Part shown: in pieces, positions 1 to 64,000 of the stretch
Layout of the letters: every line of letters begins with the position of its first letter
Numbering within the stretch: position 1 is the first letter of the stretch
Assembly: GCA_965208675.1 (NCBI GenBank)
Contig: OZ242351.1
Span: 4,000,001-4,064,000, forward strand
From: Candidatus Poribacteria bacterium
GTDB lineage: Bacteria; Poribacteria; WGA-4E; PCPOR2b
DNA: 64,000 nucleotides
Reading direction: 5' to 3'
The notes under the pieces: generated by a model
Told to the model about the DNA's origin: nothing
Databases searched by the model: none
What the model saw: only the letters and a program-made list of their open reading frames with translations
Made by a program: the position numbers and the translations under genes

Positions 1-870
1 TTCGGATTCAAATACCTGTTATCGGACAATCTGACGTTCAAGGGAAGTTGGGGGCGGTTCAGTCAATTCCTTTTTACTGTGAACGACGAAGATCAGGTGC
101 TGCAAATCGTCGATTTTTGGCTGCCGGTGCCTGAAGAATATGATGCCATAAAGAATCAACATTTCATTCTTGGATTTGAAAGATGGTTTAACCCGGGATT
201 TACCGGATCAGTTGAGGCATATTATAAACCCTACAGCAACGTCCTCACTAGCAATCTCGGCAACGATCCCGGCCGTGCGTTTGATGATTTCATCTCGGGT
301 ACAGGACGTGTTTGGGGTTTGGAACTTTTCATGAAGAAAACCGCCGGGAAATTTACGGGCTGGCTCGGCTATTCATATTCGAATGTTGAAAGGCGGTTCG
401 ATTTCAACCAAGATGGAAGGGTCGAAAAGACAGAGAATCGTGCGTCGGAAATCTATCCACCCAAATATTCGAGGCCGCATTCGCTCAACTTCGTTACCAG
501 TTACCAGATGAGCCGGAACAACCGGTTCTCACTCTCCTGGACCGTGTCAAGCGGTCAACCCTATACACCGGTCGTCGGCAAAGTCTATTATGGCGGCGAC
601 TCGCCGGATAACCCCTATGGGGACGTTATTAGTATAGAAGGCAGAAAGAATTCATCGCGGTATCCACCCTACGTACGCGGAGATATTGCCTGGATCAGAG
701 ACATCTCACCCTTCGGGGCGAACGGAAAATTCAAGCTGCAGGTCATCAATTTTACCAATCATTACAACTATCTACTCTATATTTGGGATCACGACCGTTC
801 ACCGTCAAAAGTTACAGCAATTAGTATGTTTCCAATTATCCCGACATTCGGAATAGAATTTGAGTTCTAA
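1..870 (+). CDS. TonB-dependent receptor, C-terminal part (starts before the window)
   Basis: Frame 1 is open from base 1 (FGFKYLLSDNL...). It has barrel motifs GSVEAYYK, GWLGYSYS and SGQPYTP, and a C-terminal beta-signal FGIEFEF. Confidence 0.85.
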   Translation, partial: FGFKYLLSDNLTFKGSWGRFSQFLFTVNDEDQVLQIVDFWLPVPEEYDAIKNQHFILGFERWFNPGFTGSVEAYYKPYSNVLTSNLGNDPGRAFDDFISGTGRVWGLELFMKKTAGKFTGWLGYSYSNVERRFDFNQDGRVEKTENRASEIYPPKYSRPHSLNFVTSYQMSRNNRFSLSWTVSSGQPYTPVVGKVYYGGDSPDNPYGDVISIEGRKNSSRYPPYVRGDIAWIRDISPFGANGKFKLQVINFTNHYNYLLYIWDHDRSPSKVTAISMFPIIPTFGIEFEF

Positions 871-1918
871 GAGGAAAACCGTGCATATTCTAAGAGTCTG
901 CCTCGCGGCGCTCTTGCTAGTTGCCGCGCTCTCATGCGAGCGGGAACTGGAGGTCGCCGATTTCAAAGATGATTTCGGAAATTACCAACCGGAACTAAAA
1001 GTTGAGGGTTTGCTTGACTATGATGCTCCGGAAAATTCCGTCATTCGGATTATCAGAACCGAGGCGATTGCGGAATCTGATGTGTTCGACGGAATTGACA
1101 ATGACGGAGACGGCGAAATTGACGAGTATGATGAGACGCTCCCGCTTATTCAGGATACAACGGCAACCGTCACTGTGACGAATTTAAATTCAGGGGAGGC
1201 ATACGAATTCCTGTACGTTACGCTGGCGGAGGAGTTGTTCTATCGGGAATTTCATGATGATTCCCCCCGCCTAGCTGGAAGAAGGGTTTATGGCGATGGC
1301 GGCTACAAACCAAAAAGTGCAGACGGTTTTCAGGTGGAACTCTTTGCCCAATATCGTTTGGAAATCTTTTCCGAAGCCTTCGACCAGACAATTACCGGCG
1401 TGACGACAGTCTATCCGCCGGTTGAATTCATCGACATTGATACCCTCTCAATCCTTAACGGCGGCCGCATAACGCTGGATAGAAATGTCGAAAAGACTAT
1501 CTACTGGCGTTCAGACTTGGAGGTGACTTCATACTTCGTTACCGTTGTCACCGTATTTGAATTGGACAACGTATTTCTTGAAGAAGAGCTATTCCTTGAG
1601 GACCCGCAACTCCATGAGGACGAACGGTTCGTCGAATCTGTCGATTCGTTCTCACTGTCCAGGGACAAAGATTTGACAGAACAGCACGGAGTCTCAATCG
1701 GCAAAGAGAGTTTCTTTGTGGGGCGGGAGGCTAATGCCGGCAAAACCTTGTCAATAATCGTCGACGGGCTAAGCCCGGAATATGGGCGTTACATCTTTTC
1801 GGCGTTGCCGCTGAACGACGCGCAGAGATCCAACCTTCGCGATCAAGACGGAAAACCCGTCATGGGCGCCTTCGGCGCAACCGCGTCAAACAGAATACAA
1901 GTGGAAATCGAAGAGTAA
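860..1918 (+). CDS. Lipoprotein accompanying the TonB receptor (DUF4249-like)
   Basis: Lipobox ALSC followed by ERELEV...ELKVEGLL. Overlaps the receptor stop. C-terminal MGAFGA. Internal DGIDNDGDGEIDE acidic loop. Confidence 0.7.
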   Translation: MSSKRKTVHILRVCLAALLLVAALSCERELEVADFKDDFGNYQPELKVEGLLDYDAPENSVIRIIRTEAIAESDVFDGIDNDGDGEIDEYDETLPLIQDTTATVTVTNLNSGEAYEFLYVTLAEELFYREFHDDSPRLAGRRVYGDGGYKPKSADGFQVELFAQYRLEIFSEAFDQTITGVTTVYPPVEFIDIDTLSILNGGRITLDRNVEKTIYWRSDLEVTSYFVTVVTVFELDNVFLEEELFLEDPQLHEDERFVESVDSFSLSRDKDLTEQHGVSIGKESFFVGREANAGKTLSIIVDGLSPEYGRYIFSALPLNDAQRSNLRDQDGKPVMGAFGATASNRIQVEIEE

Positions 1919-1926
1919 TACTTTTC

Positions 1927-2066
1927 GGTTCTTGTCGGTTGGGTAGAGCGATCAACCGACCGAATAGGGAGGGATCAACCGAGTGAATAACGAGGGCGAT
2001 AGTCTTATCCGAATGGTTTGCGATAAACCAAAAACTCCGCAATACCCAAAAGCGTTGGCTTTCGCT
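1927..2066. repeat. Family-A composite GTAG palindromic element, truncated copy (A1) containing module M
   Basis: GTTCTTGTCGGTTGGGTAGAGCG, then ATCAACCG...GATAGTCTT, then ...CAAAAGCGTTGGCTTTCGCT. The same blocks recur at 3301, 4716, 6990 and 8489. Confidence 0.8.
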
Positions 2067-2116
2067 CCACCACATTACTTACCAAACAATTGATGCATAC
2101 GATCCAATTTCTAAAT

Positions 2117-2555
2117 ACCCCCCTGATAAGGGGGGCTAGGGGGTTGCCACTCTTTTTTATTCGGATAGCGCTTTTCAGATTAAAGCTAGCCAATCCATAA
2201 GCCATCCAAGGGAATTGTCAGCCTCTACCCCATTGTAGGCGGTGAATCTTGCCCCGCAAAGTAGTAGGCACACTCCGTGTGCCGTAATCTTCTTTGAAAT
2301 CACACTACCCATACAATACACCATAACCGCGCAATCTAGCGATTGAATAGGGCGCAATAGTCGTCGGCTCCTGTATCCTGTAGGAGCGATCTCCGAATCG
2401 CGGCACTTATTTGAAACCGAGTTTTTTTCTTCAAAACTCGGTTTCTCCTAATCCTAATTGCAGTCCGAATCTCAGATTTAATAGATTCTAACGTGAATTC
2501 GGCCTGAACAATGTCTCAGACGAAATCGTAATCTATCCGACAGGAGTTGAATACT
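2117..2555 (+). repeat. Duplicated ~440-bp palindrome-packed leader of secreted paralog 1 (copy at ~5806-6241; partial copy at ~3616-3798)
   Basis: Direct alignment by eye. Contains CCCCTGATAAGGGGG, GTAGGCGG..GCCCCGC, GTAGGCACACTCCGTGTGCC, GTAGGAGCGATCTCCGAATCGCG, GAAACCGAGTTT..AAACTCGGTTTC and an AGGAG RBS. Confidence 0.9.
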
Positions 2556-3311
2556 ATGCCAATCAAAACTTTCCGATTCGTGATTGTTCTCTTGGGAACC
2601 GTCGCTGTGTTTGTGCGAATGTGTATCGCTGGTACGTGGATAGACGATTTCAGTGACCGAACCCTTCGAGATTGGGAAGGCGGTCTAATAAATGACGAGG
2701 TTAGCGCAGGTGTTGTTGGTGGACACTTCTATTATAGAGGAAAAAATGAACGAGCAGGTTATTATATGAAAAATTGGGCATTAGGGAAAATCCAAGATTT
2801 TTCGCTCGAGTTGAAGTTTATGGTTAGAGACCTCCGAGTCCCAGAGCGGTGTTCTTGGACTATTAATTATGACTCATTTAACGTAGAAACGCTGAATCGC
2901 AACGGGCTGATGGGCTTTTTGTGGTATCCCAATTTTGAGAAACCCAACATTATGGATGTTACAATTGATCGCTTCGAGCGGGAGGGGCACGCCTGGATTC
3001 CACAGACCGCTGCAATAGACAGCTTCGCATTCGAAGAAAAGGTCTGGTACACATTGCGGATTGAACGCGAAGGAAACCAATACACTTTTTCGATGGGCGA
3101 TTTGATTTTATTCGCAGAAGATGATACAGTGCAGATGGGTACGATTGAGCTGAGATTTTATGAACGGAATACCATCTGGTTGGATGATTTTACAGTGACC
3201 GGCCCCGATGTTCCGAATGGCGGACCTGGCTTTTTGGGAGTCAATCCATTGGCAGAACAATTAACGACGATGTGGGGAAAGCTGAAAGCACAGAACTGGC
3301 AGTTCTTGTAG
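2556..3311 (+). CDS. Secreted beta-rich protein with C-terminal LTTMWGKLK motif, paralog 1
   Basis: AGGAG RBS, signal peptide ending CIA, then GTWIDDFSD. WYTLRIER and IWLDDFTVTG strands resemble ConA/LamG-like jelly-rolls (inference). About 76% identical to paralog 2 by eye. Confidence 0.85.
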   Translation: MPIKTFRFVIVLLGTVAVFVRMCIAGTWIDDFSDRTLRDWEGGLINDEVSAGVVGGHFYYRGKNERAGYYMKNWALGKIQDFSLELKFMVRDLRVPERCSWTINYDSFNVETLNRNGLMGFLWYPNFEKPNIMDVTIDRFEREGHAWIPQTAAIDSFAFEEKVWYTLRIEREGNQYTFSMGDLILFAEDDTVQMGTIELRFYERNTIWLDDFTVTGPDVPNGGPGFLGVNPLAEQLTTMWGKLKAQNWQFL

Positions 3312-3615
3312 GTTGGGTAGAGCGATCAACCGACCGAATAGGGAGGGATCAACTGAGTGAATAGCGAAGGCGATAGTCTTGACCGGCAACCAAAACGACT
3401 ACCAAACGAAAAATCCGTCCCATTTACGCGAAAACTCCGCCGTTTATCATGGATTAAATTATCATCGTATTGACGCTATCACTAGCCTATCCAAACGTCC
3501 CAAAAGCGTTGGGTTCGCTACACCTTAACAATTTCAGCACATATTCCAATACCGAAATCCATTGGACATTATTCGCGTCTTTCATTTAATCCGCTTAACC
3601 CAACCTACAAAAACT
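3301..3615. repeat. Family-A composite element (REPIN/MITE-like) with terminal inverted repeats (A2)
   Basis: Begins AGTTCTTGTAGGTTGGGTAGAGCG and ends CGCTTAACCCAACCTACAAAAACT, a near reverse complement. Confidence 0.9.
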
Positions 3616-3798
3616 GTATCCTATAGGAGCGATCTCCGAATCGCGGTACTCATTTGAAACCTAGTTTTTTCTTGAAAACTCGGTTTCTCCTAATCCTAAT
3701 TGCAGTCCGATTCTCAGATTTAATAGATTCTAGCGTGAATTCAACCTGAACAATGACACAGACGAAATCGTAATCTTTTCGATAGGAGTTGAAATACT

Positions 3799-4542
3799 AT
3801 GCCAATCAAAACTTTCCGATTCATGGTTGTTCTCTTTGTAACCGTCGTTTTGTTTGGACGAATGTGTATCGCCGGTACGTGGATAGACGATTTCAGTGAC
3901 CCAACCCTTCGAGATTGGGAGGGCAGTCGAATAAATGTCGGGTTTAACACAGGTGTTGTTGATGGACACTTCTATTATAGAGGAACAAATCAACACGTTA
4001 ATGATATGGAGAATATTGCATTAGGGAAAATCCAAGATTTTTCGCTCGAGTTGAAATTTATGATTAGAAACCTCCGAGTTCCAGAGTATAGTTTTTGGAC
4101 TATTGAATATTCTTCATTTAACGAAGAAACGTGGAATTACGACGGGATTATGCAATTTTTGTGGTATCCCCAAGGGGAACCCAAAATTAACATTATGGAT
4201 GTTACAATTGATTGCTTCGAGCAGGAGGGGGACGCCTTTTTTCCACAGACCGCTGCAATAGACAGCTTTGCATTCGAAGAAAAGGTCTGGTACACGTTGA
4301 GGATTGCTCGCGAAGGAAACCAATACACTTTTTCGATGGGCGATGTTAGCTTATTCACAGAAGATGATACAGTGCCTATGGGGACGATTGAGTTGTCCTT
4401 TCATGGACGGAATACCATCTGGTTGGATGATTTTATCGTGACCGGCCCCGATGTGCCGAATGGCGGTCCAGGCTATTTGGGAGTCAATCCATTGGCAGAA
4501 CAATTAACGACGATGTGGGGAAGGCTCAAAGCACAGAACTGA
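3799..4542 (+). CDS. Secreted beta-rich protein with C-terminal LTTMWGRLK motif, paralog 2
   Basis: Same RBS, leader, signal peptide and framework as paralogs 1 and 3. Confidence 0.85.
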   Translation: MPIKTFRFMVVLFVTVVLFGRMCIAGTWIDDFSDPTLRDWEGSRINVGFNTGVVDGHFYYRGTNQHVNDMENIALGKIQDFSLELKFMIRNLRVPEYSFWTIEYSSFNEETWNYDGIMQFLWYPQGEPKINIMDVTIDCFEQEGDAFFPQTAAIDSFAFEEKVWYTLRIAREGNQYTFSMGDVSLFTEDDTVPMGTIELSFHGRNTIWLDDFIVTGPDVPNGGPGYLGVNPLAEQLTTMWGRLKAQN

Positions 4543-4715
4543 CCGAATCCGTTTTCCCGTCTTCCGAGCTTGCTATTACCCACAAGTCTCTGGAGTCAAA
4601 CGCCGTCTATGTTGGGGCTAAGAACGACTGTTCATTTCGGTATGGTGTAAACTGTGGGAAGGACATCCCTGTCCCGATAATCAGGGCTAGGAAGCCCTTC
4701 CCACAGGAGCTTCAC

Positions 4716-5012
4716 AGTTCTTGTAGGTTGGGTTGAGCGGACTTCACCAAATGATGTACAATTTCACGTTTTGCTCTAGAAGTCTAACGACGTCCAAGAT
4801 CCGATGGACAGAGCGTAACCCAACGATCAACCGAGCGAATAGCGAAGGCGATAGTTTTATCCGAATGGCTTCCGATAAACCAAAAACTCCGCAATACCCA
4901 AAAGCGTTGGGTTCGCTACACCTTAACAATTTCAGCACATATTCCAATACCGAAATCCATTGGACATTTTTGCGTCTTACATTTAATCCGCTTAACTCAA
5001 CCTACAAAAACT
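4716..5012. repeat. Family-A composite element (A3)
   Basis: Left arm GTAGGTTGGGTTGAGCGG-71 nt-AGCGTAACCCAAC, module M, spacer, then an inverted right arm ending CCTACAAAAACT just before dapB. Confidence 0.9.
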
Positions 5013-5013
5013 T

Positions 5014-5757
5014 ATGGAAAGTACATCAATGCCCACCCGTGTTTTAGTGAATGGAGCCTCAGGTAGAATGGGACAGGTTGCGATAGAGGCAGTTAATCTT
5101 GATGGCGGTCTGGAACTGGCGGGAACGGGACATCGAGGAGACGACCTATTATCCCTGATTGAGATAACTAATCCCGATGTTGTGTTGGACTTTACAACAG
5201 CAACGGTTGTCTTTGAAAACACCGCAACTATCATCAAAGCAGGCGTGCACCCCGTAATCGGAACAAGTGGCTTGTTGGAAGCCCAAGTTGAAAAGTTGGT
5301 TGCGTTGTGTGAACAGCAGCGACTAGGAGGCGTAATCGTGCCGAACTTTTCTATTTCTGCTGTGTTGATGATGAAGTTTGCAAAGCATGCGGCGCGTTAC
5401 TTTGACAGAGTTGAAATAATTGAGCGTCATCATGATGAGAAAAAAGATTCGCCTTCGGGCACAGCCATAAGAACCGCGGAGATGATGGCAGAGGATATTT
5501 CTTCACGAGATGATATTGAGGAGGAAGCAACGATTCCGGGGGTGAGAGGTGCGCTCTATCAGGGGATTTCAATACACTCGATACGGTTGCCCGGTCTGGT
5601 TGCGCATCAGGAGGTTCTTTTTGGCGGACCGGGCCAATTGCTAACCATAAAAAGTGATCTTATCAACCGAGATGCATTTAGTCCGGGGATTTGCCTTGCC
5701 TGCAAGGAAGTCGTAAACTTAAACGAATTGAAATGCGGTCTGGAACAATTTTTATAA
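5014..5757 (+). CDS. dapB: 4-hydroxy-tetrahydrodipicolinate reductase
   Basis: VNGASGRMG nucleotide-binding motif, VIGTSG, ERHHDEKKDSPSGTA catalytic motif, HSIRLPG. True start may be the ATG at 5029. Confidence 0.95.
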   Translation: MESTSMPTRVLVNGASGRMGQVAIEAVNLDGGLELAGTGHRGDDLLSLIEITNPDVVLDFTTATVVFENTATIIKAGVHPVIGTSGLLEAQVEKLVALCEQQRLGGVIVPNFSISAVLMMKFAKHAARYFDRVEIIERHHDEKKDSPSGTAIRTAEMMAEDISSRDDIEEEATIPGVRGALYQGISIHSIRLPGLVAHQEVLFGGPGQLLTIKSDLINRDAFSPGICLACKEVVNLNELKCGLEQFL

Positions 5758-5758
5758 G

Positions 5759-6241
5759 AGTTCTTATAGGTTGGGTAGAGCGATCAACCGACCGAATTTT
5801 TAAATTCCTCCCTGATAAGGGGGGCTAGGGGGGTTGCCACTCTTTTTTATTCGTTTATCGTACTTCAGAATGAAGTTCCCCGATCCATAAGCCGTCGAAG
5901 GTCATTGTCAGACGCTACCCCATTGTAAGAGGGGCATCTTCCCCCGCAAAGTAGTAGGCACACTCCGTGTGCCGTAATCTTCTGTGAAATCACACTACCC
6001 ATTCACCGCAACCGCGCAATCAAGCGATCGAAAAGGGCGCAATAGTTGTCGGCTCCTGTATCCTGTAGGAGCGATCTCCGAATCGCGGCACTTATTTGAA
6101 ACCGAGTTTTTTTCTTCAAAACTCGGTTTCTCCTAATCCTAATTGCATCCCGATTCTCGGATTTATTAGATTCTAACGTGAATTCAGCCTGAACAATGAC
6201 ACAGACGAAATCGTAACCCTTTAGACAGGAGTTGAAATACT
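5759..6241 (+). repeat. Half family-A arm (5759-5797) fused to a second copy of the ~440-bp leader
   Basis: AGTTCTTATAGGTTGGGTAGAGCGATCAACCGACCGAAT followed by sequence colinear with 2117-2555. Confidence 0.9.
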
Positions 6242-6988
6242 ATGCCAATCAGAATATTCCGATTCATGATTGTTCTCTTCGTAACCGTCTTTGTGTTTGG
6301 ACGAATTTGTATCGCCGGGACGTGGATTGACGATTTCAGTGACCGAACCCTTAGAGATTGGGGGGGCGGTCGAAGAAATCACGAGTTTAGCACAGGTGTT
6401 GTTGGTGGACACTTCTATTATAGAGGGATAGTTGAACAAGCATTTTGTCATATGGAGAATAGGGGATTAGGGAAAATCCAAGACTTTTCGCTCCAGTTGA
6501 AGTTTATGGTTAGAAACCTCCGAGACCTACGGCAGGGTTTTTTGACTATTGATTATTCTTCATTTAACGAAGAAACGTGGAATACCGACGGGATTATGCA
6601 ATTTTCGTGGTATCCCCAAGGGGAACCCAAAATTAACATTATGGATGTTACAATTGATTGCTTCGAGCAGGAGGGGGACGCCTTTTTTCCACAGACCGCT
6701 GCAATAGACAGCTTTGCATTCGAAGAAAAGGTCTGGTACACGTTGAGGATTGCTCGCGAAGGAAACCAATACACTTTTTCGATGGGCGATGTTATATTAT
6801 TCGCAGAAGATGATTCAGTGTCGATGGGTACGATTGACCTGTTATTTTTTGGAAGGTGTACCGTCTGGTTGGATGATTTTACCGTGACCGGCCCCGATGT
6901 GCCGAATGGCGGGCCTGGCTTTTTGGGAGTCAATCCATTGGCAGAACAATTAACGACGATGTGGGGAAAGCTGAAAGCACGGAACTGA
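6242..6988 (+). CDS. Secreted beta-rich protein with C-terminal LTTMWGKLK motif, paralog 3
   Basis: Same architecture as paralogs 1 and 2. Bases 6607-6794 are identical to 4161-4348. Confidence 0.85.
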   Translation: MPIRIFRFMIVLFVTVFVFGRICIAGTWIDDFSDRTLRDWGGGRRNHEFSTGVVGGHFYYRGIVEQAFCHMENRGLGKIQDFSLQLKFMVRNLRDLRQGFLTIDYSSFNEETWNTDGIMQFSWYPQGEPKINIMDVTIDCFEQEGDAFFPQTAAIDSFAFEEKVWYTLRIAREGNQYTFSMGDVILFAEDDSVSMGTIDLLFFGRCTVWLDDFTVTGPDVPNGGPGFLGVNPLAEQLTTMWGKLKARN

Positions 6989-6989
6989 C

Positions 6990-7234
6990 AGTTCTTGTAG
7001 GTTGGATAGAGCGATCAACCGACCGAATAGGGAGGGATCAACTGAGTGAATAACGAGGGCGATAGTCTTTTCTTGCCTTATCCGTATCGCTTCCGATAAA
7101 CCAAAAGCTCCGCGATACCCAAAAGCGTTGGGTTCGCTACACCTTAACAATTTCAGCACATATTCAAATACCGATATTCATTGGCCATTTTTCGCGTCTT
7201 TCATTTAATCCGCTTAACCCAACCTACAAAAACT
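6990..7234. repeat. Family-A composite element (A5)
   Basis: AGTTCTTGTAGGTTGGATAGAGCG ... CGCTTAACCCAACCTACAAAAACT, starting 1 bp after the stop codon. Confidence 0.9.
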
Positions 7235-7377
7235 CGGTGTCTCCTAACCAACGTCCGCCTTTCCCGCTCAATTTCCCACCTAAAGTCCAACCTAGACCTT
7301 TACCCAATTGTCGGTTCAACGGTTGCCCAAAAAGGCACTTGATAATTGTGTTGCTTTAAGCTACAATATAGGAAATC

Positions 7378-7635
7378 ATGTATACGGTTCGCTATCGAGC
7401 AGGCGTAGCAAAGATGCTCCAGCGTATGCCGCGGAACGTCGCTAAAACCGTTGTACGTAAGATTGACCAACTTGCTGAGTCGCCTTATGCGCCGAACAAA
7501 AATGTAACGCGTTTAAAGGGTGAACGAGGATACCGGCTCAGAGTAGGTGATTGGCGTGTGTTATATGAGATTCGGGACAATAACCTCGTCATCGAAATTA
7601 TCAAAATCGGACCAAGAGGAGGCGTGTATCAATGA
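7378..7635 (+). CDS. Type II toxin, RelE/ParE superfamily
   Basis: 85 aa with GYRLRVGDWRVLYEI and C-terminal IGPRGGVY. 4-bp overlap with the downstream HTH gene. Confidence 0.9.
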   Translation: MYTVRYRAGVAKMLQRMPRNVAKTVVRKIDQLAESPYAPNKNVTRLKGERGYRLRVGDWRVLYEIRDNNLVIEIIKIGPRGGVYQ

Positions 7636-7991
7636 ATGTTGAGACCGTCGAAAGACAAGGAGTGGAATATGTCCTTGTACCGAGAGTACAGTACAATCAG
7701 CTCTTAGAAGATGCGGAGATGCTGAGAGACATTAGAGAGTTCCGTGAAGCAAAAGACGCTGGCGAGGAAACCTACCCGAGTGAAGTGATTAACCGGCTGA
7801 TTCTAAATGAGGAGAGTCCAATACGGGTTTATCGAGACTATCGGGGACTCACGCAGCAGCAACTCGCTGATAAGTGCGGGATTCAGCGCGCATATTTAGC
7901 AGAGATTGAAACCGGGCGCAAGGCCGGTTCCATTAAAACTTTGAAGACAATCGCCGCAGCGCTTGGCGTTGAACTAACCTCCATCTCATGA
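7632..7991 (+). CDS. XRE-family HTH antitoxin
   Basis: RGLTQQQLADKCGIQRAYLAEIETG HTH, coupled to the RelE-like toxin. Confidence 0.85.
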   Translation: MNVETVERQGVEYVLVPRVQYNQLLEDAEMLRDIREFREAKDAGEETYPSEVINRLILNEESPIRVYRDYRGLTQQQLADKCGIQRAYLAEIETGRKAGSIKTLKTIAAALGVELTSIS

Positions 7992-8165
7992 GGTGGAAAG
8001 TTTAATCGCTCTGAATTGGGAAAAGGTCGGGGATTCTCTCGTCTTTGCCGATTGGATTGGGTCGATCAAAAAGCCGGTAAGCCTGTCGCAACTGTCCACC
8101 CTTCATATTCGAGGATACGCGAAAGATTAAGATGAATTCCTTCGCAGTTATAGAAAGGTGCAATA

Positions 8166-8402
8166 ATGAGCCAAATTGTCGTAAATCCAGAAATTCTGGG
8201 TGGGAAACCAATTATCGAAAGCACTCGCCTCAGTGTAGAGCATGTGTTAGGGTTACTCGCGAGCGGCATGTCCCACACAGAGATCTTTGAAGCCTTCCCA
8301 GAGTTGAATGAAGAAAACCTTCAATTGGTGCTCGCGTATGCATCTCGGGCACTCCGTGATGAGGTGATAATCGATCTCCCAATCACCCATGGCGGGGTTT
8401 GA
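8166..8402 (+). CDS. DUF433-family antitoxin
   Basis: IVVNPEILGGKPII.STRLSV...LASGMS..EI..AFPEL signature. Confidence 0.9.
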   Translation: MSQIVVNPEILGGKPIIESTRLSVEHVLGLLASGMSHTEIFEAFPELNEENLQLVLAYASRALRDEVIIDLPITHGGV

Positions 8403-8404
8403 CA

Positions 8405-8473
8405 ATGCTACTCCCGCTTGTGACTGACATTAACATCACAGTGCCCGTCAGACAGCGACTGAATATGGATTAA
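8405..8473 (+). pseudogene. Truncated DUF5615-like PIN toxin (22-codon remnant)
   Basis: MLLPLVTDINITVPVRQRL resembles the N-terminal strand-D-x-N motif of DUF433 partner PIN toxins. It stops 15 bp before repeat A6. Confidence 0.55.
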
Positions 8474-8488
8474 ACCTGATTGAGAGCA

Positions 8489-8848
8489 AGTTCTTGTAGG
8501 TTGGGTAGAGCGGATTTATCCAAATCGGCGTCATTAACAAGTTACCGCTCCAAATTTCGAATGGTGTTTGGTAGAAATTCACGTGAAGCGAAACCCAACT
8601 CTTTTGAAAACTCCGGCAACCAAAACGACGACCAAACGAAAAACCCGTCCCATTTACCCAATCACTCCGTCGTTTTTCATTTTTCCTGTCGTCATCGTAG
8701 TGACCTTATCCCTCGTCTCCCGGGGCGTCCCAAAAGCGTTGGGTTTCGCTAGACGTGAGTTAACACCAACCATGTTGCATTTCTGGCGGTAAGAACTATC
8801 GCCCTCCCTATTCGGTCGGTTGATCGCTCTACCCAACCTACAAAAACT
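8489..8848. repeat. Family-A composite element, complete four-arm copy (A6)
   Basis: GTAGGTTGGGTAGAGCGG-73 nt-AGCGAAACCCAAC, central spacer, GTTGGGTTTCGCT, inverted module M, CGCTCTACCCAACCTACAAAAACT. Confidence 0.9.
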
Positions 8849-8866
8849 GTCCAAAATAGAGCGTGA

Positions 8867-8895
8867 TTGACACCAAATTGCTTCTGACGTATAAT
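8867..8895 (+). promoter_or_regulatory. Consensus sigma70-type promoter of the PhyH gene
   Basis: TTGACA-17 bp-TATAAT, a perfect match. Confidence 0.8.
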
Positions 8896-8916
8896 TGGTG
8901 ACTCTACTGCGGCAAT

Positions 8917-9900
8917 ATGTGCAGCGCACTCACCAATTATGGGAAGCAGATTATGGAATCTTGTGGCGTTTCAAGCGGGGACCTTGAATCCGCGCTCACG
9001 CATCTTTCCGAACACGGATACACCGTCATAGAAGGCGTGCTTAGCGGCGATGAAATCCAGCACTACCGAAGTTTTGCGGCGGAACTCTTTGAACGAGAAC
9101 GCGAGCATCCTTTCGAGCCGGAAGACGGTCCGGCGTTGCCGGCAGATGCCGAGATTGAAGCTTATCTGAAGGAGAGTTACCTAATCAGCACGGCGGAACA
9201 GGCGCGGCTCATGCGGCGAATCCGCCATACACGCGCTCAAAACCGCGGCACGCCGTGGCCCGTCGCCCCCTCAGACGTGGTTAAGAATTTCCTTCACCTC
9301 CCGACCCTGTTCGATCATGACAAGTCGCAGCGTATCTGGAACTTGGTCAACAAAGCCCCGGATTTCGGAAAACTGATAGAACATCCGGCGGTGCTTTCGT
9401 TGGCGCGGGCGGTTCTTGGGGACGATTGCGTGCTCGCCGACTGCAGCGCCACCAGTATTGGAGCGCGTACCGGCGAAGGCGGGGCATGGCATGTGGATGT
9501 GCCGCTCGGTCAGTTGCCGGAACCGCTGCCGGACTTTCCGCTGACCATCCAGAACGCTTGGATGCTAGATGCGTTTACAACGCGCAACGGGGCAACCCAG
9601 GTTGTTCCCAAAAGCCATCGCACCCGCAGAAAGCCCGCATGGGGCGCGCAGCAGGAGGACGGGAAGATTCTGACGGGACCTGCCGGCTCGGTGGCAATCT
9701 GGTTGTCAAACACATGGCACCGATCGGGGCCCAACGCAACCGGCAATCCCCGCTGGGCTATCCTCTGCTATTACTCCCGTTCATGGATAAAGCCGTTTAC
9801 CGATTTTACATCGTGCCTAGACCCGGCAATCGCGAAAACCTTCTCACCTGGTTTGCGGTATCTTCTAGGATTTTCCGCCAACGCCCCCGTGCGAGGATAG
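8917..9900 (+). CDS. Phytanoyl-CoA dioxygenase (PhyH)-family Fe(II)/2-oxoglutarate oxygenase
   Basis: GYTVIEGVL, WHVD, NGATQVVPKSH, AGSVAIW...WHRSG. Start may be 8953. Confidence 0.9.
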   Translation: MCSALTNYGKQIMESCGVSSGDLESALTHLSEHGYTVIEGVLSGDEIQHYRSFAAELFEREREHPFEPEDGPALPADAEIEAYLKESYLISTAEQARLMRRIRHTRAQNRGTPWPVAPSDVVKNFLHLPTLFDHDKSQRIWNLVNKAPDFGKLIEHPAVLSLARAVLGDDCVLADCSATSIGARTGEGGAWHVDVPLGQLPEPLPDFPLTIQNAWMLDAFTTRNGATQVVPKSHRTRRKPAWGAQQEDGKILTGPAGSVAIWLSNTWHRSGPNATGNPRWAILCYYSRSWIKPFTDFTSCLDPAIAKTFSPGLRYLLGFSANAPVRG

Positions 9901-10025
9901 ATGGAAATTTTATTTATCCATTTTAACTAGAAAACCACGAACTGTTTCATTGGCTGCTGATTGGGAAAATCTTGACTATACCACGGATTGATTTGGAAAT
10001 GCCAAATTCAGGGAGGAACTCAAAA

Positions 10026-10313
10026 TTGGAGACGCAAGTTATTCAATACCCAACTGAAATTCTGTCGGCCCTCGGAAAAGAGGCTGAAGTATTTGAAAAA
10101 GAAGCCCGTTTGTTATTGGCGTTGAAATATTACGAAACTGGCAAACTCAGCACCGGACTCGCAACTCAACTCGCTGGTGTGCCGCGCACCACCTTTATAT
10201 TTCTTCTTGGCAGACACGGTCTGTCGCCCTTTGGAGAAACACCTGAAAGGCTCAAAAAATCTCTCGAAAATGCAAGAAAAGCTAGTAATCGCCAACCCAC
10301 ACGGAGCCGATGA
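10026..10313 (+). CDS. UPF0175-family antitoxin
   Basis: GGAGG RBS and TTG start. LALKYYETGKLSTGLATQLAGVPR..F...L...G signature. Confidence 0.85.
   Translation: METQVIQYPTEILSALGKEAEVFEKEARLLLALKYYETGKLSTGLATQLAGVPRTTFIFLLGRHGLSPFGETPERLKKSLENARKASNRQPTRSR
10270..10296 (+). pseudogene. N-terminal remnant of a DUF3368-like PIN toxin
   Basis: MQEKLVIAN overlaps the antitoxin 3' end as expected for a UPF0175/DUF3368 pair, then the resemblance stops. Confidence 0.45.
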
Positions 10314-10470
10314 TGTCCGAACGTTCCGCTATTCGAAACCCCATGACCAAATACGCGGTTGGCATTGGCTGGAAGTCATTAGCCTTCTCCCTTACCAAGG
10401 GGGAGTTAGAGGGGGGTTTGGCACTAATCACCTATGCTAAATCTGATAACCAATTTCGACCATGAATTTA

Positions 10471-10788
10471 TCAATATGTCAATATTTTCGCAGTTTCTCG
10501 TGACGATTTCCGAATTCCCACCTCACAGTTCAAGCGTTTCAGAAACCGCATGAGCCGCTCAACGCTATAGTAAGAAAGTTTGGCAGCTTTAAGGCGGGCA
10601 ATCTCGGGCTGTTTTACACCAAGCAACTTAGCTGCCACTACTTGGGTTAGCTGGCGTTCCTCCAAAATACGGAAGATTTCCGCTCCTAACTCCGCTTTTA
10701 ACAGTTCTTCTTCGGCAACCTCATCAGGAAAACCTAAATCCTTAAAAAAGTTTCCGCTGCTTTGTTCGACCTTGATTCTACTGCTCAT
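10471..10788 (-). CDS. XRE/HigA-like HTH antitoxin without an intact toxin
   Basis: SSGNFFKDLGFPD..EELLKAEL..LTQVVAAKLLGVKQPEIARL..YSVERL. Confidence 0.85.
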   Translation of the reverse strand: MSSRIKVEQSSGNFFKDLGFPDEVAEEELLKAELGAEIFRILEERQLTQVVAAKLLGVKQPEIARLKAAKLSYYSVERLMRFLKRLNCEVGIRKSSRETAKILTY

Positions 10789-11291
10789 GCGCCTATTTCT
10801 GCCTCCTTCGCTCGCCTAAAATTTCGTCAAATCTAAATTTCATTATAACTAATCAGCTATATCCAAACAAGTGCCAAAGTGTTAATCCGAAACTTTTCTT
10901 TTTATCATTTCCCCTGAATCTAGCAAGGTGCAAAATTTCATAGTAAGGTTTCATGTAACCTCCCGTATAAATTGCAAAGAGTTCAGTCATAGCCTGAGTT
11001 CTCACGCCTTTTTTGTCCGTAGGGAATTTGCGTTTGTCCTCGGAAAACTATGAAAACTATGAAATTCTGTATGAGGCAAAAAGATAATTTACGCATATTA
11101 TCGCTTTCGTCGAATACTCCTTCCCCTTACAAAATTCACCATTACCCGCATCTCAATGGAAGCGAATCATACCAAAGAAACCGAGTTTATTGAAACACTC
11201 GGTTTCTGGATTTTTCTCACCGTGGTGTAAACTCAGATTGAGATTTTTCGTCATATGTATGGACTCAAAGGAAAAAGGCATAATACTCTGA

Positions 11292-13535
11292 ATGAAGCAA
11301 CTTTCCATATACCTCCTTTTCATTTTATCCATCCAATCCTACATCGCACTTGGACAGGAAACCGTAACCCCTGCCGGGGAAATTTTCGGTACAATCTATC
11401 AAGTAGGCATTAATCAGCCCGTTCCATCGGCACGAGTCCGCATCGTCGAAACCGGCGCCCGCACGACGTCCGACTCAACCGGCGAATTTCGATTCCGCAA
11501 CCTACCCGCCGGAGACTACACTCTTTCCGCAACCGCATCCGGTTTTCTTCCCTCCAACGGCGTTGCTGTCACGGTCAAACCTGACGAAACCTCCCAACTT
11601 GAGATATATCTTGAGCCGGAGACAGTTCTGCTTGATGAGGTTGAGGTAACGACGGATCGTCCGGCGTCGACCGTCGGTAGAGAGACTCTGGGTGGTTCCG
11701 AGATTCAGCGCGTCCCCGGCGCTATTGGCGATTCCCTGCGAGCGCTGCAAGCCCTGCCTAGCGTCGGTGTCGCAAACGACTTTAGCGGCGCCCTCTATAT
11801 TCGCGGCGGATCCGACGAGGACAACCTCTACTACTTCGACCGCGTGCCGATCGGTTATCCCTATCATTTCGGCGGGATTGTCTCCTCACTCAGTTCCGAA
11901 ATTATAGAGCGAATCGACGTTTACGCCGGCGGCTACGGCGCCGAATTCGGCGTTGATTCCCAGGCGGTAATTGACATCTACTCGCGGGACGAGAACACGG
12001 ATGGGTTCCGGTCAAAGTTAAACGTCAACCTGCTCTATTCGGAAGGTCTGGTGGAGGGAAAACTCGGAGACCAGGGGTTCTGGTATGCTGCCGGACGGCG
12101 GAGTTACATCGATTTTTTCTTGAGTTCGATGTCGTTTGACACAGGACAAATCACCAGCTTCCCGCGGTTCTGGGATTATCAGGTAAAGGCGGGTTATGAC
12201 CTCTCTGAAAAACACCAACTATCCGCGAACGTGTTTGCTTCAGGCGACAGCTTTGCGCTCAAACTCGATGGTGAAGATGTCGATGCGGACTTTAGAGGCA
12301 ATCTCAACTTCGGAAGCGGGTTTGAGGGCGCAGGCGTTCACCTGCGTTCCCGTCTTACCGATCGGCTCTCATCTTTTCTATCATTGACCCGTTCCTATTT
12401 CGAATTCGATATCAACATCGGTGCTGGACTATCTCTCAAGATCGATGCCCCGCAATACAACCTCCGCGAAGACCTCGCCTACACGTTAACACCGAAGCAT
12501 CAACTCGAATCCGGCGTGATACTCGGCATTGAGCCCGGTAAAGCCATCGGCACGTTCGCCCGTCCGCCCGATGAAGGTGAAGTTGATTACGACTTTCGGT
12601 TTGTTGAGAAAACAACTTTCGACGAATCGGTCGCGAGACGCCGTATGGAAATCTATCTGCAAGACCGCTATAGCGTGCTGCCGTATTTGACAGTCGTGTT
12701 TGGTCTGCGTGCCGACTACCTAAGCGGCATAGACGAACTGTCCCTTCAACCGCGGGGGAGCTTCCTGCTAGGCATATCGGACGGATCGCAACTCCAATTC
12801 GCTTACGGAAACTACAATCAGGTGCCAGGCCCGCCGAGACTGACCCGGAGCGTTGGGAACCCCAACCTGAGCACAAGCCAAGCCAGCCACTATGTGTTGG
12901 AATTCACGCGCCAAGTTTCACCGGCAACGGAGTTCAAAGTCGCAGGTTATTACAAAAACCTTGCCGACCTTGCCACAGTTGACGCCAATGCGAGGTATCT
13001 TAACCAAGGTGTTGGCTATGCGCAAGGCACTGAGGTGTTCCTCCGGCATCGCGCAGGAGATCGCTTTTTGGGGTGGGGCTCTTACGCCTATGGACTTTCC
13101 AAACGGCGCGACCGCCCTGATGAACCGTATCGCTTCTATTCGTTTGACCAAACGCACGTTGCTACGTTTGCGGCGACCTACAGCCCGGCAGCTACGTGGG
13201 AGGTTGGGGCAAAATGGCAATATCGAACCGGAAACCCTTACACGCCGATTCTCGACGCCAATCTTGGCACTGATCCGCGCAACGGAGAGCCTATCTATTT
13301 CCCGGTCTACGCAGAGATAAATTCGGCGCGATTTCCGCCATATCACCGATTGGATGTGAAATTCAGCAAAGCATTTCGGTTTGAAAGCTGGGAGATTGGC
13401 TTCTTTATCGAACTCCTAAACATCTATAATCGCAAGAACCTGCTTGACTTCAACTACAGCGAGGATTACTCCGAAAAGGACGAAATCTACCAATTCCCCA
13501 TTCTGCCGTACTTAGGGGTTACCACCGAGTTCTAA
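11292..13535 (+). CDS. TonB-dependent receptor with N-terminal carboxypeptidase-regulatory-like domain
   Basis: Signal peptide, DSTGEFRFRNLPAGDYTL, plug motif LYIRGGSDEDNLYYFD..GGYGAEFG, C-terminal LGVTTEF. Confidence 0.92.
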   Translation: MKQLSIYLLFILSIQSYIALGQETVTPAGEIFGTIYQVGINQPVPSARVRIVETGARTTSDSTGEFRFRNLPAGDYTLSATASGFLPSNGVAVTVKPDETSQLEIYLEPETVLLDEVEVTTDRPASTVGRETLGGSEIQRVPGAIGDSLRALQALPSVGVANDFSGALYIRGGSDEDNLYYFDRVPIGYPYHFGGIVSSLSSEIIERIDVYAGGYGAEFGVDSQAVIDIYSRDENTDGFRSKLNVNLLYSEGLVEGKLGDQGFWYAAGRRSYIDFFLSSMSFDTGQITSFPRFWDYQVKAGYDLSEKHQLSANVFASGDSFALKLDGEDVDADFRGNLNFGSGFEGAGVHLRSRLTDRLSSFLSLTRSYFEFDINIGAGLSLKIDAPQYNLREDLAYTLTPKHQLESGVILGIEPGKAIGTFARPPDEGEVDYDFRFVEKTTFDESVARRRMEIYLQDRYSVLPYLTVVFGLRADYLSGIDELSLQPRGSFLLGISDGSQLQFAYGNYNQVPGPPRLTRSVGNPNLSTSQASHYVLEFTRQVSPATEFKVAGYYKNLADLATVDANARYLNQGVGYAQGTEVFLRHRAGDRFLGWGSYAYGLSKRRDRPDEPYRFYSFDQTHVATFAATYSPAATWEVGAKWQYRTGNPYTPILDANLGTDPRNGEPIYFPVYAEINSARFPPYHRLDVKFSKAFRFESWEIGFFIELLNIYNRKNLLDFNYSEDYSEKDEIYQFPILPYLGVTTEF

Positions 13536-13648
13536 CGGAGTTATACAACTAGCCGCGTGAATCCAGCTATAGTAAGGCCGTGACTATCTATGCACTGCGG
13601 CGGGTTCGGTTTCCTAACCAATCCCGTCCGTCCTGTTCTCCTCCTGCC

Positions 13649-16600
13649 TTACAACTCCGCGACAACCTCCATATTCATACGGTGTTCAGGCTTCCGCTGT
13701 TTTGTCGAGAGCAACCTGTAATTGAATCTCAACAATAGGTCTGTCACCTTGTGAACCTTGTAACTCGCGGTGGCTCTGATTTCGTGGCTGATTCCCTCGT
13801 AGAAGTTGTATCGCGCAAAAGGGATGCCGCCTTCGCTGGTGCCGTGGCCGATTCGGTATTTGAAATCAATCCGGCCCTTGCGGATAAAGGAGTAAATTAA
13901 CTGATTTTCTACCGAGAGAGTCCGTGTCTGAGCCTCCGGTTCGTTATCAAGGTGCTCCAAATCCGAAGTAATTCCGTGGCTGCCAACCACGCCAAACCGC
14001 ACCGCACGGCTGAGTTCGTAACGGAGTTCCATTGAATTAAGTCGTTCATATTGCATGAGATCTGAGATTTGCTCCGTCGCCTTGCCTTCCAGATTCAATT
14101 GGGTGAATTCATCTCGCTCGCGGCGAACCTCCCACCTCGCACGCAATGAGAACTTCGCCGTTGGATTAATCGTCATGTGAATGTCCCAATCTCTCCCGCG
14201 GCGTCGGCGTTCGCGGCTGTTGATGCGTTTGTTGAGGAGCTGGTTAGTGTTAAACCCAACATCTAAATTCAACGCCGGTGATGGAGAGAAGTCAAGCCGG
14301 TACCGCTGAACCCTTCGCCCAAAGATTGTCTGTTCATTCTGTAGGTTTCGTAATAGGAGCAGTGAAGATGGATCGGAAATTTCCTGTTCTTCCGCGATGC
14401 GCACTTGAAACTCCCCGCGGATAGCATTTGCTAACCATTCAAACCGATCGCGCATCGTTGTTGGCGGCTTAGGTAAGGTATCGGGTAGAATCGGGTTAAT
14501 CGGTGCACCGCCCCCGCCTGGCGGCTCTGCAGGCTGCTTCGATAAAGTTTCCCCGCTAGCGTTCCGAAATGTATCGAGGATACTGGTAGCGGAGTCTCGT
14601 GTTCGGCGCCGGCGCGCAAACATCCGGCGCGGCTGAACGCGAACTCGAAACTTTACATCAATAGCAGAAACAGGCTTGTCATCAACGTTCTGGATAAATC
14701 TGATATAATTCCCCTCCTCAAAATCCTCGCGGTAATGCAGTTCATCAATTTTGACGTAATGACCCTCACCCGGCGGGATTTCTCTGCCCGTCAGCGGGTG
14801 AATATTTGTGTATATTTCCCGCCGCTCTGTCGCGAGTGTCTTATCGAGTTCATAGACCATCTCGCCATCTAACGCGCGGTTGAATGGTGTCAGGCGCAGG
14901 TTAATATCCGCCAATTGCGTCGTTGAATCAGCGCCTTCCGCTCGCTGTGACTCATACAAACGCCGAGACAGATTCGCCGCAAAGTTTGTCCATTTTCGCG
15001 GCCGTGAGAAGAATCCAATCGTCCACGTTTTCGCGCTCGTCATCTGCTTCCAGTCCGAAAAGGCGAGAGTCTCCTCATCAACCACAATCAGCGGCTCTTT
15101 GTCAAATGCTTCCTCAATGGAGTATTCCGTATTGATGGATGCCCACTGAAAATCGGCAAGATTAATCCGGCCGGTGGAGATGTTTCGCTTCCGGTTCAGG
15201 TTCTGTGCATCAGTTGTATTCAGATCGGTTGACTCCAACTGTTCGATTGAGGCATTAAAATTAAATGGGCGAATCCGCTGGAAGATACTCCACATCGTCC
15301 GGTCCTTGCGAAATTGGTCTTGTCCTCTGACCTTTGACGTGCTGCTTCGGTAATCGCTTCTCACGCGGGGTAGGATTGGACGTTTCACTAAGCCGCCCTG
15401 CGGTTTGAATTCAAATCCCCCGTTGAAATTGTTGCGGATAGTTACGCCGTCGGACACATTCCCCTCGCGCTCGCCAGGGTCGAGAGCAGAGGAAACTCCG
15501 GCTCCAGTCAAGCCGTCAATCGCAGATTGAATCTTAAAACGCTCCTCCGTTCGTCCTATTCCTGAATCAAGATTCAACCAACCAAACGGTCTAAACTGCA
15601 GATCGAAATCTAGCGATCTTTCGTCAGGAGATTGCCCGCCGCCAGATGCGCTGAGCAAATACAAATCATCAAATCTTTCTTCAGAATACTGCTCCTCATA
15701 GCGGAAGCGTGTACGGTTTGTGCTCGATGCGCCGACTGGCACAAACTCGGCATCAAGCGATCGGGCATCTAAATTCAGTTGCAGTTTGTTGCTCGACGAA
15801 TTTGCCAGAATTTTCCACGCCCGACTAAGCACCTTCGCATCTCGATTGGAAAATGTGTTCTCATCGAGTGCGCTAAAAGCCATCTGTCCCTCTACCGATG
15901 TCCAATCTGTCGGGTTGAGGCGCCCCTCAATACCCCATACCGTGTGCCGCTGCGGCGCCGTAAGCGAGTTCCCATCGGAGTCCAGCTCATTTTTTTTCAA
16001 ATCCTCAATATCTTGTTCGTTGAGGATTATGAACGCGTTTTCGGGGTCATTCAGATCCGATTCAACGGCGTATGCGAGGCCAACTGCTGCCCGCCCGTCC
16101 GGCAGCAGATTGAATAACCCGCTCGCGCCCTGTAGATTCCGCTGATAAGCAAGGTCTTCAGGGATAAATTCAAAATCAATGCGGATGCTGTCGTTGCTGG
16201 TAATCAGATGTTTGCTCGTGAATTCGATGATGGGGTCGCCGTAATCGCGTATAATATAGTCATGGTTTTCACCGCGCCGCATCCGTTCGCCGTTAAGCCA
16301 AACAATTTCCGTCCCCGCTTTCACAATGACAAATTCGCCATCCACGTCAATTCGATATTCGCTGCGCCCCTCCTCTGCCCGTATGGTCTTGCTCGCGGAT
16401 TCCCCTTTCGGGATGCTGCTTGGAATTATATGGAATGACCCCCACTTGAAGTTTCCTTCGACCTGGACGCCTTCTAGCGCCCTTGGAAAGAAAATGAACT
16501 CGGAATTTCCGAGCGATCCCTCATAATCGCCCAAGGTCGCTGTCACATTCGGGCTTGTAATCCGAATCAGTTTCTGGTCGATGTCTTGGATGTCCTCTGT

Positions 16601-17362
16601 CGTGCCCTCCGGCTGGATTGGCAGGTCTTGATCCGAAAGCAACGCGATGACGCTCACGTTTTCCGAGACTTTGCCGTCAACGCTAATCCGCAATTCTTGG
16701 TTTTGAGACAACGCTCGTCCGCTGCCGACTGAAACTCCAAACGTCTGCGTTCCCGTGACTTGCAGGGGAGGCTGCGCGGTTTCTGTGGACGGTTGCCGTG
16801 CGAGATCGGGCTGAAACCCAAATTTGCTTTCCGCGGGCGGTTGCTCGGTTAACGGTTGTTTTGGTCGAAACAGATTGCGTTTGTACCGTTTCTTGATTTC
16901 AAAGGGCAGGGCGTGGTAGGTTATGTTGACGATAGCATCCGGCGGGTAGTCGTTCAGAAGGGCGACAGTTCCAGCGTGATAATCAATTCGGTAGTCCTCG
17001 TTTTTCGCGATTTTTTCGCCATTGACGGTAACTGTTTCGCTATCCCGGACGATCGGAAGGTGCTTTAAGGAAAAGGGATTGGACAGGTCTTTAAACCTCC
17101 CTGTCTCCGACTTCTGCAGAAGAGAAATGGTCGGAAGTTGGAGGTCGCTGGTTAAGGGTTTGGTAGGGTTTGCCTCTTCCGCGCCAGAAGCCGTAGCGCT
17201 GAAATAACTTGATAGTAGCAGGCATATCAACGGCAGAAGGTTTCGGAGAAAATATACGCAAAATTGTGTGGCTCGAGACGGTATAAAAGGGATTGGAGTA
17301 TCTGATTGAGTGGTTATAAAAAACTGATTGTACGCCGCCACATCTCGTTTCCCTTTCTCCAA
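13649..17362 (-). CDS. Large exported, probably outer-membrane beta-barrel protein (1237 aa)
   Basis: Hydrophobic signal segment, two SE.V.(V/L)NG...(N)EDY.I.Y repeats and many amphipathic strands. True start is uncertain. Confidence 0.7.
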   Translation of the reverse strand: MEKGKRDVAAYNQFFITTQSDTPIPFIPSRATQFCVYFLRNLLPLICLLLSSYFSATASGAEEANPTKPLTSDLQLPTISLLQKSETGRFKDLSNPFSLKHLPIVRDSETVTVNGEKIAKNEDYRIDYHAGTVALLNDYPPDAIVNITYHALPFEIKKRYKRNLFRPKQPLTEQPPAESKFGFQPDLARQPSTETAQPPLQVTGTQTFGVSVGSGRALSQNQELRISVDGKVSENVSVIALLSDQDLPIQPEGTTEDIQDIDQKLIRITSPNVTATLGDYEGSLGNSEFIFFPRALEGVQVEGNFKWGSFHIIPSSIPKGESASKTIRAEEGRSEYRIDVDGEFVIVKAGTEIVWLNGERMRRGENHDYIIRDYGDPIIEFTSKHLITSNDSIRIDFEFIPEDLAYQRNLQGASGLFNLLPDGRAAVGLAYAVESDLNDPENAFIILNEQDIEDLKKNELDSDGNSLTAPQRHTVWGIEGRLNPTDWTSVEGQMAFSALDENTFSNRDAKVLSRAWKILANSSSNKLQLNLDARSLDAEFVPVGASSTNRTRFRYEEQYSEERFDDLYLLSASGGGQSPDERSLDFDLQFRPFGWLNLDSGIGRTEERFKIQSAIDGLTGAGVSSALDPGEREGNVSDGVTIRNNFNGGFEFKPQGGLVKRPILPRVRSDYRSSTSKVRGQDQFRKDRTMWSIFQRIRPFNFNASIEQLESTDLNTTDAQNLNRKRNISTGRINLADFQWASINTEYSIEEAFDKEPLIVVDEETLAFSDWKQMTSAKTWTIGFFSRPRKWTNFAANLSRRLYESQRAEGADSTTQLADINLRLTPFNRALDGEMVYELDKTLATERREIYTNIHPLTGREIPPGEGHYVKIDELHYREDFEEGNYIRFIQNVDDKPVSAIDVKFRVRVQPRRMFARRRRTRDSATSILDTFRNASGETLSKQPAEPPGGGGAPINPILPDTLPKPPTTMRDRFEWLANAIRGEFQVRIAEEQEISDPSSLLLLRNLQNEQTIFGRRVQRYRLDFSPSPALNLDVGFNTNQLLNKRINSRERRRRGRDWDIHMTINPTAKFSLRARWEVRRERDEFTQLNLEGKATEQISDLMQYERLNSMELRYELSRAVRFGVVGSHGITSDLEHLDNEPEAQTRTLSVENQLIYSFIRKGRIDFKYRIGHGTSEGGIPFARYNFYEGISHEIRATASYKVHKVTDLLLRFNYRLLSTKQRKPEHRMNMEVVAEL

Positions 17363-17399
17363 ATTGTAAACCTATTAAGCCAGCCGGTTTCCCGCCTCA

Positions 17400-18560
17400 C
17401 TATTTCTCCAGTGGCGCTGCCTCTTCATTGTCAGCGGTTTCTATAGGGCGGTAAACAACCTGAAAGACTTGGATGGAGTTTGTCCCAATATCGCTGACAA
17501 AAATGCGGCTGTCCCGCGAGATTGCAATTCCCGTGGGTTCGACAAGCTCATCACTGGTAAACGCCATTACGGGTTGACCATCTCCTTTGAAAATCTGTAC
17601 CCGCCGATTACCGCCGTCAATCACATAAAGGTAGTTCCAGCGGTCAAGTGCAATATGGCTCGGCTCTCGAAATTGGCCGAGTGCATCGCCTTCAATTCCC
17701 CACATCTGGACAAGGTTGCCGCTGAAGTCATATTTTTTGATGCGATTATTGCCCGAATCCACAATGTATACATTTCCGCGAGTATCAACAACCAGATCGA
17801 TTGGGTCGCGGAATTGCTCCATTGCCCTGCCAAACTCACCGCGAATCATAGCGGGCAATCCGTCTGTGTCGAACTGGATAAAACGGTGATTTCCAGTATC
17901 GGTTGTATAAACTTCTCCGTTTCGTCCGATGCTAACCCCTTCAGGCAAATCTAGTTCGATTGCTCGATTTGCCTCACCCTCCCTTAGGTCATAATTCAAG
18001 CCGCTTCCAACAACGATACGGAAAATTCGATCCACTAGGTTGCAATACTGGACACGGCTATTACCGGTATCCGCAACATAGAGCAGTTCGGTCCGCTGAA
18101 AGTTAATAGCCACATCCGTAGGTGTATCAAATTCACCGGTTCGCCAGCCGTGCCTGCCGTATTCCGCAATGAAATTCCCGTCTGTGCCAACTACCTGAAT
18201 GCGGTTGTTGCCTGAATCTGCAACGTAGAGTTGTCCGCGATGGTCTAAATCTAATCCAACGGGACGCAGAAATTGTCCAGCACCCTGTCCTGGACGTCCA
18301 ATCGATTCAACATAGTTCACGCCCAAGATGGTTGGTGCGGGGAGATTGTGAATGGAGGAAATAACCTTTGGGGGGGCGGCTTTCAGCGGCGTCTTGTTGT
18401 TCCCTGGCTCAACGGTCTTACCGTGCGGATCGTGTCGAACCGCAGAACAGCCCAAATTGAAGGAGAGCGCAAATGCAGTGAGTAGGAAAAGCCAATGCGT
18501 GCAGTTTTGAGTCGCTCTAGATGATTGCACCCGGTTGATTCGACCTACAAAGTGCAACAT
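17400..18560 (-). CDS. NHL-repeat (6-bladed propeller) lipoprotein
   Basis: Lipobox NLGC and repeated GQF..P.G..D..G.LYVADSGNNRIQ. Confidence 0.9.
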   Translation of the reverse strand: MLHFVGRINRVQSSRATQNCTHWLFLLTAFALSFNLGCSAVRHDPHGKTVEPGNNKTPLKAAPPKVISSIHNLPAPTILGVNYVESIGRPGQGAGQFLRPVGLDLDHRGQLYVADSGNNRIQVVGTDGNFIAEYGRHGWRTGEFDTPTDVAINFQRTELLYVADTGNSRVQYCNLVDRIFRIVVGSGLNYDLREGEANRAIELDLPEGVSIGRNGEVYTTDTGNHRFIQFDTDGLPAMIRGEFGRAMEQFRDPIDLVVDTRGNVYIVDSGNNRIKKYDFSGNLVQMWGIEGDALGQFREPSHIALDRWNYLYVIDGGNRRVQIFKGDGQPVMAFTSDELVEPTGIAISRDSRIFVSDIGTNSIQVFQVVYRPIETADNEEAAPLEK

Positions 18561-18563
18561 CGC

Positions 18564-19181
18564 CTAGCCTTTATGTGTTTGGAATTTGAAAACAAACGTC
18601 GATTCTGTATCGTCGAACTCGGTTCGCACTTTGGGAACGATGACGCGGAGGTGCGACGATTTGATGCTTCGTTTGCGAAAATACAGAAAGAACTGCGTGC
18701 GGCGTTTCGGCATCACCGTTGTTTTCTCAATATCCTCGCGCGGCAAAACGGCGTGATCGCCCTGTATCTGGAGCGCCGGATTCCATCGAAACACATCAGC
18801 CCCAAATTCCGGCGGCAGCTTGGGTCTAAAATTCTTGCCGAGGTAAAACGTCTCCTGAGATTTATCAATCGGTCGGGTTTTATCGCCCGCCTGATCTAGC
18901 ATCCAGCAATCCTTTTTCTTGAACGAGATAAAGTGGTCCGTATTGTTATAGATTAAAACGCCAAAAGCATCAACGGCTTTTACGTCGTTTAGCGGTACTG
19001 CCATCGCTGTAATACCGTTCTTTTCATAAATAACGGTCCCCGACTGAGGCAAGATAGTTGCTTCAGGGTCAAATACGGGAATTATCCGGACCGTCTGAAG
19101 TGCCGAACAGCCCAGTTGAATATATAAAGTCAAGATGAAAATCATCTTGATGCAAATTTGGAGAAATCCGTTCATTTTCAT
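18564..19181 (-). CDS. Uncharacterised lipoprotein
   Basis: Lipobox QLGC, AGGAG RBS, 3 bp from the NHL gene. Confidence 0.7.
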   Translation of the reverse strand: MKMNGFLQICIKMIFILTLYIQLGCSALQTVRIIPVFDPEATILPQSGTVIYEKNGITAMAVPLNDVKAVDAFGVLIYNNTDHFISFKKKDCWMLDQAGDKTRPIDKSQETFYLGKNFRPKLPPEFGADVFRWNPALQIQGDHAVLPREDIEKTTVMPKRRTQFFLYFRKRSIKSSHLRVIVPKVRTEFDDTESTFVFKFQTHKG

Positions 19182-19313
19182 TCATGCTCCTATAGGGTAA
19201 CGCACTAGCAAGTTAAGGTTGATGCATCAATAAGTTCCGTAGATTTCAAAAACCCTTTGGATTCTCGATCCGGCAAATTTTGAAGGAATTGGAAATACAT
19301 ACGCAAGGACGAA

Positions 19314-20138
19314 TTATGAATTCGAGTGAATTATTTTTGCTGTTGCTTTTCGTCCAACTGTCTGCCTGTCGGCGAAAAAGGACAGCAATTTTCCCAATAA
19401 CGCAGGTAACTCTTGGCGCTGGGCGTTCAAATCTATGAGCACATCTGATTGCGGCGAGTCTGAAAGATGGGGAATTCCGTCGCCCCTGTGCGAAACCTTT
19501 TTCTGCTCCGATACAACGAGATCGCCGAGAGGGAATCGTGTTGAGAATCCGCCGGTTACATCTATATCTGTTAAGGCTGTAATCTGTGGGAGACGTGCTT
19601 GTGATAAGCCATCCAGCTCGATTTTCAGATGTGTAATTTCAGCGGGAGTCAGTTCGGATTGCTTCGGCTCATCTGACTTCCGCTTAGAAAGACCGTCGCT
19701 TGGATAAACGGTTATAAGTGGGAGATTTTTTTGCAATGACGCGCGGATGCACGTGAGCAGCGTGACAAAGTGGCAGCGTTGAGGAATGGAATACGGATGC
19801 ACGGCAGTTACAATAACCGGTTTCCCCGAAATTGTGCCTTCACCTGCAGCGATCAACTGGCCATGCCCATCCGGAAATGTCGTATGCGAGACGAAATCCA
19901 TAAGTTCAAGCGATTCCAAAAGCGTTTCGGGTGCCGATGGCGGGTAGAGATTTATCAGCGGCTCCGTATCAAATAGGTGGCGCAGACGCTCCTCCGCAGG
20001 CATCGGCGAATAATGGTCGCAGTGGGGGCAAGCGTAGAAATTGCGCTTTAATACCTGATTAAACACCGGTTCATCACACTGCGGGCACTTCTTCCACAAT
20101 GCATCGCGTCTTTCTGTGTAGTGCGTTATGTCAGTCAC
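19314..20138 (-). CDS. Degenerate AccD-like protein (intact Zn finger, eroded carboxyltransferase motifs)
   Basis: LWKKCPQC...NFYACPHCDHY...AEERL, GEGTISGKPV, TGGF..FPLGDLVVSE. Lacks GGSMG and SGGARMQE. Confidence 0.7.
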   Translation of the reverse strand: MTDITHYTERRDALWKKCPQCDEPVFNQVLKRNFYACPHCDHYSPMPAEERLRHLFDTEPLINLYPPSAPETLLESLELMDFVSHTTFPDGHGQLIAAGEGTISGKPVIVTAVHPYSIPQRCHFVTLLTCIRASLQKNLPLITVYPSDGLSKRKSDEPKQSELTPAEITHLKIELDGLSQARLPQITALTDIDVTGGFSTRFPLGDLVVSEQKKVSHRGDGIPHLSDSPQSDVLIDLNAQRQELPALLGKLLSFFADRQTVGRKATAKIIHSNS

Positions 20139-20174
20139 AACCTTACTCCGCGAGAGTGTGGAAATTCTAATTCA

Positions 20175-20516
20175 TTAAAAACTAGCTACAGCCTCATCTT
20201 CATTGTCGTACCGATCGAAGATTGTCATCAGTTTCGCCATGACAATTAAATTCTTAATGTTCCCGCCAACATTGAGCAGTGCAATTCGTCCGCCGTTCCG
20301 CTGAATTGATGTATAGGCGGCAACAATGACGCCGAGACCAAAGCTATCCACAATACGCACGCGTTCGAGATTCAACACAATTTTCGCTATGTTGCCCGCG
20401 GCAATTTCGATGTGTTCATCAATTGCGCGCTTGAGGTCCAGACTGTCGGATCCGGCGATTCTTCCCGCAATATCCAAAATAGTAACGTCATCTCTCTTAC
20501 GAACCACAATCTCCAT
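20175..20516 (-). CDS. STAS anti-sigma-factor antagonist (RsbV/SpoIIAA-like)
   Basis: LNLERVRIVDSFGLGVIV phosphoacceptor motif. Confidence 0.9.
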   Translation of the reverse strand: MEIVVRKRDDVTILDIAGRIAGSDSLDLKRAIDEHIEIAAGNIAKIVLNLERVRIVDSFGLGVIVAAYTSIQRNGGRIALLNVGGNIKNLIVMAKLMTIFDRYDNEDEAVASF

Positions 20517-20685
20517 CCGAACCTCCGTGTTGTGCCATCTCAGTAACGGGTATCCGAAATTTGCGTATTACGCACCAAATTTAGGTGGGTGCAACCGTAC
20601 GGGTTAGCTGTGCGCCCAAAGCGTAGGTTTAGCCGTTGAAGCTCGCAGTCGGATTGACACGTCTTACGCCAAACCGGCGTTAGGT

Positions 20686-21126
20686 CTACTTCTGTTTGTT
20701 GCTCGGCGATTTCTTGTACTTCACCATCCTTACCGTTGTCCCTGGAGCCTCATAGGTAACTGTGTCCATACAGGTTTCCATCAGAAATATTCCTCTACCG
20801 CTGCTCTTCAACAAATTTTCCGGATTCAACGGATTCTCTACGCTATTCCGATCGAACCCGGCGCCCCCATCCTGAACAACAACCGTGAGCTTGTCTTGAT
20901 TGAGGATGAACTCAAAACGAGCCCGTTTGTTTACATCCTCCTTATTCCCATGTTTAATCGCGTTTGTACCTGCCTCAATCACCGCCAAATTAACCTGTTC
21001 CCTCGATTCATCATCGAATCCCATCTCTTTGAGAATTTGAGAGATTACCGAGTCCAGAACATATACGAGCTGCATTGAACTCGGTATATCAAGGCTAATG
21101 ACGTGCCCTTCGGGCGTCCGGTCCAC
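20686..21126 (-). CDS. Anti-sigma factor Ser/Thr kinase (RsbW-like)
   Basis: LAVIEAGTNAIKHGN, DGGAGFD, SGRGIFLM. Confidence 0.9.
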   Translation of the reverse strand: MDRTPEGHVISLDIPSSMQLVYVLDSVISQILKEMGFDDESREQVNLAVIEAGTNAIKHGNKEDVNKRARFEFILNQDKLTVVVQDGGAGFDRNSVENPLNPENLLKSSGRGIFLMETCMDTVTYEAPGTTVRMVKYKKSPSNKQK

Positions 21127-21130
21127 TTCC

Positions 21131-22336
21131 CTACTTCTCCCCGTGCTTGACTTTTATGGCGACAATCGTAAGGTCGTCATTCCGATGATTCTGCTTTCCA
21201 CTGAACCTCAAGAGATCCGCCTCGATTGCATCGCAAAGCATTTGAGCGGATAAATGCTTGTTGGTGTCAATACATTCAATGAGTTTTTCTTCACCGTACA
21301 GTATACCATCGTCCTCTCGCTCTGTTTCTGTAGCGCCGTCTGTGTATAGAAGCATTCCGTCCCCCGGCGCGAAATGAATTGTCTTAGATTGAAAAGTCGC
21401 AAAATCGAAACTGCCGAGTATCATGCCGCCGGCTTTCAGCGAAGTGATTGTGCTGCCTTCATTTTTCAAATATAAGGGGTAACAGTGCCCCGCATTTGAA
21501 TAGGTGAACGTCATAGATTCCGTATCTAAAATCCCATAAATCATCGTCGCAAATAGGTCTGGATCGGTATCCGCGAAAAGCAAATCGTTAATTCGCTTTA
21601 GCGCCGCAGATGGCGAAGATTCTTCGCGGCATACCAGCCGCAAAGCAGTTCGAATCATAACCATGAGTAAAGCTGCCGGAATGCCCTTGCCGCGGACATC
21701 CGCGATGGCGATACCCAGGTGATTTTCCGTCAAAGGGATAAAGTCGTAAAAATCACCCGATATTGTCATCGAACTCCGCAGTACGCCAGCGATATCATAT
21801 CCCGGTAAATCGGGAGATTTTTGCGGCAGCAACTTTTGTTGGATTATCGCTGCTGTCTTGAGATGAAATGCCAACTGTTCCACGCCGGATTCGCTAAACT
21901 GATCGCCCATCGCGCCTATTAGAGGATTAATATATTTCGTCGGGCGGGTTCTGCCGAGAACGGCTTCTACTCGCGCCGTGAGCTCATCAAGCTGAAAAGG
22001 TTTGGTGATATAATCGTCCGCCCCGGATCGTAAGCCTTGAATTTTTTCATGGGTTTGTGCCTTTGCAGTGAGCATGATGACAGGGATTGTACGGGTTGCC
22101 GCATCCGACTTGAGTCTTTCGATTACCTCAAAGCCGTCAATCTCCGGCATCATGAGATCCAGTAGAATGAGGTCCGGCGCGTGATCTTTTGCGCTTTCCA
22201 ACGCACCGCGTCCGTCGGACGCAGTTATGACGTCGAACCCGTCGGCTGTCAAGCTCGCCTCGACCAATTCGAGGATGTCTATATCATCATCTACGGCTAA
22301 AATCGTCTCAGCCATTAACTTTATGCTCCTGCTCAT
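21131..22336 (-). CDS. Receiver domain fused to SpoIIE/RsbU-type PP2C phosphatase
   Basis: ILAVDDD, LLDLMMP and GADDYITKPF, followed by SGDFYDF, IADVRGKG, NAGH, LYTDG and DDLTIV. Confidence 0.93.
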   Translation of the reverse strand: MSRSIKLMAETILAVDDDIDILELVEASLTADGFDVITASDGRGALESAKDHAPDLILLDLMMPEIDGFEVIERLKSDAATRTIPVIMLTAKAQTHEKIQGLRSGADDYITKPFQLDELTARVEAVLGRTRPTKYINPLIGAMGDQFSESGVEQLAFHLKTAAIIQQKLLPQKSPDLPGYDIAGVLRSSMTISGDFYDFIPLTENHLGIAIADVRGKGIPAALLMVMIRTALRLVCREESSPSAALKRINDLLFADTDPDLFATMIYGILDTESMTFTYSNAGHCYPLYLKNEGSTITSLKAGGMILGSFDFATFQSKTIHFAPGDGMLLYTDGATETEREDDGILYGEEKLIECIDTNKHLSAQMLCDAIEADLLRFSGKQNHRNDDLTIVAIKVKHGEK

Positions 22337-24647
22337 CGACTTCCGTCAATTTATGCGTGATGGGACTCGACAAAGGCAGTACAAACTGAAAATTGCTGCC
22401 TTTCCCCTGATCACCTGCATCAACCCATAGCCTTCCGCCGTGCGCTTCAACAATGGATTTTGTGATGGATAGCCCCAAACCAGACCCGCCTTTCTGGCGT
22501 GTGTGAATATCGCTCCGCTGATAAAACTTTTCGAATATTTTCTGGCGTTCTTCAACTGGAATGCCTGGTCCTGTATCAATAACTTCAACATGAAGTAGGT
22601 TGCCGTCGACTTCGATCTTGACGGTGACTTCTCCGTTGTCGGGCGTAAATTTGATAGCATTGCCAATGAGGTTTGTAAATGCCTGACCCATCCGCGCCTC
22701 ATCACCTATAATTGCTGGAAGAGAATCGGGGCTGACAAAATTCAATTGGATAGCCTTCGCATCAGCTTGCGGTCGAATTTCTTCAATCCGATGATTGGCA
22801 ATCTCAAAGAGCATGATTGGCTCTTGGTTCATCTGGATACGGCCGGATTCAATCCGAGAAACATCAAGCAAGTCGTTAATGAGTGCTGCCAGCCGCTTCG
22901 ATTGGCGGTGCACGCGAATAAGGCTGTTCTGTTGTTTTTCATTGATAGGCCCCGTTTTACCGTCAAGAATAAAGGATACGAAACCGATGATAGAGGTCAA
23001 CGGCGTCCGCAGCTCATGGGAGACCAGAGAGATAAAGTCCGATTTCATCTGATCGATTTCCTTTTCTCGCGTAATGTCATCAAAAACATAAACAATGCCA
23101 AGCGAGAAACCGTTTTCGTCCAGGAACGGACTGGCGACCACGCGAACAACCCTTTGCTCGCCGCCATGGCCCACGTTCACTTCAGAAATGGCCGCGTTAT
23201 CCTGCGAAATCTGGGACTGGCTGTCCTTGATTACTTGTGTAAGTTCCACATCCCTGATTATTTGGGTGAAATCTTCACCAATCTGATTCACGCTCACGTT
23301 TAGTAGAAATTCAGCAGCGGGATTGATATGAAGCACACGATTGTCGCCATCTACAAGAATCAGCCCTTCTGCCAGGCTGTTCACGATGGCGGACATCTTT
23401 TTCTCCTCTTCTGTCAATTTCCCGACGGCAGTTTCGAGATGCTTGCGCATTGAATTGAATTCCTGCGCTAGAACTCCCACCTCGTTGCTGCTGGTGACGG
23501 GTATCTTTTGATTAAAATCACCCTGCCCCATGGCGCGCGCCGCCCTCGCTACCCGCATAATTGGCGTCACTATACGTTGCGAGACTATCAATGCTATAAT
23601 CACAACCACGATGCATGAAACGATTGTGAAAGTCAAGATGCGGCGCGTGAGTTTTGTGATTTCCGGAAAGGCTAGCCGTTCGGGTTGTGAAACCAAAATT
23701 GCCAAGTCAATAAATTTTAAACTGCCGCTGCCAGATGTGTCTTCCCGTGGGGTGCGCGCCCAAGCATAGACTTTTTTTTCGCCTTGACTGTTCCGTTCGC
23801 CCTCCATCTCATAACCATGGTCTTCTGCGCCGGCATTAATGAAATCGAAAACGGCATTGCTAAATTCTATATGATCCGAGAAGCCATATCCACTTTCCGG
23901 CGCAGCCGCAATTACTCGTCCATGTTCATTTATGATGAACGTTTCGATTCCCTCAAAGATTTTATCTGCTTCGGACGATGATTTAACCATTTCTGAAAGT
24001 ACAGGGATTGTGATGTTGGCTCTGAGGACGCCAACTATTTTTGAACTTGGGTTCTCAGACCTGCGGATAGGCAAAGCCACCGTCAGAATGTGGCGCTTTT
24101 CGACCTCGTCGAATTGAAGGTCCTCAATGTAATCATAGCCAAATCCATTATTATAAGCTTTGTGCCACCACTCGTCATTGATTTGCCGCCCCGATGGCTT
24201 CTCAGCTGTCGAGATAACTATTTGCCGATGCAGGTTCGTAATTGTAATTTCGCTGTCTGGCCCGGCGTGTCCTTCAAACTGCGTTATACTATTCCGCAAT
24301 GTGGAATTAACGCGGCGTAGCGTGGAGAGTCTTGAAGGCTTTGACAATGCGTCTCCGTTTGCTTGGGCGACTTTTTCGCATATCGCCGGCATATGGTTTT
24401 TTATGTTTTCTACGCGGCTCTGGATGCTTAAATGCGCATGATTAAGTTTTCCCTTTGCAAATCTTACTAAGCTTTCAGCAATTGTATTCTTTAGCGCAAT
24501 CTTACCGTCCCGATTCACCAGAAAGGAAAATAACAGTAGAGGTGCTAGTGAAACGAGCAGAAAAAGTAGTACAAGCTGTCCACGCAAGCCCGTTTTGAGA
24601 TAAAGAGATTTCATGGTCAGTTGATGATTGCTATCCGTCCGAATCAA
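22308..24647 (-). CDS. Membrane sensor histidine kinase (Cache-like, HAMP, PAS, HisKA, HATPase)
   Basis: Two TM segments, HAMP NEVGVLAQEFNSM, SHELRTPL, NLIGNAIKFT, DTGPGIP, GSGLGL. Confidence 0.93.
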   Translation of the reverse strand: MIRTDSNHQLTMKSLYLKTGLRGQLVLLFLLVSLAPLLLFSFLVNRDGKIALKNTIAESLVRFAKGKLNHAHLSIQSRVENIKNHMPAICEKVAQANGDALSKPSRLSTLRRVNSTLRNSITQFEGHAGPDSEITITNLHRQIVISTAEKPSGRQINDEWWHKAYNNGFGYDYIEDLQFDEVEKRHILTVALPIRRSENPSSKIVGVLRANITIPVLSEMVKSSSEADKIFEGIETFIINEHGRVIAAAPESGYGFSDHIEFSNAVFDFINAGAEDHGYEMEGERNSQGEKKVYAWARTPREDTSGSGSLKFIDLAILVSQPERLAFPEITKLTRRILTFTIVSCIVVVIIALIVSQRIVTPIMRVARAARAMGQGDFNQKIPVTSSNEVGVLAQEFNSMRKHLETAVGKLTEEEKKMSAIVNSLAEGLILVDGDNRVLHINPAAEFLLNVSVNQIGEDFTQIIRDVELTQVIKDSQSQISQDNAAISEVNVGHGGEQRVVRVVASPFLDENGFSLGIVYVFDDITREKEIDQMKSDFISLVSHELRTPLTSIIGFVSFILDGKTGPINEKQQNSLIRVHRQSKRLAALINDLLDVSRIESGRIQMNQEPIMLFEIANHRIEEIRPQADAKAIQLNFVSPDSLPAIIGDEARMGQAFTNLIGNAIKFTPDNGEVTVKIEVDGNLLHVEVIDTGPGIPVEERQKIFEKFYQRSDIHTRQKGGSGLGLSITKSIVEAHGGRLWVDAGDQGKGSNFQFVLPLSSPITHKLTEVDEQEHKVNG

Positions 24648-24975
24648 ACGCGTTTATTGCAGATTCTTCATCCATGTAAATTTCGAGAATGGTATTTAGC
24701 CGTGTAACCTGCAAGACATTCATAACAGCTTTTTGTGGGTTCAGTAAGACAAGCATGCCGCCCTGCTTTTTGAGAAACTGCAAGATGGCTATAATCATTC
24801 CAAGCGCGGAGCTATCAAGCAAAGGAACGTTCGTCAGGTCTAGAATCAATCGCCCTTCGCTCTTCTCAATCTGCTTATCCATTTCGCGGCGAAGTGCATG
24901 TGCAGCATTTCCAAGGATTTTGCCCTCCACGCGAAGAATGGGAATGTTGTGTTTACTGATGGTTGTCTCAAACAT
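24631..24975 (-). CDS. Second STAS anti-sigma-factor antagonist
   Basis: ILDLTNVPLLDSSALGMII. Confidence 0.9.
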   Translation of the reverse strand: MFETTISKHNIPILRVEGKILGNAAHALRREMDKQIEKSEGRLILDLTNVPLLDSSALGMIIAILQFLKKQGGMLVLLNPQKAVMNVLQVTRLNTILEIYMDEESAINAFDSDG

Positions 24976-25680
24976 CTAATGAAACTCCTTAATCCTTCGT
25001 ATAGCGACGAATGTACGATTGAGTTCGTCAATTCGGCAGTTCACAATGGATTGGATGCCGCCGTTGAAGGACTGCAACTTAGATTTGGCGCTCCGAATTT
25101 CGGTTTCGACGTTACGCAGCTTATACGCAATCCAAGTCCCGTCTGGTTTTAGTAACGGCAGGCAGTAAACTAACGAGTCGGCTAGCGAAGCGACATAACG
25201 TGTAAGTACCCAATCATAAGCGTTAGCATGCTGGCTCATTTCACCACATTCTTCCGCACGCGCCACAATAACACAAATATCTTCCCAAGTTGCGGCGTCG
25301 TCAGATTGCGCATCTCTGCGGAGTTGAGCAATAAGGTAATGCAGGAAACTCACCTTCCTCAGTGAAGATTCAACTAGGACAAGCTGAAGCCCAGGCAAAA
25401 AAATTTTTAGCGGAACGCCCGGGAAGCCCGCACCTGTCCCAACATCAATCACTGAATCGCGCGGTTTGATAGGAAAATTGTGAAGCACACTCAACGAATC
25501 GAGGAAATGTTTAACAATAATTCCATAATCATCCCGAATCGATGTCAGATTTATTCGCGAATTCCAGCGTTTGAGTTCAGTCCAGTACGTGATATATTGA
25601 TTAATCTGTAATTCTGTTAGCGGGAAGCCGTGTTGGAGAAAGGTTTGCTTTAGCAGGATTCGGAAATCATCAGTATTCAC
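24976..25680 (-). CDS. rsmG: 16S rRNA m7G527 methyltransferase
   Basis: WN..INLTSI, KHFLDSL, DVGTGAGFPG. Follows mnmG. Confidence 0.93.
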   Translation of the reverse strand: MNTDDFRILLKQTFLQHGFPLTELQINQYITYWTELKRWNSRINLTSIRDDYGIIVKHFLDSLSVLHNFPIKPRDSVIDVGTGAGFPGVPLKIFLPGLQLVLVESSLRKVSFLHYLIAQLRRDAQSDDAATWEDICVIVARAEECGEMSQHANAYDWVLTRYVASLADSLVYCLPLLKPDGTWIAYKLRNVETEIRSAKSKLQSFNGGIQSIVNCRIDELNRTFVAIRRIKEFH

Positions 25681-25728
25681 TGATTTATGAATTTCTGGGT
25701 ATTAGTTAAAATGTATTGGGGGCACTCG

Positions 25729-27621
25729 TTATGCGATTTTCGCCGTTTGGCTCCGCTGGTATTCCTTTATCCGCACCATCAGGATGGAAATATCCGCCGG
25801 TGAAACACCAGGAATGCGCGACGCCTGCCCGATGGATGCCGGGTGAATCTTAGCAAGTTTTTCTCGTGCTTCGGTTTTTATTCCGTGAACGTTTCCGTAA
25901 TCAATTTCGTCTGGAATCGGAAGATGCTCCAGCTTCTTGAACCGTTCAATCTGAAGCGTTTGACGGCGAATGTAACCATCATATTTTATCTGAATCTCCA
26001 CCTGTTTCTCTACCGCAGGTGGAAGCGGCCGGATCGGGAGCGAAAGTTGTTTTATCCCTTCATAACTCATTTCAGGGCGCTTCAGCAAATTAGCCAGAGA
26101 CGTGGGTTTATCTAACCCATCAATTCCGCACTGTTTCAATTTATCCAACGTCTGAAGGGTTGGGTTGAGAACTGTTTGGTTTATGCGTGCTAACTCCTCT
26201 CGAATGAGTAGTTTTTTTTGTTGGAATCGATTGTACGTGCTGTCATCGACAAGCCCAATTCGATGTCCGATTTCAGTCAGCCGCAAGTCGGCATTATCCT
26301 CACGTAGCGCTAGGCGGTATTCCGCACGGGAGGTGAACATGCGGTACGGTTCACGAATGTCCCTAGTAACGAGGTCATCAATGAGTACACCAATATATGC
26401 TTGAGAGCGATCGAGGACTAACGGTTCTTGGCCACGTACTTTTAAGGCGGCATTGATTCCAGACATCAGCCCCTGTGCAGCGGCCTCTTCGTATCCGGTA
26501 GTGCCATTCAGTTGTCCGGCAAAGAAAAGATTCTCCACACGCTTCGTTTCGAGGTTTGCATATATTTGCGTTGCAGGGGCAAAATCGTATTCCACAGCGT
26601 ATGCAAAACGCAAAATCTCTGTATTTTCCAGTCCTTTGATGCTGTGCACCATCTCAACCTGAACCGCTTCAGGCAAGCTGGCAGAAATTCCGTTCAAGTA
26701 GATTTCATCAGTATTTCTGCCTTCGGGTTCAACAAAAATCTGATGGCGGTCTTTGTCCGAAAAACGCACCACTTTATCTTCGATAGAAGGGCAGTATCGC
26801 GGTCCGATACCGACTATTCGCCCGCTGTACATCGCGGAACTGTTGATGTTGTCCCGAATGATTTGGTGTGTTTTCTCATTCGTATAGGTCAAGTGGCAAG
26901 GCATCTGTGGCTGAGCGATCTTTTCAGTTGAGAACGAAAATGGACGCGGCGGTTCGTCGCCCGGCTGAATCGCCATGACATCGAAATTCACGGTATCTTT
27001 TTTGACGCGGGGAGGCGTTCCAGTTTTTAGACGACTGATTTCAAAACCGAGTTTCAAGAAACTCTCTGATAACTTCTCCGCGGAGGATTCTCCGGCGCGG
27101 CCCGCACTGTAAGTCACTTCTCCGACGTGGACCAATCCCTTGAGAAATGTGCCTGTGGTCAGCACAACTGTTTTACCTAGAAAAGCAGTGTCGGTATGGC
27201 TTAGTATACCGATGCACTTTCCGTTTTCAGTCAACAACTCCTCCACCAATACCGGTTCAATATCGAGACGTACTTGTTTCTCCAACACCCGCCTCATCTC
27301 ATGCTGATAAGCCTCCTTGTCAGCCTGGGCGCGGCTTGAACGGACGGCGGGCCCTTTCTTCGTGTTCAACTGCCGGAATTGAATTCCCGTTTTATCGATA
27401 TTTTTTGCCATCTCGCCGCCAAGCGCATCAATCTCTTTTACCAGATGTCCTTTGGCAAGTCCGCCAATTGCCGGGTTGCAAGACATTTTGGCGATAGTAT
27501 CCAAGTTGATGGTGGCAATCAAAGTCTCGCAGCCCATTCTAGATGCCGCAAGTGCGGCTTCACAGCCGGCATGACCCGCACCGACAACGATTACGTCGTA
27601 TTGTTTAGGATAGACAATCAA
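25729..27621 (-). CDS. mnmG: tRNA uridine 5-carboxymethylaminomethyl modification enzyme
   Basis: GAGHAGCEAA, MSCNPAIGG, GPRYCPSIEDK, GQLNGTTGYEEAA, EPYRMFTSRAEYRL. Confidence 0.98.
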   Translation of the reverse strand: MIVYPKQYDVIVVGAGHAGCEAALAASRMGCETLIATINLDTIAKMSCNPAIGGLAKGHLVKEIDALGGEMAKNIDKTGIQFRQLNTKKGPAVRSSRAQADKEAYQHEMRRVLEKQVRLDIEPVLVEELLTENGKCIGILSHTDTAFLGKTVVLTTGTFLKGLVHVGEVTYSAGRAGESSAEKLSESFLKLGFEISRLKTGTPPRVKKDTVNFDVMAIQPGDEPPRPFSFSTEKIAQPQMPCHLTYTNEKTHQIIRDNINSSAMYSGRIVGIGPRYCPSIEDKVVRFSDKDRHQIFVEPEGRNTDEIYLNGISASLPEAVQVEMVHSIKGLENTEILRFAYAVEYDFAPATQIYANLETKRVENLFFAGQLNGTTGYEEAAAQGLMSGINAALKVRGQEPLVLDRSQAYIGVLIDDLVTRDIREPYRMFTSRAEYRLALREDNADLRLTEIGHRIGLVDDSTYNRFQQKKLLIREELARINQTVLNPTLQTLDKLKQCGIDGLDKPTSLANLLKRPEMSYEGIKQLSLPIRPLPPAVEKQVEIQIKYDGYIRRQTLQIERFKKLEHLPIPDEIDYGNVHGIKTEAREKLAKIHPASIGQASRIPGVSPADISILMVRIKEYQRSQTAKIA

Positions 27622-27715
27622 TTATCTCACACCTCTCCAAGTGTTTCGTAGTATAGCTCCGACGGATTTTGCGCTTGTAATTTGTGCCGAGATATGTTAA
27701 GATAAAAATGCATCC

Positions 27716-27799
27716 GCCGGAGTGGTGAAATCGGTATACGCACTGGACTCAAAATCCAGCGAGCCTCGGCTCATGTCGGTTCGAGTCCGACCTCCGGCA
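27716..27799 (+). tRNA. tRNA-Leu(CAA)
   Basis: Acceptor GCCGGAG/CTCCGGC plus discriminator A, anticodon arm CTGGA-CTCAAAA-TCCAG, long variable arm, T-loop GGTTCGAGTCC. CCA not encoded. Confidence 0.95.
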
Positions 27800-27825
27800 T
27801 CGTTGACAACACGGCTGCAAAATTC

Positions 27826-27858
27826 GCCATATAGCAAATAATGCTATATGGCTTTTTT
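27826..27858 (+). terminator. Intrinsic terminator after tRNA-Leu
   Basis: GCCATATAGCA-AATAA-TGCTATATGGC followed by T6. Confidence 0.85.
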
Positions 27859-27877
27859 GTTGAACCGAATTACATGA

Positions 27878-28429
27878 TTACGTTTTAATGCTTAGTTCCC
27901 GAAGGGCGCCGTCATAACAATCATAGGTGTCATCATCAAACAAAACAAAGCGGACCTCTTCAACACCTTCGTGCTCCTCAACGAATGCCTTTATCGCCTT
28001 GAGTGCGGTAATTGCCGCTCTTTCAATCGGATACCCGAAAGTCCCCGTGCCAATCGAAGGGAAGGCAATCGTCTTGATGTGAAAATTTAAGGCTGAAGTT
28101 AAACTCGCCCGGTAGCAACTTGCCAGCGTTTCAGGTTCACCCGAATTCCCGCCGCGCCACTCGGGTCCAACGGTATGAATGACATACTTCGCCGGCAAAT
28201 TTCCCCCCGTTGTGATGACTGCTTGTCCGGGCGGGCAACCTCCCCGGTAAGCGCGAATATCGTTGCATTCCTCCAAAATCGCCTGTCCGCCCGCGCGTCG
28301 AATTGCGCCATCCAAACCGCCGCCTCCTAACAAGCTAGCGTTGGCGGGGTTGACGATAGCATCAACATCCTGGGTGGTGATATCACCCTGAACCGCTGTA
28401 AGAAGTGTTCGGTTGATTTTCGTTTCCAT
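27878..28429 (-). CDS. Macrodomain O-acetyl-ADP-ribose deacetylase (YmdB-like)
   Basis: GDITTQDVDAIVNPANASLLGGGGLDGAI, VIHTVGP, FPSIGTG. Confidence 0.92.
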   Translation of the reverse strand: METKINRTLLTAVQGDITTQDVDAIVNPANASLLGGGGLDGAIRRAGGQAILEECNDIRAYRGGCPPGQAVITTGGNLPAKYVIHTVGPEWRGGNSGEPETLASCYRASLTSALNFHIKTIAFPSIGTGTFGYPIERAAITALKAIKAFVEEHEGVEEVRFVLFDDDTYDCYDGALRELSIKT

Positions 28430-28510
28430 CGTTCATTCTCTTCCTTTGGGTTAGCATAGGTCTCGGTCTGCGTGTATTGCGTATATTTTGAACCGCTTGT
28501 CATTGCCATG

Positions 28511-29590
28511 TTATATGAACGGTAGCAGCACCACCGTAGCCTTCACGCGGCCGCCCGGGGTTTCGACATCCACGTCACTGCCGGCATCCGTTAAAGCAGT
28601 CCGCACATACCCCATACCGACGGTTTCTCCGAGCGTTGGGGAGGTAACCGCACTCGTTATCCAACCGACCTCCTTTTCACCGTTGAAAATGCGGCTGCCC
28701 TGTGCCGGTGGGGTGTCGTGGTCAATCTTGAATCCTCGCAACAGCCGATTCGGGTGGCCGCGATAGTGCATGCGCGCAACAATCTCCTGACCAATATAGC
28801 ACCCTTTTTCAAAATCGAGAGCATCGTTAAGCTCCGCTTCTAAAGGTATGATTGCATCGGTCAATTCCGATCCGTATCGGGGGATGCCCGCTTCAATTCG
28901 CAGTGAGTTCAGGGCGGTCAGTCCCACCGGGTAAGCGCCAAACTCACGCCCTTTGGTCAGGGCAGCATCCCATAGCCATTCCATGGATGCAGATGCTGCG
29001 TAAAGGTTATACCCTATTTCGCCGGTTTCGTTTTGCCGGATACACACCATCCATCTGTCTTCCACGCGATGAGCGGCGGTATGATGTTCATGAAGTTCAT
29101 CAACATTTAGTCCATAGGCGTTTCGGAGCAAATCCGCCGATTTTGGGCCGTGTATCCCAATCATGCCCGTCCTAGCTGTGACATCCTCTATAACGACATC
29201 GTCCGCGATAAGATACTTGTCTAATTCTTGAGCGAGAATCTGCGTCGTGTCAGCGTTAGTCTCAATGGTGATAGCCTCCTCCACAACATACACGCTCATG
29301 TCCGCTATGAGTTTCCCGCGGTTAGTCAAGATTGTTGCGTAGTTTCCTTCCCCGACATTAAGCCCTTCAACATCATTGGATATAATCCGATGCAAATATT
29401 TCGCGCGATCTGCCCCCGTCAAGCGAATCCTGCCGCGATGCGAGAAATCCATTATGCCAACCCCGGTTCTAACTGCACGGTGCTCTTCCAGCGGATCGGC
29501 GTAATAGTCAACCAATTCCCAGCCTTCATGAATCTCTTTGAACGCCGCCCCGTGAGCGCGATGAGTTTCATACAGAGGCGTTGTTTTCAT
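28511..29590 (-). CDS. GcvT/YgfZ-family folate-binding protein
   Basis: MKTTPLYETH start, DFSHRGRI, LRIEAG, KGCYIGQE (YgfZ signature). Confidence 0.88.
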   Translation of the reverse strand: MKTTPLYETHRAHGAAFKEIHEGWELVDYYADPLEEHRAVRTGVGIMDFSHRGRIRLTGADRAKYLHRIISNDVEGLNVGEGNYATILTNRGKLIADMSVYVVEEAITIETNADTTQILAQELDKYLIADDVVIEDVTARTGMIGIHGPKSADLLRNAYGLNVDELHEHHTAAHRVEDRWMVCIRQNETGEIGYNLYAASASMEWLWDAALTKGREFGAYPVGLTALNSLRIEAGIPRYGSELTDAIIPLEAELNDALDFEKGCYIGQEIVARMHYRGHPNRLLRGFKIDHDTPPAQGSRIFNGEKEVGWITSAVTSPTLGETVGMGYVRTALTDAGSDVDVETPGGRVKATVVLLPFI

Positions 29591-29973
29591 CCCTTGAAGT
29601 TCCCCGCTGTTCAGTCGGTGGTAATTTTCACAAGTGCTTCTTATACTGGTACGAATCCTCATTATAGCGCACCGTGAATTGAAAATCAAGTCGGCGGCAG
29701 AACTTTTCTGTTTTCTCCATCAATCGTAACCATAAATCGCTGGCTCTTTGAATGTAGAAGCGGTCTCCGAATCGCGGCTTCTTCGCTCAACCAATATTCA
29801 AACCGAAATCCACAGATTTCTCTGCCGCAAACTCAGTTTTGAAAACGTGTTTACGTCATAGTAAACCGATTCCGTGCGAGTATCGGAAAAAATGTTGACC
29901 AACGGATAGCAGATATACTACCATTTAACGGGATTTTTGCGGACTAATGGAATTCGTCTAGGCAAGTTTAGAA

Positions 29974-31917
29974 GTGGGGGTAAAACGATTGAAAATTTTT
30001 GTGCCGGGGCGTATTTGTCTATTTGGAGAGCACAGCGATTGGGCAGGCGGTTATCGCCGCACCAATGCCAGTTTGGAAAGAGGTTACACAATAATCACGG
30101 GCACTAGTCAAGGACTGTACGCCGAAGTTAAGCCGCACCCAACCAAGCTGATTCTTTCAACCTCGTTGAGCGATGGAACGAGCGAAGGCCCCTTTGAGTT
30201 GGCTATGGAGCGTGGGGCACTTCGAGAAGAGGCGGAAAAAGGCGGTTTTTTCAGTTATGCTGCCGGCGTCGCTTATCAGGTTCTTACGCACTACCGCGTG
30301 CGAGGCCTCGAAATCAATAACTATCATACAGATCTGCCGGTGAAGAAAGGGCTTTCGTCCAGCGCTGCAGCCTGCGTGCTAGTCGCCCGCGCCTTCAACC
30401 GTATTTATGATTTAAAAATGACGGTTCGCGGCGAAATGGAGTGCGCTTACCTCGGCGAGATTACGACGCCTTCCCGCTGCGGTCGCATGGATCAAGGATG
30501 TGCTTACGGGAATCGCCCAATCATGATGACCTTCGACGGCGATCAGATTGATGTCCAGCCCCTTAGTATTTCGAACGATTTGTTCTTTGTAATCGTAGAC
30601 CTCGGCGCCAGTAAAGACACAAAAGAAATTTTGAACAGACTAAATCACTGTTATCCTTTTGCTGAAGGCGAACTCCAAAAGAATGTCCAGAAATATTTAG
30701 GGCGAATTAACGCCCAAATAACCCGCGAAGCGTCTGATGCCCTGCGTAAAGGCGATGCGCCGCGAATCGGCAGCCTCATGAACAGAGCGCAGGCGGAATT
30801 CGACAAACATCTTCAGCCCGCATGTCCGTCGCAATTAACCGCTCCCGTCCTACACAAAGTGCTGAATTACGAACCCATACAGCCGTATATTTTTGGTGGG
30901 AAAGGCGTAGGCTCGCAAGGTGATGGATCTGCACAGTTTATTGTCAAAGATGAAGCTTGCCAGCGGAAGGTCATGGATATCCTTGAACGCGATTTTCAGA
31001 TGTCATGTTTGAAGTTGACAATTCAGTCGGGGTGGAGGGTAAAAAAGGCAGTCATCCCCGCGGCAGGTTTTGGCACCCGTCTATTCCCCGCCTCAAAAGC
31101 CGTTAAGAAGGAGCTTTTTCCTATCATCGATCGACAGGGGCGAGCCAAGCCCGTGATAATGACAATTATTGAGGAAGCAATCAGCGCCGGAATTGAAGAG
31201 GTCTGCTTGATTGTGCAAGACGGTGACCGCAGGCTGTTCGAAGAGTTCTTCACCGCACCGCCGCGGGTGGAAAACTTCAATAAACTGTCGCGGGCGGATC
31301 AGAAGTATTGCCAGTATCTCCTCGATCTAGGACACCGCATTACACTGGTGACCCAAGATGTTCAGGAAGGGTTTGGGCATGCCGTATTTTGTGCACGGGA
31401 ATGGGTTGGGAATGAACCCTTTCTACTCATGCTGGGGGATCACTTGTACACGTCAGATAGTGAGACCCCGTGCGCGCGGCAACTTTTGGACGTATACGAT
31501 CGCGCAGGGCACAGCGTGGTTGGATTGAAAACTACACCGGCATCAGAAATCCACAAGTTCGGTTGCGTAAATGGAATTTGGCAAGAGCACAGTTCTCTGC
31601 TTTCAGTGACGGCGTTCCACGAAAAGCCTGATATCGATTATGCTCGTGAACATCTGCATGTGGAAGGCCTGGAAGCCAATCAATTTCTAACCCTATTCGG
31701 ACAGTATGTTATCACACCAAATATCTTCCACTATTTGGAAGAACATATCACGCATAACGTACGCGAGCGGGGAGAATTCCAGTTGACGTCATGTCTCGAC
31801 AAGTTGCGCCAAGAGGAGGGATTTTCGGGTTATCTTGTCAAAGGCAAGTGTTTTGACATCGGCGTCCCGGAGGCATACCGAAAATCAATGATCGCCCTGC
31901 AGGCGGCTTATCAATAA
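29974..31917 (+). CDS. Bifunctional GHMP-family sugar kinase / GalU-like nucleotidyltransferase
   Basis: PGRICLFGEHSD and LPVKKGLSSSAA in the kinase part. KAVIPAAGFGTRLFP, QEGFGHAV and GEFQLT in the transferase part. Confidence 0.88.
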   Translation: MGVKRLKIFVPGRICLFGEHSDWAGGYRRTNASLERGYTIITGTSQGLYAEVKPHPTKLILSTSLSDGTSEGPFELAMERGALREEAEKGGFFSYAAGVAYQVLTHYRVRGLEINNYHTDLPVKKGLSSSAAACVLVARAFNRIYDLKMTVRGEMECAYLGEITTPSRCGRMDQGCAYGNRPIMMTFDGDQIDVQPLSISNDLFFVIVDLGASKDTKEILNRLNHCYPFAEGELQKNVQKYLGRINAQITREASDALRKGDAPRIGSLMNRAQAEFDKHLQPACPSQLTAPVLHKVLNYEPIQPYIFGGKGVGSQGDGSAQFIVKDEACQRKVMDILERDFQMSCLKLTIQSGWRVKKAVIPAAGFGTRLFPASKAVKKELFPIIDRQGRAKPVIMTIIEEAISAGIEEVCLIVQDGDRRLFEEFFTAPPRVENFNKLSRADQKYCQYLLDLGHRITLVTQDVQEGFGHAVFCAREWVGNEPFLLMLGDHLYTSDSETPCARQLLDVYDRAGHSVVGLKTTPASEIHKFGCVNGIWQEHSSLLSVTAFHEKPDIDYAREHLHVEGLEANQFLTLFGQYVITPNIFHYLEEHITHNVRERGEFQLTSCLDKLRQEEGFSGYLVKGKCFDIGVPEAYRKSMIALQAAYQ

Positions 31918-32027
31918 CCCTCGTAAGTGGATTGACAACGTTCAACCTCCCCATTCTCACCATATTCTCATCCCAAAGATGAGTGACCTTCTCCCTCCAG
32001 ACTCATTTTTTCCCCAGTGCTCCATAC

Positions 32028-32315
32028 TCAGTATTTCAATGGTTCGTGCTGGCAGGTCCGCGAAGTCATTTGCCTCGGAATAACAAACTGCTCAGTCAAC
32101 CGTCGAAATCGTGACGCGTACATGAGTTGATATAAGCCCATCTGGTCTGGTATAAGTTTCTCGGCTTGAACTCGTGTTTGGTGAATTAGTTCCACGGCTT
32201 CCCACAACGTCAGGTTACCCCATTGCATCTGCTCGCTTGTACAGTCGACGACCGTTTTGAGTCGGGTTAGCAAAGTGTCTTCCGTACAATTGGTGTGCAT
32301 AATACACCGTACCAT
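32028..32315 (-). CDS. Small helical hypothetical protein
   Basis: Co-oriented just downstream of the MBL gene, with a protein-like sequence. Confidence 0.55.
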   Translation of the reverse strand: MVRCIMHTNCTEDTLLTRLKTVVDCTSEQMQWGNLTLWEAVELIHQTRVQAEKLIPDQMGLYQLMYASRFRRLTEQFVIPRQMTSRTCQHEPLKY

Positions 32316-32338
32316 TGAAGGTCACGTGAACCGGTATT

Positions 32339-33049
32339 TCAACTCAAGGTTTCACCGGGTTTGAGTTCAATGATTTCCAAAGCAAGGTCCGCGGTCAGTT
32401 CACGCAGCGCATCCGGTGTTCCGGTTAGCACTGGAAATGTCCCGTAGTGCATGGGAATGATGGCAGGAACATTAAGCAATCTCGCTGCATACGCCGCCTC
32501 CCTGGGTCCCATGGTAAAGTAATCCCCGATCGGAAGGAGAGCGAGATTCGGTTGGTAAATTTCGCTGATGATTCGCATATCACTAAACACGTTTGTGTCC
32601 CCGGCGTGGTAAATCTTATATCCATTTGGAAATTCGACGATATACCCAGCCGGTTCGCCGCCGTACACGATTGATCCGTCGGCTTCCGTAATACCGTTGC
32701 TGTGATTCGCATGAACCATCGTCACGTTTATCCCGTTTACAGTTTGAGTCCCGCCTTTATTCATGGCGCTGATGTTCTCGACGCCTTGCGCTTCAAGCCA
32801 ACTACCGGTTTCGAGAATCGCCACAACTGTGGGCGTATATTCCTTCGCTAACTCGACAGCGTCTGCGAAGTGATCAGCGTGCGCGTGTGTGATGAGCATG
32901 GTGTCAATTTTATCAAATGTTTTGAGGTCGTCCGGGCAAGACGGATTGTTCATCACCCACGAATCAATTAAGGTAGTTTGTCCATCAAATTCAACCTTAA
33001 ACGTCGCATGTCCCAGCCATGTGAGTTGAATGCCGTTATTCAGTGCCAT
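32339..33049 (-). CDS. Metallo-beta-lactamase-fold hydrolase (UPF0173-like)
   Basis: WLGHATF, THAHADH, YHAGDT, IPMHYGTF. Confidence 0.92.
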   Translation of the reverse strand: MALNNGIQLTWLGHATFKVEFDGQTTLIDSWVMNNPSCPDDLKTFDKIDTMLITHAHADHFADAVELAKEYTPTVVAILETGSWLEAQGVENISAMNKGGTQTVNGINVTMVHANHSNGITEADGSIVYGGEPAGYIVEFPNGYKIYHAGDTNVFSDMRIISEIYQPNLALLPIGDYFTMGPREAAYAARLLNVPAIIPMHYGTFPVLTGTPDALRELTADLALEIIELKPGETLS

Positions 33050-33183
33050 ATAGTATCCTCCGTAATGTAAACCATTATGTTAAATTGATGTGCGCTTTGC
33101 AAATAGTTTAAATAGATAATCGCTATCAGTTCGCCGTCCAATTATACATGGGGTGCATGACCCTTTCAACCAGAATTTTGATA

Positions 33184-33212
33184 TTGACGACAGCCGGTGC
33201 AGCCGTTATAAT
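33184..33212 (+). promoter_or_regulatory. Sigma70-type promoter upstream of the FAH hydrolase and hisC
   Basis: TTGACG-17 bp-TATAAT. Confidence 0.65.
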
Positions 33213-33277
33213 CAACCATCGTGAAGTCTTAACCGCCATAAGGTTCTTGAACTAAAACCCAACGAGTAGGAGAGGCA

Positions 33278-34213
33278 ATGAAATTAGTAAGTTTTCAGAG
33301 TTCTGATGGCGCCAAACTGGGTGCAATCATCGACGATCGAATCTTAGATCTTCAGACCACTTACAAAGCTGCCGTCGTAGATCCGGCTCTGCCCAAACTC
33401 CTAAACGGCATGGACGATTTTCTCGAAAGCGGGCAACGTGCATTTGATGCTGCGACTCATTCCATTCGCGTTGCGGAGGCGTCCCCTGAAAAAGCAGTTT
33501 GGGTGAAAGCTCCGGTCTTGCCGCCTGTTCCCAACCCAAACAAGATATTGCTGCTTGCCGGAAACTACGCCGCCCATATCGAAGAAGGCGGCGGTAAAGC
33601 TTTGAGTAAGGTAGAGACCACGCCGCGTGTATTCATGAAACCGCCAAGCACAACTCTGATCGCGTCCGAACAACCCATTGTTATTCCCGCTAACGGTGCT
33701 TTTATCGACTGGGAAGCTGAACTTGGCGTCGTCATCGGAAAACGCGGAAAATTTATCAGTGCCCGCGATGCTCACGACTACGTCGCGGGATATACCATTG
33801 TCAACGATGTCTCAGAGCGTAGGTTAAAAGTCAAGGACTCGCGGGTTCCCCGGGACGGCGATGGATGGTTTGATTGGCTCAATGGAAAATGGTTTGACAC
33901 CTTCGCACCGATTGGCCCCTGCTTGGTAACCAAGGACGACATTCCAAATCCGGATAATTTGCATCTTACATTGCGGCTTAACGGCGAGGTCAAGCAGGAT
34001 GCCAACACCGGGCAGATGATTTTCAACACGGCTGAGTTGGTCGAGTTTATTTCTACGCTGGTCACCCTCGAACCCGGGGATATTATTTCAACTGGTACCC
34101 CGTCCGGCGTTGGACACCCCGATGAAAAACTTGCTGACGGTGATGTTGTTGAAATCGAGATCGAAAAAATCGGCGTTCTGCGAAATCCGGTTGTTCAGAT
34201 GACAAACACGTAA
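33278..34213 (+). CDS. Fumarylacetoacetate hydrolase family protein
   Basis: GNYAAH, DWEAELGVVIG, NDVSER, GKWFDTFAPIGP, TGTPSGVG. Confidence 0.93.
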   Translation: MKLVSFQSSDGAKLGAIIDDRILDLQTTYKAAVVDPALPKLLNGMDDFLESGQRAFDAATHSIRVAEASPEKAVWVKAPVLPPVPNPNKILLLAGNYAAHIEEGGGKALSKVETTPRVFMKPPSTTLIASEQPIVIPANGAFIDWEAELGVVIGKRGKFISARDAHDYVAGYTIVNDVSERRLKVKDSRVPRDGDGWFDWLNGKWFDTFAPIGPCLVTKDDIPNPDNLHLTLRLNGEVKQDANTGQMIFNTAELVEFISTLVTLEPGDIISTGTPSGVGHPDEKLADGDVVEIEIEKIGVLRNPVVQMTNT

Positions 34214-34257
34214 TTTTCTGCATATCGAATAGAGATACATCAATCGCGAGGTGACTC

Positions 34258-35337
34258 ATGAAACCGAAATCGGGAATTGAAACTATCCACCCTTATCAAG
34301 GCGGTAAACCGATTGAAGAGGTCCAACGCGAATTAGGAATCACCGATATTATCAAATTGGCGTCAAATGAAAACCCGCTTGGCCCCTCCCCCTTAGCGAA
34401 AAACGCCATCCAACGGGCGGCCGATCAGGTGCATTTTTATCCTGACGGAGATGCGTATTACCTTAAAACTGAATTAGCAAAACACCTCGGCGTTGCGCCC
34501 GATAATCTAATCATGGGGAACGGTTCAGACGAGGTTCTTCAGATAATCGGGAAAACTTACCTGTCGCCCCATGACGAGGCAATCTATTCTGAAAGCGCGT
34601 TCGTCGTTTACATGCTGGTATCGAAGACCTGTGGCGCTAAATCAATTGTTACACCGATGCGTAGCTACACACATGACCTCGAAGCGATGGCGGACGCAAT
34701 CACCGATCAAACTCGCGTTATCTTCATTGCTAATCCAAACAACCCGACCGGTACAATCGTTACGAGCAATCAGGTGGATCGGTTCATGGCGCGTGTGCCG
34801 GATGATGTGCTCGTTGTCTTTGATGAAGCATACTTTGAGTATATTTATAGGTCCGACTATCCCCACACACTGCCATTGATTCAAGAAGGGCACAATGTCG
34901 TAATCACGCGGACATTTTCTAAGATTTACGGATTAGCCGGTTTGCGAATCGGATACGGCATTGCTAAACCGGAGATTATCCAAATGATGAATCGTGTCCG
35001 TCCACCGTTTAACAGCAACTCAATCGCACAAGAGGCGGCAAGGGCGGCGCTAAGGGATGATGCGCATGTCCGCTTTAGCCGACAGACTAATGCCGCGGGT
35101 AAAGCCTATCTGTACGGCGTATTCAATCGAATCGGAATAGAGTACGTCGAGTCCGACGGGAATTTCATTCTGGTTCACCTCAATGAATCCGGTCAGAACG
35201 TCGCCGACGCGCTAATGCGGAAAGGTGTAATTGTCCGCCCTGTCGCTGAATACGGATTTCCGAATGCGATCCGCGTGACCATCGGCAAGCGTGAGGAGAA
35301 TGAGCGGTTTGCAGATGCTTTGAAAGATGTAATGTAA
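34258..35337 (+). CDS. hisC: Histidinol-phosphate aminotransferase
   Basis: KLASNENPLG, NPNNPTG, DEAYFE, RTFSKIYGLAGLRIGY. Confidence 0.93.
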   Translation: MKPKSGIETIHPYQGGKPIEEVQRELGITDIIKLASNENPLGPSPLAKNAIQRAADQVHFYPDGDAYYLKTELAKHLGVAPDNLIMGNGSDEVLQIIGKTYLSPHDEAIYSESAFVVYMLVSKTCGAKSIVTPMRSYTHDLEAMADAITDQTRVIFIANPNNPTGTIVTSNQVDRFMARVPDDVLVVFDEAYFEYIYRSDYPHTLPLIQEGHNVVITRTFSKIYGLAGLRIGYGIAKPEIIQMMNRVRPPFNSNSIAQEAARAALRDDAHVRFSRQTNAAGKAYLYGVFNRIGIEYVESDGNFILVHLNESGQNVADALMRKGVIVRPVAEYGFPNAIRVTIGKREENERFADALKDVM

Positions 35338-35422
35338 TTCGCAATGCGTTGACCGGCAAAGTCGGTCAGTTGCAAGCGAAGTCCAAAAAGGTAAGCCTAA
35401 GGCGTATGGAGGATTTTTTCCA

Positions 35423-35481
35423 TTGACAACCGCGGCTTAAATGGGGTATCTTTTAGAGCTGTCAAGCCAAATGTCTTGACA
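35423..35481 (+). promoter_or_regulatory. Promoter and inverted-repeat operator upstream of ylxM-ffh
   Basis: TTGACA(35423)-18 bp-TATCTT, then TGTCAAG-N8-CTTGACA at 35460-35481. Confidence 0.6.
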
Positions 35482-35516
35482 CCTGTAAACGAAGTCAGTG
35501 GCTGGGGCCGCCCATT

Positions 35517-35882
35517 TTGCCAATTGAAAAACTGAAGTTTGTCCACTTGTGCGATTTCTATGGAAATCTCCTAACTGAAAAACAGCGGGGATTCCTCAAA
35601 CTGCATTATGAACAGGATTTGTCGTTCGGAGAGATTGCCGCGTGCTTTGATGTCACACGTCAAGCCGTCTGTGATTCAATTAAGTCAGCCGAAACTGCCC
35701 TCGAACGCTATGAGCACGCGCTAGGTCTGCTATCCGATTTTCACCGTCAAAGAGAAGTGTTTACGGATATATTGACGCGTCTTGAGGGTTTAGAATACGG
35801 ACTTGATAATAGAGAAAAGATTTGTACAATTCAATACATTAGAAAATGCGTCTACGCATTGATGGATTCTTCAGAATCCTAG
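35517..35882 (+). CDS. ylxM: YlxM/p13-family HTH protein
   Basis: DFYGNLLTEKQR..L.L.YEQDLSFGEIA...VTRQAV.D.IK signature, directly upstream of ffh. Confidence 0.9.
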   Translation: MPIEKLKFVHLCDFYGNLLTEKQRGFLKLHYEQDLSFGEIAACFDVTRQAVCDSIKSAETALERYEHALGLLSDFHRQREVFTDILTRLEGLEYGLDNREKICTIQYIRKCVYALMDSSES

Positions 35883-35900
35883 AGAACGTAAAGGCTTCGC

Positions 35901-37280
35901 ATGTTTGAGAGTTTGACTGAAAAATTACAGGGCACCTTCAAGAAGCTTAGCGGGCGCGGAAAATTGACCGAAAAAAATGTTTCCGACGCCCTCAGAGAGG
36001 TCCGGTTTGCGTTATTGGAAGCGGATGTAAATTACAAGATTGTCCGAGATTTTATCAATGACGTAAAGGACAAGGCGCTAGGCCAGGAAGTGCTCGGCAG
36101 CCTAACACCCGAGCTTCAAATCGCCAAGATTTTTGGCGATGAACTCACGAAGCTAATGGGAACCGAAGTTGAGAAAGTCAAGATTGCTTCAAGCGGGCCG
36201 ACAATTATTATGATGGTGGGGCTGCAAGGTTCCGGGAAAACTACTGCGGCTGCGAAACTCGCTCTCCAATACCGCGCAGATGGGCGACAACCGCTCTTGG
36301 TCGCTGCGGACATTTATCGGCCGGCAGCCATTAAGCAGCTTCAAATGCTCGGCGAGGAGATTGATGTGCCTGTTTTTTCCATGGGCACCGAGGTTTCGCC
36401 GGTCAATATTGTTCAAGCCGCCGTCAAGAGCGCTGTAAGTCTTGCCCAGAATTTTGTCATCATTGACACTGCTGGACGCTTACATGTGAACGAAGAGTTA
36501 ATGGAAGAACTGCGCTCGATTAAGTCGGCTGTTAACCCCACCGAAATTCTACTTGTCGTCGATGCGATGACAGGTCAAGACGCGGTCAATATCGCCGAGA
36601 ATTTTAACACCGATTTAAATATTGACGGCGTAATTCTGTCCAAGCTCGATGGCGATGCCCGCGGCGGCGCCGCCCTCTCCATACGTGCTGTAATCCAAAA
36701 ACCCATCAAATTCGTCGGCGTTGGCGAAAAGGTTAGCCCGACGACGCTCGAAGAGTTTCATCCCGACCGAATGGCTTCACGCATTTTGGGGCAGGGAGAT
36801 TTCAGTACGTTACTCGAAAGAGCCGAATCCGTTTTTAGTGAAGATCAAGCGAAGGAACTGGAACGTAAACTGACCGATAAGCAAGGCTTGGATTTTGAAG
36901 ATCTCTTAATCCAGATAGAGCAGATTAAAAAAATGGGCCCCTTGGATCAGCTGATTGAGATGATTCCCGGTGCAAATAATTTGCCAATGAAAGGTATCCA
37001 AGCTGACGAGTCGCAATTGAAATACGCCAAAGCAATCGTACAATCCATGACACCCCAGGAGCGTCGAAATGCGCGCATTCTCAATCATAGCCGACGCCTT
37101 CGGATTGCCAACGGAAGCGGAACCTCGGTTCGCCAAGTTAACCAATTGGTAGAGCAACTGAAGCTCATGAACCGCATGGTTAAACAACACACCGGACTAG
37201 AAATGCCTCAACTCGCGGCGAAGCAAATTGGGAAAAGGCCCAAAGGTTTGCAGAAGCGAAGAAAGCGTAAGAGGCGTTGA
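35901..37280 (+). CDS. ffh: Signal recognition particle protein
   Basis: GLQGSGKTT, DTAGR, KLDGDARGGAALS, M-domain SRRLRIANGSG. Confidence 0.98.
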   Translation: MFESLTEKLQGTFKKLSGRGKLTEKNVSDALREVRFALLEADVNYKIVRDFINDVKDKALGQEVLGSLTPELQIAKIFGDELTKLMGTEVEKVKIASSGPTIIMMVGLQGSGKTTAAAKLALQYRADGRQPLLVAADIYRPAAIKQLQMLGEEIDVPVFSMGTEVSPVNIVQAAVKSAVSLAQNFVIIDTAGRLHVNEELMEELRSIKSAVNPTEILLVVDAMTGQDAVNIAENFNTDLNIDGVILSKLDGDARGGAALSIRAVIQKPIKFVGVGEKVSPTTLEEFHPDRMASRILGQGDFSTLLERAESVFSEDQAKELERKLTDKQGLDFEDLLIQIEQIKKMGPLDQLIEMIPGANNLPMKGIQADESQLKYAKAIVQSMTPQERRNARILNHSRRLRIANGSGTSVRQVNQLVEQLKLMNRMVKQHTGLEMPQLAAKQIGKRPKGLQKRRKRKRR

Positions 37281-37324
37281 GTGAATCAGTTAATCGTTAA
37301 TCTTTACGAATGAGGAGGTAATAT

Positions 37325-37762
37325 TTGCCAGTTAGACTTAGACTGCAACGCCATGGAAGAAAAAAACGCCCTTTTTATCGGCTCGTGGCTGCCGATTCGC
37401 GCAGCCAACGGGATGGGCGCTTTCTTGAAAGGCTTGGTTACTATAATCCGTTGACCGATCCAGCGGAAATTGTTGTCAATGAAGAAAAGGCATTGAAATG
37501 GCTGAAACAAGGCGCACGCCCATCGGATACGGCAAAGAGCCTTTTGTCAAAAGCCGGAATCTGGGAGAAATACATCAACGAAAAATTAGGGATCGTCCAG
37601 ACGAATAGCGAGGGGGATAGTTCTGACCGACATAGCACGGAAACAGAACCATCTTCCGAAGACCAACCTTCGTCGTCGGCCGATGAGCCGAATGCAACTT
37701 CCGATGAAGAGGTAGAGGAAAACACATCCTCGGAGACATCTTCCGAATCACCGGAGGCATAA
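37325..37762 (+). CDS. rpsP: 30S ribosomal protein S16 with acidic C-terminal tail
   Basis: [36 protein letters not shown]. Confidence 0.97.
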
Positions 37763-37909
37763 GACAAAGATGTGGTTCTAAACTCGGTTCCACGCCCTGT
37801 GCTATCGCTTACTATCCAAACAACATCAATTGTCGGTAACGATTGGGCGAACGAATTGTGAGTGCGATAGTCTTCGCGTATGCGGTCGTAATGCGGTTAT
37901 AAGTTTTTA

Positions 37910-37979
37910 GCTCCAGCGGAGCGGCATGTCTATAGAACCGGAATTCACAACTCTCTTCCGCTCCGGCGGAGCGGTATGT
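37910..37979. repeat. Direct repeat of short palindrome GCTCCRGCGGAGCGGYATGT
   Basis: Copies at 37910 and 37960. Confidence 0.7.
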
Positions 37980-38052
37980 TACTCACCTTTTGATTTTAGT
38001 GGCTGGCGGTCATTACGAGAAGCTGAAAAACCGTACGTCATAAGGATGTTTC

Positions 38053-38292
38053 ATGTTAAAGGATTTGATTGAATTCATTGCGCAATCTCTAGTAGACCAT
38101 CCGGAGCAAGTTAAGGTGCGTGAGATTGAGGAGGAAATGGTAACGGTCGTAGAGTTGAGCGTCGCAGGCGAAGATTTGGGAAAGGTAATTGGAAAGGGCG
38201 GGCGTACCGCGAAAGCCATGAGAGCTGTATTGCTTACGGCTGGCGTTAAAGCCAATAAAAAAACAGTGCTGGAAATCATCGAGTCGCATTAG
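38053..38292 (+). CDS. khpA: KH-domain RNA-binding protein
   Basis: DLGKVIGKGGRTAKAMR, in the usual position after rpsP. Confidence 0.92.
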   Translation: MLKDLIEFIAQSLVDHPEQVKVREIEEEMVTVVELSVAGEDLGKVIGKGGRTAKAMRAVLLTAGVKANKKTVLEIIESH

Positions 38293-38347
38293 TTACTTAA
38301 TTCGCAAAAATGATTTCCTCGCGCCTATTATCAATTGAGATTAAACA

Positions 38348-38755
38348 ATGGCTGTTATTGTAAAACGACCTGTTATTGTGAAAAATATTGTCACCCAGGC
38401 TTTTAAAGAACAACTCACCGCGGAATTAACGCAAGCAATTCAACAGATTGAGGAGTGGCTCGAACAGGAAGAATTCAAGAGTCGCCGCATGATTGCAGAA
38501 GCGCAAAAGCACGATGCGCGCCGCGTCAGTCAGTTGCGTGAGCAAGCAAGACAGGAACGGGAAAAACAGGAACAGGTCAGGAACAATCTCAAGCAGAAAT
38601 TAGAACAAGTCCAGCAGCTTGAAATTGACAGCCTTTTCGTCAGCGGGACGTATGATGCGCCTGTCAAAATCGAAGTTGGCGATGACATTCGCACCAAGCT
38701 GTCGCAGGCGGAAATAGTTGTTAAAGACGGAACTGTTGTTCGGATTACTGAATGA
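38348..38755 (+). CDS. ylqD: YlqD-family protein
   Basis: KRPVIVKNIVT..FKEQL coiled coil, VEVGD-like motif and EIVVKDG, in the expected synteny. Confidence 0.85.
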   Translation: MAVIVKRPVIVKNIVTQAFKEQLTAELTQAIQQIEEWLEQEEFKSRRMIAEAQKHDARRVSQLREQARQEREKQEQVRNNLKQKLEQVQQLEIDSLFVSGTYDAPVKIEVGDDIRTKLSQAEIVVKDGTVVRITE

Positions 38756-39484
38756 ATGAGAATTGATGTCATCGCTCTATTCCCAGAAATCATACTTCCT
38801 GCGCTGCAAGTCGGTGTCTTAAAACGGACGCAAGATGCCGGGATTTTGACAATCAATGTTCACAATCTCCGGGATTTTACGGCGGATCGGCATCAAACCG
38901 TCGATGATTATCCGTACGGCGGCGGGGCGGGGATGATTATGAAACCCGAACCCCTTTTTGCCGCCGTCAGAACGTTGTGCCGTGATTCGACAGCCCGAGT
39001 AATCTATTTGACGCCGCAGGGCACGCCTTTAACGCAGTCGCTTGCCGAAGCCCTCTCGCTTGAATCGCATCTTCTGCTGATATGTGGGCGTTACAAGGGA
39101 ATTGATGAACGCGTTCGAATGAGTTTGGTCACAAACGAGATATCCATTGGGGACTATGTGCTGAGCGGGGGCGAGATTCCGGCGCTTGTACTGATTGATG
39201 CAGTCGGGCGAGTCCTGCCGCGCGCCTTGGGAGATTATGAGTCGGCGCAAGGAGATTCTTTTAGCCAAGAGTTGCTCGATCACCCGCACTACACCCGGCC
39301 GGCGGAGTTTGAGGGTATGACAGTTCCTGAAGCACTCTTGAGCGGGAATCACGAAAAGATTACGGAATGGCGGCATGAACAATCGCTCAAACGGACGGCT
39401 GAACAACGTCCAGACCTGCTTGAGAAATATCAGCTCACTGAAGAGGATATCGCGTATTTGGATAGCCAAAAACCTGAACGATAA
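38756..39484 (+). CDS. trmD: tRNA (guanine37-N1) methyltransferase
   Basis: VDDYPYGGGAGM, ISIGDYVLSGGE, YTRP, LLSGNH. Confidence 0.97.
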   Translation: MRIDVIALFPEIILPALQVGVLKRTQDAGILTINVHNLRDFTADRHQTVDDYPYGGGAGMIMKPEPLFAAVRTLCRDSTARVIYLTPQGTPLTQSLAEALSLESHLLLICGRYKGIDERVRMSLVTNEISIGDYVLSGGEIPALVLIDAVGRVLPRALGDYESAQGDSFSQELLDHPHYTRPAEFEGMTVPEALLSGNHEKITEWRHEQSLKRTAEQRPDLLEKYQLTEEDIAYLDSQKPER

Positions 39485-39505
39485 ACCAAGAGAGTGAGGA
39501 AGTTT

Positions 39506-39569
39506 GGCAGGCGCAAGACCTGTCCCTACAACGGATTCATTCTCTGTAGGGGCAACACTTGTGGTTGCC
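39506..39569. repeat. Divergent pair of GTAGGG-type REP hairpins
   Basis: Reverse-strand GTAGGGACAGGTCTTGCGCCTGCC and forward GTAGGGGCAACACTTGTGGTTGCC. Confidence 0.7.
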
Positions 39570-39605
39570 TGCTACAAAAAAAATAATTAAGGAAGTGAAA
39601 TAACC

Positions 39606-39962
39606 ATGAATCTGATACAATCTGTTGAAAGTAAGTATATTAAGGATGACATTCCTAATTTTGGTCCAGGAGATACAGTGAGAGTGAACACCCGAATTCG
39701 CGAGGGGAAAAAGGAACGCACCCAAGCGTATGAGGGGACCGTGATTCGGTGTACTAAGGGCGGATTGAGTTCAACTTTTACGGTACGCCGGGTTGCGTAT
39801 GGCGAGGGAACCGAACGGACGTTTCCGCTTCACTCGCCAAACATTGAGAGTATTGAGGTCATACGGTTCGGCGCCGTACGTCGAGCCAAGCTATACTACT
39901 TACGCAATCGGACCGGAAAATCGGTGCGAATCCGCGAGAAGAAGCAGGCGAGTGATGCTTAA
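39606..39962 (+). CDS. rplS: 50S ribosomal protein L19
   Basis: [28 protein letters not shown]. Confidence 0.97.
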
Positions 39963-40414
39963 TTCTCTAAAACAACGGTGGCATCTAAGATTTTATTGCC
40001 TTTAGTGCTAGTTTTTTAGGGAGCCTCATAAAGATTTCCTTCGGCACGGGCTTGTCTCGCATCGTTTATTGATGTGTGCTACTCTTCCCACGGTGGGGCG
40101 ATCCCATAAATTCCCCTCCTTTCCAAGTGGGGTCGAGGAGGTCGCATCAATTCCCCACCTTACCAAGGGGGATCAACTGAGCGGATAGCGAAGGCGATAG
40201 TGTTAGGTTTGCACGTCTGCCTCCGTTGACGATTGAGAATCTGCTCATAAACGTTCTCGGCTTGCAAATGAACATGTCAAAACGCAGCGATCAAATGACC
40301 GTACGGGGAAGGATTAGCCGATTGTTGACCTTCAGTCTTCACTAGTTTTTGAGCCGAAACGTTTTTTTCGGGTTAATTTGTGAAAATTCTGATTTCAACG
40401 GCTGTACAAGGCCT

Positions 40415-41398
40415 ATGAGGAAAACTCAATCGATAACGGACACCTCGCCGGAGCGTGCAAACGGCAAGAATGCAGATACACTCCGATTCTGTGTCGTTGC
40501 GGATTGGCACGGCGCGCATGAACCGTTTGGCGAGTTAGCGCATCGTCTCATCGAAGAACGGCCTGAATTTGTCCTTGTTCCCGGCGATCTAGTTAATGCG
40601 AAAGGCGGCGATCCTGCCCCTTGGAAACACTTCTTCGCAGGCATCCGTCCCCTGCTAGACGCCGGTATCACGTATTTTCCCGTACCCGGCAATCACGATT
40701 TCGATGGAGACATCGCCGCCGCTCAACACGAGTGGATCAAAAGGTTTGACCTTCCGGACAATCAGTTCTTCTATTCCTTCGATTCCAGCCGCGCTCACTT
40801 CACGGGGTTGTGCGTCACGAAGGGGATGCTCATCCATGAGTTCGACCTGCCCGAAGGACGTATATCGCAACTCCAATGGTTCGAAGGCGATTTAGAATCC
40901 TCACGTCATGCGCGCTGGCGCTTCATCTTCCACCACGAGCCGGGTGCAGCGTTTTGCCGACTCAGTACCCCCAATGACGGCTTAGGACTCGCGGAGGTGT
41001 CCGAATCGGTGGAACCACTCGCATTCCGCGAAGGCGTGGATCTCATCTTTCGAGGCCATCAACACCTCTACGAGCGCACATACCCCGTCAATCCAATCGA
41101 AAAAGTGCGCGACGACCGCCGCGGCGTTGTTCTCATTACCGTCGGCGGCGGCAACATCAATTACCGCCCGATAGATGCAATAGATGCCGTCCCCAAATGG
41201 TTCGACGCAGTAATCAGCGTACACCAGATGCACTACCTCACAATTCAGTTGACTGGAGACAGACTGGATGCCGAAGCGAAGAATCTTGCCGGGGAAGTGT
41301 TCGATCGATTCACCATCCAAAAGTTTCCCGACGGATCACGAGAATGGGGAGGCCTCCCACCGACGCCCGTCTTCCTCGTCGAAAACCAACCGTGCTAA
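40415..41398 (+). CDS. Calcineurin-like metallophosphoesterase
   Basis: ADWH, PGDLV, PGNHD, HHEP, GHQHLYER. Confidence 0.9.
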   Translation: MRKTQSITDTSPERANGKNADTLRFCVVADWHGAHEPFGELAHRLIEERPEFVLVPGDLVNAKGGDPAPWKHFFAGIRPLLDAGITYFPVPGNHDFDGDIAAAQHEWIKRFDLPDNQFFYSFDSSRAHFTGLCVTKGMLIHEFDLPEGRISQLQWFEGDLESSRHARWRFIFHHEPGAAFCRLSTPNDGLGLAEVSESVEPLAFREGVDLIFRGHQHLYERTYPVNPIEKVRDDRRGVVLITVGGGNINYRPIDAIDAVPKWFDAVISVHQMHYLTIQLTGDRLDAEAKNLAGEVFDRFTIQKFPDGSREWGGLPPTPVFLVENQPC

Positions 41399-41422
41399 CG
41401 AAATCGAGCACGGAGAGTAATC

Positions 41423-42136
41423 ATGCAAACTGGAACACGATCCGACACATCCGAACCCGCCGAATACGACGAGGCTGTCCGTTTTAATCCAAACTCTGCC
41501 GAAGCCTATTTTAACAGGGGAAAAGCGAGGGCTACCCAAGATCAAGATCCGTCCGCAATTTTGGATTATGATGAGGCACTCCGTCTCAACCCGAATTTCG
41601 CCGAAGCCTATTTCCATCGGGGTTGTCTGAAAGACTTCCTAGCACCACGCGAGTCTATTCTCGCGGTTAGCCGTGCGTCATTCCGTTGCGCGATTGCAGA
41701 TTTTGACGAAGCCATACGACTAGGCCTTGAACTCTCCCTACTCTCTCACGCCTATTACAGACGAGGCCTAGCGAAATACAATTTGGACCAATATGAAGCC
41801 GCCATTCTCGATTTTGATGCAGCTCTCAGTCTTGACCCAAGCGATTCCGAAAGTATCGACGGACGCAAGGACGCGGAAGGCACGCTAAATTTCTATGAGG
41901 GTGGGATTGCTCGTATGGATGGAAGGATTAAGCAGAATCCTGATGACATCAGAACCCTCAAGATCCGGGGCGAAACACAAGGCTTTTTAGGACGCATGCA
42001 GGAAGCGAAATCAGATTTCCAGATCATTCTAAAACTCACTATGGAAACAGATGTCATAACAGAGATAGAACGGCACCTTCAAGAACTTGACAATCCCGAC
42101 TATTGGCAGCAATATAGCTGGCGGACCGAAGGTTAA
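41423..42136 (+). CDS. Tetratricopeptide repeat protein
   Basis: Repeated AI.DYDEA.RLNP..AEAYF.RG. Confidence 0.88.
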   Translation: MQTGTRSDTSEPAEYDEAVRFNPNSAEAYFNRGKARATQDQDPSAILDYDEALRLNPNFAEAYFHRGCLKDFLAPRESILAVSRASFRCAIADFDEAIRLGLELSLLSHAYYRRGLAKYNLDQYEAAILDFDAALSLDPSDSESIDGRKDAEGTLNFYEGGIARMDGRIKQNPDDIRTLKIRGETQGFLGRMQEAKSDFQIILKLTMETDVITEIERHLQELDNPDYWQQYSWRTEG

Positions 42137-42140
42137 ATAT

Positions 42141-42318
42141 AGATTTTGTAGGGTGGGTAGAGCGATCAACCGAGTGAAAAAACGAGGAGGATAGTCTTTC
42201 GAAATCATTGTAGGTTGGGTTAAGCGGGCTTGACGAAACAGTGTCGGTATGTCTGGAAGGATTGGTGGTTTGATGGCGTTGAAAATTTTATTACCCGCAG
42301 CGTAACCCAACGCTTTTT
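42141..42318. repeat. Family-A arms with module M (A7) between convergent genes
   Basis: GTAGGGTGGGTAGAGCG plus M, then GTAGGTTGGGTTAAGCGG-71 nt-AGCGTAACCCAACGCTTTT. Confidence 0.85.
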
Positions 42319-42377
42319 GTTAATTGGGGTGTGTATCGTTTAGCCGTGCCGGTTTCGGTATACGAAAATCTTTTGGC

Positions 42378-43166
42378 TTATGATTCCCAGACAAAAACCT
42401 GTTTCTCGTAGATGATTTCAAATCCATTGCGCTCCAGATTCCTCAGCGATGTTTTAAGCATGGTGAGGGTTTCACTGCAGGCGATTCGGCATCCGAGTTC
42501 AGCGGCTCGATTCAGGCGCGCCTTTATGAGCGCATTCTGCCCGCCCTTTCCTCGGTGTTCTTCAGACGTGGCTGCCCAGCCTAGGTAAGCGGTATCATCG
42601 TGTATCCCTAGTATTGCAGCGCTTACGGGAGCGTGGTTTTCATATGCCAGAAAGTGTTCAAACCCAGGCAGATTAACGCTATCAAAGAAGAATGAACAAT
42701 CCCAGGGCTTGTAAATATGTCTGATTGCATCCGCGCGGTTTTCGACTTCTACCCCAGCGGCACGCTCAACTCTGAGACTGGTAGCGTGCGGCGCTACCAC
42801 CTCAACAGGACGACCTAGCGTGGGATACTCCGTACCTTGAAATGGCTTAAACCCTTTGTCTAGTAGCCACGTAACAATTTCATCTCGCTGGGGATTTGGA
42901 CTAACCCAAAAAAAGAATCGCTCAATTTTCGATTCTTCCATTGTGTTCAGGATCTTCAAGAAATCGGTCTGGGAAACCTCCGCACCGCACCCGAAATATT
43001 GTACGGCGTTGCCGTTGGCTGAAGGATACGGCGACGATGCTGAAGACGGATCAATCGTAACAATAGCGTTCCCAATATTACGACACCGCTGGTTACCCGA
43101 CCTTGAACAGTGGCATTCTTCCCGTTTAAAAACCTTGAGACGCTTGGCAATCTCATAAGTCGTCAT
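42378..43166 (-). CDS. GNAT-family N-acetyltransferase
   Basis: AATSEEHRGKGGQNALI acetyl-CoA motif, SLRNLERNGF. Confidence 0.85.
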   Translation of the reverse strand: MTTYEIAKRLKVFKREECHCSRSGNQRCRNIGNAIVTIDPSSASSPYPSANGNAVQYFGCGAEVSQTDFLKILNTMEESKIERFFFWVSPNPQRDEIVTWLLDKGFKPFQGTEYPTLGRPVEVVAPHATSLRVERAAGVEVENRADAIRHIYKPWDCSFFFDSVNLPGFEHFLAYENHAPVSAAILGIHDDTAYLGWAATSEEHRGKGGQNALIKARLNRAAELGCRIACSETLTMLKTSLRNLERNGFEIIYEKQVFVWES

Positions 43167-43494
43167 TTTGTTTATCGATTGGGCTTTCAAAAGACAACCG
43201 GTAGCCATCGGGATCTTTGAAATAAAAGACATCCATGTTATTTCCAACGAAAATTTCGCCTACTTGAATACCGCGCGCTTTGAATTCTCGGTGCGCCGCC
43301 TTGGCATCATCACAAATGAAGTATAACGTAAACCCACCCCTAAGATTCGCGGGAGATTCGCCCTGAAGTTTTTCCAGCATCATCGCGCTATCGTCGCGCT
43401 GCAGCCAGCACCACCGCAACTCGCCGTCCTTTACCCACTTGTGCCGCATTTCGAACCCGAGGCCGTCCACGTAGAATGCCACTGATCTTTCCAT
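43153..43494 (-). CDS. VOC/glyoxalase/bleomycin-resistance family protein
   Basis: ERSVAFYVDGLGFE, FYFKDPDGYRLSF. The reading frame stays open a little upstream. Confidence 0.85.
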   Translation of the reverse strand: MERSVAFYVDGLGFEMRHKWVKDGELRWCWLQRDDSAMMLEKLQGESPANLRGGFTLYFICDDAKAAHREFKARGIQVGEIFVGNNMDVFYFKDPDGYRLSFESPIDKQNDDL

Positions 43495-43664
43495 ATTCGC
43501 AACGGTGAATAGGGGGACTGCCTGTGTAATTCTGAACCTTGATGATTTCGTGACCTTCTCCTAATGTGTTTTAGGTTATTGAGTTTCATTTGAATCAGTC
43601 GCGAATTGGCGCGCTTTTGCCCGATCCGGGTTCGTTTGTGATACAGGTAAGACCAGATTAGACT

Positions 43665-45158
43665 TCAGAGTATGTACTTACTCAAATCCTGATCCTTAAC
43701 AACTTCCGCTAACTGGTTGCTGACATAATCCGCATCAATTTTAATATCTCTCTCTTCAATGCTGGGGGCGTTGAAAGACAGGTCATCAAACAGCCTTTCC
43801 ATGATGGTATGTAAACGGCGTGCGCCAATGTCCTCAACCGACTCATTGACTTGAAACGCTAGTGCCGCGATTTCGTCAATCGCGTCTTCAGTGATACAAA
43901 CCTCAACATCCTCCGTTTTCAACATTGCGATGTATTGTTTCTCCAGTGCATTTTTCGGCTCGGTGAGAATCCGTTTAAAGTCGTGCTGATCCAAACTTTT
44001 GAGCTCGACCCGAATCGGGAAACGTCCCTGCAGTTCCGGAATCAAATCCGACGGTTTGGATGCGTGAAAGGCACCCGCAGCGATGAATAAGACGTGATCA
44101 GTGCGCACCATGCCGTACTTTGTCGCTATCGTGCTTCCTTCAATTATCGGTAGGATGTCGCGTTGAACCCCTTCGCGTGAAACATCTGGTCCAGATTTCG
44201 ATTCGCGTCCAGCAATTTTATCAATCTCATCCAGAAACACAATTCCCGAATTCTCGACTCGCCCGATAGCTTCCCCCACAACCTTATCCATATCAATCAA
44301 CTTTTCCGCTTCCTCCTGCATAAGAATGTGGCGCGCTTCATCGACTGTTACGCGGCGTTTCTTCACCTTTTTGGGTAGAAAGCTGCCGAACATATCCTTA
44401 AAGTTGATGTCCATCTCTTCGATACCCGATGGAGAAAAAATTTCAATAAAGGGAACAGATTGGTTCTTCACGCTAATCTCTACCGGTTTATCTTCTAGTT
44501 TGCCGTCTCGAAGCATCTTTCGAAATTTCTCTCGCGTCCGCAAGTACCTAGTTTTCTCTTGTTCACTGACGGCCTCTTCTTGCTCCGGTTCAATCTCCTC
44601 GCTATCAGCAAGTTCCAAGTCGAATGTCAACGTTTCAGTGTCTTCCCCTTCCTCATCAGTTAAATCAGCATCTTCTTCAACGGACTTCTGCTTCTTTATC
44701 GCACGAGGCGGTGGCAACAGACAATCCAATAGCCGGTCTTCTACCAGTTCCAACGCCTTCTCCTTGACAGCATCGGTTTGTTCAGCTCTGACCATGTTGA
44801 TTGCCAAATCCGTTAAGTCCCGAATCATGGACTCGACATCTCGTCCGACGTAGCCGACTTCCGTGTATTTTGAGGCTTCGACCTTAATGAAAGGGGCGTC
44901 AACCAAACGCGCCAAGCGTCGGGCAATTTCAGTTTTACCAATTCCGGTGGAACCAATCATGATGATGTTTTTCGGTGCAACTTCATCCCGCATATCCTCT
45001 TCAAGCATCTGTCGTCGAGCCCGGTTGCGGAGGGCAATTGCTACCGCGCGTTTCGCTTCGGACTGCCCGATTATATATTTATCAAGCTCTTCTACAATCT
45101 GTTTTGGCGTGAGTGCATCTGCTAGTGTTTTCTTGGATGAAAGTGACGGTGTCTCCAA
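43665..45158 (-). CDS. hslU: ATP-dependent protease ATPase subunit
   Basis: [60 protein letters not shown] start after GGAGG. Confidence 0.97.
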
Positions 45159-45266
45159 ATGTGAACCTCCAGTTTCTTCTTTAGTTTTGGGGTGCCAGCG
45201 CAAATGTTGTCGGGGGTTTTCTCGCTGAAACTATGTGAGCGCTTAGGTTAAACTAGTGAATAGTCG

Positions 45267-45806
45267 CTAAACGTCAATTGACTCAATCTCAATCTGGCTG
45301 TTGGTATAAATGCAGATATCGCTTGTAATCTTCATAGCTTCCTCGACAATCTGCGCGGCAGTGAAATCAGTGTGGTTCAATAAGGCTTTAGCGGCTGCTA
45401 TTGCAATCGACCCGCCCGATCCAATCGCTAAAGTCCCATCGTCGGGTGAGATTACGTCCCCGCCGCCCGAAAGTAGAAATGCCCCATCGGCGTCCACGGC
45501 AATCATCAACGCATCAATGCGTCTGAGAACTCGATCGCTTCGCCAATCCCTCGCTAGCTCGACAGCCGCTCTCCGCAGATTTCCGCGATACTGTTCCAAC
45601 TTATTCTCCAACTTCTCATAAAGCGCAAGCGCATCGGATGCCGATCCGGCAAATCCCAAAAGGACGCGGTCGTTATATACTTTACGAATTTTTTTCGCGC
45701 CGTGTTTAACAGCAATATCCCCCAAGGTCACCTGTCCATCGCCGCCGATTGCCACCTGTTTACCACGGCGTACACTCAAAATGGTTGTTGATTTAATCTT
45801 TTGCAT
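45267..45806 (-). CDS. hslV: ATP-dependent protease peptidase subunit
   Basis: TTILSVRR..GDGQVT, AIGSGG, ICIYTN. Confidence 0.96.
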   Translation of the reverse strand: MQKIKSTTILSVRRGKQVAIGGDGQVTLGDIAVKHGAKKIRKVYNDRVLLGFAGSASDALALYEKLENKLEQYRGNLRRAAVELARDWRSDRVLRRIDALMIAVDADGAFLLSGGGDVISPDDGTLAIGSGGSIAIAAAKALLNHTDFTAAQIVEEAMKITSDICIYTNSQIEIESIDV

Positions 45807-45811
45807 AAGTC

Positions 45812-46480
45812 TTAGAAATAATAAAACAGTAAAAAACCGAATAGTTGCAATGCGCCCATACAAAGCCCGCATCGGAGTCCAGCCACAATCAGGTTTTGTC
45901 CTCGGAAGTAATACGGGGATAGCAAAAAGGTCAACGAAAGCGCCATTGGGACAAAGGCTGGAATGGTGCCGACAAAAGGAGAATTCTCAAGGTAACTCGC
46001 GTTCCAGTTCCACAATCGGGCAGACCCGAGCCGATCAAAAACAACGCTGCTAAGAAAAACGGCACCGGCTGTAATCACTGCCGCGATATAGGGGTATCTC
46101 CACTTCAAACTGAGACGGTGATAAACGTAAATAGTTACGCTTAAAGCTATCAAACAAGTCAATAGCAAACTCAACGGAACAGTGGGCACCCGAATATCGT
46201 TCAGACTCAGGTAGAAAATCAGATGTTCTTGGTGAACTTTCTGTGAAATATACCAGTCTAACGGCAGGTATATAATTAAGGATATCGCACTTGCAACCAT
46301 GCTGCGCGACAAATTTGACGATTCATCCCACCTCCGGAGCGCAAAACCGAACACACCGGATATTATCAGCACGTTCAAATAGAGCAGCCAAATCGACCCT
46401 AGTTTGGCGTTAATCAGAAACGTCAAAAAGGTCGTGGTAGACGCAATAATGACAGTCTTGTCTGTTTGAGTAATTGCCAT
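45812..46480 (-). CDS. Multi-pass membrane protein of unknown function
   Basis: About 7 hydrophobic segments, ends 5 bp before hslV. Confidence 0.7.
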   Translation of the reverse strand: MAITQTDKTVIIASTTTFLTFLINAKLGSIWLLYLNVLIISGVFGFALRRWDESSNLSRSMVASAISLIIYLPLDWYISQKVHQEHLIFYLSLNDIRVPTVPLSLLLTCLIALSVTIYVYHRLSLKWRYPYIAAVITAGAVFLSSVVFDRLGSARLWNWNASYLENSPFVGTIPAFVPMALSLTFLLSPYYFRGQNLIVAGLRCGLCMGALQLFGFLLFYYF

Positions 46481-46831
46481 TGTGGCTGAAACGCAAATTT
46501 GTGCAGATTGCCAACCGAGATAGTTACATTATACCGTGAAGCCCTCTTTGCCGCAAGTCCTAAATCAGATAGGGATCGCCATTTGCCGCATCGCTTCTAG
46601 CGGTAACACATCCTAACTACATGATTCTCACCCTGTGTCAATCTATCCCGACGGTGTCGGACCGTAGCCGATTGGCAATAAGCTGATTATAGCAAAGATT
46701 CCGCATCGCACGCAAATGAAACTGCAGGCTTAGTCTTTGAAACACGGTTGAATTCCACTTCTAGATGCAGTATAATTATGAGGCAAATTCTCTCAATCTT
46801 CGTTCTTTAATTCTAATCCAATCTGTCTTAA

Positions 46832-47140
46832 ATGGGAACGGTTATGTATCTCGCTTTCGCGGCAGATAAACAGAATTTCGAACCTTTCGAAATTTCTCGA
46901 ACATTACGAGGACAACTTCACTACTTTACTGAGGGTGAGATTCGGAACAGTGAAAAACCCAACGACTATTTTTTCCCGCTCGAGCGCACCGCAGAACTGC
47001 TTGATACGGGCGTATTTTATCTCGTTTCGCCGCTCGACGATAGAAATCGCGCAGAAATTGAAATTACAGCGGAGCAAGAGGATTTTTTGGCGTGGCTCGT
47101 ATCAAATCAGATTGAACGGATACACGTTACAGAAGCATAA
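46832..47140 (+). CDS. Hypothetical protein
   Basis: Preceded by TTGAAT-17-TATAAT (46748-46776), with a protein-like sequence. Confidence 0.65.
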   Translation: MGTVMYLAFAADKQNFEPFEISRTLRGQLHYFTEGEIRNSEKPNDYFFPLERTAELLDTGVFYLVSPLDDRNRAEIEITAEQEDFLAWLVSNQIERIHVTEA

Positions 47141-47178
47141 ATGTCTGGATTTGGTGTTCCTGTGTGGAGAGGAATTTT

Positions 47179-48138
47179 ATGGCGTGTTATTTGGTCACGG
47201 GCGGTTGTGGCTTCATCGCCTCTCATCTGGTTGAGGCATTGGTAAAACGAAATGAACAAGTTCGTGTATTCGATAACTGTACAACCGGCGCAACCGATAA
47301 CATAGAGGCGGTAAAGAATCAGATTGAGTTTATCAATGGAGATTTGAGGGATTGCGAAGCCGTACGTAAGGCTGTTGACGGAGTCGATTATATTATGCAC
47401 CAAGGGGCATTGCCCTCCGTTGCGAGATCTGTCGCAAACCCTATCCGCAGCAACGATGTGAACATCGGTGGAACATTGAATATCCTTGTTGCTGCGAGGG
47501 ATGCAGGTGTGAAGCGTGTTGTTTATGCAGGATCCTCATCTTCTTATGGAAATATAACTGTACTTCCCCGATCTGAAAACCTTCCGTCCCAACCAGCTTC
47601 ACCATATGCGCTCTCCAAATACGTTGGAGAGTGTTATTGCCGAATCTTTACCGAAATTTACGGTCTTGAAACTGTTGCATTGAGATATTTCAATATCTTT
47701 GGTCCCCGCCAAAATCCAAACTCCCCATATTCTGCTGTCATTCCTCGCTTTATCAGTGCCGGTTTAAACGGCAATCCCCCAACGATTGATGGAGACGGAG
47801 AACAATCGAGAGATTTTACTTATGTTGCAAATGCCGTTCATGCAAATCTCCTCGCTTGTCACGCTGAAGCCGCAGTTGGTACCGTCATTAACATCGGGTG
47901 CGGAGAGCAAACATCAATCAACCGGCTTGCCGCGCTCATCGGTGAGTTGATGGAGCTTGAAATCCAACCCGTATATGCACCGCCGCGGGTTGGCGATGTT
48001 CGGCATTCGCGCGCGGACATCAGCAAAGCCCAGCGGCTGCTGGGCTATCAACCGTGCGTCAGTATTAAAGCCGGATTGCAAAAAACTATTGATTGGTTTC
48101 GGCGCAAAACTCTCGCTTCAAACTTAACGGCTGGATAA
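47179..48138 (+). CDS. NAD-dependent nucleotide-sugar epimerase/dehydratase (SDR)
   Basis: TGGCGFIASH, SPYALSK, RYFNIFGPRQ, RDFTYV. Confidence 0.93.
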   Translation: MACYLVTGGCGFIASHLVEALVKRNEQVRVFDNCTTGATDNIEAVKNQIEFINGDLRDCEAVRKAVDGVDYIMHQGALPSVARSVANPIRSNDVNIGGTLNILVAARDAGVKRVVYAGSSSSYGNITVLPRSENLPSQPASPYALSKYVGECYCRIFTEIYGLETVALRYFNIFGPRQNPNSPYSAVIPRFISAGLNGNPPTIDGDGEQSRDFTYVANAVHANLLACHAEAAVGTVINIGCGEQTSINRLAALIGELMELEIQPVYAPPRVGDVRHSRADISKAQRLLGYQPCVSIKAGLQKTIDWFRRKTLASNLTAG

Positions 48139-48296
48139 GTCGTCTATAGCAAGCATGGTGCGTTCTTGGCATAAAGTGCCGTCCACGCTTTTTTAAGGTA
48201 TTTACCATAAAAAACTTGAAAAAATACGCCTGCCTGTGTTATCATACCTGCGCAATCTAAAACAAACGATGTTTTCTTGAAATCGCCGTTTTTATA

Positions 48297-49295
48297 ATGA
48301 TGAATACCCAGTTAATTGACCGTTTCGATAGAATTCATACTAACCTACGCATTTCCGTGACAGATAAGTGTAACTTGCGCTGCATCTACTGTATGCCAGA
48401 AGACATGAAGTTCATGGAAGATGAAGGCATTATGAGTTTTGATGAAATTGTCTACTTGACCCGTCTTTTCGTTGAACTAGGAGTTAATAAAATTCGGATT
48501 ACAGGCGGTGAACCGCTAGTCCGTCCTGGGGTGCCATTACTCATTAGGCAACTGAAGAAAATTGAAGGCATAAAGGATGTTAGCTTGACAACCAATGGCA
48601 TCGGTTTAGCCAAGCAAGCAAAGGAGTTATTTGATGCCGGATTGCGCCGTATCAACGTCAGCCTTGATACACTGAACGAAGAGAAATTTGAGCAAATGAC
48701 GCGGCGCAAAATGCTTGCAAAGACGCTTGAGGGACTCAAAGAAGCGCAGCGTTGCGGATTCAATCCCATAAAAGTGAATGCTGTTGCAATGCGGGGATTT
48801 ACCGATGACGAAATTGTTGACCTCGCTAAATTTGCTCGTGAAAATACCTATCAACTACGGTTTATTGAATTTATGCCTTTAGATGCAGACGACATTTGGG
48901 GGCGGAACAAGTTTATTCCGGGCAAAACGCTAATTAGTAAAATTAATGAAATCTATCCACTAACACCTGTTAACACTAATGGAGATGGGAAACATGAGCC
49001 GGCGGCGCGCTATCGTTTTGTAGATGGTGGCGGCGAAATCGGGGTCATCGCTTCGGTAAGCGAACCATTTTGTGACCAGTGTAATCGCATCCGTCTCACC
49101 GCCGACGGAAAATTCCGTGCCTGCCTCTTTTCGCTTACAGAAACCGATCTGTTGACGCCGTTGCGCGCAGGATTGCCCAAGAAGAAACTCGCGAATCTCA
49201 TTGTTGACGCCGTAAAACAGAAGGAAGCAGGACATAAAATCAATTCAGCAGACTTTGTAAAACCTTCGCGCAATATGTCCATGATTGGTGGGTAG
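48297..49295 (+). CDS. moaA: GTP 3',8-cyclase (molybdenum cofactor biosynthesis)
   Basis: LRISVTDKCNLRCIYCM, TGGEP, FCDQCNRIR...C, C-terminal MSMIGG. Confidence 0.96.
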   Translation: MMNTQLIDRFDRIHTNLRISVTDKCNLRCIYCMPEDMKFMEDEGIMSFDEIVYLTRLFVELGVNKIRITGGEPLVRPGVPLLIRQLKKIEGIKDVSLTTNGIGLAKQAKELFDAGLRRINVSLDTLNEEKFEQMTRRKMLAKTLEGLKEAQRCGFNPIKVNAVAMRGFTDDEIVDLAKFARENTYQLRFIEFMPLDADDIWGRNKFIPGKTLISKINEIYPLTPVNTNGDGKHEPAARYRFVDGGGEIGVIASVSEPFCDQCNRIRLTADGKFRACLFSLTETDLLTPLRAGLPKKKLANLIVDAVKQKEAGHKINSADFVKPSRNMSMIGG

Positions 49296-49412
49296 CGGCA
49301 GCACGAAAGGAACCATGTTATTAAACGCTCGGTTTCAATAATGGTGTGCTGTGACCTGGTCTTGCTTTTCACAAGCCTCTAGCCACTGATTTAAGGAGTT
49401 TAACGAACGATA

Positions 49413-50198
49413 ATGAGCAACAATTTAGTCATTGAAAATTTGCACATCAGCGTGGAAGGTCAACCCATTATCAAGGGTCTAAATTTGGCGGTCAAACAGG
49501 GAGAGATTCACGCACTTATGGGACCGAATGGTTCCGGCAAAAGTACGCTTGCAAACGCACTCATGGGGCATCCATTCTACGAAGTAGATTCCGGTGAAGT
49601 CACTTTTGATGGTGAAGACATTCTCGGCTTGGAACCGAATGAACGCGCAAGGCTTGGTCTTTTTTTGGCATTTCAATATCCGACCGCGGTGCCCGGTGTG
49701 AGTATGGCGAATTTCCTCCGCATGGCCGTCAGCGCGGTGCGAGCTGAAAATTCAAACGGCGGCGAAACGACAGAACTCATTCCAATGCGCGAATTTCGGC
49801 GGGAATTGCGCGATAAAATGAAACGGCTCGGCATAGATGAATCGTTCGCCCGCCGCTATCTCAACGACGGGTTTTCAGGCGGTGAGAAGAAACGAGCTGA
49901 GGTTTTGCAACTGGCAATGCTTGAACCAAAGATTGCAATTCTTGACGAGACGGATTCTGGATTAGATATTGACGCCGTGCGTATCGTTGGTGAAAGCGTA
50001 AGCCAATTGATCGGATCAGAGTTAGGCGTCTTAATCATTACCCACTATCCGCGTCTCCTCAACTATATCCGTCCGGAATTCGTACATATTCTTCTGGACG
50101 GCAAAATTGTGGAATCAGGCGGATGGGAACTCGCCCAACTTTTGGAAGATGAAGGATACGACCCAATACGTGAGAAATACGGAATCGCACCGCAATAA
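49413..50198 (+). CDS. sufC: Fe-S cluster assembly ATPase
   Basis: GPNGSGKST, FLAFQYP, GFSGGEKKR, LDETDSGLDID. Confidence 0.97.
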   Translation: MSNNLVIENLHISVEGQPIIKGLNLAVKQGEIHALMGPNGSGKSTLANALMGHPFYEVDSGEVTFDGEDILGLEPNERARLGLFLAFQYPTAVPGVSMANFLRMAVSAVRAENSNGGETTELIPMREFRRELRDKMKRLGIDESFARRYLNDGFSGGEKKRAEVLQLAMLEPKIAILDETDSGLDIDAVRIVGESVSQLIGSELGVLIITHYPRLLNYIRPEFVHILLDGKIVESGGWELAQLLEDEGYDPIREKYGIAPQ

Positions 50199-50228
50199 TC
50201 CATAACCAGTAATATGTAACAAATTTAA

Positions 50229-50277
50229 TTACGCTTTACTCATTACTCATTACTCATTACGCCTTACTCCTTACCCC
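50229..50277. repeat. Seven tandem heptamers TTAC(N)C(N)
   Basis: TTACGCT TTACTCA TTACTCA TTACTCA TTACGCC TTACTCC TTACCCC, just before the sufB RBS. Confidence 0.85.
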
Positions 50278-50293
50278 AACGAAAGGACAAAAC

Positions 50294-51712
50294 ATGGCAG
50301 CACCCAATACGCAAATTCAAGAAAATCTTAACGTGGACAGCGAATATAAGTACGGGTTTCATGATGACATTAAACCCGTCTTCAAATCTCGCAAGGGCAT
50401 AGATGCTGAAATCATAAACCAGATGTGCGATGTCAAAGATGAACCTGACTGGATGCGCCAATATCGGCTGAATGCTTATGAAATCTTTAAACAAAAGCCG
50501 ATGATTAAGTGGGGCGGCGATCTCTCTCAACTCGACTTCGATGACATATACTATTACGTCAAAGCTTCTGATCGCAGTGAACGCAGTTGGGATGACGTTC
50601 CCGATGACATCAAGAAAACCTTTGATCGGCTCGGTATCCCCGAAGCTGAGCGGAAGTTCCTCGCCGGCGTCGGTGCGCAATATGACTCGGAAGTTGTCTA
50701 TCACAACATTGAGGAAGAACTGGATAAGATTGGTGTGGTCTTTGTCGATACTGACACGGCCGTTCGCGAATATCCCGATCTTGTTAAAGAATATTTCGGG
50801 ACTGTTATCCCGTCAGCGGATAACCAGTTTGCCGCACTTAACAGCGCTGTCTGGAGTGGCGGCAGCTTCATCTATGTTCCGCCCGGTGTGAAGGTCGATT
50901 ATCCACTGCAAGCATATTTCCGAATCAACACCGAAAACATGGGGCAGTTTGAACGAACGCTGATTATTGCAGACGAAGGTGCTCAAGTTCACTACGTAGA
51001 AGGTTGCACAGCCCCCACATACTCCAGCGAGTCGCTGCACAGCGCCGTTGTCGAGATTATCTGCAAGAAAGGGTCGCGTGTCCGCTACACCACAATCCAG
51101 AACTGGGCAAATAACGTGTATAACCTTGTTACTAAGCGAGCTGTCGCATACGAAGACGCCCACATGGAATGGATCGATGGAAACTTAGGTTCCAAGCTGA
51201 CAATGAAGTACCCTAGCGTTTATATGAAGGGCAAAGGCGCGCATGGCGAGATTCTCTCAATCGCTTTTGCGAGCAAGGGGCAGCATCAGGATGCAGGGGG
51301 GAAAGTCATTCATTGCGCGCCTAACACGACTTCGCGCATCACCTCTAAATCGATAAGCAAGGACGGTGGGCGTTCTAGCTATCGCGGCGAACTCAAAGTC
51401 CTTAAGGGCGCAAGCCAGTGTAAATCTAACGTTGTTTGCGATGCCCTCATCCTTGATGAGGAGTCTCAATCTGACACCTATCCGGTCATCGAAATTGGCG
51501 AAAATGATGTGAGTATTGGACATGAAGCGCGAGTCAGCAAGATTGGAGAGGAGCAGTTATTCTATCTCATGAGCCGCGGACTTTCCGAAGAGGAGGCCTC
51601 GACGATGATTGTAAATGGGTTTATCGAACCGCTCGTTAAGGAACTTCCGATGGAATATGCGGTGGAGATGAACCGGCTAATCCAACTTCAGATGGAAGGG
51701 TCGGTTGGATAG
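50294..51712 (+). CDS. sufB: Fe-S cluster assembly protein
   Basis: [44 protein letters not shown]. Confidence 0.98.
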
Positions 51713-51767
51713 AAGCAGTCTAAAACAATTACGGGTAACTGGCCGCCGCTTTAAATAGGAGACGGAA

Positions 51768-53177
51768 TTGGAGGCGGAGTTTATCAAAAATCCCTCTCGT
51801 GCTTATGAAGTTCACAAGGGGGATTTCTCACGGGAATTTGTCGAAAAAATATCCAGCGAGCAGGACGAACCGCAATGGATGCGTGCGCGTCGATTGGATG
51901 CTTATAAACGCTACCAAAGCCTGCCGATGCCTCATACTACCTCCGATGATGTGTGGCGCCGGACAGCAGGTATGAGCACCCAAGATTATTGGCGTCGAAC
52001 AGCGAGAAATATGCGGGCGTTGAAGTTAGAGGCGTATCAACCCGTTTCACTCGCCCCTAACGGGAAATTGATGCCATCGGACCCCGTTTTGCCCAACACC
52101 CGCGCCGCGCAGGTTAAATCGAACGGGGCATCAGGAGTAATAGCCTTACAAGATGGCCGCGTTGTAGAACACGCGCTATCGGAAGAACTCGTACGCAAAG
52201 AGGTGTACTTTGCGGACATTAATACCGCGTTGCAGGAACGTCCGGATTTCGTCCGCTCATATTTCATGACCAAAGCCGTGACGGTAGACTGGAATAGCTT
52301 CGATGCGCTGCACGGAGCATTCTGGCAAGGCGGATTTCTGCTGCATGTTCCCAAGGACGTTGTCGTCGAAATTCCGATGCGTGTTTTTATCACGTTGGCT
52401 GAGGCGCATCGTGCGGATCTCGCGCATTCAATTATTGTCGCTGACGATTCAAGTCAGATTACAATTGTGGAGGAGCAGCTATCAGCTGACGCTGCAACGC
52501 CCGGATTGCATTGCGGGGCAGTTGAAATTTTTGTCGGACGAAACGCACAAGTGAATTACGCACAGGTACAGCGCTGGAATCACCAAGTTTGGAACTTTTC
52601 AAGTCAACGCGCAATTGTCGATAGAGATGCTGAATTGCGTTGGATTACAGGTGCTTTAGGCAGCCGCCTAAGCAAATTGAACCAAGTTTCCGTGCTTGAG
52701 GGTGCCGGTTGTCGTGTTGATATGCTCGGACTCACGTTCACCCATGCTCGCCAACACATTGATATTCATACATATCAAGAGCATAAAGCCCCCCATACTA
52801 CCAGCGACTTGCTCTACAAATCTGTGCTCAAGAATCAATCGCAAACAGTATGGAGCGGTATGATTTACGTACACCCGGAAGGGCAGCATACTGATGCGTA
52901 TCAAAAGAATGATAATTTGGTATTGAACAAACGCGCCCATGCGGACACGATTCCCGGCTTAGAGATTAAGGCTAACGAGGTGCGTTGCACCCACGGTGCA
53001 ACAGCTGGCTCCATTGATAGAGAACAGGTGTTCTACCTCATGAGCCGAGGGTTATCGTATGATCAGGCTGAAAAGATGATTGTCGCTGGCTTTTTTGAGC
53101 CGGCAATCGGAAGAATCCCGTTGGAATCTGTCCGTAAGCAATTGCAGCAATCTGTGACGGACAAGCTCGCAGTTTAG
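51768..53177 (+). CDS. sufD: Fe-S cluster assembly protein
   Basis: PGLEIKANEVRCTHGAT, FYLMSRG, synteny. Confidence 0.93.
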   Translation: MEAEFIKNPSRAYEVHKGDFSREFVEKISSEQDEPQWMRARRLDAYKRYQSLPMPHTTSDDVWRRTAGMSTQDYWRRTARNMRALKLEAYQPVSLAPNGKLMPSDPVLPNTRAAQVKSNGASGVIALQDGRVVEHALSEELVRKEVYFADINTALQERPDFVRSYFMTKAVTVDWNSFDALHGAFWQGGFLLHVPKDVVVEIPMRVFITLAEAHRADLAHSIIVADDSSQITIVEEQLSADAATPGLHCGAVEIFVGRNAQVNYAQVQRWNHQVWNFSSQRAIVDRDAELRWITGALGSRLSKLNQVSVLEGAGCRVDMLGLTFTHARQHIDIHTYQEHKAPHTTSDLLYKSVLKNQSQTVWSGMIYVHPEGQHTDAYQKNDNLVLNKRAHADTIPGLEIKANEVRCTHGATAGSIDREQVFYLMSRGLSYDQAEKMIVAGFFEPAIGRIPLESVRKQLQQSVTDKLAV

Positions 53178-53251
53178 AGATTAGGCATTGGGTATTTGAC
53201 CCGCCGCCAAATACAATTAGCTAATTTTCAATAAAGAAAGGAAACAAAAAA

Positions 53252-53632
53252 ATGAGTCAACCGAAGATAACCGCCTATATGAAACCCGTCTGTGGTTGGA
53301 GCAATGGCGTTCGTGCGATTTTCCAGAAATACGGTTTAGAGTACGAAGACAGAGACATCATCAACAACGCTGACAACTATAGAGAAATGGTGGAGAAGAG
53401 CGGGCAGCCTCTACAGCCAACGATTGAGATTGATGGTGCCATCATCGCCGATGTGAGCGGCGATGAAGTCGAAGCATATCTCCTTGAAAATGGATTTGTA
53501 CAGCCGAGCGATGATGACGTCGGTGTGCCAACGGATCAAGCGTGCGCTGATCACGGTGACGTCACGGTAAACATCGATCAGCCGCAAAGTAGATTGTCAA
53601 AGTGGGCAAGCAACTTTCTGTCAAAGTCCTGA
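53252..53632 (+). CDS. Monothiol glutaredoxin-like protein (CGWS)
   Basis: YMKPVCGWS, SGQPLQPTIEIDG thioredoxin-fold motifs. Confidence 0.8.
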   Translation: MSQPKITAYMKPVCGWSNGVRAIFQKYGLEYEDRDIINNADNYREMVEKSGQPLQPTIEIDGAIIADVSGDEVEAYLLENGFVQPSDDDVGVPTDQACADHGDVTVNIDQPQSRLSKWASNFLSKS

Positions 53633-53646
53633 TGTCTGCACCTATC

Positions 53647-53811
53647 GTAGGGAGGGCATCTTCCCCGCGGTAGAACGACACTTATCGTAAGCGGGGCATC
53701 TTGCCCCGCGGATTGTAGTTGTGCGATTGATAGGGCGTCGTTGGGCATGCGCGGACGCTGCACAATAGTTGATACTTGTAGGTTGGGTTATGACTGCTCG
53801 CAAAACCCGAC
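53647..53811. repeat. REP cluster within the SUF operon
   Basis: GTAGGGAGGGCATCTTCCCCGC (53647) and GTAAGCGGGGCATCTTGCCCCGC (53687), the same family as 2235 and 5925. Short-loop GTAGGTTGGGTT..AAACCCGAC at 53778. Confidence 0.75.
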
Positions 53812-54139
53812 TTTTTTCTTAATCACGGGGAATGTCCCAAAAACGAAATGCCCGATTTTAGGGCACAAAAGGGCACTTTCAGACACACTCCGGCCGACTC
53901 GTTGCGAAAAACACCAAACACGCCGCGGACCTAGTGTTTGACGTGATTCTGAAGCCATAGGAGATTCTGAAATTAAGCGAAATCTTGTCGCCGGGAAAAA
54001 GTGTCCCCAAAAATTTAGTCGCTCGGTGGGGACACGTTTGGGAACTGCGAAAAGCGATGTACTTAGGTTAGGTTGGAATGTGCGTAATCCATATACACAA
54101 TCGGGCAACCGCAATCGGTTATCGTAATTGGAGGTGTGC

Positions 54140-55387
54140 ATGAATGGTGCGTTTCGTCCGCTGGATGTGGAAGCTATCCGCGGCGACTTCCCCATTCTAA
54201 AACAAGAAATCGATCCGCCGTTAATTTATCTGGATAGTGCTGCTTCTTCTCAGAAGCCGAATCGTGTTATTGAGGTATTGAGTGATTATTATCGCACCTA
54301 TAACGCAAATATCCATCGTGGCATCTATCGAATTTCTGAGAAAGCCACCGAACAGTACGAAGAGGCGCGGAAGAAGATTGCTCGTTTTATTAACTCACCG
54401 CGCGCTTGCCAGATTATCTTTACACGGAACACAACGGAATCGATAAATCTTGTCGCCAATAGCTGGGGAAACGCGAACCTGCGGGCCGGGGATGAAATTC
54501 TTGTCTCTGTAATGGAACATCATAGCAACCTGGTTCCATGGCAACTGCTCGCTCAACGGACAGGAGCTAGGCTTCAGTACATTGATGTTACCGATGACGG
54601 GTTTTTGCATTTAGAGGAATTGGATCGGTTGTTGACCGAACGCACCAAACTTGTTGCGGTAACTCACGTGTCTAATGTTCTCGGCACGGTCAATCCTGTT
54701 CAATCAATCACTGCCGCGGCACATGCAGTTGGTGCAAAAGTCATCATTGATGCAGCTCAAAGCGTTCCGCATTTGCCAGTTGATGTGCAAGCTATCGATT
54801 GCGATTTCTTCGCTTTCTCAGGGCATAAAATGTGCGGCCCCACCGGAATTGGTGTACTCTTTGGAAAATTGGACCTGCTAGAAGAGATGCCGCCGTTTTT
54901 GGGCGGCGGTTCGATGATTCGCACCGTCCAACGTGAACACTCAACTTACGCTGATTTGCCTCAAAAATTTGAAGCGGGCACACCGAGCATTGCTCAAACA
55001 ATTGGACTTGGCGCCGCCGTAGACTATCTCAACGACGTTGGACTTGATGCAATACACCCGCACGAGCAAGAACTTCTTGAGTATGCACACCAGAAATTGA
55101 GCGAAATTGAGGGAATAACAATCTATGGCCCTAAACCGCGGCATAAAGCTGGTGCGGTCACCTTTAATTTAGATCGCATCCATGCACACGATGTAGCCGG
55201 TATATTAGATCAGGACGGAGTTGCAATTCGAGCCGGCCATCACTGTACTCAACCCCTAATGCAAAAATTCGGTGTCATCGCAACCGCTCGCGCGAGTTTT
55301 TATCTCTACAATAAACTTGAGGAGGTTGATAGCCTCTATGAAGGACTTCTAAAAGCGCAAAAGATACTGATACGGAGACGAGGATGA
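54140..55387 (+). CDS. sufS: Cysteine desulfurase
   Basis: YLDSAASSQKP, EHHSN, SGHKMCGPTG, FEAGTP, RAGHHC. Confidence 0.97.
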   Translation: MNGAFRPLDVEAIRGDFPILKQEIDPPLIYLDSAASSQKPNRVIEVLSDYYRTYNANIHRGIYRISEKATEQYEEARKKIARFINSPRACQIIFTRNTTESINLVANSWGNANLRAGDEILVSVMEHHSNLVPWQLLAQRTGARLQYIDVTDDGFLHLEELDRLLTERTKLVAVTHVSNVLGTVNPVQSITAAAHAVGAKVIIDAAQSVPHLPVDVQAIDCDFFAFSGHKMCGPTGIGVLFGKLDLLEEMPPFLGGGSMIRTVQREHSTYADLPQKFEAGTPSIAQTIGLGAAVDYLNDVGLDAIHPHEQELLEYAHQKLSEIEGITIYGPKPRHKAGAVTFNLDRIHAHDVAGILDQDGVAIRAGHHCTQPLMQKFGVIATARASFYLYNKLEEVDSLYEGLLKAQKILIRRRG

Positions 55388-55776
55388 ATATCTACGAAGA
55401 AGATATTCTGGATCACTACGAGAATCCAAGCAACTACGGAACTCTTGAGAATCCCGATATCTCTTACGAAGAAGACAACCCGTTATGCGGGGACAGGATT
55501 CAGATGGATTTGACCGTCAAAGACGGTGTTATCGTGGATGTTGGATGGCGGGGGCATGGTTGTACGATTAGCCAGGCGGCAGCTTCGATGCTAACCGAAC
55601 GAATCAAAGGACAATGTTTGGAAGACATAAAAAAGTTGAACAAAGACGACCAATTGGATATGCTTGGCATTCCTCTAGGGCCCGTCCGCCTCAAATGTGG
55701 ACTGTTAGCGTTGAAGGTGCTAAAAGCAGGCGCTTATGGGCTGAAAGGATGGCCGGGAGAGGAGGACGAGACGTAG
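55384..55776 (+). CDS. sufU: SUF-system NifU-like scaffold/sulfur transfer protein
   Basis: ILDHY.NP.N.G, NPLCGD, GCTISQAAAS, RLKC. Confidence 0.9.
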   Translation: MNIYEEDILDHYENPSNYGTLENPDISYEEDNPLCGDRIQMDLTVKDGVIVDVGWRGHGCTISQAAASMLTERIKGQCLEDIKKLNKDDQLDMLGIPLGPVRLKCGLLALKVLKAGAYGLKGWPGEEDET

Positions 55777-55791
55777 GGAGGACATGGGTTA

Positions 55792-56103
55792 ATGAACCAG
55801 TATTTAAAGGTGGCCGAGGTCAGTGAACTGCCGCTAGGTGGAAAGAAGTTAGTTGAAGTAGATGGCCTTCCAGTGGCGATTTTCAATGTGGATGGTGATT
55901 TTTATGCTATTGAGGACGTTTGTACCCACGATGGAGGTCCGCTCGCCGAGGGTGAGTTGAAAGGCGATGAGGTGGAATGTCCTAGGCACGGGGCGCGTTT
56001 TAGCGTTCGGACGGGAGAAGCCCTCTGTATGCCGGCCGTTGAACCAATAGAATGTTATAAAGTCAAAATTGAAGGAGACAATATCCTTGTGTGCGTCGAT
56101 TAA
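55792..56103 (+). CDS. Rieske-type ferredoxin
   Basis: CTH...CPRHG Rieske motifs. Confidence 0.93.
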   Translation: MNQYLKVAEVSELPLGGKKLVEVDGLPVAIFNVDGDFYAIEDVCTHDGGPLAEGELKGDEVECPRHGARFSVRTGEALCMPAVEPIECYKVKIEGDNILVCVD

Positions 56104-56199
56104 AAAGACGGTGACCAGTGACTTGTTGATGATGTCCCGTTTTTCACGGACCGCTTGGCACTGCTTTTTGCTCTCCACTGCCTTCGAAAGGAGATTCTG

Positions 56200-56499
56200 A
56201 TGGTCACAGAAGAAACGGTTTTTGACACCTTAAAGGAAATCATTGACCCAGAAATTGGCATAAACATTGTGGATATGGGCTTAATTTACGGTGTTGACAT
56301 CCAAGACAATACTGCTAACATCACCATGACCTTAACAAGCCCCGGTTGTCCGGCCGGTGGTCAAATAATCAATGGCGCACAGCATCTTGTTGAGCAGCTT
56401 GATGGGATTGACGATACCAACATCAACGTCGTTTGGACTCCTCGCTGGACACCTGAGATGATGAGCGAAGAAGCGAAAGATGAGTTAGGGATTTTTTAG
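56200..56499 (+). CDS. DUF59/SufT-like metal-sulfur cluster biosynthesis protein
   Basis: DPEIGINIVDMGLIY, TLTSPGCP, WTPEMMS. Confidence 0.92.
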   Translation: MVTEETVFDTLKEIIDPEIGINIVDMGLIYGVDIQDNTANITMTLTSPGCPAGGQIINGAQHLVEQLDGIDDTNINVVWTPRWTPEMMSEEAKDELGIF

Positions 56500-56570
56500 G
56501 ACCAAGCGAACAAACAGGGAGGATCGACTTAGCGGATAGCGAAGCGGCAGTCTTAAGAGGTTAAACCGTA

Positions 56571-56957
56571 ATGTGTAATTCCCGTTCATCTGCCGAACAA
56601 AAGCAACCCAAAACTCTTAGAAAAGTCAGTGATACAACTTTCCTGATCGTTTGGAAAGATGGACACGAAAGCAAATATCCCATCCTTTATCTCAGGCGTT
56701 TATGCCCTTGTGCGGGTTGCGCAATGAAACGGCATGGCGGGCAAGACGTTCACTCCATATTTGGTCCAAGCGGATTCGGCGATACTTCTCGGCTTGTCGT
56801 ACCACATGATATTCGTGCAGTCGACATTCAGCTAGTTGGTCGGTACGCAATCCAGTTTGCGTGGAGCGACGGTCATTCGACCGGCATTTATTCCTTTGAG
56901 ACCCTGCGAGAAATATGTCCGTGTGCAAAATGTGCTGCATTATGGAATACCGAATGA
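56571..56957 (+). CDS. DUF971 (GBBH-like N-terminal) protein
   Basis: WKDGHES.Y..LYLRRLCPCAGC, VGRYAIQFAWSDGHSTGIYSF..LR. Confidence 0.9.
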   Translation: MCNSRSSAEQKQPKTLRKVSDTTFLIVWKDGHESKYPILYLRRLCPCAGCAMKRHGGQDVHSIFGPSGFGDTSRLVVPHDIRAVDIQLVGRYAIQFAWSDGHSTGIYSFETLREICPCAKCAALWNTE

Positions 56958-57003
56958 AACCTCCCGATAATCAACCAAATTTCAGGCTGGCTATAGGATA
57001 GGA

Positions 57004-58629
57004 ATGAAGGGTGGAGATATTCTCATTGAATGTCTGAAAGCGCAGGGAGTACGCTGCATTTTCGGCATGCCGGGCACCCAAAACATACAGATATATGATT
57101 CCCTTTTGCGCCGTGGTACAGGCATTGAACACTTTCTCGTACGCCACGAATATTCTGCAACCCATATGGCGGACGGTTTTGCCCGCTCCACCGGCGAAGT
57201 TGGAGTTGCTTTGACAGTACCCGGTCCAGGCGCGAGCAACGCCTCAACCGGCATATTAGAGGCATTTACCGATTGTGTTCCTGTGCTGCTCATCACCGGC
57301 CAAAGTGACTCGAAATTTTACACAAAACATCCAAGCAAGATGTTTCACGGCTTGGATCAGATGCAATTCTTCAAGCCTATAACGAAGTATTGTGGAATCC
57401 CGAAGACGGTCGAAGAGGTTCCCGTTGTCGTCGAAAATGCTTTCCGGGCAATGCAATCCGGTCGTCCTGGTCCCGCTGTGCTGGAATTCCCCATGGACAT
57501 CATCACCGGAACGGGGAATGTGACTGTCCCACCGAGAGTCAAACCGCCCCCGGTTCCCCCGCCAGACGCCGCCGACATCAAATTAGCAGCGAAAACACTC
57601 AATCGGGCAAAAATGCCCATCTTATTTGTTGGGTCCGCTCTTGTTCACGCTGATGCACGTAAGGAATTGCGGCAGCTCGCCGAGAAACTCAATGTTCCTG
57701 TAATCGTCACGCGATGTGCAAAGGGGGCACTGCCCGAAGATCACCCTCTGGCATTGAGGAATAGTAACGGTTATCTCGCGCGTCAAGGCATGCAAATCGC
57801 AGATTGTACCCTCGCAATTGGACCGCGCTTTACCTCGATTGATACAAGGGACTGGAGTTTCGAACCGTCGCGTCCGCTAATTCAGATTGATCCGGATGAC
57901 ACTGAAATAGGGCGAGAATATCCTTGCGACGTTAACGTCGTCGGCGATCTCAAATTGACGTTGCAATCGTTAATCGAGGAAGTTGAGGTTGGCAGTGGCC
58001 ATTGGAATAAGCCGCTGCATCGGCTTCGTCAAAAATTTGCGGCTCAACCGCCCATGCCCCTGCTGGCGGAAATCCGAAACGTACTTCCAAACGATGCAAT
58101 CCTTTCAGTCGATGTCCACTCGATAGGATACGCTTCATTTGCCGAGTATCCCATCTACCAACCCCATGAATTCCTATATCCCTGTATCGGCATCGCGTTG
58201 GGTTACGCATTTCCTGCGGCGATTGGGGCTAAAATCGCGCATCCGGATAAACCCGTCGTGTGCTTTAGTGGAGATGGCGGGTTCATGATGGGCGCTGGTG
58301 AGTTGGCAACAGCAATGATGTACGGAATCAATGTTGTGGCGATTGTTGTGAACGATAATGCTTTGACGGCAATTAAGGGTTCGCAGAGGCAGAGCTGCAA
58401 CGGACGAACAATTGATACAGATTTGTTGAATCCTGATTTTGCCCAGTTTGCTAGCTCATTCGGCGCGTATGCCGTTAGGGTGAATAACCCAGCTGATTTC
58501 AAAAGTGTTCTACAAGATGCACTCGCAATGAATACTCCTGCCTTAATCGAAGTTCCTATGGAAGATAAGCAAGAAGAACTCATCAGCTCAATTGGTTGGA
58601 TGCAGCCGCAACCGTTGTTGCGGAAATAG
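57004..58629 (+). CDS. Thiamine-pyrophosphate-dependent enzyme (acetolactate synthase-like)
   Basis: FGMPG, RHE, PGPGASN, GDGGF-X-N TPP motif. Confidence 0.92.
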   Translation: MKGGDILIECLKAQGVRCIFGMPGTQNIQIYDSLLRRGTGIEHFLVRHEYSATHMADGFARSTGEVGVALTVPGPGASNASTGILEAFTDCVPVLLITGQSDSKFYTKHPSKMFHGLDQMQFFKPITKYCGIPKTVEEVPVVVENAFRAMQSGRPGPAVLEFPMDIITGTGNVTVPPRVKPPPVPPPDAADIKLAAKTLNRAKMPILFVGSALVHADARKELRQLAEKLNVPVIVTRCAKGALPEDHPLALRNSNGYLARQGMQIADCTLAIGPRFTSIDTRDWSFEPSRPLIQIDPDDTEIGREYPCDVNVVGDLKLTLQSLIEEVEVGSGHWNKPLHRLRQKFAAQPPMPLLAEIRNVLPNDAILSVDVHSIGYASFAEYPIYQPHEFLYPCIGIALGYAFPAAIGAKIAHPDKPVVCFSGDGGFMMGAGELATAMMYGINVVAIVVNDNALTAIKGSQRQSCNGRTIDTDLLNPDFAQFASSFGAYAVRVNNPADFKSVLQDALAMNTPALIEVPMEDKQEELISSIGWMQPQPLLRK

Positions 58630-58668
58630 GCGAAGCAGGATTGGAAACACTTCGCAGAGCCGAAATCA

Positions 58669-59352
58669 ATGTCAAAAATTCGCGCCGTGCTATTTGATTT
58701 TGGAGGCACGCTAGACGGAAATGGAATTCACTGGCGTGAGCGAACCTATCGATTCATCCGTAGTCGCCATCCCGAAATCAATCGAATGGAATTTGATCAC
58801 GCCGATCGCGCCTCCGTTGAACAATTCATCGCGGATGGCAACGCGCCAACGCTGAATCTCCGCGAGTCTGCAGATGCGATTGCCACAGGAATTTATGAAC
58901 GGCTCGGATTGAAGCTGGCGGAGAAAAATCGATATATCGACCATTTCTGTCTCGGTGCAGCGGAAAGCCTCGATATAAACCGGCGATGGCTCACAACCCT
59001 CAAAAGCAGATATCAACTCGGCGTTATCAGCAATAACTTTGGAAATGCACTGGCTTGGTGTAATGAATTTGGTCTTTCTCCGCTGCTTGATGTCGTAATA
59101 GATTCAACTGTTGTTGGAGTTTGGAAACCAGAACCAGAAATTTTCCGCGCCGCATTGTTTGCGCTGGAGGTTTCGCCCCACGAGGCAATCTATGTTGGAG
59201 ATTCGTATTCGCACGATGTCAGTGGCGCTAAGGGAGTGGGGATGTTGACGGCGTGGTTGGTTGGTGAGGAAGAGAAGGTATGTCCTGACCCTTCAATTGT
59301 CGATGTGCGACTGGCTAAAGTTCAAGACCTGGAACGGTTTCTCTCGAAATGA
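58669..59352 (+). CDS. HAD-family hydrolase
   Basis: FDFGGTLD, ISNN, KPEPEIF, YVGDS..HD. Confidence 0.9.
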   Translation: MSKIRAVLFDFGGTLDGNGIHWRERTYRFIRSRHPEINRMEFDHADRASVEQFIADGNAPTLNLRESADAIATGIYERLGLKLAEKNRYIDHFCLGAAESLDINRRWLTTLKSRYQLGVISNNFGNALAWCNEFGLSPLLDVVIDSTVVGVWKPEPEIFRAALFALEVSPHEAIYVGDSYSHDVSGAKGVGMLTAWLVGEEEKVCPDPSIVDVRLAKVQDLERFLSK

Positions 59353-59658
59353 CGAATTCAGACGTATGGAATGCTTTGAGCGTTAGATGAAGTATGTCTT
59401 TATGTGTTATGGACGGGGTTAGAATTCTGACGTCACAAGGTTGCCGATTTAGCGGTCACATAGTCCATTCACCTACGAGCCCATCCGCGGTATGCTTGCT
59501 AGGTTTGTTGAAACGTCATTATAGGTTGATTTGGCGGAGGCAGACCCTTGCCAGGTGTTTTCCGCCGGACCAATGTTGTCCCCGACTATTGTCTCGTATG
59601 CCTAAACTTCAGCAACAATATTTGCAAGCCTCACCAAAAGAATAGACGAAGACTTCTG

Positions 59659-60735
59659 CTATCCCCCCGGTATTGGGAACCACAACCCGCCTGTCTGGTT
59701 TACCAAGTATTTTTGCCATTTGTCATCGACGCCAATGACGTCCATCTTAATCTGTGCCGCACGGCAGCGATTCAATACATCAGAGATAGTGTAAGTTCCC
59801 TTACACGGTTCATCGGTAATGAGAATGAATCGTCGTTCAGCCGCCGAACGGAATTTTACCTTTGAAATTGACTTGACAATGGCATTGTAAGCGCGCTCAT
59901 CGCCGCCGCATTTGACATTTTCGAGTAAGCGTTCAAACTTCTGATAATCCCGCGTCTGGGGAAATATCAGGGAATCATATTTGAACTTGACAATTCCCAT
60001 CTTGAAGTCAATGTGTTTTTCTCGAAAAATCTTCACCATGCTTATAAGATGATTTCCCACAGCTCGGATGTTCTCTTCCATGCTGCCGCTCGTATCCAGT
60101 AAAAACACGATATCCGATGTTGATGTAGTAGTTCCACTCGCAATGTTTCCAGCAATCGTCTGCAGCGCACTTCCAATTTGAGCATCGCGGCTAATGTGTT
60201 TTGTGGGATGGTACTGAACATCCTTTGGCGATTGAGCAATGTTGTCATGAGGCAAATTCTTCTCAATCTCTAAGGTGTGTGACGTTGGCTGTCGTGCCAA
60301 GACTTTGACAGGATTGACAATCTGTTCCCGTAAATATGATTCCTCTCGCGGTAGATTGGTGAGATCAGTATCTGATTTTGGCAATGCCACTTTCGTTTGA
60401 ATTGGTAGCGCCGCCGTCAGATATGCTTGTTCACCCCGAACTATCTGTTCTCTTCTAACCCGAGAATTCGATTGAGGAACAGAAGGAACCGGCATCGCTA
60501 AGTTTGGGGTTTGTGTGTTCGTAGTTGAGATGCGGCTTTTCAAGCGCGGTGCATAAGAAGGCTGAAGGATTTCGACCACAGTTGGTTCAGCAACAATCGG
60601 TTCCGGTATCGGAGGTGCGGATTGAAACCATCTCGGCAAATTTAAATTCATCATCAACGTAACAATTATGTGCAAAAATATAGATATTACGAATGAATTA
60701 TGCACTCGCTGTTTGGATGGTGTTCGGTTATACAT
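59659..60735 (-). CDS. Membrane-anchored VWA-domain protein
   Basis: N-terminal TM SFVISIFLHII, Pro-rich linker, MIDAS DTSGSM, ILITDE. Confidence 0.85.
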   Translation of the reverse strand: MYNRTPSKQRVHNSFVISIFLHIIVTLMMNLNLPRWFQSAPPIPEPIVAEPTVVEILQPSYAPRLKSRISTTNTQTPNLAMPVPSVPQSNSRVRREQIVRGEQAYLTAALPIQTKVALPKSDTDLTNLPREESYLREQIVNPVKVLARQPTSHTLEIEKNLPHDNIAQSPKDVQYHPTKHISRDAQIGSALQTIAGNIASGTTTSTSDIVFLLDTSGSMEENIRAVGNHLISMVKIFREKHIDFKMGIVKFKYDSLIFPQTRDYQKFERLLENVKCGGDERAYNAIVKSISKVKFRSAAERRFILITDEPCKGTYTISDVLNRCRAAQIKMDVIGVDDKWQKYLVNQTGGLWFPIPGG

Positions 60736-61182
60736 ATCAGATTCCGTGTGCGCAAAAATAAGGCATGAAAGATAACGCCAGAAAGCGATAGTGGGTTCGG
60801 TATTAACTGCCCAATATCTACCTGATACCCAATCTACCTTTCCATACATAGGGTGTTTAGAAACCTTTATGGTTTCGGTTTCATGGAAAACACGCAAATT
60901 TTTCGCGGAGGGGTTATCTATTGTCAAATTCCGGCTTCGTTACAATGGAAATTTATCATAAATAGTCCTATATGTCAAAGGTGTTTTTCACACACAAGCA
61001 CTGCTAAGAAAAGTCAACTCTCCTGCCTATAAAGACCGTTGAAATCAAGCCATTTAAGCAACGAACGATTGGTATTTTGCGTGCGGATTAAGATACACTT
61101 GCGAGTAAAGATACAAGTGTGTTACAATAACACCACTATAAGGTCGGTTGAGAAGGTTCAGTTTTTATAAGAGGATTCGCTT

Positions 61183-61689
61183 ATGAAAACACCGGTACTC
61201 GTGTTGAATGCAAGCTACGAGGCGATTAATATTTGTAACTTAAAACGTGCGATGAAGATGATTATCAAAGGGGTAGCGTGTATGGAAGAAGTCTCAGATC
61301 AGGTTATCCGTTCGCCAAGCACCTCAATGAAAATTCCTTTGGTGATTCGGCTAGTGAATTATGTCCAAATCCCTCGCTGTGTTGTAAAGTTCTCACGAAG
61401 AAACGTATTTGTCCGGGACGCATACGTATGCCAGTATTGCCATGAGAAATTTCCTCATTCCATGTTAACGCTTGACCATGTTGTCCCAAGATCTCGCGGT
61501 GGTGCTACGGTATGGGAAAACGTCGCGACAGCGTGTAAAAAGTGTAACATCAAAAAAGGGAATTGCACACCGCGTGAAGCTAGCATGTTTCCCAAGCGCT
61601 CCCCTAAAGTTCCCTCGATTATCTCTTATTTGCATCTCAGCCGCCATTTGCGTTATGACGAGTCCTGGAACAAATATCTGTATATTTAA
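61183..61689 (+). CDS. HNH endonuclease (McrA-like)
   Basis: VLVLNASYE, RDAYVCQYC, LTLDHVVPRSRGG..WENVATACKKCN.KKG. Confidence 0.92.
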   Translation: MKTPVLVLNASYEAINICNLKRAMKMIIKGVACMEEVSDQVIRSPSTSMKIPLVIRLVNYVQIPRCVVKFSRRNVFVRDAYVCQYCHEKFPHSMLTLDHVVPRSRGGATVWENVATACKKCNIKKGNCTPREASMFPKRSPKVPSIISYLHLSRHLRYDESWNKYLYI

Positions 61690-61693
61690 AGCT

Positions 61694-62365
61694 ATGCGTT
61701 TTTCTATCATCAGAACGCACTTTTTTGTTTTGAGTTTCCCTCTTCTAGGGTTAGCTTGTGCAATTCAAGCGCCCGAAGATTATTATTTTCAATTCTCCTT
61801 GATGGAAGAGTGGGGGAAACATAATCGACGAGAATCCGGGAGAGCGCCTAATGAATCCATTATCCATCCAGAAAATGCGGAACCGTTGGTTGTTGCATTT
61901 GAAGTTGGAAATCCCGCTTCGGGGTGGCTAGGGTTTGTACCTTATAATATGGCGGAGGACCAGCCTGCTAGCAAGCCCGCTACTGATACAATCAAACCTA
62001 AAGTTCCCATATCGCTCCAGCAAGAAGTGCTGCGTCAGATGTTTCAAGCGCAGGAAATTCACACGGTTCACTGGCGTCTAAACGATGGTCGTCTTGATGG
62101 CGGGGACAATATCTTTCAAATTCACTTTATTCCACAAACTTTGTCTGATATAGCAATAAAAAAAGAATTCCTGATGATATGTGCTATTGTACATGGAACC
62201 CAAACGCAAGAGGATACAGTTGATGTCATAAAGGGTATTGTTGAAGGAGAAGACGGTACACCGAAAATGATTGTGGAAATTCAAGTTACAGATTATGTTG
62301 ATTATCTTCGTGGACAAATTGACAATGCGGAGTGGGAGACTCAAGTAACACTAAAAAAATTTTGA
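61694..62365 (+). CDS. Uncharacterised lipoprotein
   Basis: ATG 4 bp after the HNH stop, lipobox LGLAC, ends 1 bp before rnpA. Confidence 0.65.
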   Translation: MRFSIIRTHFFVLSFPLLGLACAIQAPEDYYFQFSLMEEWGKHNRRESGRAPNESIIHPENAEPLVVAFEVGNPASGWLGFVPYNMAEDQPASKPATDTIKPKVPISLQQEVLRQMFQAQEIHTVHWRLNDGRLDGGDNIFQIHFIPQTLSDIAIKKEFLMICAIVHGTQTQEDTVDVIKGIVEGEDGTPKMIVEIQVTDYVDYLRGQIDNAEWETQVTLKKF

Positions 62366-62366
62366 C

Positions 62367-62714
62367 ATGGAGCAAAAAGTTCATCCAGAGCGATTGACAC
62401 GAAGATGGGAATTTCAGCGAGGGTATAAGAAGGGGAAGAAATATTGGAATCGGAGTTTTGTTGTATATGTATCTCGGAATTCTCTAAATGTGGTACGTCT
62501 CGGCATTACCACCAGTAAAAAGTTAGGGAACAGTGTCAAACGGAATCGAGTCAAAAGGTTAATCAGAGAATCATTCAGATTATCAAAACATCGAATTTGT
62601 CCGAATTACGATCTTATCGTCGTGGGACGAACGGCCGCGCTTGATATGAAATGCCAGCAAGCCAAGTCTTCATTCTTGCAGCTTTTGCGCCAAGCCAAGA
62701 TTCTCATAATGTGA
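62367..62714 (+). CDS. rnpA: Ribonuclease P protein component
   Basis: RL...EFQ, RLGITTSKKLGNSVKRNRVKRLIRE (RNR motif). Confidence 0.96.
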   Translation: MEQKVHPERLTRRWEFQRGYKKGKKYWNRSFVVYVSRNSLNVVRLGITTSKKLGNSVKRNRVKRLIRESFRLSKHRICPNYDLIVVGRTAALDMKCQQAKSSFLQLLRQAKILIM

Positions 62715-62720
62715 CTATTT

Positions 62721-62936
62721 TTGTCCATGAAAATAATTCTGATTTATCTGATACGCCTCTATCGAAAATTTATTTCCCCGCTCTTTCCGCCAACTTGCCG
62801 TTTCTACCCTACGTGCTCCCAGTATTCTTTAGAAGCAATAATGAAGCATAATCTTTTGAAAGCGTGTTGGTTAACGCTCAAACGATTGTCGAAGTGCCAA
62901 CCTTTTCACCCCGGTGGCTATGATCCGCTCAAATAA
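62721..62936 (+). CDS. yidD: Membrane protein insertion efficiency factor
   Basis: [30 protein letters not shown]. Confidence 0.95.
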
Positions 62937-63165
62937 AATGCCAATAGGTTTATGCGGCTGAATTGGGTCAAGCATTAAATACCGGAATTCTGTAATAACG
63001 TTTAACGGAGCTCGTAATTCCTAATCTCCATCTTCCATCTGTAGCTCTGCCGGCGTAATGCGTTGCCCCCTAGCGTCTATAGAATGCGCGTGCAATGCTA
63101 ACAACGTGTAAGTGTGAATATAACTATTTAGGATTATAATATTTCATCTATGAGGAGTTTCTTGA

Positions 63166-64000
63166 ATGGAGAGGCGTTACATCCTAGCGATTGCGCTCAT
63201 GATTATTGTAATGGTTAGCTGGACCATCTTCTTTAGTCCGCCGCCGCCTGAGCAAACCCCCGACCGGGAGCGGGAGGATTCGCCGACCGCCCCGTCTGAA
63301 TCTACATTTGAAACGCCTACACCAACACAAAGGGATGAGTCATCGCTTTATTTGAGTAGGGTTCAAGAAGGTCCAAGAACTCTTGTGCAAACCGACAACT
63401 ATGACATTTCCTTTATTGACGAGCACGCAATTGTCCAAGAATGGAGACTTAGAAAATATCCAGATCGCTCCGGCAACGACGAATCAATCAACTTGATTCC
63501 AAAGAGTGCCCAAAGTTGCCTCCGAGTTGATATTCCTGGTTTGGAGAATGACACAGTGTCAGCTGTCTGGAAGGCGGACAAACAGCAGGTGATTCTCAAC
63601 AATCAGCCTCAAGACAAGCTGACCTTCAAAACTCAAATTGGAGATAAACTCAAGGTATCCAAGGAATTTACCTTTTATCAAGATCGCTATTTTGTGGACG
63701 TAGCGCTGACTTTAGAAAACATATCAAATCAACCGTTAGAGAATTATAAACTGTATTGGGGACCGGGAATTAATGCAGACCTTTTGCTCCATGAGAGCAA
63801 GCACAGCGGCAAAGGGAGACGGGCTTTAAAAAATGAGGGGGCGGTAGCATATATAGGACACGGCAAGCCAAAACAAGATCTTAGCGAGTCAGGGAAAAAC
63901 GCTCCCGTCAAATGGGCGGGGATGAATAGCAAGTATTTTGCCGCGCTTATGATTCCAGATCCATCGCTCAATGCTTTGTATGAACGCGAAGAACTCATAG
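63166..64000 (+). CDS. yidC: Membrane protein insertase, N-terminal part (runs off the window)
   Basis: GAGGAG RBS, MERRYILAIALMIIVMVSW TM segment, W.L.KY, WAGMNSKYFAALMIP, and position after rnpA-yidD. Confidence 0.9.
   Translation, partial: MERRYILAIALMIIVMVSWTIFFSPPPPEQTPDREREDSPTAPSESTFETPTPTQRDESSLYLSRVQEGPRTLVQTDNYDISFIDEHAIVQEWRLRKYPDRSGNDESINLIPKSAQSCLRVDIPGLENDTVSAVWKADKQQVILNNQPQDKLTFKTQIGDKLKVSKEFTFYQDRYFVDVALTLENISNQPLENYKLYWGPGINADLLLHESKHSGKGRRALKNEGAVAYIGHGKPKQDLSESGKNAPVKWAGMNSKYFAALMIPDPSLNALYEREELI

Follow-up and report, generated by a model that had tools for sequence, protein, structure and literature searches.

Organization of the locus

Three paralogous genes for secreted proteins, an extra dapB gene, a ParE/HTH pair, a DUF433 gene and a PhyH gene, separated by six copies of one repeat (family A), lie within about 7 kb of the 64-kb window, the whole stretch of DNA analyzed here. 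All features are on the + strand, and the order of genes and repeats given in a first-pass annotation held on re-reading of the sequence. The stretch is a strain-variable islet between conserved DUF4249 and PhyH genes on a chromosome like those of sponge-symbiont Poribacteria. A 39-nt arm is present six times; four of the family-A copies are whole (A2, A3, A5 and A6) and two are cut short (A1 and A4).

The left flank is a DUF4249-like gene (860..1918; PF14054, E 3.4e-4, below the Pfam cut-off), syntenic in all four congeners and 80-92% identical at the nucleotide level in G001, G002 and G003. It is followed by A1 (1927..2075, end approximate), which has the left end, an abundant module of ~30 nt and the inner block, without the right end. 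A second repeat block, b (copy 1, 2100..2315), is composed of a C6/G6 hairpin and two GTAG REPs of another family, and its sequence GTAGTAGGCACAC...GTGTGCC matches the REPs flanking a Y1 gene elsewhere in this genome (G000:2071473-2072174). Leader 1 (2316..2555) is common to all three units from position 2371 on. Its stretch 2376-2445 is one member of a dispersed repeat (40-60 BLAST hits) and contains two hairpins, a GTAG one and a terminator-like one; AATCC repeats and a ribosome-binding site follow. The stop codon of gene1 (2556..3311; 251 aa) is a TAG inside the end of A2 (3301..3616), a whole REPIN, whose right end abuts leader 2 (3617..3798) without block b. Gene2 (3799..4542; 247 aa) matches PF06439 below the cut-off (E 1.1e-3, 19.5 bits).

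An unrelated REPIN (4568..4715) of the CTGTGGGA...TCCCACAG family, the same that flanks a RAYT-like gene at G000:3522614-3523117, is inserted between gene2 and A3 (4716..5013), a whole element with a long left loop. The extra dihydrodipicolinate reductase gene, dapB2 (5014..5757), is of a foreign type and is bounded within 0-3 nt by the ends of A3 and A4, the latter being the 39-nt left arm only (5759..5797). Among 61 genomes searched dapB2 was unique to G000, no second copy of its type was found there, and it was probably acquired by horizontal transfer. Block b (copy 2, 5801..6005), leader 3 (6006..6241), gene3 (6242..6988; 248 aa) and the whole element A5 (6990..7234) come next, followed by a ParE-family toxin (7378-7635; PF05016, E 3.2e-11), an HTH antitoxin (7632-7991; PF01381, E 1e-12), a DUF433 gene (8166..8402; PF04255, E 1.9e-21) and A6 (8489..8848), a whole element with an orthologous copy in G002. 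The right flank is a conserved PhyH-family dioxygenase gene (8917..9900), with a sigma-70-like consensus site upstream (8867-8895). Neighbouring stop codons and the start of dapB2 lie 0-8 nt from family-A elements, which gives the locus a cassette-like look.

Family A is a REPIN population linked to a RAYT in relatives

Each half of the family-A element is a GTAG-tagged REP hairpin with the stem GTTGGGTTRAGCG / CGnAACCCAAC and a loop of 75-90 nt, and the whole element, in which four conserved blocks are recognized, joins two such halves in inverted orientation as a REPIN doublet. We counted 472 family-A ends in the genome (at most one mismatch to GTAGGTTGGGT) and 76 whole elements of ~260 bp (plus/minus end pairs 150-450 bp apart). 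For the exact 13-mer TTGTAGGTTGGGT there are 201 occurrences where 0.15 would be expected, with 345 matches at up to one mismatch and 535 at up to two. Ten of the 14 ends in the window fall within these 7 kb, whereas the genome averages 0.68 per 7 kb, a density well above what chance would give, and the locus is the second densest cluster of family-A ends in the genome. Other dense clusters likewise hold tandem paralogs, and family-A elements elsewhere adjoin unrelated genes. In relatives, the same stem encloses either a 4-8-nt loop, the canonical GTAG REP, or a loop of ~85 nt, and the end motif was present in 34 of the 41 genomes of the order searched. Between the family-A elements lie short REPs from two or more other RAYT-linked families, so that the whole forms a BIME-like mosaic.

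The GTAG-tagged REP/REPIN nature proposed in the first-pass annotation was confirmed, and in three relatives a RAYT has family-A repeats directly at its sides. This cognate RAYT, a Y1 gene of 186-209 aa, was detected in 9 of 40 relatives (E <= 1e-30). In G003 (L165) and G011 (L170) it has a family-A end within ~20 nt on either side, and in G001 (L164) the nearest ends found were ~100 nt downstream and ~425 nt upstream. The composite GTAG elements belong to a REPIN population that extends across the genome and the order. In the search of the genome and its relatives at the same threshold, the cognate RAYT was not found in G000 or G002, the two congeners with the most family-A ends in a cross-genome count (267 and 271); a purely RAYT-driven expansion would not lead one to expect this. 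G000 holds four other Y1-family genes, each flanked by its own, different REP. The first-pass annotation had noted no integrase or reverse transcriptase in cis; the search of the genome returned no RVT_1 match and no integron integrase above the cut-off (best 41 bits, cut-off 265).

Loops diverge at the background rate

The elements had been described as differing mainly by clustered, largely ungapped substitutions between invariant arms. We observed instead that whole modules and large gaps set A2, A3, A5 and A6 apart: the ~85-nt left loop of A3 is absent from A2 and A5, and the ~100-nt centre of A2 is common to A6 only. Between A6 and its G002 ortholog, the conserved blocks showed 0/27, 2/22 and 0/24 differences and the loops and centre 15/68, 23/120 and 4/44, that is, 0.09-0.22 per site in the latter, close to the synonymous level of four flanking genes (dS 0.20-0.24). 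Loop variation thus matches the background, and the proposed local hypermutation is not upheld. In true recent duplicates, the right halves of A2, A3 and A5, we counted 3/116, 6/118 and 6/116 differences with the loops included (2.6-5.2% divergence, 95-97% identity through the loops), so that loop and arms are equally conserved.

Part of the apparent invariance of the arms stems from ascertainment, since it is the arms that serve to find the copies. Among 217 long-loop units we distinguished 88 loop clusters, the largest of which (26 members) contains the right loops of A2, A3 and A5; the A3 left loop belongs to a cluster of 14. Differing loops belong to different old subfamilies. The arms would be the recognized and constrained part, and loops and centres would drift at the neutral rate into many such subfamilies. 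Despite these diverse sequences, loop length is highly uniform (75-90 nt in 211 of 298 units), which could reflect a length constraint.

The paralogs are predicted secreted lectin-fold proteins

The paralog product has a signal peptide, and its structure model (pLDDT 80, pTM 0.75) best matched CBM66, a galectin-like protein, BT3469 and legume lectins, with E-values of 1.5e-7 and weaker; PF06439 was found in 3 of 69 relatives. On the modelled fold, the genes are predicted to encode secreted concanavalin/CBM66-like proteins of a sugar-binding type, and their earlier description as secreted binding proteins stands in the form of secreted lectin-fold products. The gene copies differ from each other at 9.8-13.6% of sites (dS 0.13-0.19), more than the leaders (7.0-8.1%) and the downstream right halves (2.6-5.2%), and imported divergent blocks together with homogenized or constrained flanks would account for this excess. 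Between copies, dN/dS was 0.73-0.86, with windows in which dN exceeds dS, and variable residues were weakly enriched outside strands (29/73 vs 34/129, p = 0.058). Surface-loop regions are probably under relaxed or diversifying selection, which would act on the lectin loops.

Copy number varies and the genes are mosaics

Leader, gene and downstream element can be aligned across the three units, and the number of copies at the locus is 0 in G001, 1 in G003, 2 in G002 and 3 in G000. The suggested duplication of units, and with it a cassette number that varies among congeners, was therefore verified. Among five paralogs in G000, the four closest (83-90% nucleotide identity) share the leader or the downstream element and P4, the most distant (73%), has neither. 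The dispersed copy P5 lacks the left end of the element. One copy of the family is disrupted by an IS, another by a frameshift.

Gene2 and gene3 show no difference over alignment columns 421-600, and gene3 is identical or nearly so to gene2 across codons ~106-190. Copy b of G002 is of gene1 type over columns 61-300 (3/213 differences) and of gene3 type over columns 301-360 (2/60). In a runs test on the alignment columns, 0 of 10000 shuffles had as few runs; the genes are mosaics of blocks, as the idea of shuffling had implied. Mosaic blocks common to several species point to gene conversion, judging from the alignments, and blocks at 98.6% identity across species suggest exchange between lineages as well. 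Hypermutation of these blocks, by contrast, disagrees with old haplotypes that are near-unchanged across species (3/213 against a flanking dS of 0.2).

Metagenomic reads gave a similar result. Variants had been expected to concentrate in the genes, whereas in other sponge metagenomes the variable block of gene1 showed fewer differences (1/134 in X1 and 1/177 in X2) than dapB and the flanks (~1-8%). The sole gene1 piece in X3 (2634-2807) showed 9/174 differences. In run X21, the unique part of each copy was covered at 26-30x, compared to 23-30x for single-copy flanks. Short-read contigs cannot bridge the repeats, and copy order rests on the assembly of the genome as one 4.89-Mb contig and on the parallel architecture of G002.

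Interpretation and rival explanations

We consider it likely (probability about 0.8) that the three gene copies result from ordinary tandem duplication and gene conversion in a REP-rich variable islet, with no dedicated mutation system. A secreted lectin gene, with its promoter-leader and the repeat just downstream, would have multiplied in tandem from a single copy to three, and blocks would then have passed between these copies, and between them and related lineages, via homologous recombination or gene conversion. The repeats would be passive: as scattered homologous stretches they would make unequal crossing-over, deletions and the entry of foreign DNA, dapB2 for example, more likely, and the duplications probably went through them. 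Tandem paralog families evolve by birth-and-death with gene conversion; the copy number of 0-3 among congeners, the gene2/gene3 conversion tract, the mosaic blocks and the broken copies all resemble such families, and nothing essential sets the locus apart.

The first-pass annotation had read the locus as a dedicated diversification system, in which palindromic elements frame cassettes and loops and genes are hypermutated into a binding repertoire, in the manner of DGRs or integrons. Elements densely clustered around three diverged paralogs, a dN/dS of 0.73-0.86 with clustered replacements, genes more diverged than flanking non-coding DNA and a variable copy number would fit. This reading is nevertheless very improbable given loops that diverge at about the synonymous rate between orthologs and are kept in recent duplicates, variable gene blocks near-unchanged between species (3/213) and between sponge metagenomes, elements next to unrelated genes genome-wide, a paralog (P4) without the repeat, and a genome in which no reverse transcriptase, IntI or cognate RAYT was found. 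The likeness to integrons and DGRs is an outward look (repeats between short genes, variable paralogs), whereas the repeats are dispersed genome-wide and the variation at this locus is old and recombinational, not newly generated. The same dispersal of 472 ends, not arrayed, speaks against an integrase-less (CALIN-like) array with family-A elements as attC-like sites and the genes as exchangeable cassettes. The stem core GTTGGGT / ACCCAAC does fit the integron core and inverse-core consensus, GTTRRRY / RYYYAAC, elements abut ORF ends, a toxin-antitoxin pair and a foreign dapB lie within the array, and gene content between the flanks varies among congeners. However, the polarity is wrong, an RYYYAAC-type end preceding the ORFs and a GTTRRRY-type end following them; the ~260-bp size falls outside the attC range, the lectin units have their own leader, the element is RAYT-linked in relatives and the best integrase score is far below its cut-off. 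We give such an array hardly any credence.

Active mobilization, with REPIN pairs serving as composite unit ends for a RAYT or other enzyme in trans that copied the lectin unit and captured dapB2, is somewhat less improbable but still unlikely. Unit boundaries coincide with element ends, a dapB2 unique to this genome sits exactly between two family-A ends, tandem paralogs occur in other dense clusters too, and the four other Y1-family genes might act in trans. Each of these has its own REP, however, no cognate RAYT was found in G000, the copies are tandem, the sole dispersed one (P5) lacking the element's left end, and dapB2 is the only gene of its type found in the genome. To our knowledge, movement of gene-sized segments by a RAYT is not an established activity. 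Least probable of all is a triplication created by collapse or expansion of repeats during assembly. Repeats abound at the locus, and each element interrupts the short-read contigs, yet the copies differ at about 10-14% of sites, their unique parts are error-free contigs at single-copy depth in run X21, two copies stand in the same tandem arrangement in the independently assembled G002, and the genome was assembled as one contig.

Relation to known systems

BIMEs are bacterial interspersed mosaic elements of E. coli that combine REPs of different types and short motifs at gene ends. The locus has similar intergenic mosaics of different REP types and other short motifs at gene ends; sequences and lineage differ, and the likeness rests on repeat layout. 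REP/REPIN populations with RAYTs (TnpA-REP, of the IS200/IS605 Y1 HUH family; Bertels and Rainey 2011, PMC3116915; Di Nocera et al. 2013, PMC3733652) share with family A the 5' GTAG tag followed by a stem, the pairing into inverted doublets, an extragenic copy number in the hundreds with most copies immediately downstream of a gene, the presence of several families per genome and a single-copy Y1 gene with these repeats at its sides, here in relatives. In contrast to those populations, the family-A loop is 75-90 nt instead of a few nt, hence the ~260-bp doublet, the loops fall into many sequence clusters, and G000 and G002, the genomes with the highest copy counts, yielded no cognate RAYT. MITEs, defined in PMC3733652 as 70-300 bp with 15-30-bp terminal inverted repeats, resemble family A in size, in its terminal inverted repeats of ~25 bp (AGTTYTTGTAGGTTGGGTWRAGCGG) and in its lack of coding capacity. 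Unlike MITEs, family A is linked to a Y1 RAYT and not to a DDE transposase, no target-site duplication was visible in the 76 whole copies, and no autonomous IS sharing its ends was found. The paralogs themselves resemble CBM66 and DUF1080 (PF06439, '3-keto-disaccharide hydrolase') in their beta-sandwich fold, with CBM66 as the top structural match and the weak PF06439 match of gene2; the sequence match being below the Pfam cut-off, this likeness rests on the predicted fold.

Organization of the locus

The window lies in a single-contig genome (G000) of 4.89 Mb with 49% G+C, where it occupies C1:4000001-4064000. Reading the sequence from 1500 to 9500 and listing its ORFs bore out the order of repeats and genes proposed in the first-pass annotation. 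A DUF4249-like gene (860-1918) is followed by A1, a shortened copy of the GTAG-tagged composite palindromic repeat family A (1927-~2075), a second repeat block 'b' (2100-2315), a leader (2316-2555) and gene1 (2556-3311). Next come A2 (3301-3616), a leader (3617-3798), gene2 (3799-4542), an unrelated palindromic element (4568-4715), A3 (4716-5013) and the extra dapB gene, dapB2 (5014-5757). The 39-nt arm that is all of A4 (5759-5797) precedes a second copy of block 'b' (5801-6005), a leader (6006-6241), gene3 (6242-6988) and A5 (6990-7234), and the series continues with genes for a ParE toxin and an HTH antitoxin (7378-7991), a DUF433 gene (8166-8402), A6 (8489-8848) and a PhyH gene (8917-9900). 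The named genes at the locus are backed by Pfam. A repeat finder returned the 39-nt arm six times and the leader with its gene three times; the three units can be aligned from the leader through the gene into the downstream element. The left arm and block 'b' are common to units 1 and 3, and unit 2 starts at the exact right end of A2.

The leaders carry a terminator-like hairpin and a TCCTAATCCTAA stretch, and part of the first one (2376-2445) is multi-copy, with 40-60 BLAST matches genome-wide. A scan for sigma-70 sites and terminators found no consensus site in the leaders, with counts judged to be at or below those of shuffled sequence (14 against 10.4 and 4 against 7.5), and an Rfam search over 1500-9500 at E <= 1 gave nothing at threshold, the two sub-threshold matches being at chance level. 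In both copies of block 'b' (2117-2165 and 5807-5855), CTAGGGGGTTGCC and a T-run come after a C6-TGATAA-G6 hairpin; the stretch has 8-14 BLAST hits genome-wide.

Family A is a population of REPINs

The family-A 13-mer TTGTAGGTTGGGT occurs in 201 exact copies in the genome, where 0.15 were expected, and in 345 when one mismatch is allowed. With the 11-mer core, 472 ends were located in G000. Of the adjacent plus/minus pairs of ends, 76 were 150-450 bp apart; spacings of 250-300 bp were the commonest (41 pairs), and 29 of the 76 contained all four conserved blocks. Alignment of 25 elements of 255-265 bp defined these blocks as AGTTTTTGTAGGTTGGGTTAAGCGG, GTAGCGAACCCAACGCTTTT, AAAAGCGTTGGGTTACGCT and CCGCTCAACCCAACCTACAAAAACT, separated by spacers with medians of 72, 55 and 72 nt. 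The unpaired GTAG tag is followed by GTTGGGTTRAGCG, which pairs with CGnAACCCAAC, and position-wise conservation is 0.96-0.99. In genomes of a sister genus, the outer block is followed 4-8 nt further on by CG.GAAACCCAAC, which forms a canonical GTAG-tagged REP hairpin, and in other copies by a loop of about 85 nt. Because the same outer block is found with either loop, the element is made of two halves that are each a REP with an enlarged loop, arranged as an inverted doublet, that is, a REPIN. The short-loop form was present in 12 of 30 loci of relatives from genus g5. In G000, a stem partner lies at most 170 nt away for 298 of 471 ends, and among these 298 the distance is 75-90 nt in 211 and within 30 nt in 31. 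The two loops of an element are not mirror images, as the left loop and the reverse complement of the right one are 0.52 identical, close to the values between elements (0.53) and after shuffling (0.49).

The locus is the second densest family-A cluster of the genome: its 7 kb hold 10 of the 14 ends of the window, and the genome mean is 0.68 per 7 kb. The densest is a tandem array at G000:C1 1190613-1191910, in which four whole elements lie head to tail with identical flanks and a period of 346 bp. Other dense clusters lie among unrelated genes, and some of them contain tandem paralogs as well. Among 41 genomes of the same order, 34 contain the end motif; the counts are 114-271 for the four members of this genus and 0-53 for the rest. 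One literature search with the core 11-mer found no published description of the repeat, the papers listed looking unrelated by title, and a search on Poribacteria together with REPIN, RAYT or MITE listed none that contained the name Poribacteria.

Family A shares with REPs and REPINs the unpaired GTAG tag at one end of the stem-loop and the inverted doublets (76 pairs), and differs in G000 from the small size (20-40 bp) and short loop of a typical REP. Di Nocera et al. (PMC3733652) describe GTAG REPs as lying mostly downstream of genes, in several families per genome, with RAYT genes flanked by their own REPs, and family A fits the GTAG super-family as presented there. The terminal inverted repeats of 15-30 bp, the total length of 70-300 bp and the non-coding character also suit a MITE, but a MITE is further marked by duplication of its target site and by a parent IS that shares its ends. 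Inspection of 76 family-A copies revealed no flanking direct repeat or target duplication, and no autonomous element, judged by recurrence and transposase size, was seen in 23 plus/minus intervals of 450-6000 bp.

The consensus of the integron core site is GTTRRRY, and the GTTGGGT / ACCCAAC stem core of family A agrees with it. An attC site has the architecture R''-L''...L'-R' over about 57-141 bp, with GTTRRRY ahead of the ORF, and a CALIN array requires attC sites and no IntI. Despite the matching 7-mers, the size of about 260 bp, the reversed polarity around the ORFs, the genome-wide dispersal and the linkage to RAYT stand against an attC or CALIN reading, and no integron integrase was found in the genome (best TIGR02249 match 41.2 bits, cut-off 265). 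A diversity-generating retroelement has a reverse transcriptase and a pair of template and variable repeats that differ at adenines; no PF00078 (RVT_1) match was obtained in G000, a 96.4% complete genome.

A RAYT accompanies family A in some relatives

Four Y1_Tnp matches, three above the Pfam cut-off, were detected in G000, all outside the window (IS200/RAYT-type genes at G000:C1 2029831-2030331, 3522614-3523117, 190370-191050 and 2071473-2072174). Each is bordered by its own, distinct palindromic repeat, and family A is beside none of the four. The CTGTGGGA...CCCACAG repeat around 3522614-3523117 belongs to the family of the insert at 4568-4715 of the window, and the GTAGTAGGCACAC...GTGTGCC repeat around 2071473-2072174 is part of block 'b' (2258-2290 and 5948-5980). 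A direct Y1-family search of five relatives, the only approach that detected it, recovered a gene of 186-209 aa with family-A ends on both sides. In the congener G003 and in the relative G011, no more than about 20 nt separates these ends from the ORF; in a second congener, G001, the nearest ones found are about 100 nt away on the downstream side and about 425 nt away on the upstream side. The RAYT was present in 9 of 40 relatives at E <= 1e-30, including G001 and G003 and not the third congener, G002. No ortholog was found in G000, where the best tblastn matches (22-29% identity) fell on other Y1 genes; the search of the genomes gave the same result. The assignment of family A to the REP/RAYT class in the first-pass annotation is therefore right, since the Y1 gene of relatives is bordered by family-A ends, but none was found in G000 itself, where the family appears to be orphaned.

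The two congeners in which this RAYT was not found, G000 and G002, have 267 and 271 family-A ends, about twice the 114 and 129 of G001 and G003, which have it. That the gene was not found in the two congeners richest in copies bears on how REPINs persist after RAYT loss. Also noteworthy is a GTAG REP family that has a loop of about 80 nt, is conserved in an order of sponge symbionts and has a RAYT that can be named in relatives. At 30 loci of genus g5, 88 surrounding ORFs were screened for motifs, and none was of HUH type. Low-copy relatives (G004, G006, G009, G028 and G031) were examined for an enzyme beside the motif, and the interval in G006 contained ordinary secreted-protein genes.

Loops drift at about the neutral rate

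The DNA between the arms had been suggested to be locally hypermutated. A6 has an ortholog in G002, in which the three short conserved blocks differ at 0/27, 2/22 and 0/24 positions and the left loop, centre and right loop at 15/68, 23/120 and 4/44. As the differences in loops and centre about equal the synonymous divergence of four flanking genes between the two genomes (0.20-0.24), the loops drift at about the neutral rate and the stems are constrained. The right halves of A2, A3 and A5, loop included, differ at only 3/116, 6/118 and 6/116 positions, and they stem from the same duplications as the genes. Loop hypermutation thus finds no support, neither between species nor among recent duplicates, which keep their loops. 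By loop sequence, 217 long-loop units sort into 88 clusters. A2, A3 and A5 have their right loops in the largest (26 members), the A3 left loop is in a cluster of 14, and each A6 loop stands alone. By BLAST coverage, these loops have 34-40 copies genome-wide. Loops that look unlike are members of different subfamilies, and the picture of hypermutation between invariant arms is the product of comparing old subfamilies recognised by their conserved stems. The substitutions are not largely ungapped either, as A2, A3, A5 and A6 also differ by whole modules and long gaps. Loop length is highly uniform, at 75-90 nt in 211 of 298 units, though by sequence the loops form 88 clusters. Neutral drift accompanied by few indels may be enough to account for this, a constraint on length being the alternative.

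The tandem genes form a mosaic lectin-fold family

An N-terminal signal peptide is present in all three proteins, which can be aligned over their full length. An AlphaFold model from 58 relatives (pLDDT 80.1, pTM 0.75) is a beta-sandwich, with CBM66, a galectin-like protein, BT3469, legume lectins and GH16 enzymes as best PDB matches. The top Foldseek hits were CBM66 4b1m/4azz (E 1.5e-7, TM 0.66-0.72 on target), 1oq1 and BT3469 4jqt, and the predicted fold is concanavalin-like. PF06439 (DUF1080 / 3-keto-disaccharide hydrolase) matched gene2 below threshold (19.5 bits, cut-off 26.8) and had no match in gene1 or gene3. A large-database search returned 69 relatives, of which 3 have PF06439 among their precomputed hits; the sole named one is a hypothetical protein of 'Candidatus Poribacteria'. 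G000 has two further paralogs. P4 (4161884-4162639; 73% nucleotide identity) has neither leader nor family-A element, and P5 (C1 2939149-2941245), split by an IS3-like insertion of about 1.3 kb, carries both the leader and an element's right half. The repeat is therefore common to close copies only, as would follow from duplications that took it with them. The P5 insertion has two overlapping transposase ORFs, and inspection of the P5 gene shows a frameshift or stop near codon 42.

Pairwise dS among gene1-gene3 was 0.13-0.19 and dN/dS 0.73-0.86; dN exceeded dS in windows at codons 31-75 and 91-120, and gene2 and gene3 have at most three differences over codons ~106-190. Nucleotide differences per site came to 0.098-0.136 for the genes, 0.070-0.081 for the leader and 0.026-0.052 for the downstream element's right half. 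That the genes are more diverged than their own flanks is the sole observation leaning towards local hypermutation. In an alignment of nine sequences, the variable stretches are discrete blocks combined differently across species, and this sharing of blocks in different combinations probably accounts for the excess. Copy b of G002 is of gene1 type in columns 61-300 (3/213 differences), of gene3 type in columns 301-360 (2/60) and 601-720 (6/120), and of the type of G002 copy a in columns 481-540 (2/60). A runs test on 95 informative sites counted 20 runs, and as few occurred in 0 of 10000 shuffles. With a neutral divergence of ~0.2, blocks that are still 98.6% identical imply either a recent exchange or strong conservation, which is the reverse of hypermutation. 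Outside strands, variable residues were only weakly enriched (29/73 vs 34/129, p = 0.058).

dapB2 is an accessory gene

Both Pfam domains of DapB, 4-hydroxy-tetrahydrodipicolinate reductase, scored above cut-off in dapB2 (DapB_N 66.4 bits, DapB_C 102.6 bits). G000 has two DapB genes, and G001, G002 and G003 one each, the ortholog of G000:871086. Among 60 relatives, nothing exceeded 38% identity to dapB2, which is unique to G000 in the 61 genomes searched. The nearest genes in a species-representative collection are from SAR324 and deltaproteobacteria (53-57% identity), and a Latescibacterota MAG contains a 5'-truncated dapB2-like gene (73% identity over residues 73-247), near which no family-A ends were found. 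Contigs covering dapB2 at about 94-96% identity were present in three other sponge metagenomes. The gene begins 3 nt past the end of A3 and its stop abuts the A4 arm. dapB2 is an accessory gene, probably acquired by transfer.

Metagenomic sequences

Parts of the stretch were present in all 24 listed runs (labels: sponge metagenome, twenty; marine metagenome, two; 'organism A', four, with 83-87% of words). The four runs compared consist of contigs, none of which spans the repeats, and they therefore yield neither a variant density per read nor the order of the copies; the many joints in them have sides of 20-25 nt that fall inside repeats. Run X21, probably the source run, showed 0 differences, with the unique parts of each gene copy, dapB2 and the toxin-antitoxin region at 26-30x and the flanks at 23-30x. 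An assembly artefact would also explain a triplication, and this similar, single-copy-like depth of copies and flanks argues against it. The variable block of gene1 had 1/134 differences in run X1 and 1/177 in X2, one piece on the N-terminal block of gene2 had 2/153, and one gene1 piece (2634-2807) in X3 had 9/174. Pieces on DUF4249, dapB2, the toxin-antitoxin pair and DUF433 ranged from 6/672 to 22/278. Few as they are, these pieces run against the expectation that variants would concentrate in the genes and be absent from dapB2.

History of the islet

The interval between the DUF4249 and PhyH genes contains no lectin gene in G001, where no family-A element adjoins DUF4249, one lectin gene in G003, two in G002, one of them frameshifted, along with an inserted DUF1670-like gene pair, and three with dapB2 in G000. 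The genes form a lectin-fold family, expanded in tandem and recombining, within a variable islet. The anatomy that suggested a dedicated diversification system is real, and the system itself is unsupported: conserved arms, unlike loops and boundary repeats are here what an old REPIN population, together with tandem duplication, normally leaves behind. In REP-rich genomes, such features can mimic a purpose-built device, which calls for caution. Family-A doublets, kept by the hundreds even without their own RAYT, could conceivably act as portable homology and make the islet a REPIN-guided hot spot for the gain, loss and multiplication of gene units and for lectin-block exchange between co-resident lineages. 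The 0-3 lectin copies in congeners, the foreign dapB exactly between two ends and the blocks 98.6% identical against a neutral ~0.2 are what this reading builds on, and we consider it unlikely, with a probability of roughly 12%. If true, it would provide sponge symbionts with a variable repertoire of secreted sugar-binding proteins. In any case, a secreted lectin-fold family with a varying copy number and a mosaic make-up across species may matter for symbiont-host surface interactions.

In the gene pair of G002 (L017 4679-6381), two adjoining ORFs of 270 and 297 aa resemble each other; they lie upstream of the lectin genes, are seen in G002 only and are presumably of DUF1670 type. Beyond PhyH, a short ORF at 10310-10465 of the window matches, over its first ~20 residues, the N-terminus of a 611-aa helicase-like ORF in the same place in G002 (L017 15689-17524), whose sequence motifs look like those of a type I restriction R subunit. 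In G000 this gene seems cut off, and repeat-like GGGG/CCCC hairpin sequence follows.

Follow-up and report, generated by a model that had tools for sequence, protein, structure and literature searches.

What kind of repeat keeps its two arms almost unchanged and lets everything between them vary except the length? The question is raised by positions 4716-5012 of the window analysed here, a whole stretch of 64,000 nt from a Candidatus Poribacteria genome (a single contig of 4.89 Mb, rated 96.4% complete and labelled G000 in the comparisons below). An earlier note on this DNA had described six hairpins of a "family A" with loops of about 71 nt, far longer than those of classical REPs, and proposed either a guide/spacer-like RNA or a site of targeted substitution mutagenesis. 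All six hairpins were recovered, each at its place in Table 1, with arms and interiors matching exactly, and the three units on the minus strand are indeed near-copies (96% and 76% identity to the copy at 3499-3615; family D5). An 18-nt arm pattern, with up to two mismatches allowed, matches the window at 12 sites, where 100 shuffles give an expectation of 0.

The element at 4716-5012 is a canonical doublet, whereas an ATCAAC module occupies one half of the mosaics at 3301-3615, 6990-7234 and 8489-8848 (Table 1). Elements in the window start 0-10 nt from the stop codons at 3311, 5757 and 6988. In the sister genome G002, one additional ATCAAC module is present at the equivalent of 4825-4905, the left half of the element at the place of 6990-7234 is a long-interior unit and not an ATCAAC module, and the ortholog of 8489-8848 has identical arms around an interior that is about 74% identical (alignment counted by hand).

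Table 1. Family-A elements of the 64-kb window and their parts (window positions)
Position	Strand	Feature	Family or remark
1927-1965	+	GTAG-type arm (2 mismatches) and ATCAAC module, without long interior	D7
3301-3615	.	Mosaic: GTAG arm (3308-3325) and ATCAAC module, then inverted long-interior unit	I19
3508-3519		Inner arm of the inverted unit of 3301-3615	
3520-3590	-	Interior of that unit, 71 nt	
3591-3608		GTAG arm of that unit	
4716-4740	+	Outer end of doublet: AGTTCTT, then GTAG-tagged left arm GTAGGTTGGGTTGAGCGG	Abrupt start of conservation (276 arms)
4723-4740	+	Left arm of the 4716-5012 doublet	
4741-4811	+	Variable interior, 71 nt (the reported feature)	96% identical to G002 counterpart
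4812-4824	+	Inner right arm AGCGTAACCCAAC, partner of 4727-4740 in the stem	7-bp core, mean pair probability 0.79-0.85
4825-4905	+	Doublet centre: ATCAAC-type module, then ...CCCAAAAGC	D8, D9
4906-5012	-	Second, inverted unit of the doublet	D5, I18
4906-4917	-	Inner arm of the inverted unit	
4918-4987	-	Interior of the inverted unit, 70 nt	
4988-5005	-	GTAG arm of the inverted unit	
5006-5012	-	AAAAACT	
5759-5797	+	GTAG-type arm (ATAG variant) and ATCAAC module, immediately 3' of the dapB-like stop codon	D7
6990-7234	.	Mosaic: GTAG arm (6997-7014) and ATCAAC module, then inverted long-interior unit	I25
7139-7209	-	Interior of the inverted unit of 6990-7234, 71 nt	
7210-7227		GTAG arm of that unit	
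8489-8848	.	Mosaic: long-interior unit, centre of ~140 nt, inverted arm pair around ATCAAC-type interior	I17
8496-8513		Arm of the long-interior unit of 8489-8848	
8514-8586	+	Interior of that unit, 73 nt	
8587-8599		Arm of that unit	
8738-8750, 8824-8841		Inverted arms of 8489-8848	
42148-42311	+	GTAG arm (42148-42165) with ATCAAC module, then solo long-interior unit	
42210-42227	+	Arm of the solo unit	
42228-42298	+	Interior of the solo unit, 71 nt; right arm follows up to 42311	

Several of these elements lie among three tandem paralogous genes (2547-3311, 3799-4542 and 6242-6988), which encode proteins of 247-254 aa with a hydrophobic N-terminus; the one paralog scanned, 3799-4542, has no Pfam or NCBIfam match. 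Each paralog has a family-A element downstream and, upstream, a conserved leader some 250 nt long that contains the perfect hairpin GAAACCGAGTTTTTTTCTTCAAAACTCGGTTTC (2413-2446, 3656-3688 and 6098-6131), and this arrangement of genes and leaders looks like the outcome of unequal recombination between repeats. A dapB-like gene (DapB_N and DapB_C; 5014-5757) is directly bracketed by family-A elements. Neither this gene nor the paralog at 3799-4542 has a listed match in the otherwise syntenic stretch of G002, which suggests that genes may be gained and lost between repeats in the manner of cassettes. Genes for a ParE-type toxin with an HTH antitoxin (7378-7991) and a DUF433 protein (8166-8402) are situated between the elements at 6990-7234 and 8489-8848. 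A short repeat, …CTGTAGGAGCGATCTCCGAATCGCGGC…, was also found in both orientations beside family-A arms and in gene leaders (2377-2400, 3620-3645 and 6062-6087 in the window, and near 4491500 and 4493200 in the genome).

In the whole genome, exact occurrences of the 17-nt left arm GTAGGTTGGGTWRAGCG number 194, those with a single mismatch 82 and those with two 69, against 0, 1 and 8 for a reversed-arm control. The right arm, GCG(N)AACCCAAC, is found 68-76 nt downstream of 202 of these 345 left arms, and 198 of the 202 paired units contain a variable interior. Delimited as in the earlier note, the 198 interiors have a mean length of 71.04 nt (sd 0.87, range 68-73; 1 of 68 nt, 8 of 69, 33 of 70, 105 of 71, 43 of 72 and 8 of 73), so that the constant length claimed there proves to be a narrow distribution and not a broad one across the genome. 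Minor classes comprise 18 units with loops of 2-5 nt, which are classical small hairpins, and nine units in which a conserved 32-36-nt "ATCAAC..." module serves as the interior; a few units have two of these modules. The 79 partnerless arms have no right arm inside 400 nt. Copies are spread across the whole genome and are extragenic, only two of the 198 units lying inside an open frame of at least 600 nt, as compared with 73% of random segments. Counts of orientation relative to the replication strands are uninterpretable, because the cumulative GC skew follows a weak, asymmetric course, with its minimum at 3.27 Mb and its maximum at 4.79 Mb.

In 276 arms, conservation begins abruptly 7 nt outside a GTAG tetranucleotide, and the outer end of the element is therefore AGTTYTT-GTAG. 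The tetranucleotide itself is nearly invariant (G 0.97, T 1.00, A 0.98, G 0.99), the search pattern having included GTAG with one mismatch allowed. At position -3 relative to GTAG, C (0.42) and T (0.51) are both frequent, and position -2 is mostly T (0.81); thus, CT stands directly 5' of GTAG in a minority of copies. Behind AGTTYTT-GTAG, the stem sequence GTTGGGTWRAGCG pairs with GCGWAACCCAAC across the spacer of about 71 nt. The stem consists of a 7-bp core, GTTGGGT/ACCCAAC, with an averaged pair probability of 0.79-0.85, followed by two or three non-canonical positions and a G-C/C-G pair. Variants of the left and right arms covary as same-base pairs (position 12 with 94, mutual information 0.85), and the result is either T-A together with R-T pairs or several purine-purine oppositions in a row.

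Most arms belong to inverted pairs whose GTAG ends face outward. The spacing of the 99 adjacent left/right arm pairs has a peak of 27 pairs at 260-269 nt, and tail-to-tail doublets of about 261 nt are the most common form. A canonical doublet reads AGTTYTT-GTAGGTTGGGTWRAGCGG, an interior of about 71 nt and AGCG(A)AACCCAAC-GCTTTT in its first half, then a centre of about 50 nt, AAAAGC-GTTGGGTTACGCT, another interior of about 71 nt and CCGCTYAACCCAACCTAC-AARAACT. The two interiors of one doublet are not complementary, and their likeness is 0.52 within doublets against 0.56 between them (35 doublets). Neither a target-site duplication nor a direct duplication of the flanks was seen at arm pairs. 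An autonomous form of the element was rejected, since the arm-bounded stretches of 0.5-4.4 kb contain ordinary genes only and no transposase. Doublets repeated in tandem together with their flanks were found at G000:C1:1190613-1191910 (four copies with a period of about 346 nt), and two copies about 303 nt apart at 4368692-4369256; these arrays are segmental duplications and not products of transposition.

The interiors differ widely in sequence. Ungapped comparison of 77 distinct 73-nt interiors gave a median identity of 36%, compared with 26% expected from composition, and weak conservation is recognized in register (G1, T-rich 3-5, AA 10-11, G34, T36, G39, A47, T54, G71 and A73). Both features fit what had been read from the window by eye, namely a likeness of "a third to 40%" and a common start motif. 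Mutual information over 77 equal-length units revealed no stacked Watson-Crick covarying pairs in the interior, the averaged pair probability there does not exceed 0.11 (0.17 after shuffling and 0.06 after permutation of columns), and the minimum free energy of 147 interiors does not differ from dinucleotide shuffles (z = 0.04 with RNA and -0.06 with DNA parameters). The idea that the interior folds, as RNA or as single-stranded DNA, was accordingly dropped, covariation, pair probabilities and folding energy all being without signal. Intrinsic DNA bending was likewise discarded, since the AT periodicity shows no excess at 10-11 nt, although periods of 9 and 18 nt have some power. The interiors resemble themselves when shifted by 36-37 nt (z about 7) or by 18 nt (z about 4), these z values being overstated because the copies are related; taken with the 35-nt module, this self-similarity suggests that the spacer may be modular, composed of 2 × ~36 nt.

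The 198 interiors form 178 clusters at an identity of at least 90%, 93 at 70% and 47 at 60%. Recent copies are therefore few, with no sign of recent bursts. Subfamilies of interiors recur at many loci and across species, and the diversity is best read as that of many old sublineages. Ratios of indels to substitutions from all-versus-all gapped alignments were set aside, as they are confounded by the aligner at low identity. In contigs from four sponge-metagenome runs, joints skip exactly the interiors (3521→3591, 4741→4812 and 8751→8825). These joints are nevertheless no evidence of excision, because the sides are only about 20 nt and other copies with different interiors map by their arms.

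How the interiors change was followed in G002 over one 400-kb syntenic segment containing 22 syntenic loci, of which nine have a clearly orthologous unit, six have no unit in G002 and seven align poorly. At the nine orthologous loci, found by an arm-based detection that favours intact arms, 250 of 261 arm positions are identical (95.8%), as are 537 of 649 positions in the interiors (82.7%) and 3046 of 3664 in the surrounding non-unit DNA (83.1%). Because the last two values are so similar, the interiors do not mutate faster than their surroundings, and single interiors are as high as 96-99% identical between the two species. The number of substitutions per gap event is, however, 11.2 in the interiors and 3.5 outside. 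In short, the interiors accumulate substitutions as fast as the DNA around them but are resistant to indels, and the spacer, evolving like its surroundings, is not functional as a sequence or a fold. The higher identity of the arms points to selection on them at each locus, unlike what is expected of a purely selfish element. One indel between G000 and G002 lies directly after GTAGGTTGGGTAG, and another falls precisely at the junction of GTAG and GTTGGGT, a position that may equally be read as the junction of two GTTGGGT cores. Such differences would be consistent with recombination at the arms; they are no proof of RAYT action, because slippage between the 7-nt cores gives the same result.

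GTAG at the 5' foot of an imperfect hairpin is described in PMC3479197 and PMC3733652 as the signature of REPs recognized by RAYTs. When one genome per species (185,579 species) was searched with a RAYT that lies between family-A doublets in relatives, 80 loci were returned. All 23 loci of at least 64% identity have family-A arms within 1.5 kb, whereas only three of the 57 distant loci (at most 54% identity) have a single arm-like match. Twenty-one of the 23 come from records titled Candidatus Poribacteria, one from an "uncultured bacterium" and one from a Microcoleaceae cyanobacterium. The RAYT of this clade aligns with the E. coli TnpAREP (PDB 4ER8) over residues 2-166 (E = 3.9e-40). The clade belongs to the Y1 HUH enzymes of the IS200/IS605 superfamily and is found across one order of Candidatus Poribacteria. 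The arm itself is abundant in three families of this order (25 of 25, 93 of 100 and 9 of 10 genomes), rare in a fourth (one of four genomes), and represented by at most two matches per genome elsewhere in the phylum sample. This RAYT is of a second class (180-184 aa, 195-202 bits on NF047646, for which the cut-off is 80), which in six relatives has GTAGGTTGGGT doublets on both sides.

In the flanks of the 23 loci, interiors of 68-75 nt are present in 68 units, loops of 0-5 nt in 30 and the 35-nt module in three. At one locus, the doublet upstream of the RAYT has an interior of 73 nt at the very position at which the downstream one has a loop of 3 nt, so short and long loops are interchangeable at the same positions. 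In the RAYT tree, loci whose loops are all short group in a single subclade (support 86/87), and the cyanobacterial RAYT is placed, unsurely, on a long branch among Poribacteria sequences. At the cyanobacterial locus (1266-2122 of L064), the RAYT is 64% identical to the Poribacteria clade and is accompanied by GTAGGTTGGGTT arms with loops of 0-5 nt; a horizontal transfer between sponge-associated or marine lineages is possible.

Four Y1-transposase-like genes are present in the genome studied here, of which only one is a true RAYT (132 bits on NF047646), and this one is flanked by a different repeat, CTGTGGGAGGG...CCCACAG, with a copy also at 4652-4706 of the window. This second, unrelated REP family, CTGTGGGA[AG]GG ... 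CCCACAG, has 36 copies of its 11-mer and lies on both sides of the RAYT at G000:C1:3522656-3523069 (locus L002), the copy at 4652-4706 being just upstream of the 4716-5012 doublet. The RAYT cognate to family A is absent from this genome, where tblastn gave only Y1 proteins of 23-28% identity, and was not found in G002; matches in this genome to the flanks of the site from which the RAYT has been lost are not collinear. G000 and G002 nevertheless have 276 and 288 arms, respectively, as against 133 and 144 in G001 and G003, the other two genomes of the genus, in which the RAYT is kept. Arms without a cognate RAYT mean either that they have a role in the host, or that another enzyme maintains them, or that the loss is recent. 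A full-text search of the literature found nothing on REPs or RAYTs in Poribacteria.

Family A is similar in many respects to the REPs and BIMEs of E. coli with their TnpAREP (4ER8), as these are presented in PMC3733652: GTAG stands 5' at the foot of an imperfect stem, and there are hundreds of extragenic copies. As in BIMEs, tail-to-tail and head-to-tail dimers occur, as do mosaics with other short modules; as with TnpAREP, the RAYT (in the relatives) is a single-copy gene flanked by the repeats, and there is no target duplication. The loop is what differs. The survey of GTAG REPs in PMC3733652 speaks of loops of 2-20 bp and of discarding units of unusual loop length, in agreement with the remark in the earlier note that 71 nt is far outside the classical range. 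The family-A loop is 71 ± 1 nt, and its interior is unstructured, variable in sequence and fixed in length. With 198 interiors of 68-73 nt and only 18 loops of 2-5 nt, family A is therefore a variant and not a typical GTAG REP. A further difference from the E. coli system is that this genome has lost the cognate RAYT and keeps about 350 arms. In other Poribacteria and the Microcoleaceae cyanobacterium, a short-loop form occurs together with a RAYT from this clade (64-74% identity). Its arms are identical (GTAGGTTGGGTT..AACCCAAC), and it differs from the long-loop units in its loop of 0-5 nt.

Some of these features recall the REPINs of Pseudomonas fluorescens SBW25 (Bertels & Rainey 2011, PMC3116915), which, in that account, have inverted conserved ends, a less conserved spacer whose length matters and frequent doublets, and form old, vertically inherited populations tied to one RAYT. 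However, each end of the SBW25 element is described in PMC3116915 as a palindromic REP, whereas the two arms of family A are the halves of one stem, and the SBW25 spacer is credited there with hairpin capacity and compensatory changes, whereas that of family A shows no pairing. The doublet interiors of family A are also not complementary, and there is no dominant master sequence. Like the subterminal hairpins of IS200/IS605 elements and their palindrome-associated derivatives, for which PMC3479197 describes Y1 HUH chemistry on single-stranded DNA, family A has a 5' guide tetranucleotide and no target duplication. Unlike them, it contains no transposase or TnpB, and the RAYT is a single-copy gene outside the repeats.

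The label "REP-like" given to these hairpins is thus correct, and it can be sharpened to GTAG-tagged REPs tied to one RAYT clade. At a probability of roughly 0.8, we consider family A to be a population of such REPs, non-autonomous and spread by this clade. According to PMC3479197, the REP/RAYT mechanism requires GTAG and the hairpin, with cutting at a nearby CT. By analogy with the E. coli TnpAREP, the RAYT would recognize GTAG and the stem on single-stranded DNA and would cut and join nearby, and such cutting and rejoining would produce doublets and mosaics. The spacer would then act as a linker measured by length and free in sequence, and the diversity of the interiors would reflect the age of many sublineages, with no diversifying mechanism.

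The two mechanisms proposed in the earlier note fare poorly beside this reading. A guide-like small RNA, a transcript of roughly 110 nt that would pair with its target through the variable interior, would account for a fixed-length variable insert between conserved arms. On the GTAG strand, arm position 13/94 shows G·T oppositions and not C·A, which would be in keeping with the folding of a single strand. Targets are, however, lacking in the sequences compared: when 150 interiors (68-76-nt spacing, first right-arm pattern) were compared with the genome by BLAST, 357 of the 361 matches lay within 120 nt of an arm core, and the remaining four are one self-match and three marginal matches (E = 0.001-0.004). 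The two interiors of the 4716-5012 doublet have no match in 50,697 phage or 72,556 plasmid records. An Rfam search of window positions 1-12000 at E ≤ 1 gave two weak matches, both away from the elements. Moreover, one doublet carries both orientations, the same interior occurs at many loci, and no partner nuclease is encoded beside the units, whose association is with a DNA transposase. With no clear target in these comparisons and neither fold nor covariation, the guide RNA is highly improbable. Of the viral contigs, 21 have an exact arm, about as many as expected by chance on a rough estimate; none has a long interior, and nine of the 21 have short loops (2-7 nt). Targeted substitution mutagenesis of the interior, for example by a system like a diversity-generating retroelement, would explain why subfamilies differ almost to saturation in their interiors and yet have intact arms. 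But orthologous interiors in G002 have diverged no more than their surroundings (82.7%, with single cases of 96-99%), no reverse transcriptase (PF00078) was found in this 96%-complete single-contig genome, and the 150 interiors have no second copy outside the elements that might be a template repeat, apart from the three marginal matches. The interiors being extragenic, their diversification would serve no protein. Since substitutions arise at the background rate and subfamilies recur across loci and species, we regard such mutagenesis as hardly credible.

The 25-nt terminal inverted repeat is suggestive of two other origins, one as a miniature inverted-repeat derivative of an ordinary insertion sequence (DDE type) and one as a cassette-flanking recombination site like the attC of integrons. 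The consensus of attC cores is GTTRRRY / RYYYAAC, which the arm cores GTTGGGT / ACCCAAC fit, and the genes at window positions 2500-9900 lie singly between elements, like cassettes. Yet target-site duplications are missing, as is a transposase in the longer arm-bounded stretches, and the cores are ordered GTTGGGT...ACCCAAC on both strands, the reverse of attC (5'-RYYYAAC ... GTTRRRY-3'). The best score of an integron integrase in the genome is 41 bits on TIGR02249 (cut-off 265), copies are spread genome-wide, and the association with a RAYT holds in 23 of 23 loci; both origins are thus very unlikely. A more serious competitor, still an unlikely one, is that the family has been domesticated, arms and fixed spacing being kept for a function of the host and the transposase being dispensable. 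Examples of such a function would be mRNA 3'-end processing and the attachment of a protein that acts on the nucleoid, on topology or on single strands. Domestication would be compatible with an origin from REPs and a RAYT. It is favoured by the conservation of arms at the nine orthologous loci (95.8%, the interiors and their surroundings being at 83%) in a pair of genomes that lack the cognate RAYT and also hold the most copies in the genus, by the proximity of elements to stop codons (0-10 nt at 3311, 5757 and 6988), and by the 11.2 substitutions per gap event in interiors against 3.5 outside. These values come, however, from nine loci of one 400-kb segment in which intact arms were favoured by the detection, and units were gained or lost between the sister species at six of 22 syntenic loci, so that individual copies are dispensable.

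Within the REP reading, the fixed length may have a physical cause. Bacterial SSB tetramers bind single-stranded DNA in 35-nt and 65-nt modes, and the 35-nt module, the interior of about 71 nt and the lags of 18 and 36-37 nt recall these modes. The interior might accordingly be a molecular ruler, the stem closing, and the element being recognized, only when a host protein wraps about 70 nt of single-stranded DNA and brings the ends together; this is a speculative idea to which we give little weight. If it were true, the REPs of Poribacteria would depend on SSB or a similar protein and would have been co-opted by the host, and the persistence of the arms and their spacing after the loss of the RAYT would be explained.

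In these genomes, the roughly 350 arms and their mosaics account for much of the intergenic repeat content, and in annotation they should not be confused with CRISPR-like or guide-RNA loci. REPs and their RAYTs are among the commonest repeats of bacteria, and the accepted picture is that of a compact hairpin recognized by the transposase. Across an order of sponge symbionts, by contrast, the canonical GTAG and stem are present with the halves of the stem split by a spacer whose length is kept within about 1 nt. Because long-loop and short-loop forms are neighbours beside one and the same transposase, they constitute a natural experiment on what a RAYT, or a co-factor of the host, measures on single-stranded DNA, and the two sister genomes that have intact arms and no enzyme bear on whether REPs become elements maintained by their host.
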